Of a stretch of DNA of 27,364 nucleotides, positions 1 to 27,364 are shown in pieces. The notes beneath the pieces are model-generated. The model did no database searches, was not told the origin of the DNA, and saw only the letters and a program-made list of their open reading frames with translations. Each line of letters begins with the position of its first letter. Positions within the stretch are counted from its first letter, which is position 1. A program made the translations under genes and the position numbers. Source of the DNA: a virus (Duplodnaviria; Caudoviricetes); the IMG/VR virus record IMGVR_UViG_3300046001_004574, positions 1-27,364 of that record; one strand, written 5' to 3'.

Positions 1-860
1 GGTTGGGGTTGTTGATTTAGTAAATATTCCTTGCGTGTTGTTAAAGCAGTTTTTATCTGCTCTACATCTGTATGACCTGCATATTGCCGTGATATTGCTT
101 TTAAATCATCAATGCTGTTTGCTTGCGATATTTCAATAGATATTTCTTCTATGGGTTTTTCAGGAACAATAATTCCTTTCATTTTTTTACAAAACTTATC
201 ACCAATATCGCAAGTCATAATAGTTCCATTTTTAATAATATCATGTATGGGCTTGGGTGCTTTCATAAAAGTCATTTTATGGCTTTCAACTTCAAATTTA
301 ACAATAACAGTTAATTCAAATTTGAAATTTTTTTCTGTTACAATTTCCTCTTCTGTGCCTTTACTTGGGTCACGGACATCAATCAATCTGTCCTTTATTC
401 TAAAACAAATAATTGTTGCAACAGGCGGACTCGCCATTAGCGATACAAATTTCTTACGCCTTTGCTTTGGCTTGTTCCACTTCCCTGCACTATTATTTTT
501 AGCTCCCTCCTGTTCAACAAATTCAAGAGTTCCTCCGTCACCCTCCCATTCGTGACTACCACTATCAACAATAATAATTCCGTCTTTTCCAACACATTCA
601 AGCATTGCATTGTATGCCTCAATATATCTTTCTGGTGTAAAGGGAGCATCAAGAACAATAATAAAAAAATCGCCAATTAGTGGGTCATTTGCATAGCATT
701 CAGCACGTCCATTTTCCGTGCATATAACGCCAATTTTTCCATTTTTGCCAACATAGCCACGAGCGAATAATAACGCTCCGTATGTTTTACCGCTTCCACT
801 TTTGCCACAAAATGCAATACTTGGAATCATGTTGAATTTTGCCTGTCTTGGTGTAAACAT
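1..860 (-). CDS. Sak4-like / AAA_24 family ATPase (phage recombinase), 3' end runs off the window
   Basis: Not in the ORF track; manual translation from ATG at 860 gives MFTPRQAKFNMIPSIAFCGKSGSGKTYGALLFARG...ICTENGRA...LDAPFTPERYIEA...IIIVDSGSHEWEGDGG. Walker A (GKSGSGKT) and Walker B followed by DSxSHEW are typical of the family. It directly follows the nuclease gene. Confidence 0.85.
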   Translation of the reverse strand, partial: MFTPRQAKFNMIPSIAFCGKSGSGKTYGALLFARGYVGKNGKIGVICTENGRAECYANDPLIGDFFIIVLDAPFTPERYIEAYNAMLECVGKDGIIIVDSGSHEWEGDGGTLEFVEQEGAKNNSAGKWNKPKQRRKKFVSLMASPPVATIICFRIKDRLIDVRDPSKGTEEEIVTEKNFKFELTVIVKFEVESHKMTFMKAPKPIHDIIKNGTIMTCDIGDKFCKKMKGIIVPEKPIEEISIEISQANSIDDLKAISRQYAGHTDVEQIKTALTTRKEYLLNQQPQ

Positions 861-863
861 TTT

Positions 864-1838
864 TTAATCCTTAAAATAATAACTTGGTAAATCGCAATCT
901 CTAAGCTCATCAAAGTAAAAATCATATTTTACTTCTTCTTTTTTTATGATGTGTTTTTTGAAAAGGCTTTTAGCGTTTTCGATTTTCTGATTAGCATTTT
1001 CCCAATATGCGTTCATTATGGTTTCTGAATCATTTAAATCACGCAACACCCTTGTTCTAATGTCTAAGCCTTTGTTTGTTTTCAAGAAAAGCATAAAAAA
1101 CAAAGGATTTTCATTTTCAAAGCCCTCTATTTTTGCGTCATACATAGCTTTGTAGGCTTTTGTGTACCAACGAGCTTGTACATCATATTGATAGTTTGCA
1201 ATCGTTAAATTAACGGCTTTATCAATATTTAGACTCTTTGAATTATCAAAAGTTTTTAAATCAAAGACTCCCTCTGGAATTAACGCATCAAAGCGAGCTT
1301 TGCAATTTATGCCGTCTTCACGCCAAAACACAGAAACTTCTTTTTTGGCATCATACAACTTCTTTGCAATATCGCTTTCCTCAATAATTTCAGCATAAGC
1401 ACTTATTTTTTTATGTGCCTCGCTTGGAATAATGATAAAGCCTTTTTCATGTTCCTCACGCTCCATATCATACGATTTAACATCGTGTCCGCATGATTGG
1501 ATAGCGTTAAAAATTTTATCTTTTGTCCATGATTGCTTAAATTCCACGCCGTTATTTGTGCAAAAATTAATCAAGTCATCTTTGGATTTTAAGCAATCGT
1601 CCGTACCTATAAATGGTGCTTTATAAGTATCGTGAAACGCTTGAAAGCCCTCTAAAATAGCCTTATGGTACGCTTTGCCGATTGTTTTACCGATTGTATC
1701 AGTTTGTTCTTCTTCTTGCGAATAGAGATAATCATTGACCGATACGTTAATCTCTTTGATTGCCGAATATGACAAAGCAGGCACTGCTCTATATTCGTCT
1801 TCTGGCATATCGTAAATTACTTTTGCATTATTGGTCAT
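864..1838 (-). CDS. PD-(D/E)XK exonuclease, RecE/ExoVIII C-terminal-like (DUF3799 type)
   Basis: Motifs 'YRAVPALSYSAIK', 'GKAYHKAILE', 'EVSVFWREDGINCKARFD', 'DLKT' and 'YQYDVQARWY'; adjacent to the recombinase. Confidence 0.85.
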   Translation of the reverse strand: MTNNAKVIYDMPEDEYRAVPALSYSAIKEINVSVNDYLYSQEEEQTDTIGKTIGKAYHKAILEGFQAFHDTYKAPFIGTDDCLKSKDDLINFCTNNGVEFKQSWTKDKIFNAIQSCGHDVKSYDMEREEHEKGFIIIPSEAHKKISAYAEIIEESDIAKKLYDAKKEVSVFWREDGINCKARFDALIPEGVFDLKTFDNSKSLNIDKAVNLTIANYQYDVQARWYTKAYKAMYDAKIEGFENENPLFFMLFLKTNKGLDIRTRVLRDLNDSETIMNAYWENANQKIENAKSLFKKHIIKKEEVKYDFYFDELRDCDLPSYYFKD

Positions 1839-2113
1839 TAGTTATGCTCCTTGCTGTTACAATCAGCGTCACCCACATCATCAGGATTTATAGGCTCTAC
1901 TAAATCAGACTCATCATCTGGGTTAATGGTCTCATTCGTTGGCTTATAATCCAAACAGATTATTTCACCGCTTTTAATTTGTAGTTCTCTTAGTTTTCTG
2001 CGTGTTTCATGGTAAAGTTTTTTGCCGTTCTCCCTCGCAAGTTCAAAGCCTCGCTTGCGTGCCTCATCGTCTGCAAGTGTTAATGTTTTTACAAATTGAA
2101 ATAGGTTATCCAT
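1838..2113 (-). CDS. hypothetical protein (91 aa)
   Basis: GGAG SD upstream; stop overlaps the nuclease start (TAATG coupling). Confidence 0.7.
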   Translation of the reverse strand: MDNLFQFVKTLTLADDEARKRGFELARENGKKLYHETRRKLRELQIKSGEIICLDYKPTNETINPDDESDLVEPINPDDVGDADCNSKEHN

Positions 2114-2136
2114 TGTTTGCTCTCCGTTTTAACAAA

Positions 2137-3318
2137 TTAATAAGCGATTGAAATATTGGCTATTTCTTTTTTAGCAATCGCTGTGACAATAGCAATGGCT
2201 TGTTCTTTTGTTATTCCATGCACCAATAAATCAGACACCGCTTGATTATTAATCGCCTTGCGATGCTCTAAATCAGCTTCACGCTTTAATCTTTCAGCTT
2301 CAACACGTTCAGCCTCTTGTTTTTCTTTCAAAGCCTTTTCATCTGCTTCACGTTTTGCACGTTCCGCTTCTACTTTCTGGTCTGCAAGTTGCTTTTCAAG
2401 TGCTTCTTTTTCCTCTTGTGCCTTTTTACGTTCAGCGTCCAGTCTATCCTGCTCTGCTTTTAACTTTGCACGATTTTCAGCCTCAATCTTTTCTTGCTCT
2501 TCACGTTGCTTGCGAATTTCAGCATCATGCTTTTCCTGCTGTGCTTTTAAAATCGCTTGACGCTCTGCCTCCGCCTTGACTTCGGCTTCTCTGCGTGCTT
2601 TTTCCTCTGCTTCACGGCGTATTTGCTCTTCACGCTCTTTTTGTCTTGCTTCCTCTGCTTTGCGGTTTAACTCTGCAAGTTCGGCTTGTTGACGTGCGAT
2701 TTCTTGCAATCGTGCAAGTTGTTCGTTGACATAAGCAATAGAAACATCATAAGCACGCTCTGCACGGTCTTTGAACTCTTGCCAGTCACGTTCAAGAAGT
2801 GGTTTAAGGCTTGTTAAAAAACTCTCTGCTGTTTCAATGTTTACAATGTTTTGCTTTGCATAAAACTCAATTTCTGAAATCTTTTCTTCATGCTCTTGAA
2901 TCCGTGCTTTTTCCGCATTGTTAAAATCAGTCAATGGTTTCAAAGCCAATTCCTCAAGTGCTTCAAGTTGTGCTTTAATGTCACGAGCTTGTGCATTGAC
3001 TTCATTGGTTTTTACACGCCACTGTTCGGTTACTGTTTTTTTAACATCTTCAATGCGATTTCTGATTTTGGCAATTTTACGACCATTAGCCTTAATTTCT
3101 TCTCTGCCTTTTTCTGTTGAAATATCAGGAATAAAAGAAGCAACTTCGTCTCTTACTAAAGTAAGAAAAAGAGTTTTTGCCGTATCGGTAAAAATATCCT
3201 CTTTTCTTAAAGTGCGAAGCGGTGCAATAAGTGTTTTTTTGCTGTCTGGTGCGATATTATCAATCGCTTCATAGACTTCTAAGATTTCTTGGGTATCGTT
3301 ATCAATTACTTGTGTCAT
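2137..3318 (-). CDS. phage early-region coiled-coil protein, function unknown
   Basis: Long E/K/A/R/Q helical region; 'PDISTEKGREEI' and the C-terminal 'EADLEHRKAINNQA...AIAKKEIANISIAY' resemble a family common in temperate phage early regions. Start moved to ATG 3318 (MTQVID) because AAGGA precedes it and the track's start lies inside the promoter. Confidence 0.75.
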   Translation of the reverse strand: MTQVIDNDTQEILEVYEAIDNIAPDSKKTLIAPLRTLRKEDIFTDTAKTLFLTLVRDEVASFIPDISTEKGREEIKANGRKIAKIRNRIEDVKKTVTEQWRVKTNEVNAQARDIKAQLEALEELALKPLTDFNNAEKARIQEHEEKISEIEFYAKQNIVNIETAESFLTSLKPLLERDWQEFKDRAERAYDVSIAYVNEQLARLQEIARQQAELAELNRKAEEARQKEREEQIRREAEEKARREAEVKAEAERQAILKAQQEKHDAEIRKQREEQEKIEAENRAKLKAEQDRLDAERKKAQEEKEALEKQLADQKVEAERAKREADEKALKEKQEAERVEAERLKREADLEHRKAINNQAVSDLLVHGITKEQAIAIVTAIAKKEIANISIAY

Positions 3319-3351
3319 CTTGTTATCCTTTTTTAGATTTGTAACTTTTTC

Positions 3352-3379
3352 ACTATGCCACAAATAATTTGATTGTCAA
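3352..3379 (-). promoter_or_regulatory. leftward sigma70-like promoter of the early recombination operon
   Basis: TTGACA-16 nt-CATAGT with TG just upstream of the -10; back-to-back with a plus-strand TTGACT at 3390 (GTCAA-N10-TTGAC inverted repeat). Confidence 0.55.
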
Positions 3380-3452
3380 CTAAAAAAGTTTGACTTTATT
3401 TCTTTTTTATATAATACTTGATATGTTAATGTTTTAAAAGGATTACAGAAAA

Positions 3453-3644
3453 ATGAATGAAATTGAAAGACTCAAAGAAGACCTTAAGCCGTTCAAAGCA
3501 ACCTATATTGCAGAGCTGGCAGGAATTGGAAGGGCAACGATTGCTAATTTCAAGAGTGGCACACACACGTTTAACACAGAAAATTATCTGAAAGTTCGTG
3601 CTGTACTCGATAAAATCGCAAAAGACATATTGGGGGAAGCATGA
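3453..3644 (+). CDS. small XRE/Cro-like HTH regulator
   Basis: 63 aa, 'ATYIAELAGIGRATIANFKSG' HTH pattern; AAGGA upstream; divergent from the early operon. Confidence 0.8.
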   Translation: MNEIERLKEDLKPFKATYIAELAGIGRATIANFKSGTHTFNTENYLKVRAVLDKIAKDILGEA

Positions 3645-3690
3645 TTGACTGGTCACACCAACCGAAATTGATTGACTAAAGCATAAAACT

Positions 3691-3713
3691 AAGCCCCTTT
3701 CGGGGCTTTTTTT
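3691..3713. terminator. intrinsic terminator, probably bidirectional
   Basis: AAGCCCC-TTTC-GGGGCTT followed by a T run, A-rich upstream; lies between the convergent HTH and dnaB genes. Confidence 0.85.
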
Positions 3714-3718
3714 GTTAA

Positions 3719-5218
3719 TTAAAAATTTTCTGGTGTTAATTGTTTGTGGTTCTTTTTGTTTTTTATGTTCTCTATGCCTGCTTTTGTCATGCCTGCGTAC
3801 TCATCATTCTGATTATAATCACTATCACCAAAATAATTATAACCCATTAATGCCATAACCTTAGCAACGCCTTTTTCTGCGTTTCTGTTCTTCGCAACAA
3901 TAATCTCGCAATAATAATCTTCCCAATTCTTGACCACCAAATCCGCTTCATAATGCGATGGTCTAAAAGGGAATAAAACCATATCAGCGTCCTCTTCGAT
4001 ACTTCCAGACTGCCTTAAATGATGTATTTCAGGGCGTTTATTATCTGATTTTTGCGATTCCCTATTGACTTGTGACAATGCAATCACTGTTACGTTTAAA
4101 TCATTCGCAAGCATCTTTAATTTTCTCGTGACATTCCCAATTTCTAAATGTGCATCTTTTTTATCAGGGCGTGGAATAAGCTGTAAGTAATCAACAAAAA
4201 CAAAATCAAGTGTCTTGCCGTGACGCATTAAATCCTGTGCTTGCCTTTTACAAAAAGATATTATTTGCTCTACAGTAAACGAATTATAAACCGCTGTAAT
4301 ATTATTCTTGCTTCGCTTTGCCGTATCAAAAACATCTTTTAACTGCTCATGCGTGCAATCTTTTTTAAATAATATTTTTTTATACGCTAACGCTCCATAA
4401 GCATCATCTATATACTTGTCACGGCTTGCAAAACGTGCTTCGCATTGACGATATGACATTTCATAATTAAACGAAATGATATTTTTATCCTGTGCTGAAA
4501 AACGTGACTGTAGGTCAATAGATAGTGCTGTTTTGCCCATACCACTTGCCCCTGCATCAATTATAAATTCACCACGTCCAAACCCACCGATTATATTATC
4601 AAGTGCTGTTATACCAGTCATTGTCCGTGCTGATTCCACTGAAAAAGTATCTCGTTCTAGCTGTTCGGTCTGCTCCCTGCGTGTATAGACTGTTTTTCTC
4701 GCAAACGGATTATAAAGGTTTTTTTCAATCTCAATGTTAGCATTTTGAGTAATCTTGATAATTTCAGAAAACGGAACATACTCTTGATTCAGCTTGTCCG
4801 AAATCTCTTTATATATTTTTTTTATTTCCTCACGCTTCAGGTTTTCGTCTAAAGAAAATGCAAACCCCTTGATAATCTCATCGACTAAGCCAACTGATTG
4901 CTTCATGATGTTTCGGATATAATTTTTTACTTCAGGGTCATTGCCACACACTACATTTTCTAAATCCTGCAATCTTAACTTGCCGTTTTCATTTACTTCT
5001 CGCAAACAAAAAAGATAAACCTGTCCGTAAAAATCATTCTTGAAATGTTTATCAGACAAGAAATCAATGTCTAATGCTTTGCCTGCTAAAGAATCCCTTA
5101 ACACCTTACTAAGAACAACCGCTTCCTCAAAGTTCTGCCTTACAACATATTCGCTTGTTTCTGGTGGTTGCTGTGCCTGCGTGGTTACTTTCATCACGCT
5201 AAAAAAATCTGTATCCAT
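3719..5218 (-). CDS. dnaB: DnaB-like replicative helicase
   Basis: 'TGITALDNIIGG', Walker A GASGMGKT, 'FNYEMS', 'FVFVDYLQL', 'LKMLANDLNVTVIALSQVNR', 'LRQSGSIEEDAD', 'IIVAKNRN'; AGGAG SD. Confidence 0.95.
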   Translation of the reverse strand: MDTDFFSVMKVTTQAQQPPETSEYVVRQNFEEAVVLSKVLRDSLAGKALDIDFLSDKHFKNDFYGQVYLFCLREVNENGKLRLQDLENVVCGNDPEVKNYIRNIMKQSVGLVDEIIKGFAFSLDENLKREEIKKIYKEISDKLNQEYVPFSEIIKITQNANIEIEKNLYNPFARKTVYTRREQTEQLERDTFSVESARTMTGITALDNIIGGFGRGEFIIDAGASGMGKTALSIDLQSRFSAQDKNIISFNYEMSYRQCEARFASRDKYIDDAYGALAYKKILFKKDCTHEQLKDVFDTAKRSKNNITAVYNSFTVEQIISFCKRQAQDLMRHGKTLDFVFVDYLQLIPRPDKKDAHLEIGNVTRKLKMLANDLNVTVIALSQVNRESQKSDNKRPEIHHLRQSGSIEEDADMVLFPFRPSHYEADLVVKNWEDYYCEIIVAKNRNAEKGVAKVMALMGYNYFGDSDYNQNDEYAGMTKAGIENIKNKKNHKQLTPENF

Positions 5219-5227
5219 AAATGCTCC

Positions 5228-5256
5228 TTGACTTGGTTTATAATAAATATTATATA
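5228..5256 (+). promoter_or_regulatory. putative promoter for the RHH/initiator operon
   Basis: TTGACT-17 nt-TATATA in the 73-bp AT-rich gap between divergent dnaB and RHH genes. Confidence 0.4.
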
Positions 5257-5291
5257 TATGATATTAAAACATAAAAGTAAAGGAATTATTT

Positions 5292-5459
5292 ATGAAATCA
5301 GACGAAAAGATTCAGCAGTCAAATATACTGCTTTATATGCCAGCATCACTCAAAGAAAAAATCAATGAACAGGCACACAATGAGCGATTGAATATGAGTG
5401 AATTTATCCGCCGTGTCGTGTCCGATTATATTAATAGCAAAAACGGTGGTGATAAATGA
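5292..5459 (+). CDS. ribbon-helix-helix (Arc/CopG-like) DNA-binding protein, 55 aa
   Basis: Not in the ORF track; MKSDEKIQQSNILLYMPASLKEKINEQAHNERLNMSEFIRRVVSDYINSKNGGDK has a beta strand, helix and 'MSEFIR' RHH signature; AAGGA SD; ATGA overlap with the initiator. Confidence 0.85.
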   Translation: MKSDEKIQQSNILLYMPASLKEKINEQAHNERLNMSEFIRRVVSDYINSKNGGDK

Positions 5460-6352
5460 GTTTTATCGAGGAAATAAGGGATAGTAACGTATCAGCACAC
5501 GCTAAAATCGTTGCTATAACGATATGCTCATATAGAAACAGAAAGACAGGGCAATGCTTCCCCTCTCTACAGTTATTATCAGAAACTTTGCAATTATCAC
5601 AAAATACTATTCAAAAGTGTTTACGAGAGCTTGAAGCAGAAAAAATAATTAAAATCTCTAAGATTAGAAAATTTACATCGTCAATAAATTCTTATGTTTT
5701 TCTTACTGAAAATAAGGCTTTACCGAAAGTTGACACATCAAATATTGACGTGTCAAAAAATGATACGTCAAATATTGACACGTCAGTTGACACGTCAGTT
5801 GACACGTCAAACCATACCTCAAAATTTGACTACAAACCTATAGAACCGAGAGAACCTAGTGAACCTACTTTACCCCCTGCCCCCTTAGCAGGGGATTCAG
5901 GGGGGCGTTGTTTGAAAGTTTTTTATGAGAGTAATAATCGAGAGGATTTTAAAACAAAATGCTATGCAATCGCAAAGGCAAAGCGATTTTCAGAATCCGA
6001 GGCAGAAAAGCATTTTACAAATTTTGAGAATTATTGGTTAAATCCTGCCCTGCCACCGTCAAAAGCTTCGAAAAAAGATTGGCAACGTGCATTTGTTAAT
6101 TGGATTGCCAAGGATAAGCCTGCAAAGGTTAATAATTTTGATACAGCTGATTATATTTTGAGTCGAGCAAAGGAAAGATTAGGTGATTACATAGACCATG
6201 AAAGTGAAACAATAGATAGCAATTTGGTTTTTTTAAAACTGTTAAAAAATGGATACACAAAAGAGCAGATTTTTAGTGTATTTTTAAATATTATCAAAAA
6301 GCCCCCAGAAAATAAAATACACTCATGGGGCATCATCTTTCAGTATTTATAA
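5456..6352 (+). CDS. phage replication initiator (N-terminal winged HTH; functional analogue of lambda O)
   Basis: 'GQCFPSLQLLSETLQLSQNTIQKCLRELE' wHTH; low-complexity linker encoded by iterons; 'FENYW...KKDWQRAFVNWI' motif of phage initiator C-terminal domains. Confidence 0.85.
   Translation: MSFIEEIRDSNVSAHAKIVAITICSYRNRKTGQCFPSLQLLSETLQLSQNTIQKCLRELEAEKIIKISKIRKFTSSINSYVFLTENKALPKVDTSNIDVSKNDTSNIDTSVDTSVDTSNHTSKFDYKPIEPREPSEPTLPPAPLAGDSGGRCLKVFYESNNREDFKTKCYAIAKAKRFSESEAEKHFTNFENYWLNPALPPSKASKKDWQRAFVNWIAKDKPAKVNNFDTADYILSRAKERLGDYIDHESETIDSNLVFLKLLKNGYTKEQIFSVFLNIIKKPPENKIHSWGIIFQYL
5731..5809. repeat. iteron array, probable replication origin
   Basis: Six 10-mers of consensus TGACACGTCA at 5731, 5746 (inverted), 5761, 5776, 5788 and 5800 inside the initiator gene. 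Confidence 0.85.
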
Positions 6353-6377
6353 AAAAATAACAACACAGGGAATAATT

Positions 6378-6530
6378 ATGACAGACACACCAAAACAAGA
6401 CAAATACGCCTCAATCCGTCCGTTTTTACAGGTTGCCGAAGCGTTAAATCACCCACAATGCCCCACGAAAGAACGTATCAGGGCAGAACATCAAGCTAAA
6501 ATTAACAAATTGGACAAAGTTTATGAGTAA
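6378..6530 (+). CDS. hypothetical protein, 50 aa
   Basis: Not in the ORF track; AGGGA SD, MTDTPKQDKYASIRPFLQVAEALNHPQCPTKERIRAEHQAKINKLDKVYE; fills the gap and overlaps the rusA start. Confidence 0.6.
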   Translation: MTDTPKQDKYASIRPFLQVAEALNHPQCPTKERIRAEHQAKINKLDKVYE

Positions 6531-6882
6531 ATTAATTGCAACCTACACGATGACAATGCCAACAACCAATAATCACGTTAGAGCATCTTACAAAGGGCGT
6601 TTGATAACATCAAAGGCTTATCGCATATGGCAACAAAACACGCTGATTGATTTGTTTATTCAGAAAAAACACGCAACAATCACGCATGATATATTCCTAA
6701 GCATAAAACTATCACCAAAAACAAAAAACAAAACCGACATAGACAATCGCAACAAAGGCATTTTTGATGCACTGGTTGCATCTGGCATCATTCAAGACGA
6801 CTCACAGGTCAAAAAACTTCTGATTGAATTCGATTACACCAAAAAAGATTTTGTATCGGTTGAAATTTATGAATATGCTTAA
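6523..6882 (+). CDS. rusA: RusA family Holliday junction resolvase
   Basis: 'PTTNN', 'DIDNRNKGIFDAL' and 'GIIQDDSQV' catalytic motifs. Confidence 0.92.
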   Translation: MSKLIATYTMTMPTTNNHVRASYKGRLITSKAYRIWQQNTLIDLFIQKKHATITHDIFLSIKLSPKTKNKTDIDNRNKGIFDALVASGIIQDDSQVKKLLIEFDYTKKDFVSVEIYEYA

Positions 6883-7029
6883 AATCCGCAATTCTAGCCA
6901 CATTCACCAATTAACCAGTATATTTTATCATTTTAAGATTTGCACCGCTAGAAACGCTAAAAAATAGGGTTTACGTTAATAAGTTACTTAGTCAAAAAAT
7001 GGTAAATAATTTTTTGATAGAATGTAGCC

Positions 7030-7059
7030 TTGAAAATTTACCGCCGAATCGGTTACACT
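7030..7059 (+). promoter_or_regulatory. putative promoter
   Basis: TTGAAA-18 nt-TACACT shortly upstream of SD GGGGGA and ATG 7081; preceded by the inverted repeat TCAAAAAAT...ATTTTTTGA at about 6992-7017. Confidence 0.35.
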
Positions 7060-7080
7060 AAATCAAACATGGGGGAACGT

Positions 7081-7425
7081 ATGGCAGGCTATAAGTACGA
7101 TTGGGACGTAATTATAAAAACACTTGAAAGCGGTGTATCACGGCAGGACGTGTGTGAGATGTTTGGCATCAGGCGTGAATATCTTGTCCAGATGTTAGGT
7201 TATTTTAATTTAAGGCATCTGCAACTTAGGGTATCACAGCCAAGGCGTAAACCAACACCACCACCAAAGCCAAAATTTACCTGCCCTATCATGCAAAAAA
7301 TCGAAGTGATAAAACTGCTTGGCAATAAATTATCACCCCATGAAATCGCTGAAAAACTAAGTATCCGTCAAAAAGATGTTGATGTTATCATTGCAAGCGT
7401 GAGGGGCAAGAAATGCGTATCATAG
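7081..7425 (+). CDS. protein with two HTH-like segments, putative transcription regulator
   Basis: 'GVSRQDVCEMFGIRREYL' and 'LSPHEIAEKLSIRQKDVD' joined by a Pro/Lys linker; start reassigned to ATG 7081 after the GGGGGA SD. Confidence 0.65.
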   Translation: MAGYKYDWDVIIKTLESGVSRQDVCEMFGIRREYLVQMLGYFNLRHLQLRVSQPRRKPTPPPKPKFTCPIMQKIEVIKLLGNKLSPHEIAEKLSIRQKDVDVIIASVRGKKCVS

Positions 7426-7613
7426 CGATTATTTTGTCGGTGGTTATGTGTTTTGCGATTGTAACAGCAACCAATTCAGACGCAAGGGAATCACGGACTG
7501 TAAGGATATATAAACCTAAGCGACCACCAAAGTTTAAATCGTTTGTCGCTGGACGTGCAGTACACCCAAGACCAGTTATGAGTAAACGCAATTTACCGCC
7601 GTTAGATGATTAA
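7413..7613 (+). CDS. small protein with signal peptide or N-terminal TM helix and a basic Pro-rich tail
   Basis: GAGGGG SD; MR + hydrophobic stretch + 'NSDA' cleavage-like site; overlaps the upstream gene. Confidence 0.65.
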   Translation: MRIIAIILSVVMCFAIVTATNSDARESRTVRIYKPKRPPKFKSFVAGRAVHPRPVMSKRNLPPLDD

Positions 7614-7620
7614 AAACTTG

Positions 7621-7648
7621 TTGCTTTTTTCGTGAGAGTTGGTATAAG
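7621..7648 (+). promoter_or_regulatory. putative promoter of the structured RNA
   Basis: TTGCTT-16 nt-TATAAG with an extended -10 TG. Confidence 0.5.
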
Positions 7649-7654
7649 TAATTT

Positions 7655-7884
7655 AATACCTTACATTTTAAAACATATCGTACCCTTTGTATAACTATTG
7701 AAAAATTGACCGCAAAATCTGTTTTTTCAATGGTTAGTTAGGTGCGATATGTTCTACATAATTCACTTGTCACCTTGTATCAGTTATAAATATTTTTAGT
7801 TTTTGCGGACTGAATATTTAATAACTTTTGTGACAAGTGCTAACCAACTAAAAAAGCAGGGATTTTGCGTTCCTGCTTTTGTTG
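7655..7884 (+). ncRNA. candidate structured ncRNA: three hairpins with complementary loops
   Basis: Stems 7672-7684/7741-7753 and 7692-7705/7723-7736; 7764-7773/7830-7839 and 7782-7800/7809-7826; 7852-7862/7870-7880. G-U wobbles favour the plus strand. Ends are inferred. Confidence 0.6.
7850..7880. terminator. bidirectional intrinsic terminator (also hairpin 3 of the RNA candidate)
   Basis: AAAAAAGCAGG-N11-CCTGCTTTT; six U on the minus strand, just after the stop of 7893..8264. Confidence 0.75.
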
Positions 7885-7892
7885 AATTATCT

Positions 7893-8264
7893 TTATAAAA
7901 AATTTGACCGCCGACTTGGCGATAAAGTTTTTACTTTTCTTATTTTTATATCTTCATATCCGTATTTTTTTAAAATCTCCTCTAAGGTTTTACAACCTTT
8001 TAAATCAGGCGTTTTATTCAATAATTTTATTGCTTCTTTGTGTGTTTTAAAACTTATTTTTTGAACTTTAAACGCATCAATAGCGTCTTTCATGTCATAA
8101 AAATTATGCTCAAATTGGTGTTTATTATGCTTAAATTGGACAACAATTTTAGTCCATTTATGCCTTGTTTTATTAACTTCTTTAAATAAGACTTTTCTTC
8201 CACATATACACATTTCATTTGTTTCTTTGCACTTTTTACAAGTTTCGTCCCAATAATCAATCAT
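7893..8264 (-). CDS. hypothetical basic protein with an N-terminal Cys cluster
   Basis: 123 aa, 'CKKCKETNEMCIC'; GGAG SD and ATGA overlap with the upstream HTH gene. Confidence 0.7.
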   Translation of the reverse strand: MIDYWDETCKKCKETNEMCICGRKVLFKEVNKTRHKWTKIVVQFKHNKHQFEHNFYDMKDAIDAFKVQKISFKTHKEAIKLLNKTPDLKGCKTLEEILKKYGYEDIKIRKVKTLSPSRRSNFL

Positions 8265-8452
8265 TTCATTTCTCCAGTGATTTTTTGATAATATTCTGTT
8301 AATTTTTTCACGTCAGAATTACTCCGATGTGGCTTTGTGCGTCCAGTTACCCAGTTGCACAGTTGCATTTTAGGTATGCCAGTATCGCAAGCGATGCGAT
8401 ACCGTGTGATGCCTAGTGATTCTAGTGCTTGGATTGTGGCTTGTGCGGTCAT
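8261..8452 (-). CDS. small Cro/XRE-like HTH protein
   Basis: 'GITRYRIACDTGIPKMQLCNWVTGRTKP' HTH pattern; consensus promoter upstream. Confidence 0.8.
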   Translation of the reverse strand: MTAQATIQALESLGITRYRIACDTGIPKMQLCNWVTGRTKPHRSNSDVKKLTEYYQKITGEMK

Positions 8453-8498
8453 TTTAGTCTATCCATATTGTCGTCCGCTTGATTGCGTTTTTGTGATG

Positions 8499-8527
8499 AT
8501 TATAGTATAACTTTATACTAAAGTCAA
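8499..8527 (-). promoter_or_regulatory. sigma70 promoter with an operator palindrome
   Basis: TTGACT-17 nt-TATAAT on the minus strand; perfect inverted repeat TAGTATAA-CT-TTATACTA at 8503-8520. Confidence 0.8.
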
Positions 8528-8589
8528 CTTCTGTTTTGCATTTTTTTTATTTTATTTGCATTTATTTTTTTATGTGGTATTTTTAGAGC

Positions 8590-8961
8590 ATGACAAGACA
8601 ATCAGATTATAAACCAGAATATGATGCACAGGTCATTGAGTGGCTTGCAGAGGGTAAGACGCTTGTTAATTTTGCTAAAAGTATTGGGGTTAATAACAGT
8701 ACAGTGTGGCGGTGGTCTAAAGAAGAGTCATCTTTTTGCAATGCTATAAAAGAAGGTCGTGACATTGCGAAAGATGTTCATTCTGAGCAATTTCTTGTTG
8801 ATAATTTAGAAAATCAAAAACTAAACAACGTTGTTACTGTTTTATACTGTCGCAATGTTCTGGGTATAAAAACCAAAGATGATTCAAATTTAGAAGACTT
8901 AACCAAAGCGTTAAATTCATTGACAATCACAAGAAAAATCATAGATGACAAGCCAGAATGA
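8590..8961 (+). CDS. terS: terminase small subunit
   Basis: 'RQSDYKPEY...LAEGKTLVNFAKSIGVNNSTVWRW...FCNAIKEGR' HTH; overlaps terL. Confidence 0.8.
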   Translation: MTRQSDYKPEYDAQVIEWLAEGKTLVNFAKSIGVNNSTVWRWSKEESSFCNAIKEGRDIAKDVHSEQFLVDNLENQKLNNVVTVLYCRNVLGIKTKDDSNLEDLTKALNSLTITRKIIDDKPE

Positions 8962-10171
8962 ATCGATTGTTGAAACGCCTCGTTGGTTCGTTCCATTCTT
9001 AAAACCAAAGATGTTTAAAGGCATTGCTGGAGGAAGGGGCAGTGGAAAATCACATACGGTAGGCGAACGAATGGCTGAATTGGTTGTGGCTGAAAAATGT
9101 GACCTTGTCTGTATTCGTGAAAAACAAAAATCACTTCAATTTTCTGCTAAAAAACTAATTGAATCAAAGATTAATAAACTTGGATTGCGTGAATTTTTTT
9201 ATGTGCAAGATAAGCTAATTAAAACAGTTTTTGGCAATGTTATCATATTTGAGGGTATGGCAAACCATACGAGCGACTCAATAAAATCACTTGAAAATTT
9301 TAAATATGGTTGGGTAGAAGAAGCACAAAATCTATCGCAAAAATCACTAGATTTATTATTGCCGACAATGCGTGCAAAAGATGCTGAAATATGGTTTACA
9401 TGGAATCCTAAGGATAAAAAAGACCCTGTGGATAAAATGTTTGTTGAAAACTTTGATGAAAAAATAATGACCTTTGCTCATGTCAATTATGATAGCAATC
9501 CGTGGTTTCCTGATACACTTAAAGTTCAAATGGAATATATGCGTACTCGTGACCCTGAAAAATACGCTCATATATGGCTTGGACAATATTGGAATAATAC
9601 AGAATCGCTTGTCTTTAAAAACTGGACGATTGATGAATTTGAAGCACCTCAAGACGCAATGTTTAGGCTTGGTGCTGATTGGGGATTCAGTATTGACCCT
9701 ACTGTTGCTATACGATGTTATATTAATGGTAAAACGCTATATATTGATTACGAAGCTTATCGAATAGGGTGCGAAATAACTGATATTCCTGAATTATTTA
9801 TGACCATTCCACAAGCTGAAAAATGGAATATGTGTGCTGATTCCGCACGACCCGAAACAATTTCTTATTTAAATAAACACGGATTCCCTAAGATAATTCA
9901 TTCTAAAAAAGGTGCAGGCTCAATAGAGGACGGAATCGCATGGCTTCAATCTTATAATATTGTTGTTCACCCTCGATGTGTAAAAACGATTGAAGAGTTA
10001 TCGACTTATTCATACAAAGAAGACAAGATGACAGGTGAAACATTGCCAATTCTTGACGATAAGAATAATCACGTCATTGACGCTTTACGTTACGCAACAG
10101 AAGCGTTAAGGCGTGCTGAAAAAACACAAGAAATAAACATATCAATCCCCCCTTTAAATACCCACTGGTGA
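8945..10171 (+). CDS. terL: terminase large subunit (PBSX/Sf6-like family)
   Basis: GGRGSGKS, 'WVEEAQ', 'TWNP', 'GADWGFSIDP', 'ADSARPETI', 'NNHVIDALRYA'. Confidence 0.96.
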   Translation: MTSQNESIVETPRWFVPFLKPKMFKGIAGGRGSGKSHTVGERMAELVVAEKCDLVCIREKQKSLQFSAKKLIESKINKLGLREFFYVQDKLIKTVFGNVIIFEGMANHTSDSIKSLENFKYGWVEEAQNLSQKSLDLLLPTMRAKDAEIWFTWNPKDKKDPVDKMFVENFDEKIMTFAHVNYDSNPWFPDTLKVQMEYMRTRDPEKYAHIWLGQYWNNTESLVFKNWTIDEFEAPQDAMFRLGADWGFSIDPTVAIRCYINGKTLYIDYEAYRIGCEITDIPELFMTIPQAEKWNMCADSARPETISYLNKHGFPKIIHSKKGAGSIEDGIAWLQSYNIVVHPRCVKTIEELSTYSYKEDKMTGETLPILDDKNNHVIDALRYATEALRRAEKTQEINISIPPLNTHW

Positions 10172-10175
10172 CATT

Positions 10176-12269
10176 ATGACAGACGATAAAAACAAACAGA
10201 TTTTAAGATATTTTACAAATTCAGAGTCAATAACTCGTGACGTGAGAGAGCAGTCGCTAGAAGATAGAAAATTCGCCTCTATCGCAGGTGGAATGTGGGG
10301 TGATAAATATCTTGCTGACTGGACAAATGCCCCTAAAATGGAGGTCAATAAAGTTAATCTTGCGATTGTTCGCATCATAAACGAGTATCGAAGCAATCGA
10401 ATAACAGTTGATTTTCATAATAAATTTGGCGAAAAAAATGATATTGCAAGCGTTCTTGACGGCAAATTTAGGGCAACAGAACAAGATAGCAACGCCGAAG
10501 AGGCTTATGATAATTGTTTCGGCGAGGGCATAAGTGGTGGCTTTGGTGCAGTCCGATTAGTAACGTGCTATGAAGACGAAGAGTACGAAGACGATTATGA
10601 AGACGAGGGTGACGAATTAGACGAACCTGCTCAGACAATCCGAATAGAACCGATATTCGACGCTGATTGCAGTGTATTTTTTGACGCACACGCAAAAAAG
10701 CAAGACAAAAGCGATGCACGTCATGTATTTGTTGCTTATGAAATGTCAAAGGAAGATTTTATTGACAAATATGGCACTGAAAAAATGGCTGATTTTGATG
10801 TCTATATACCGATAACAGGGGCGTTTGATTGGGTCACTGGCACTGATAAAGATGTCATTAAGGTTGCTGAATATTACGAAAAAGAAAAGGTAAAAAAGAA
10901 TTTTGCTAAGTTTTACAATGCTAATTTATTTAATGTCGCAGGTGGTAAAAAAGAAACAAAAGAGATTGACTTAGACGATGATGATGCAAAAGAATTAATC
11001 GCTGAATTAAAGTTAAAAGGTTGGAAAAAAGAAAAAGAACGCAAGAAAACAGTTACAAAAATCAGAAAATATATTGTTTCTGGTTGCGGTATTGTAGAGG
11101 ATTGTGGGTATATTGCAGGTAATTGCTTGCCAATTATTCCTTTTTACGCAACGCATTTTTATATTGGTGGCAAAGAATATTATCATGGTCATGTACGCTT
11201 TGTTAAAGATGTATCACGGCTTAAAAACACAATTCTAAGTATGCTTGCGAAGTTCGCTTCTAATTCATCAACGGAACTTCCGATATTTCACGCAGAACAG
11301 ATGCCCCCTACTATTGCTCAAATGTGGGCTGATAAGGACGTTAAGAATTATCCGTATCTTTTGGTTAATTCTATTCAAAATGCGAATGGTCAAAGCAATG
11401 TTGTATCGGGTCCGCTAGGTTATACTAAGGTTGCTGATTTACCGCCTGTTTTAGCAGCACTCATACAACAGACAGACGCTGACATATCCGAGTTATTGGG
11501 CAATCAAGAACAGGGTGACAAAATAGCGTCTAACATATCCGATGAAGCTATTGAAAGCGTACAAGAACGATTAGAGAAACAAGCATATATCTTTGTTACG
11601 AACTTTGCAAAGATGCTAAGACGACTTGGCAAGGTATGGCTTGGCATGGCTAAAGAGATATATGTAGAGGATAACCGAGAAGTTAAGGTTGTCGATATAA
11701 TAGGCAATGCGTCAAAGGCAGTCCTTAATCAAAACGTGATTGATAAAGGCATTATTAACGATATGTCAAAAGCTAATTTAGAAGTTGTTGTCGATATTGG
11801 TGCTTCTAGTTCTACACGTTCCGAGAAAAATACTAAAAAACTTATGGCATTGTTGCCATTCATTCAAGACCCTGATTCAGTTCAAAATATCACTGATTTA
11901 ATCATTATGAACATGGACTTTGAAGGACAATCAGACATTAAAAAATACTATCGCAATCGCCTTGTAACAAAAGGATTAATTGAACCGAACGAAGAAGAAA
12001 AACAGGCATTACTTGAACAGCAAAAGCAAGAGCAACAACCAGACCCACAATCGCTTTATCTGTTGGCAAGTGCTGATAAGTTAAAAGCAGATACTCAAAA
12101 AATTGCTTCTGATGTTGTGTTAAATCAAGCCAAAACTGATTTAACAAAAGCAGACACAATCAAGACACTACAAGAGGCAGGGCAACCGATACCGCAAGAG
12201 CAAACGCAACAACCGCAACCAATACCGCAAGAATTACCGCCTGAACAATTTACTTTACAACAACCATAA
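10176..12269 (+). CDS. portal protein, P22 gp1-like
   Basis: 697 aa directly after terL; 'EVNKV...IINEYRSNRI', 'AYDNCF.EGISGGFG', 'FFD..AKKQDKSDA', 'LPIIPFY'; Q-rich helical C-terminus. Confidence 0.92.
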   Translation: MTDDKNKQILRYFTNSESITRDVREQSLEDRKFASIAGGMWGDKYLADWTNAPKMEVNKVNLAIVRIINEYRSNRITVDFHNKFGEKNDIASVLDGKFRATEQDSNAEEAYDNCFGEGISGGFGAVRLVTCYEDEEYEDDYEDEGDELDEPAQTIRIEPIFDADCSVFFDAHAKKQDKSDARHVFVAYEMSKEDFIDKYGTEKMADFDVYIPITGAFDWVTGTDKDVIKVAEYYEKEKVKKNFAKFYNANLFNVAGGKKETKEIDLDDDDAKELIAELKLKGWKKEKERKKTVTKIRKYIVSGCGIVEDCGYIAGNCLPIIPFYATHFYIGGKEYYHGHVRFVKDVSRLKNTILSMLAKFASNSSTELPIFHAEQMPPTIAQMWADKDVKNYPYLLVNSIQNANGQSNVVSGPLGYTKVADLPPVLAALIQQTDADISELLGNQEQGDKIASNISDEAIESVQERLEKQAYIFVTNFAKMLRRLGKVWLGMAKEIYVEDNREVKVVDIIGNASKAVLNQNVIDKGIINDMSKANLEVVVDIGASSSTRSEKNTKKLMALLPFIQDPDSVQNITDLIIMNMDFEGQSDIKKYYRNRLVTKGLIEPNEEEKQALLEQQKQEQQPDPQSLYLLASADKLKADTQKIASDVVLNQAKTDLTKADTIKTLQEAGQPIPQEQTQQPQPIPQELPPEQFTLQQP

Positions 12270-12280
12270 AAGAGGTTAAT

Positions 12281-13222
12281 ATGACAATTGAAGTTGATGC
12301 TAGCGTGCATAATTCCGCTACAGACGATATTCAAGATGCAATCCAGTCCGAAGATGTGACTGTGGGGCAAGATGCCAATAATGACGATGCTGACGATGTA
12401 GAAGTATCAGAAATCACTTTTGACGGCGAATCGTTAAATGATGAAGATGATAGCGAAACAGATAGCGTAGCAAGTGACGATGACAATGAAGATGATAGCG
12501 ATATACCGCCAGAATCTGAAAACGATGAACCACTTGTAAAAAAATTACGCAGAGTCGCATTTGCCAGAATTAAGCAGTTGCAAAAAGCAAAATATGAAAT
12601 CAAACAACTCAAAAAACAATCCGCTATACAGACTACCCCACAACCACAGACTATACAAATATCCGAACCTGTTTTGCCAATTTTAGCAGAATTTGATTAT
12701 GATGATGATAAATATCAACACGCAATCAAGAAGTACGCCGATGATGTGGTAAAATATAACGAGAGCCTAAAAACAGTTAATGCACAGAAAGAAGCTGAAA
12801 TAAAAGCAGTTGCTGACTTGCAAAAAGCGTACATAGAGCAGAAAAACGCTTTAAATATTAAAGGTTTTGATGCTTTAGAACAGACTGTTGTAAATGCCCT
12901 CGATATACCAAAACAGCGAATGATTTTGAGGTCTGAAAAGCCTGCTTTAGTGGTTTTAGCACTGGCTAAAAATCCACAAATATTAAGCGAGTTGGTGGGG
13001 TTAAGCGATACAGACTTTGCTTATAAAATAGCAAAGATTGAAAACAAATTACAGGTGAATGTGGTGAAAAAGCCAAAAACCAAACCAGAGAAACTATTAA
13101 CGAATACCAAGACAGGCACAACCGATGCGAAAACCACGCTAGAAGCACTTGAAAAAGAGGCTATGGCAACTGGTGACCGTTCAAAAGTGTATGCCTTTAA
13201 GAAACAACAGAAAAAAGGATAA
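12281..13222 (+). CDS. scaffolding protein
   Basis: Between portal and coat; acidic N-terminus, 'P.LAEFDYDDDKY', coiled coil, C-terminal 'LEKEAMATGDRSKVYAFKK'; GAGG SD. Confidence 0.8.
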   Translation: MTIEVDASVHNSATDDIQDAIQSEDVTVGQDANNDDADDVEVSEITFDGESLNDEDDSETDSVASDDDNEDDSDIPPESENDEPLVKKLRRVAFARIKQLQKAKYEIKQLKKQSAIQTTPQPQTIQISEPVLPILAEFDYDDDKYQHAIKKYADDVVKYNESLKTVNAQKEAEIKAVADLQKAYIEQKNALNIKGFDALEQTVVNALDIPKQRMILRSEKPALVVLALAKNPQILSELVGLSDTDFAYKIAKIENKLQVNVVKKPKTKPEKLLTNTKTGTTDAKTTLEALEKEAMATGDRSKVYAFKKQQKKG

Positions 13223-13225
13223 ACG

Positions 13226-14509
13226 ATGTCTAATACTTGGACAAAAGATGAGATAACTTTACATGATAAAGTTATCGAAGCGTTTGAAGACCAGTTGGTT
13301 ATGTCTGAAAACGTAAAGATTGATTCAACATTTACAGCAGACCCTACACTAGAGGCTGATACTAATAAGGTATTTTGGAGACCACAACCACTTATCGAGA
13401 TTGCTTCTGACGGTTCTGATATTACAGGTCTTATTTCAGAAACAAACCAACTTGCAGTTCCTGCAAATATTGGATTTCGTAAAAATGTCCCAAAAATCAT
13501 GGACGAAAACGATATTAAGCGTGGTACGAGAGAGACTAGCGTTGCTGAAGCTGCAATGATTGCTTTAGCGTCACAAATTAATATTGATGTCGCAACCCTT
13601 ATTTGTTATCAAGGGTCAAACTTTGTTAAACGTACTGTTTCGGCTACTGGTTTTGATGATGTCGCTGAAATTGACAATATGTTAAATTCAATCGGCGTAC
13701 CTATGGACGGACGTTATTTAGCGTTATCCAGTGCCAACTATAACAAAATGGCTTCTAACTTAGCCGCACGTCAAACAATGAATGAGATGCCAACAAAGGC
13801 GTATAAAAAGGCTTATGTTGGTGAAGTTTGCAATTTTGAAACATTCAAACTTGACTGGTCTTTATCGTTGACAGCGTCAACAGCTTCATCTGTGACAGTT
13901 AATGGTGCTAATCAATCTTACACACCTGTTTCAGATGAAACAACGCTTGTGGGGGTTATTAAAAAAGATAATCGCTTTCAAACAATCAATCTTACGGTTG
14001 GTTCTGGCGTTCTTAAGGCAGGCGATTCTATCACATTTGCAGGTGTTAATAGCGTGCATATGCAAACCAAAGGCGATACTGGCAATCCTAAAACATTCCG
14101 TATTATCTCTGCTCCTGCAGGTGGTGGTACTGGTGCTTATGTTATTGCTCCCCCTATTATTTCTAACGGCACTGGCGGTGGTGTTGTTTCGGACGCAGGT
14201 GCTAGATATAGAAATGTAACAGCGACTCCTGCAAATGGTGCAGCCGTAACAATTTTAAACACTGCAACAAAATCAATCAATCCTTTCTGGTTAAAAAATT
14301 CTATTGAATTGATTGCCTCAAAAGTTGCATTGCCAAAAGACGCAGGTGTTAGTGTTGTAAGTACCACGCTTAAAAACGGTTTGGCGGTTACAATGAGTAA
14401 GCAAGCAGATATTAAAACATATAAAACCATTTATCGTTGGGACACAGCTTACGGTATTGTAAACTTAAATCCTGAAATGAATGGCATTATATTATTTGAC
14501 CAGTCTTAA
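13226..14509 (+). CDS. major capsid protein, P22 coat family
   Basis: 427 aa; 'FWRPQP', 'LASQINIDVA', 'LKAGDSITFAGVNSVH', 'YRWDTAYG...NPEMNGI'; includes an I-domain-like insertion; AAGGA SD. Confidence 0.92.
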   Translation: MSNTWTKDEITLHDKVIEAFEDQLVMSENVKIDSTFTADPTLEADTNKVFWRPQPLIEIASDGSDITGLISETNQLAVPANIGFRKNVPKIMDENDIKRGTRETSVAEAAMIALASQINIDVATLICYQGSNFVKRTVSATGFDDVAEIDNMLNSIGVPMDGRYLALSSANYNKMASNLAARQTMNEMPTKAYKKAYVGEVCNFETFKLDWSLSLTASTASSVTVNGANQSYTPVSDETTLVGVIKKDNRFQTINLTVGSGVLKAGDSITFAGVNSVHMQTKGDTGNPKTFRIISAPAGGGTGAYVIAPPIISNGTGGGVVSDAGARYRNVTATPANGAAVTILNTATKSINPFWLKNSIELIASKVALPKDAGVSVVSTTLKNGLAVTMSKQADIKTYKTIYRWDTAYGIVNLNPEMNGIILFDQS

Positions 14510-14534
14510 TTTATAAACAAAAGGATTTTTATAT

Positions 14535-15425
14535 ATGTCTACACAATTAATCGTTGCTCCTTTTGGTACGCAATTAGTAGATGTTGCTATTGGCTCACGT
14601 ATTGCCATTGCAACATATGGTGAGAGTAAAGCGTCTATTGATATTGCTGACGGTGTTAATCCAACTATTAGCATACGCAATTTCACGCCTTTATCACAAT
14701 TATCAAATAATGAAATTGTTTTGGGTACTTACATAACCGCTAAAACATTTCAGATAACAGCAGGTGCTGACCCTGTATATTACGCAGTAGGAACAGCTCC
14801 TTTTGCGATTGCTCCACAGCGTTATCGCATGAATACGCATCGTCTCTTTGAAGACTTTGATATGTATGTTGCAAACGATTATACAATTACGAATGCGGCA
14901 ACAGGTACAATCGCATTGACTGATGTTGATGGTGGTGCATTGCTTTTGACAAATAATACATCAGACGACAATGCTATCTTTATGCAGAAAAAAGGTGAGT
15001 CATTCCGCTTTGCAACTGGTAAAGAATTATGGTTCGCAACACGCTTTAAAGTATCTGATGCGACACAATCTGATGTTGTTATTGGTTTACAGATTACAGA
15101 TACATCACCGCTTGATGTTACTGACGGCGTGTTTTTCTTAAAGGCTGACGGCTCAACGACTGTCAATTTACTTGTAGAGAAAAACAACACGGCAACAACG
15201 ACAGCGATAACAACGCTTGCAGATGATACGTTTGTGACGCTTGCTTATCTGTATAATGGCGTTGACCGAATCGATGCTTATGTCAATGGCGTTTTCGTTG
15301 CATCTAGTGTTGTGACTAATTTACCTGATGATGAGGATTTAACAATATCATTCGGTATTCAAAACGGTGAAGCCGCCGCTAAAACAATGACGATTGATTT
15401 CTATGAAGCAGAAAAGGCTCGTTAA
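14535..15425 (+). CDS. putative capsid decoration/cement protein with a C-terminal beta-sandwich (ConA/LamG-like) domain
   Basis: Immediately after coat; beta-rich; C-terminal 'FVTLAYLYNG...YVNGV...TMTIDF' pattern. Confidence 0.5.
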   Translation: MSTQLIVAPFGTQLVDVAIGSRIAIATYGESKASIDIADGVNPTISIRNFTPLSQLSNNEIVLGTYITAKTFQITAGADPVYYAVGTAPFAIAPQRYRMNTHRLFEDFDMYVANDYTITNAATGTIALTDVDGGALLLTNNTSDDNAIFMQKKGESFRFATGKELWFATRFKVSDATQSDVVIGLQITDTSPLDVTDGVFFLKADGSTTVNLLVEKNNTATTTAITTLADDTFVTLAYLYNGVDRIDAYVNGVFVASSVVTNLPDDEDLTISFGIQNGEAAAKTMTIDFYEAEKAR

Positions 15426-15685
15426 TGTCAACAATGCTTTACAGGTACAATCCTAAAGGTGAGACTATCGTGCAAGTCGATAGTCCTACTGATTATCACA
15501 ATTTTGACGTATTAATTACGTCAAATATTGGCACAGCGTTAAATGAGGGTTGGTTTCTAACGGCAAAAGAGGCTCAAAATGCGTATCAATCAGTTTCTGA
15601 AATTGTTGATGATAAACCGTTACCGATTGAAAAAACACAAGAAGTAATAGTTAAACCAAAAGGTAAATCAAGAAAAAATGTCTGA
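15425..15685 (+). CDS. small hypothetical protein of the head-tail region
   Basis: 'MSTMLYR...ALNEGWFLT..EA' with a basic tail; coupled to both neighbours. Confidence 0.7.
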   Translation: MSTMLYRYNPKGETIVQVDSPTDYHNFDVLITSNIGTALNEGWFLTAKEAQNAYQSVSEIVDDKPLPIEKTQEVIVKPKGKSRKNV

Positions 15686-16115
15686 TACAAAAAAGCAAAT
15701 TATTTTAGACGCTTATGCAAGTTTTGGCTATGTCGATTATTTTTATAATGCAGACGCTGAACAAAACGATTTTGCATTGAGAATCCTAAATAGAATGCTC
15801 GCAGGTTGGGAAACTAAAGGAATTTCTATTGGATATAACTATGGTGGTGATATTCAAGATGATTCTGGTGTTCCTGACTATGCTTCTGACGCAGTGGTCG
15901 CTAATCTTGCGGTTTCACTTGCAGGTAACGTAGGAAAACAGCTATCACAAGACGCTAAGCAAAACGCAATAAACACATTTAATAATCTATTTACAATGTT
16001 TTTAAATGTGCCAATAATGCCTACAAATCCATTGATGCCAGCAGGGCAAGGACGCAGAGTCTATAGCACTGACGCATCTAATTTTTTGAATCGTTGGGGT
16101 CAAAATGTCGTGTAG
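15678..16115 (+). CDS. head-tail adaptor, P22 gp4-like
   Basis: 'ALRILNRMLAGWE..GI.IGY', 'DSGVPD.A.DAV.ANLA', 'MPAGQG'; size and position fit. Confidence 0.85.
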   Translation: MSDTKKQIILDAYASFGYVDYFYNADAEQNDFALRILNRMLAGWETKGISIGYNYGGDIQDDSGVPDYASDAVVANLAVSLAGNVGKQLSQDAKQNAINTFNNLFTMFLNVPIMPTNPLMPAGQGRRVYSTDASNFLNRWGQNVV

Positions 16116-16569
16116 TGACACATATTATCTAAATGAAAATACGACTGTTAATGCAGGCGATTTAATGCGTATTTTTAATACGTCAAATGGTGCTGAACGT
16201 AAAATATCAATTAACACGTTAGCAACATATCTACAAACAGTTGTCAACACAGGTATTCCGCAATTCGATACACAATATAATTCACCAACGGCAACTGGTT
16301 TTTCTGTATCAATAACAAATACATCAGCGAATACGCATTTAATTTTAACGCCTTTAGCAGGGTATGCAACAGGTACAATCGTTTTGCCAATAAGCACGGT
16401 TGCAATAGACAAGCAAAGAATTTTAGTCAATTCAACGCAAGCAGTAACAACATTGACAATCACAGGCAATGGGGCAAGTGTTTTAGGGCAACCAACATTA
16501 TTATCTGCTAATGGTTATTTTGAGTTGAAATATGACGCAACATTAAACACATGGTATAGAGTAGGATAA
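16105..16569 (+). CDS. putative virion structural protein
   Basis: Thr-rich beta protein ending 'YDATLNTWYRVG', within the tail operon. Confidence 0.65.
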   Translation: MSCSDTYYLNENTTVNAGDLMRIFNTSNGAERKISINTLATYLQTVVNTGIPQFDTQYNSPTATGFSVSITNTSANTHLILTPLAGYATGTIVLPISTVAIDKQRILVNSTQAVTTLTITGNGASVLGQPTLLSANGYFELKYDATLNTWYRVG

Positions 16570-16570
16570 A

Positions 16571-16888
16571 ATGGTCGAAAAAGTACAAATATTTGCTCCT
16601 AAATATGGTTCTGGCGTAACAGTCGCATCGGTAACAACAACAAGTGCATCATCATCATTACGAACAAATGATACTGGGAATGGTCAAGTCGTCGTGACAA
16701 ATACTGGCATTGTGCCTTTATATGTTCGTACAGGCGATTCAAGCGTTGTCGCAACAACGGCTGACTATCTTGTTGTTCCAAATTATGGTCAAATTGTTTT
16801 GACAATGAAGGCAACTGATACGCATATCGCATATATTACAGAGTCTAGCACAAGTTCACTTCATGCAATTATTGGTGACGGCGTATAA
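16571..16888 (+). CDS. putative small virion protein (all-beta)
   Basis: 'QVVVTNTG...LYVRTG...ATTAD...THIAYI' pattern; AGGA SD. Confidence 0.65.
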   Translation: MVEKVQIFAPKYGSGVTVASVTTTSASSSLRTNDTGNGQVVVTNTGIVPLYVRTGDSSVVATTADYLVVPNYGQIVLTMKATDTHIAYITESSTSSLHAIIGDGV

Positions 16889-17724
16889 TGTTATTTTCAC
16901 GCATTCGTTCTCGGTCTCGCTTAACTATGCCAAATCAAGGCACATTGTGGACTTTTGCTGACACAGACGCTTTTGCTTTTTATGACATGAATACAGGTAT
17001 CACCGATGCAGGGTCTGGCAAGGTGTCCGCTTGGACTGATTTTTTAGGAACATCAGCAAGAAATTTAGCACAAGGCACAGGGGTAAATAGACCGACATTA
17101 ACAGCGGACGGCGTGGTATTTAATGGCACTACTGATTTTCTATTTAATGGCAATCCACTCATAGCAAACAGTGCAAACGGCGTTTTGATTGTTGCGGTTG
17201 TTTCAGCACCTGCCAATACATCATCATCAGCACAATGGTCAATTGCAGAAGCAAGCACATCATCAACAATTCCTAATTTAGGCTTATTGTCCAAAGATAA
17301 CATTGTTGCAGACTATGGCAAAATAACGCAAGCATACAGGAATGACGCTAATACCAATATATTAAGCTATGGTGGCAATAGTGGTTCTGGAACAGCTTTC
17401 GATAATACATTTAAAATAATTTGTCATAAACTTGATAAAACAACAGGGTTTGTCACCACTTGGATAAACGGTGTTATAGAAGCGTCACCGCTTGCATTTA
17501 CACAATCAGGAACATTTACACTTAACAGGTTTTCTATTGGTTGCTTATCTCGTGCAACAAATTTAAGTTTTTGGTCTGGCACATACAAAGGACTCGGCAT
17601 TCTTGATGCAACAGTATCAGAAAACGATAGACAGCGTTCGGAGGGTTATGTGGCACATCTTTATAATGTAGAATCATTGTTGCCTGCTGACCACCCTTAT
17701 AAAAACTCCCCCCCTTATGTGTGA
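16888..17724 (+). CDS. LamG/ConA-like lectin-domain virion protein
   Basis: 'KVSAWTD', 'NLAQGT...RPT', 'VVFNGTTDFL', 'TWING', 'RSEGYVAH.Y...LPADHPYK'; TAATG coupling. Confidence 0.7.
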   Translation: MLFSRIRSRSRLTMPNQGTLWTFADTDAFAFYDMNTGITDAGSGKVSAWTDFLGTSARNLAQGTGVNRPTLTADGVVFNGTTDFLFNGNPLIANSANGVLIVAVVSAPANTSSSAQWSIAEASTSSTIPNLGLLSKDNIVADYGKITQAYRNDANTNILSYGGNSGSGTAFDNTFKIICHKLDKTTGFVTTWINGVIEASPLAFTQSGTFTLNRFSIGCLSRATNLSFWSGTYKGLGILDATVSENDRQRSEGYVAHLYNVESLLPADHPYKNSPPYV

Positions 17725-17727
17725 TAT

Positions 17728-19146
17728 ATGCAAGTAGATATTTTAAAAGGTGTTTATAACAAAGATGCAGATTATGGTGAGAAATACCCTAAAAATATTA
17801 TGCCTATCGCACAGCAGACCAACGTATCAACAGGCTATTTAAAAAACGTAAACGGTGTTGTTCAATTCACAGATTCGACAGATTGGGGCTTAGATAGAGG
17901 CGGTATAAACTGGAATGGTCGCTTGTTCCGTGCATTAGGGCAGTTTCTCGTAGAAATAGATAGCACAGGAAATATCTTTAAACGTGGTGAGATTGGTAAC
18001 GATTTTAAGAACGTGTCATTCGCTTATGGTTTTGATAGACTTGCAATCGTATCGAATGGCAAACTGTTTTATTATGTAACAGCAGGCGGTGTGTTTTCAG
18101 AGGTCACAGACCCCGATTTAGGACTGGTTCAAAATGTTTTGTGGGTTGACGGCTATTTTGTTTTAAATGACAGTCAATATATTATTGTAACAGAACTTAA
18201 TGACCCTACAAGTATTGACCCTTTTAAATATGGCTCATCTGAAATAAGCCCTGACGATATTATATCAATCTTAAAGCTAAAAAATGAGATTGTTGCATTG
18301 AACCGCTATTCAATAGAGTTCTTTTCTAATATTGGCAGTAGCGGATTTCCTTTTCAGCGAATAGAGGGTGCAACAATAACAAGAGGTTGCATTGGTCGTG
18401 ATGCGTGTTGCGTTTATGATGATACAATTACATTTTTAGGGAATGCGGTCAATGAACAGCTAGGCATTTATCAAGCGGTCAATGGTCAATCGGTTAAAAT
18501 ATCCACAAAAGAAATAGACAATGTTATCGCATCATATAGCGAAACGCAGTTGACAGTCACAAAACTTGAAATGTTGCTTCAAGACGGTGATTTAATGCTT
18601 TATGTGCATTTTTTAAATGGCACTTGGGTTTATAATATAACGGCTTCAAAAGCATTACAAACGCAAGTGTGGTATAGTATTTCAAGTTTTATCAATAATG
18701 ATTTAGATTATTATGATGCGTGGAATTATGTTTACTGCTTTGATAAATTGATATGTGGTCGGCGTTCAAGTACAACAATCGGCTATGTTGATGCAAGCAT
18801 AACGACACATTGGGGAAACAAGATAAATTGGGAATTTCAGACTAATATTATTTACAATGAGGGCAACGGTGCAATCATTCACGAAATGGAATTACAGCAC
18901 AACATTAAGGCTTTGCCATTGACGCAAGACGCTTATATCAGCACTGATTATTCTTTTGATGACGGCGTTACATGGTCACAAAGGCGGAATTTATCAATCG
19001 GTCGCAATGGTAATCGTGTTCAAAAAATGCGTTTTGTTCGCAATGGTCGCATAGAAACAAGGCGTGTTCAACGATTTAGTGGTGACAGCGATTCCAATAT
19101 GTCCATATCACGCTTAGATATGAGAATAGAGCCGTTAGCATGGTAA
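17728..19146 (+). CDS. tail hub / DNA stabilisation protein, P22 gp10-like
   Basis: 472 aa; 'DRGGINWNG', 'TDPDLG', 'WVDGYF', 'YGSSEISPD', 'GFPFQRIEGA', 'DDGVTWS'. Confidence 0.9.
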   Translation: MQVDILKGVYNKDADYGEKYPKNIMPIAQQTNVSTGYLKNVNGVVQFTDSTDWGLDRGGINWNGRLFRALGQFLVEIDSTGNIFKRGEIGNDFKNVSFAYGFDRLAIVSNGKLFYYVTAGGVFSEVTDPDLGLVQNVLWVDGYFVLNDSQYIIVTELNDPTSIDPFKYGSSEISPDDIISILKLKNEIVALNRYSIEFFSNIGSSGFPFQRIEGATITRGCIGRDACCVYDDTITFLGNAVNEQLGIYQAVNGQSVKISTKEIDNVIASYSETQLTVTKLEMLLQDGDLMLYVHFLNGTWVYNITASKALQTQVWYSISSFINNDLDYYDAWNYVYCFDKLICGRRSSTTIGYVDASITTHWGNKINWEFQTNIIYNEGNGAIIHEMELQHNIKALPLTQDAYISTDYSFDDGVTWSQRRNLSIGRNGNRVQKMRFVRNGRIETRRVQRFSGDSDSNMSISRLDMRIEPLAW

Positions 19147-19688
19147 ATATTCCAATTTGTCCAAGCAGGCAAGAATTACAACAATATTTCACTGATGCAC
19201 GGTCATTGCGTGCTTTTGAACAATTATTCGGCTTTTCAAAAACGCTTTATGATGCAACGCTTAACAGTGCAAAAGGTCAATATGTTTTTAGTACAACAGC
19301 AAGTACAGCGATTGCGGTAACTGGTACGTTTTACAAGGCAAGCGGAACGACAACATATTCAAATTTAAATCGATTCACGCAGACAGTAAATAATGCAATT
19401 GTTTGCAATAGTGATTTATCGTCAAATTACATGGTCCATGCGTTAATTGGTGTGACTGGTACAGTGGGTGACGACATTGTTGTCAAGATACAAAAATATA
19501 ATGCAGTCACGGCGTTATATGAAACCATTGCAACAAGTATTCAGCAAAAAATAGATACAACCATTGCAGTAAATGGCATTGCGAATTTATCCATTAATGA
19601 CAGAATAGAAATATGGCTAACGAATAACACAGCAACAAACGCCGTCACAGTCGCAGAAAATAGCCAAGTCTTGTTGTATCAAATTTAA
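19140..19688 (+). CDS. putative tail needle/plug (gp26 position)
   Basis: Follows the gp10-like gene; helical N-terminus 'SRQELQQYF..ARSLRAFEQLF' then a beta-rich domain. Confidence 0.55.
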   Translation: MVNIPICPSRQELQQYFTDARSLRAFEQLFGFSKTLYDATLNSAKGQYVFSTTASTAIAVTGTFYKASGTTTYSNLNRFTQTVNNAIVCNSDLSSNYMVHALIGVTGTVGDDIVVKIQKYNAVTALYETIATSIQQKIDTTIAVNGIANLSINDRIEIWLTNNTATNAVTVAENSQVLLYQI

Positions 19689-19716
19689 TTGACTATTTTG
19701 TATAATTGCATATAAT
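19689..19716 (+). promoter_or_regulatory. internal promoter upstream of the ejection genes
   Basis: TTGACT-16 nt-TATAAT in the only sizeable gap of the structural operon. Confidence 0.55.
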
Positions 19717-19774
19717 AACCGTATCGTGTCACAGCTAGCCGATAAGCAAATAGATAATACTAAAAAGATTGCTT

Positions 19775-20992
19775 ATGGGATTCGGTTCATTTCTTAAAAA
19801 CATTGTAAAAGTTGCGTTACCTGTTGCAGGTGCTGCTATCGGCGGTGCAGTTGGTGGACCCGTTGGAGCGTCTATTGGTGGTTCTTTAGGTGGTGCTATT
19901 GCAGGTGGTGGCGGTCAACAACAGGGCGGTCAAGGCGGTGCAAGTACGCTCGGCGGTATTATTGGCGGAATCAGCAATAATCAGGCATTAAATGACGCTC
20001 AAAAAATAGCACAGCAAACAGCAGATAAGCAATTATCTATCTTAGAAAGACAATACAATCTTACTCGTGGCGATTTATTAAAGGCGGTTTCTGACGGAAA
20101 GATTGTTTTAGACGATACCACGAAACAAGCAATCCAGACACTTAATAAAGGCTTTAGCAATGCGTCAACATATAATAATCAGACGCTTGATAAGATAATT
20201 GATAGACTGACTCCCTATATGAGTGCAGGCGACATGGCATTCATGCAACAGAATGATTTATTAGGTATTAATGGACAGAAAGCTCAAGAACGTGCTTATG
20301 GGTTTATGGAAAAGAATCCACAATTCCAGACATTAATGAAACAATCAGAAAATGCACTATTGCAAAATGCGAGTGCAACAGGTGGCTTGCGTGGTGGGAA
20401 TACACAAAGTGCATTGGCTAAATTACGTCCACAATTATTAAATCAAATTGTTCAACAGCAATTAGGAAATTTAAATAGTGTTGCAAATACTGGACTAAAC
20501 ACAAGTCAAAATTTAGCAAACACACAAACAGCCTTTGCAGGTCAAAATCAAAACTTGCAGACTGGATTAGCGAGTGCAGTTGGCGGATTACAAGCTAATT
20601 TAGGTATTAATCAAGCTAATTTAGGGTTAAAAGCCCCTGTGGCAATGGGTGTCATCAATCAGGGCTATGGTGAAAATGTTTCAAAGGTATTAGGCGATTT
20701 AGGTCAAGTAAAATATGATAATTCAATACTAAAAAATCAAAACACACAACAAATTGCAGGCGGTGCTTCAAGTGCTATTGAAGGCATTTTAGGGTCTGTT
20801 TTAGGTGGCGGTCAAGGCGGTCAAAGTGGCGGTATGGGGAATATTTTAGGCAGTATCGGCGGTTTATTGGGCGGTGGCGGTGGTTCACAAGTACCTATCG
20901 GCACTATTTTTGGCGGTTCGCCTGCCCCTGTATCGGTTGGCGGTGGCGGTGTCGGCTTTGGTAGCAATGGATTAAGTGGGTTTGGGTTTTAA
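19775..20992 (+). CDS. DNA ejection/transfer protein, P22 gp7-like
   Basis: Gly-rich hydrophobic termini; 'LTPYMSAG', 'ENALLQNASATGGLRGGNTQSALA'; ATG 19775 preferred to TTG 19769. Confidence 0.85.
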   Translation: MGFGSFLKNIVKVALPVAGAAIGGAVGGPVGASIGGSLGGAIAGGGGQQQGGQGGASTLGGIIGGISNNQALNDAQKIAQQTADKQLSILERQYNLTRGDLLKAVSDGKIVLDDTTKQAIQTLNKGFSNASTYNNQTLDKIIDRLTPYMSAGDMAFMQQNDLLGINGQKAQERAYGFMEKNPQFQTLMKQSENALLQNASATGGLRGGNTQSALAKLRPQLLNQIVQQQLGNLNSVANTGLNTSQNLANTQTAFAGQNQNLQTGLASAVGGLQANLGINQANLGLKAPVAMGVINQGYGENVSKVLGDLGQVKYDNSILKNQNTQQIAGGASSAIEGILGSVLGGGQGGQSGGMGNILGSIGGLLGGGGGSQVPIGTIFGGSPAPVSVGGGGVGFGSNGLSGFGF

Positions 20993-22345
20993 ATGGATAG
21001 CAGATTTCAGGCATTAGGCGGATTACTTGGCGTGGACGGCGGATTAAACGCCTTTCAAAGAGGTGAACAACAAGCATTACAGATTCAGCAACAGCAAGAA
21101 GCATTGCAACAACAAGAATTGCAAAAACAACGTGCTTTGGGTATGCAACAAGATTTAACTGCTTTTGCAATGAAGCCAGTCAAAGACCCACGAGAATTAA
21201 TTGGGTTGATGGCTAAATATCCAGAATATCAAAAACAATTAACAGCCCCCTATGAAGCGTTAAAAGCAGAAGAAAAACAGTCTATGACACGAGACGGCAT
21301 AGAATTATATTCCGTCATTAATAAAGGCACACCAGAACAAATAAAAAGCTATCTTGATGAAAAATATCAATCAGCAGTTAATAGTAACGATGATGAAGCG
21401 ATTGCGTCCGCTGAAGCATTTAGAGATATGTATAATCATAATCCAGAGGCAACAAAAGCAACAACGCTTATGAATTTAGGAGCGTTAGTTGGGTTTGATA
21501 AGTTGGGGAATTTTATTAATGTATCAAAAACACCAGAACAAAAAGCACAAGAAGCAGGTTTAATCGCACAGGCTAAAAACAGTGCAAACCCTTATTTTGA
21601 CGCACAACAACAGGCGGATTTAGAGAGTAAAAGGGCAACCGCTCAAAGAGCGTTAATGACACCAGAGGAAAGAGCAAGAGAAGCAGGCTTAATTGAACAA
21701 GCGAAAGCCCCCTATAAATCAAAAGGACTTGAAATAACAACGAATCCAGACGGAACAACAACAATCACGCAAGGTGGAGTTGCAAATAACGGCTTAGAAA
21801 AATCAGTTAAATCAGATATACAAAAAGACATTGTTGGCTTAGAAAAATCAGCGTCTGATTTAAGGTCTATTGTTGCAAGTGCAAAGCCAGAATTTAACAC
21901 ATATCAATACCAAGCAAGCAATGCTTTAAATAAACTTATGGATAAATTTGGGAGACCGATTGATAAAGATAAAATCGGAGAATATAAGAAATATCAAAAC
22001 AATGTTAAACAATTTTTTAATGCCTATAAAAAAGAAATTACTGGTGCAAGTGCAGCAGTTCAAGAAATGCAAGACTTACAAGATAGTTTATTTAGTGTTG
22101 ATAGTAGTCCTAGTGAATTTCAGGCAGGCTTAAAGCAAGTGCAAGAGACAGTTAATAGAAACTTAAGGTTAAAGAGAAAGTTATTAAGAGAGGGTGTTTC
22201 TGGTGAAAGTTTAGGTCGTGCTTTAGATGATGCTATTTTAAGCGGTCAAGATGACGACCCAAGAGCTAGAGCGTTAGATTTAAAGGGTAAATATCCCCCA
22301 AGTCAAGTTAGGGGAATCTTAATTCAAGAGGGTTATTCAATATGA
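20993..22345 (+). CDS. DNA ejection protein, gp20 position
   Basis: Helical Q/A/E/K-rich protein, 'LMAKYPE', between the gp7-like and gp16-like genes. Confidence 0.7.
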   Translation: MDSRFQALGGLLGVDGGLNAFQRGEQQALQIQQQQEALQQQELQKQRALGMQQDLTAFAMKPVKDPRELIGLMAKYPEYQKQLTAPYEALKAEEKQSMTRDGIELYSVINKGTPEQIKSYLDEKYQSAVNSNDDEAIASAEAFRDMYNHNPEATKATTLMNLGALVGFDKLGNFINVSKTPEQKAQEAGLIAQAKNSANPYFDAQQQADLESKRATAQRALMTPEERAREAGLIEQAKAPYKSKGLEITTNPDGTTTITQGGVANNGLEKSVKSDIQKDIVGLEKSASDLRSIVASAKPEFNTYQYQASNALNKLMDKFGRPIDKDKIGEYKKYQNNVKQFFNAYKKEITGASAAVQEMQDLQDSLFSVDSSPSEFQAGLKQVQETVNRNLRLKRKLLREGVSGESLGRALDDAILSGQDDDPRARALDLKGKYPPSQVRGILIQEGYSI

Positions 22346-24999
22346 ATGACCTAAGAAGTGGCATTATAAAATCAGCGGAATCATTAGGCATAAGTCCTTT
22401 TGACTTGGCTACTGCTATTTCTTACGAAACCGCAGGCACTTTTGACCCTCAAAAAGCAGGTCCTACTACTCAATACGGCACACATAAAGGATTAATACAG
22501 TTTGGAGAGCCACAGGCTAGACAATATGGCGTTGACTGGAATAATCCAGTGGAAAGTCAATTGGGAGAAAACGGAGCTATTGTTAAATATCTTAAAAGTG
22601 CGGGCGTTAAAGAGGGAATGGGCTTATTGGATATTTATTCAGCAATCAACGCAGGTAAAACAGGATTATATGACAGAACGGACGCTCAAAATGGTGGAGC
22701 AAGAGGCACTGTAAGAGATAAAGTTGAAAGACAAATGGCACAGCACGCAGAAAAAGCAAAATCATTAATTGGTGATTACGATTCTCAATCTGCCAATATG
22801 TCTGATGATGATTATCTAAATTCAGTTTTTAGCGATAATCCACAGCAAAATAACGATTTAAATAGTCAAAATAATTTATCAGACGATGATTATTTGAATG
22901 CGGTATTTTCGGGCAATTCAGATACTGAACAACAACAGCAAAACATTAATTATACGGAACAAGAAGACAAGCCAACGCAAACTTATGACTCTTCTTCATT
23001 CAGGACAGGATTAAGCCAATCAGTAGAGCCAGATTATATTGTTGATGAAAGCGGTAGTATTCGCAGGCTTGGAGAGGGCAATGAAGCGGGCTTAGGAACG
23101 CAGGCTTTATCAGGATTGCCAGTTGATTTAACCGACAGAATAGCGGTCTTTGCTAAAGCAAGAGGCTTGCCAGTGTCACGATATGGCATGACAAAAGATG
23201 GTGATATTTACTACATTGATGATAAAGGACAAGCACAAAGAGAAGAAGGTTCAAGTGCTATTGATTATATTGCTCGCTCGTCTGGTGATTTAATAACAAC
23301 CGGAGGTGAAGCATTAGGAGCGTTTGGCGGTTCGTTTTTTGGTGGTGCAGGTGCAGGTGCAGGGGCAACAGTTGGGGCAGGGCTTGGCGATGTTGCACGT
23401 CAAAAGTTAGCACAAAGTTTTGCAGGGGTCAAAGAATATAGTCCATTGCAAACAGCGTCCGAAGTTGCTTTTGCCGCTTTGCCTGCAATGGGAGAGGGTG
23501 CTATTGCAAAGTATGGCAACAGAAACGCAGTTAGAGAACTTGATAATCTTGATTTAACCAAAGCAGAAAATTTGCAAAAATCTGCACAGGAACAAGGAAT
23601 ATCGCTAACGCCTGCCGAAGTAACAGACTCAAGAACATTAAAGCGTAAACAATCGGTATTAGGTCAAATAAGCGGTTCTGACGAAGTTATGGACGATTTT
23701 TACAGAAAGCGTAACTTAGAGCAAATACCACAAGCAATTGATAAAAACATTTCAAAAATTGGCAATTCATATGAGGGCTTCAGTAATTTTTCAAAAGCAG
23801 TAGATGATATTACTCAAAGCAATGTAAAATCCGCTTCCGCTAAAATGAAACCATTTTATGACAATGTTAAAAATATTGCAGAGTCAAACAATGTTACTCT
23901 TGATGTTTCTGGCTTAACGTCACAAATAAATGACGAATTAAAAAGAGTTCCGTCAAAAAGTCCTATGGGTAAAGATTTGAAAAAACTTTCGGACATGGTT
24001 AATAGTATCGGTAAAGATAATGTTGTATCTTTTGAACAGGCAAACGAACTTAAAAAATCAATAGATGAAATGATTGATTATCGAGGTATAGCACAAGACA
24101 AAGCAACGCCACGCTTAAAATCAATTGCTATGGATATAAAAAACAAATTAAAAGACCAGATGATTGAAGCCGTGCCAGAATATGCGGAAACATTGTTTGA
24201 AGCACAAAAAATCATTACACAACTTGAGAAAACCAATAATCCACTCGCTAAATTTATAAGCAAGGACGATGTTTTGTATGGTGATGATTTTATAGAGCGT
24301 GGCTTTCATAAGATGATGAACAAGGCAACACCAAAAAAAATATTTAACTTAAAAAGTCAATTTATTAAAAACGGCAAAGAAAAAGAATTTAATGACGGCT
24401 TAGCTTCTTATCTTGAAAATCAGTTTTTAAAAATTGGTGATACAGCTGACGAAACAATCGGCGTTGGTGCAAAATTTGTTAATAGAATAGCAAAAACACC
24501 AAAACAACGAATGGGTCTTAGAGCGGCACTTGGAGAAGAGACATATAAAGGATTCGAGAATTTCTTAGAAATATTACAAGCAACAGGTTCGGTAAAACGC
24601 ACTGGTTCGCAAACCGCCCCATTCAAAGAAATGAAAGATGATATAGGGCGGTCTTTTACAAGCGGTGTTATGGATTATATTAAAAATATTGACCTTGCAA
24701 GACCGTCAACATTAATTCCTATGGGTGAAACAGCACGGCGTTGGGCTTTGGAATCAGACAAAGAATATTACAGAAAACTAGCGTCTTATATGACTTCTGA
24801 CCGTGGCTTAAAAAACTTAAAAGAACTATCTCAAATATCACCATTATCACGCAAAGCAAGAAAAGCGGTTGCTTATATCAGTGCTGAATTATTGCAAAAA
24901 ACACAGCGAGATATTGCTGATAGAATGGAAGCAGAAAGCATAGAAGAATTTAATAAAGAAATAAATGCAAACCCTAAAAAATTCCTATCTGGTGATTAA
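22342..24999 (+). CDS. large DNA ejection protein (gp16 position) with an N-terminal lysozyme/lytic transglycosylase-like domain
   Basis: 'DLATAISYETAGTFDP' (candidate catalytic Glu), 'GLIQF', 'IYSAINAG'; central Gly/Ala hydrophobic segment; long helical remainder. Confidence 0.75.
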   Translation: MNDLRSGIIKSAESLGISPFDLATAISYETAGTFDPQKAGPTTQYGTHKGLIQFGEPQARQYGVDWNNPVESQLGENGAIVKYLKSAGVKEGMGLLDIYSAINAGKTGLYDRTDAQNGGARGTVRDKVERQMAQHAEKAKSLIGDYDSQSANMSDDDYLNSVFSDNPQQNNDLNSQNNLSDDDYLNAVFSGNSDTEQQQQNINYTEQEDKPTQTYDSSSFRTGLSQSVEPDYIVDESGSIRRLGEGNEAGLGTQALSGLPVDLTDRIAVFAKARGLPVSRYGMTKDGDIYYIDDKGQAQREEGSSAIDYIARSSGDLITTGGEALGAFGGSFFGGAGAGAGATVGAGLGDVARQKLAQSFAGVKEYSPLQTASEVAFAALPAMGEGAIAKYGNRNAVRELDNLDLTKAENLQKSAQEQGISLTPAEVTDSRTLKRKQSVLGQISGSDEVMDDFYRKRNLEQIPQAIDKNISKIGNSYEGFSNFSKAVDDITQSNVKSASAKMKPFYDNVKNIAESNNVTLDVSGLTSQINDELKRVPSKSPMGKDLKKLSDMVNSIGKDNVVSFEQANELKKSIDEMIDYRGIAQDKATPRLKSIAMDIKNKLKDQMIEAVPEYAETLFEAQKIITQLEKTNNPLAKFISKDDVLYGDDFIERGFHKMMNKATPKKIFNLKSQFIKNGKEKEFNDGLASYLENQFLKIGDTADETIGVGAKFVNRIAKTPKQRMGLRAALGEETYKGFENFLEILQATGSVKRTGSQTAPFKEMKDDIGRSFTSGVMDYIKNIDLARPSTLIPMGETARRWALESDKEYYRKLASYMTSDRGLKNLKELSQISPLSRKARKAVAYISAELLQKTQRDIADRMEAESIEEFNKEINANPKKFLSGD

Positions 25000-25002
25000 A
25001 AA

Positions 25003-27165
25003 ATGACAACACAAATTAAAAAAGTTTATGAATTATTTTATGACAAAAACAATGCTTTGCTAGAAAACGGCTATATCTATATCGGATTTGCTAATCAGAA
25101 TCCAATAACGAATCCGATACAGACTTATTTTGATGCTGATTTAACGATACCTGCTTTACAACCATTGCGGACTGTTGGTGGTGCTATTTCTAACAATGGA
25201 AGTCCTGCAAACGTCTATATTGCCGTTTCTGATTACTCTATTGTCGTTCAGGATAAAAACAAAGTGACACTATATTCAACGCTTGAAAGAACGTCAGAAA
25301 CCGCAACCAGTGAATTAAATTATACCAATGGTTTATACACGGGCGGTATTCAACAGAATCTACAAGATGTCGTTGAGAGGGCTATTGATTTTAAAGACTT
25401 TGGTGCAAAAGGTGACGGCGTTACAGATGACACCCCTGCAATTAACGCATTATTAACACAAATAGGCGATGAGGGTGCAAGATTAAAATTCAGTGACGGA
25501 CAATATTTGTTAAAATCTGCTATTCGTTGGGGGCTTGCACAAAGATTGCAGGTTGATTTTAGTAAAAACGCAATCCTTGTGCCATTTACAAACACCTTTG
25601 ACATGATGACAATCGAGGGGTCAAGACCAAGCGGAACATATCAAAATTTAACCGCTGATGCTTTATCAGAAAATTATTCAATCACAACAGCAAGCACGAT
25701 TGCAGGGGCGAATGTTGGCGATTATTTAGGTATTCAATCATCAAAGTTATTAAGTGGTGCAAACTCAAAAGGCACAAAGCAATTTGTTTTAAAACGCATT
25801 GTTGCTATATCAGGCACGACTTATTATTTTAACGATATTTTAGGCTATGACTTTTTAACATCAGATACCGCCGAAGCAGGTCTTGCTGATATGCGAGATA
25901 ATTATTATTTTTATGGTATTAATATTAATAATCGAGATGCTGGCAATGTTCTATTTTCTCGTGGTCTTGTTATTAAGCAAGGGTGTAATATTCAAGTTGA
26001 CGGTATATCAGCTTATGGGTCAAAATTACCTTATGAACCATCAACAAGTTATGTTGGTAAAACAGCTTTGCTGTGTTCTGACACGCTCGATAGTGTATTT
26101 AGAGACGGAAAGCTAGAACAAATAGGCTATTATGGCGTTGCTGCACTCTTTGCAAGTGATAATTTAATATTCGACAATTTTACAGGTCGAGATATGCGAC
26201 ACTTGTTTGATATTACTTGGGCTTCAAATACAGGGGGCAACGAGGGCGAGCCAAACAATATAAAGTTTCAAAGTTCAACAGGTAGCATGACAACGGAATC
26301 ATGCTTTAGTACGCATGATACAGGGCGTTATATTGTTTTTGATAACTGTACAGCTGATACAGCAGGAATTGGTGGCGTTGGTAGTTATGGATTTTACTCT
26401 CGCAATGTTGGGTCACGCTTTTCTAAGTGTAAAGCGTTTCGTGCTACACTTGACGGTTTTAGAGCGGACACGGCTTCTTTGGCAACAAATTATGATGCTT
26501 GTGAAGCGGTTGAAAACCAAAGAGACGGATTTTTTATAAGCACATATGGACGCATGAACAATGTCATTGCAACAAGAAATGGTGAAGCAGGTATTGCATT
26601 TAATGGTGGTACGCTTAACAGTGCTAGAATTGTTGATAATGGCATATCAGGAACAAGTCCTTATGCTATTCAGTGTGGATATTATGCGAGTACAGAAACA
26701 TATAACATTTCTGACGTAGATGCCCCTGCTTCATCAACACAAACAATCGGTATTCGCTTTGAAACAGCATCAGGCGTTGACCCTAGAAATAATGTGTTTA
26801 TCAGTGGTAAAAATATCTTGACTGGATATGGCAACAATCTCTATTCTGTTTCAAGTGGTGATAATGCTGAAACACCAATTACAAGCGGAAACATTGCAAC
26901 AGCAGTGGGAACATCAAGTAACCCTGTTTATGGACGTGCAACACTAACAGCAGGGGCGGTGACAGTCTCAACTACAGCAGTTCGTGATTATAACCCTGCA
27001 AGTGGAACGACTGGTAAATTTACAAGTAAGATTACGCCAAAAGCTATTTCATTTACTAATGCAGGTGCTTTATATACAAGTGCAATAACCGATGCGACAA
27101 GTTTTGATGTTAACTCAACCAATGGTGCAGGAACACAAGAATTTGAATACGAAGTTTTAGTATAA
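25003..27165 (+). CDS. tailspike / receptor-binding protein with a right-handed beta-helix
   Basis: N-terminal head-binding-like domain ('LENGYIYIG..NQNP.TNPI..YFD', 'QPLRT.GG', 'DYSIVVQDKN'); 'KDFGAKGDGVTDDTPAINA' pectate-lyase-3-type start; beta-helix repeats. Confidence 0.9.
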   Translation: MTTQIKKVYELFYDKNNALLENGYIYIGFANQNPITNPIQTYFDADLTIPALQPLRTVGGAISNNGSPANVYIAVSDYSIVVQDKNKVTLYSTLERTSETATSELNYTNGLYTGGIQQNLQDVVERAIDFKDFGAKGDGVTDDTPAINALLTQIGDEGARLKFSDGQYLLKSAIRWGLAQRLQVDFSKNAILVPFTNTFDMMTIEGSRPSGTYQNLTADALSENYSITTASTIAGANVGDYLGIQSSKLLSGANSKGTKQFVLKRIVAISGTTYYFNDILGYDFLTSDTAEAGLADMRDNYYFYGININNRDAGNVLFSRGLVIKQGCNIQVDGISAYGSKLPYEPSTSYVGKTALLCSDTLDSVFRDGKLEQIGYYGVAALFASDNLIFDNFTGRDMRHLFDITWASNTGGNEGEPNNIKFQSSTGSMTTESCFSTHDTGRYIVFDNCTADTAGIGGVGSYGFYSRNVGSRFSKCKAFRATLDGFRADTASLATNYDACEAVENQRDGFFISTYGRMNNVIATRNGEAGIAFNGGTLNSARIVDNGISGTSPYAIQCGYYASTETYNISDVDAPASSTQTIGIRFETASGVDPRNNVFISGKNILTGYGNNLYSVSSGDNAETPITSGNIATAVGTSSNPVYGRATLTAGAVTVSTTAVRDYNPASGTTGKFTSKITPKAISFTNAGALYTSAITDATSFDVNSTNGAGTQEFEYEVLV

Positions 27166-27175
27166 AGGAAACAAA

Positions 27176-27364
27176 ATGACCGATAAAAACAAACAAAAGG
27201 CTAATATATTCTTTCGAGTACAAAGAGAATTAACATCAAGAATCACAATAGATGATTTAAAGAATAGCACTGCTTTTGCTGAAATAGATGTTCCAGATGA
27301 TATTTTTACAGATTATTCTATAGAAATCTTGCAAGGTCAAAATGATATTATAATCTTGAATTTT
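27176..27364 (+). CDS. hypothetical protein, 5' part only
   Basis: AAGGA SD, ATG 27176, MTDKNKQKANIFFRVQRELTSRITIDDLK... open to the window end. Confidence 0.7.
   Translation, partial: MTDKNKQKANIFFRVQRELTSRITIDDLKNSTAFAEIDVPDDIFTDYSIEILQGQNDIIILNF

What the first reader, a model, noticed from the sequence alone, without database searches (positions are those of the whole stretch)
7655..7884. Candidate new phage ncRNA: two parallel long hairpins with exactly complementary (kissing) loops
Seen: hairpin 1 has a 13-bp outer stem (AACATATCGTACC 7672-7684 / GGTGCGATATGTT 7741-7753), a 14-bp inner stem (7692-7705 / 7723-7736) and apical CCGCAAAA (7710-7717). Hairpin 2 has a 10-bp outer stem (CACTTGTCAC 7764-7773 / GTGACAAGTG 7830-7839), an inner stem (7782-7800 / 7809-7826, with bulges) and apical TTTTGCGG (7801-7808), the perfect 8-nt reverse complement of loop 1. 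The stems differ in sequence but share architecture, and their imperfect pairs are mostly G-U on the plus strand. The unit lies between a promoter-like sequence and a terminator. Inference: a standalone RNA of about 230 nt that forms an intramolecular kissing loop or hand-in-hand oligomers. The analogy is the loop-loop multimerisation of phi29 pRNA, although P22-like phages are not known to need a packaging RNA. It lies about 700 bp upstream of terS. I do not recognise it as a known family.
Basis: partly seen in the sequence, partly recalled or inferred. Interest (0 to 1): 0.85.

Follow-up and report, generated by a model that had tools for sequence, protein, structure and literature searches.

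The report
Swappable-hairpin phage RNA, flipped tip
An uncultured lake phage carries, ahead of its DNA-packaging genes, a likely small RNA made of long hairpins that relatives add, drop or move one at a time, and the two matching loop tips most likely arose when one tip was inverted, so the proposed 'kissing' is possible but probably not the RNA's core job.

Summary
The two long hairpins and their 8-base complementary tips are real and beyond chance. They lie between a promoter-like site and a terminator-like hairpin in a P22-like phage, fold better on the plus strand, and match no Rfam family. No transcript was seen. Contig pieces of relatives change the reading: two replace hairpin 1 by a mini-hairpin yet keep hairpin 2, one carries hairpin 2 in other flanks, and one contig with both hairpins has an uncompensated G7807C in tip 2. 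Tip 2 is modelled as a four-base loop on U·G pairs; the terminator has a similar tip; tip 1 is their inverted copy and the only part that folds better on the opposite strand. Best reading: a modular small RNA with hairpin 2 as core and hairpin 1 as an optional unit whose tip was flipped. Functional kissing stays a rival (0.2); a pRNA role is unlikely. No deeper homologues could be fetched, so covariation is untested. The scan had no note on this sequence; it noted a similar theme on other DNA (e1-9736739).

The parts
7621..7648 (+). Promoter-like site: TTGCTT, 16 bases, extended -10 TG-n-TATAAG
   Evidence: Same design as the site before terS at 8556 (2 of 24 matches of a loose pattern in G001; most others lie in genes). 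Region kept in pieces of X19 (7596-7661, 2 differences), X20 and X21 (7584-7646, 2 differences). Not listed by the consensus scan because the last T of the -10 is missing.
7655..7671 (+). Predicted start and unpaired leader; 7662-7666 repeats the TACAT of 7755-7759
   Evidence: Start inferred from spacing to the -10; unpaired.
7672..7753 (+). Hairpin 1, optional module: 13-pair lower stem, 7x4 internal loop (7685-7691/7737-7740), 14-pair upper stem
   Evidence: 7662-7754 is replaced by 13 other letters in contigs of X19 and X20.
7708..7719 (+). Tip of hairpin 1 (loop 7710-7717), inverted relative to the tips of hairpin 2 and the terminator
   Evidence: 7697-7731 folds at -3.9 on plus and -5.1 on minus, the only one of 5 parts tested that prefers minus.
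7754..7763 (+). Ten-base linker; in relatives its first bases form the 3' arm of a mini-hairpin
   Evidence: Read by eye from the joint letters and loose ends.
7764..7839 (+). Hairpin 2, core module: 10-pair lower stem, internal loop (7774-7781/7827-7829), bulged upper stem, tip 7799-7810
   Evidence: Kept in X19 (7755-7865, 2 differences), X18 (7758-7839, 0 differences, other flanks) and X7 (2 differences).
7850..7884 (+). Terminator-like hairpin (12 pairs, 2 G-U), A run before and U4 run after, loop UUUGC; 7860-7869 is also complementary to 7711-7720
   Evidence: X19 has a G-C pair in place of one G-U but a weaker U tail; an X20 contig runs from it straight into sequence matching 8546-8575 (compared).
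7069..7613 (+). Context upstream: 118-residue HTH-like gene (7069-7425) and 66-residue ORF (7413-7613), after rusA
7893..8452 (-). Context downstream: convergent two-gene cassette (63-residue HTH regulator, 123-residue unknown), apparently absent in some relatives
   Evidence: own promoter 8527-8499, 11 of 12 consensus; X19 and X20 contigs diverge after the terminator.
8556..8961 (+). Context: promoter-like site 8556-8579 and terS (8590-8961), start of a P22-like virion operon

Best explanation
This is likely a stand-alone phage small RNA built from long hairpin modules that differ between relatives, with hairpin 2 as the shared core and hairpin 1 as an optional unit whose tip was probably inverted during replication, which would make the two loops complementary as a by-product. 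Shown: the stems, the complementarity, the loss of hairpin 1 and the new flanks of hairpin 2 in relatives, and one uncompensated tip change. Inferred: transcription from 7655 to about 7884; common descent of the two hairpins; the inversion. Proposed and untested: the RNA works in trans, each nuclease-resistant stem presenting a U-rich UUUUGC-type tip and a CC(U)UUGUAU internal-loop strand as docking sites for a host factor or host RNA, in the way multi-hairpin sponge or antisense RNAs do. In this genotype loop 1 can pair with tip 2, but the RNA does not need that contact.
For: Fold z -9.2; 4 of 5 parts and both whole hairpins fold better on plus, with 7 G-U pairs in the plus model. Promoter design shared with terS and kept in three relatives. 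Hairpin 1 replaced by a mini-hairpin in X19 and X20; hairpin 2 identical over 82 bases in other flanks in X18. The X19 and X20 mini-hairpins differ at two central letters so that each is the reverse complement of the other (read by eye), which is what a loop inversion gives; template switching is reported to invert loops of up to 7-8 bases (PMC8794818, passages). Read on the minus strand, tip 1 has the same build as tip 2 (G-C, then an A-U-type pair, two U·G pairs, UUGC loop) and folds better. G7807C in X7 is uncompensated and cuts the modelled loop duplex from -9.4 to -4.8 kcal/mol. The X18 mini-hairpin has one two-sided and one one-sided compatible change against X19, and a loop that starts UUUUG (by eye). 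The hairpins share a 6-base word at the same place in the internal loop (1,487 of 100,000 random pairs do).
Against: No transcript evidence. All comparative evidence is a handful of short, low-depth contig pieces (depth 3 to 6) from 8 runs laid; G7807C is one contig, just above the tool's error warning of depth 5, and X13 (7621-7806) and both IMG/VR copies are identical to the window. Whole-hairpin similarity is only borderline (score reached by 17 of 300 shuffles), so paralogy is not proven. The X19/X20 difference could be two point changes. An inverted tip could have been kept because it kisses. The U tail after the terminator is short, and weaker in X19. No target or partner was found: the tips pair with the phage's own start regions no better than background; the internal loops pair better (means -5.8 and -5.0 against -4.1 and -4.0), as any CCUU seed would.
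Confidence: 0.45

Rival explanations
2. The unit is a leader or attenuator of the late region, like the short transcript between the lambdoid late promoter and its terminator: hairpins or loop 1 would weaken the terminator and let transcription run on to terS.
For: Order rusA, HTH gene, promoter, short terminated transcript, terS; an X20 contig joins the terminator to the terS upstream region; loop 1 can form 10 pairs with 7860-7869, duplex -14.4. Such transcripts can become regulatory RNAs (StxS, PMC7547250, abstract).
Against: terS has its own promoter-like site, also in the X20 piece; in the window a convergent cassette intervenes. Opening the terminator costs 8.3 kcal/mol, and tip 2 is made first and is cheaper to open. 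Relatives without hairpin 1 lack this switch. HK022 put is about 70 bases for both stems (PMC9378689, passages), against 168 here.
Confidence: 0.13
3. The palindromes act as DNA: cruciforms or single-stranded hairpins that serve as recombination and module-exchange points at a variable junction, with little RNA function.
For: Breakpoints among relatives fall at the hairpin edges and the terminator; loop flips are DNA events; promoter plus stem-loop cassettes mediate shuffling in T4-type phages (PMC2839356, passages). With DNA parameters the strand preference is small (-16.9/-14.9 and -12.0/-11.0).
Against: One copy only in a terminally repeated 41.9-kb genome, whereas those cassettes are dispersed and flank genes; no tyrosine integrase or IS110 recombinase; G-U bias, promoter and terminator suit an RNA.
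Confidence: 0.1
4. The hairpins are RNase III-type processing or stabilising signals, as in T7, that cut or protect a longer transcript.
For: Each is a long helix with an asymmetric internal loop, the build of T7 sites (recalled; lead also in e1-6262540).
Against: No gene lies between promoter and terminator to be processed (only short reading frames); does not explain the tips.
Confidence: 0.07

Closest known systems
Cuckoo RNA family of Alphaproteobacteria (PMC4615179, passages)
   Same: Small RNA of a variable number of adjacent hairpins with variable stems and a shared loop motif.
   Different: Cuckoo hairpins are 24-50 bases with CCUCCUCCC in each loop; these are 76 and 82 bases, with UUUUGC-type tips, and the C/U-rich word is in an internal loop. 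No Rfam match.
Loop-loop antisense pairs with U-turn loops (CopA/CopT, RNA I/RNA II; PMC4485353 and PMC4872101, passages)
   Same: Bulged hairpins with complementary loops, a YUNR sequence in one of them.
   Different: Those partners come from opposite strands and match along their length; here both are on one strand and match only at the tips, and no regulated gene was found.
Lambdoid PR'-tR' transcript and StxS (PMC7547250, abstract)
   Same: Short terminated transcript between the early region and late genes; about the same size class.
   Different: terS has its own promoter-like site; no Q-type antiterminator was identified; modular long hairpins.
PeSL cassettes of T4-type phages (PMC2839356, passages)
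   Same: Promoter with stem-loop at a variable junction where neighbours are exchanged.
   Different: Single copy, no gene inside the unit; what is exchanged is the hairpin itself.
phi29 pRNA (PMC3902900, passages; other features recalled)
   Same: Phage RNA with two complementary loops.
   Different: No three-way junction, a terS/terL motor of the P22 type, and one loop dispensable in relatives.
GOLLD and ROOL (10.1101/2024.12.08.627333, passages)
   Same: Phage-borne RNAs of unknown function with kissing loops.
   Different: Much larger and multibranched, with covariation support; no Rfam hit here.

Membership tests
Any Rfam 15 family | Score at or above the gathering threshold | tested here: not met
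   0 matches in the window; 6 matches at E 0.14 to 8.7 in 7500-8000, all far below threshold.
phi29 pRNA | Three-way junction carrying the two hand loops | tested here: not met
   Two unbranched hairpins in series.
phi29 pRNA | Both interlocking loops always present and matched | tested here: not met
   Hairpin 1 absent in X19 and X20 contigs; G7807C in X7.
phi29 pRNA | Binds the prohead and is needed for packaging | not testable with these tools
   Needs bench work.
Functional kissing-loop RNA | Complementary, accessible apical loops | tested here: met
   8 of 8 pairs; 2.1 kcal/mol to open both; tip 2 half closed in the model.
Functional kissing-loop RNA | Compensatory changes between the loops | tested here: inconclusive
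   One variant contig spans both tips and is uncompensated; no diverged homologue with both hairpins was found.
Cuckoo RNA | CCUCCUCCC in each hairpin loop; hairpins 24-50 bases | tested here: not met
   Sequence against PMC4615179.
Cuckoo RNA | Variable number of adjacent hairpin modules | tested here: met
HK022 put | About 70 bases, two tightly joined stems | tested here: not met
   168 bases with a 10-base linker (PMC9378689).
HK022 put | Suppresses termination in cis | not testable with these tools
   Needs a reporter.
PeSL cassette | Dispersed copies flanking accessory genes | tested here: not met
   One copy in G001.
Bridge RNA (IS110) or attC-type site | Cognate recombinase in the element or genome | tested here: not met
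   0 of 1 genome for PF01548 and PF00589; a host enzyme is not excluded.
Phage small RNA in general | Discrete transcript | not testable with these tools
   No RNA reads could be laid on the stretch.

The most novel reading that the evidence does not exclude
This would be a new phage RNA family and a natural route by which complementary loops arise in one mutational step.
Probability: 0.2. Interest if true: 0.75.

Novelty: new variant of a known kind. Interest (0 to 1): 0.42.

Why it matters
It is an uncatalogued, strongly folded candidate phage RNA whose hairpins are exchanged as units between relatives, so it offers a small natural series (with and without hairpin 1, matched and mismatched tips) for testing what the RNA does. 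It is also a warning for RNA discovery: exact loop complementarity in one genome can come from inversion of a palindrome's tip and is not by itself evidence of kissing. If kissing proves real, it would show a tertiary contact being born in one step.

Tried and rejected
Homologue searches found only the two identical IMG/VR copies (L001, L002). blastn: no match in phages, 4 matches at E about 3 in plasmids. Viral patterns: loop-loop, 120 loci seen of about 620 estimated, of which I inspected the 40 best-folding rows, none with this build; internal loop plus tip 2, 68 loci, 2 own and 66 unrelated; terminator, 3 loci, 2 own and 1 unrelated terminator; base of hairpin 2, 7 loci, 2 own; promoter, 34 loci, 2 own. 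Metagenome pattern: 9 loci, none related. GTDB: lower stem of hairpin 2, 49 loci, none related, many heptamer-repeat palindromes; HTH gene, none. Protein routes: terL gave 2 identical loci and 80 loci at 60% or less; those 80 plus 2 GenBank loci hold 26 long hairpins, 0 in tandem and 0 with the tip or internal-loop word. No RNA holder listed among 21 runs; this says nothing about expression. Small-share runs are not used as habitat evidence. MazF-site idea for the UACAU linkers (site recalled): TACAT occurs 33 times against 29.7 expected in coding strands, rank 674 of 966; a codon shuffle gives 45.2 (3 of 200 as low) but TACA is depleted alike, so rejected. The tip is not a general terminator loop of this phage: 4 of 31 short strong hairpins have TTGC or GCAA in the loop. 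CsrA decoy: no GGA in an open loop apart from the paired end of tip 2 (consensus recalled). Small ORF in the unit: none convincing. Cluster membership of the homologous proteins could not be looked up, so their sources are unknown. No covariance model was built, because only one sequence type was in hand. Paper searches listed no description of this RNA; the library lacks most subscription papers, and no supplements were read, which may hold candidate lists (for example PMC8040213, search listing only).

Full report
Context. The window is part of a P22-like podophage of about 36% G+C: replication genes, rusA, then terS, terL, portal, scaffold, coat and tail genes. A 41,876-base record (G001) is identical over 27,361 bases and has a 126-base terminal repeat, so it is probably complete. 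It has no tyrosine integrase and no IS110 recombinase. The host is unknown; a GcrA-like protein (score 0.88, a lead only) hints at Alphaproteobacteria, where many promoters lack the last T of the -10 element (PMC7703639, search listing). The best DNA holders are lake metagenomes, 5 of 21 marked as possible sources.

Observation. The unit folds far better than shuffles (z -9.2), and in a scan of 546 tiles of the window the tiles at 7751 and 7651 rank first and third. An 8-base match between such tips arises in 210 of 200,000 random draws. Rfam has nothing. Tip 2 is modelled as a UUGC loop on two U·G pairs. The terminator carries a third copy of the motif, so loop 1 is complementary to two places, not one.

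Is it an RNA? This is inferred, not shown. The plus strand folds better for both hairpins and the terminator. A promoter-like site at 7621-7648 has the same design as the one before terS and is kept in contig pieces of X19, X20 and X21 (X19 and X21 are one study). The stem of the terminator gains a G-C pair in X19. Against this, the consensus scan listed neither signal, the U tail is short and weaker in X19, and expression could not be tested.

Relatives. Collection searches gave only identical copies (see Tried and rejected), so the comparative evidence is contig pieces from 8 of the 21 listed runs. In one search, X19 (1,034-base contig, depth 5.7) and X20 (225 bases, depth 3.2) join 7661 to 7755 through 13 other letters: hairpin 1 is absent, and X19 continues through all of hairpin 2 to the terminator. 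X18 (629 bases, depth 4) has 7758-7839 with no difference but other sequence on both sides, with another TACAT-type linker behind it. X13 matches 7621-7806 exactly. Another X20 contig runs from the terminator into sequence matching 8546-8575, so the convergent cassette is optional; the two X20 contigs need not be one genome. In one search, X7 (383 bases, depth 5.3) spans both hairpins with G7807C and T7828G and no change in loop 1; X21 keeps the promoter and then diverges; X11 and X16 add only identical or unconvincing pieces. Hairpin 2 is thus the shared part and hairpin 1 is optional. The direction of change (gain here or loss there) is not rooted.

Origin of the complementarity. The letters that replace hairpin 1 form a mini-hairpin with the linker. 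The X19 and X20 forms differ at two central letters and are reverse complements of each other, as expected from a loop inversion (read by eye; two point changes would also do it). Template switching is reported to invert loops up to 7-8 bases long (PMC8794818, passages). Hairpin 1 has its internal-loop word in the same orientation as hairpin 2 but its tip in the opposite one. The part above its last G-U pair is the only one of 5 parts that folds better on the minus strand (-5.1 against -3.9), where it has the same build as tip 2. An inversion of the tip in a related module explains all of this in one step. Weak points: whole-hairpin similarity is borderline (17 of 300 shuffles), the energy gap is small, and an inverted tip could since have been selected.

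Kissing. It is feasible on paper (duplex -9.4, opening 2.1 kcal/mol), and tip 2 has a YUNR sequence typical of loop-loop recognition (PMC4485353, passages). It cannot be essential to the core RNA if X19-type phages lack loop 1, and G7807C halves the modelled duplex. In a selection for kissing pairs, 5 to 7 pairs were found and longer helices gave no gain (PMC4872101, passages). I give functional kissing 0.2.

Mechanism. I commit to a trans-acting modular small RNA (0.45): stable stems display a repeated U-rich tip and a shared C/U-rich internal-loop strand as docking sites for a host factor or RNA. This step is proposed from anatomy and analogy only. A test on 63 start regions of the phage's own genes gave no target for the tips, and only the generic affinity of a CCUU seed for the internal loops and leader. 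The genome carries a Tad2-like gene and a weak Acb2/Tad1-like match, so a counter-defence role is plausible but has no direct support. Rivals are a late leader or attenuator (0.13), DNA-level exchange points (0.10), RNase III signals (0.07) and pRNA (0.02).

Comparison and novelty. It works most like the modular cuckoo RNAs or hairpin antisense RNAs but fails their defining features, and it is not pRNA, put, PeSL, GOLLD or ROOL (membership table). Tandem long hairpins of this kind were absent from 82 loci of related packaging modules (686,647 bases). Paper searches listed no description. Earlier notes of this scan hold nothing on this genome or sequence; a word search returned a note on swappable hairpin modules before the terminase genes of other freshwater phages (e1-9736739), which gave the PeSL lead and is not independent support. 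Papers seen: passages of 10.1101/2024.12.08.627333, PMC4872101, PMC4485353, PMC8794818, PMC9378689, PMC12197685, PMC4615179, PMC3902900 and PMC2839356; abstract and opening of PMC7547250; search listing only for PMC7703639 and PMC8040213. T7 RNase III sites, the MazF site, the CsrA consensus and pRNA details beyond one search are recalled.

Verdict. A real, uncatalogued, probably transcribed modular hairpin element; the kissing-loop headline is possible but not supported as its core function. New variant of a known kind, interest 0.42.

Noticed in passing
G001 coding strands: Strong avoidance of several restriction-type words: GGATG 0 against 24.4 expected, GCAGC 3 against 28.2, GCGGC 2 against 22.8, CCAGG 0 against 13.9, CCTGG 0 against 12.7, CTGAG 1 against 12.5. 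This could help find the host.
   Followed up: no
L284:9067-9594 and 9663-9899: Tad2-like gene (E 9e-26) convergent with a weak Acb2/Tad1 hairpin-domain match (E 4e-5, below cut-off), right after the lysis genes.
   Followed up: partly
L284:14723-15283 (minus): GcrA-like protein by language-model features (0.88, a lead; no Pfam hit), a hint of an alphaproteobacterial host.
   Followed up: partly
L284:10617-11258 (minus): vWA/TerF-like gene beyond a gap of about 1 kb that holds only short ORFs.
   Followed up: no
window 7893-8452 (minus): Two-gene cassette (HTH regulator and 123-residue unknown protein) with a near-consensus promoter, inserted between the RNA's terminator and the terS promoter; absent in an X20 contig.
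   Followed up: partly
window about 5730-5810 and 5873-5904: Repeated GACACGTCA-type words and strong hairpins inside the replication initiator gene, likely origin iterons.
   Followed up: no
window 7451-7457: A further TTTTGCG in the 66-residue ORF just upstream; 3 of the 6 plus-strand copies in the window lie within 420 bases.
   Followed up: no
L298-L346: Many long palindromes built from CACTTGT-type heptamer repeats in Pyrinomonadaceae, Tepidisphaeraceae and other soil genomes; unrelated to this element, REP-like in appearance.
   Followed up: no
window 25003-27165: Tailspike with pectate-lyase-like and K1-lyase-like domains.
   Followed up: no
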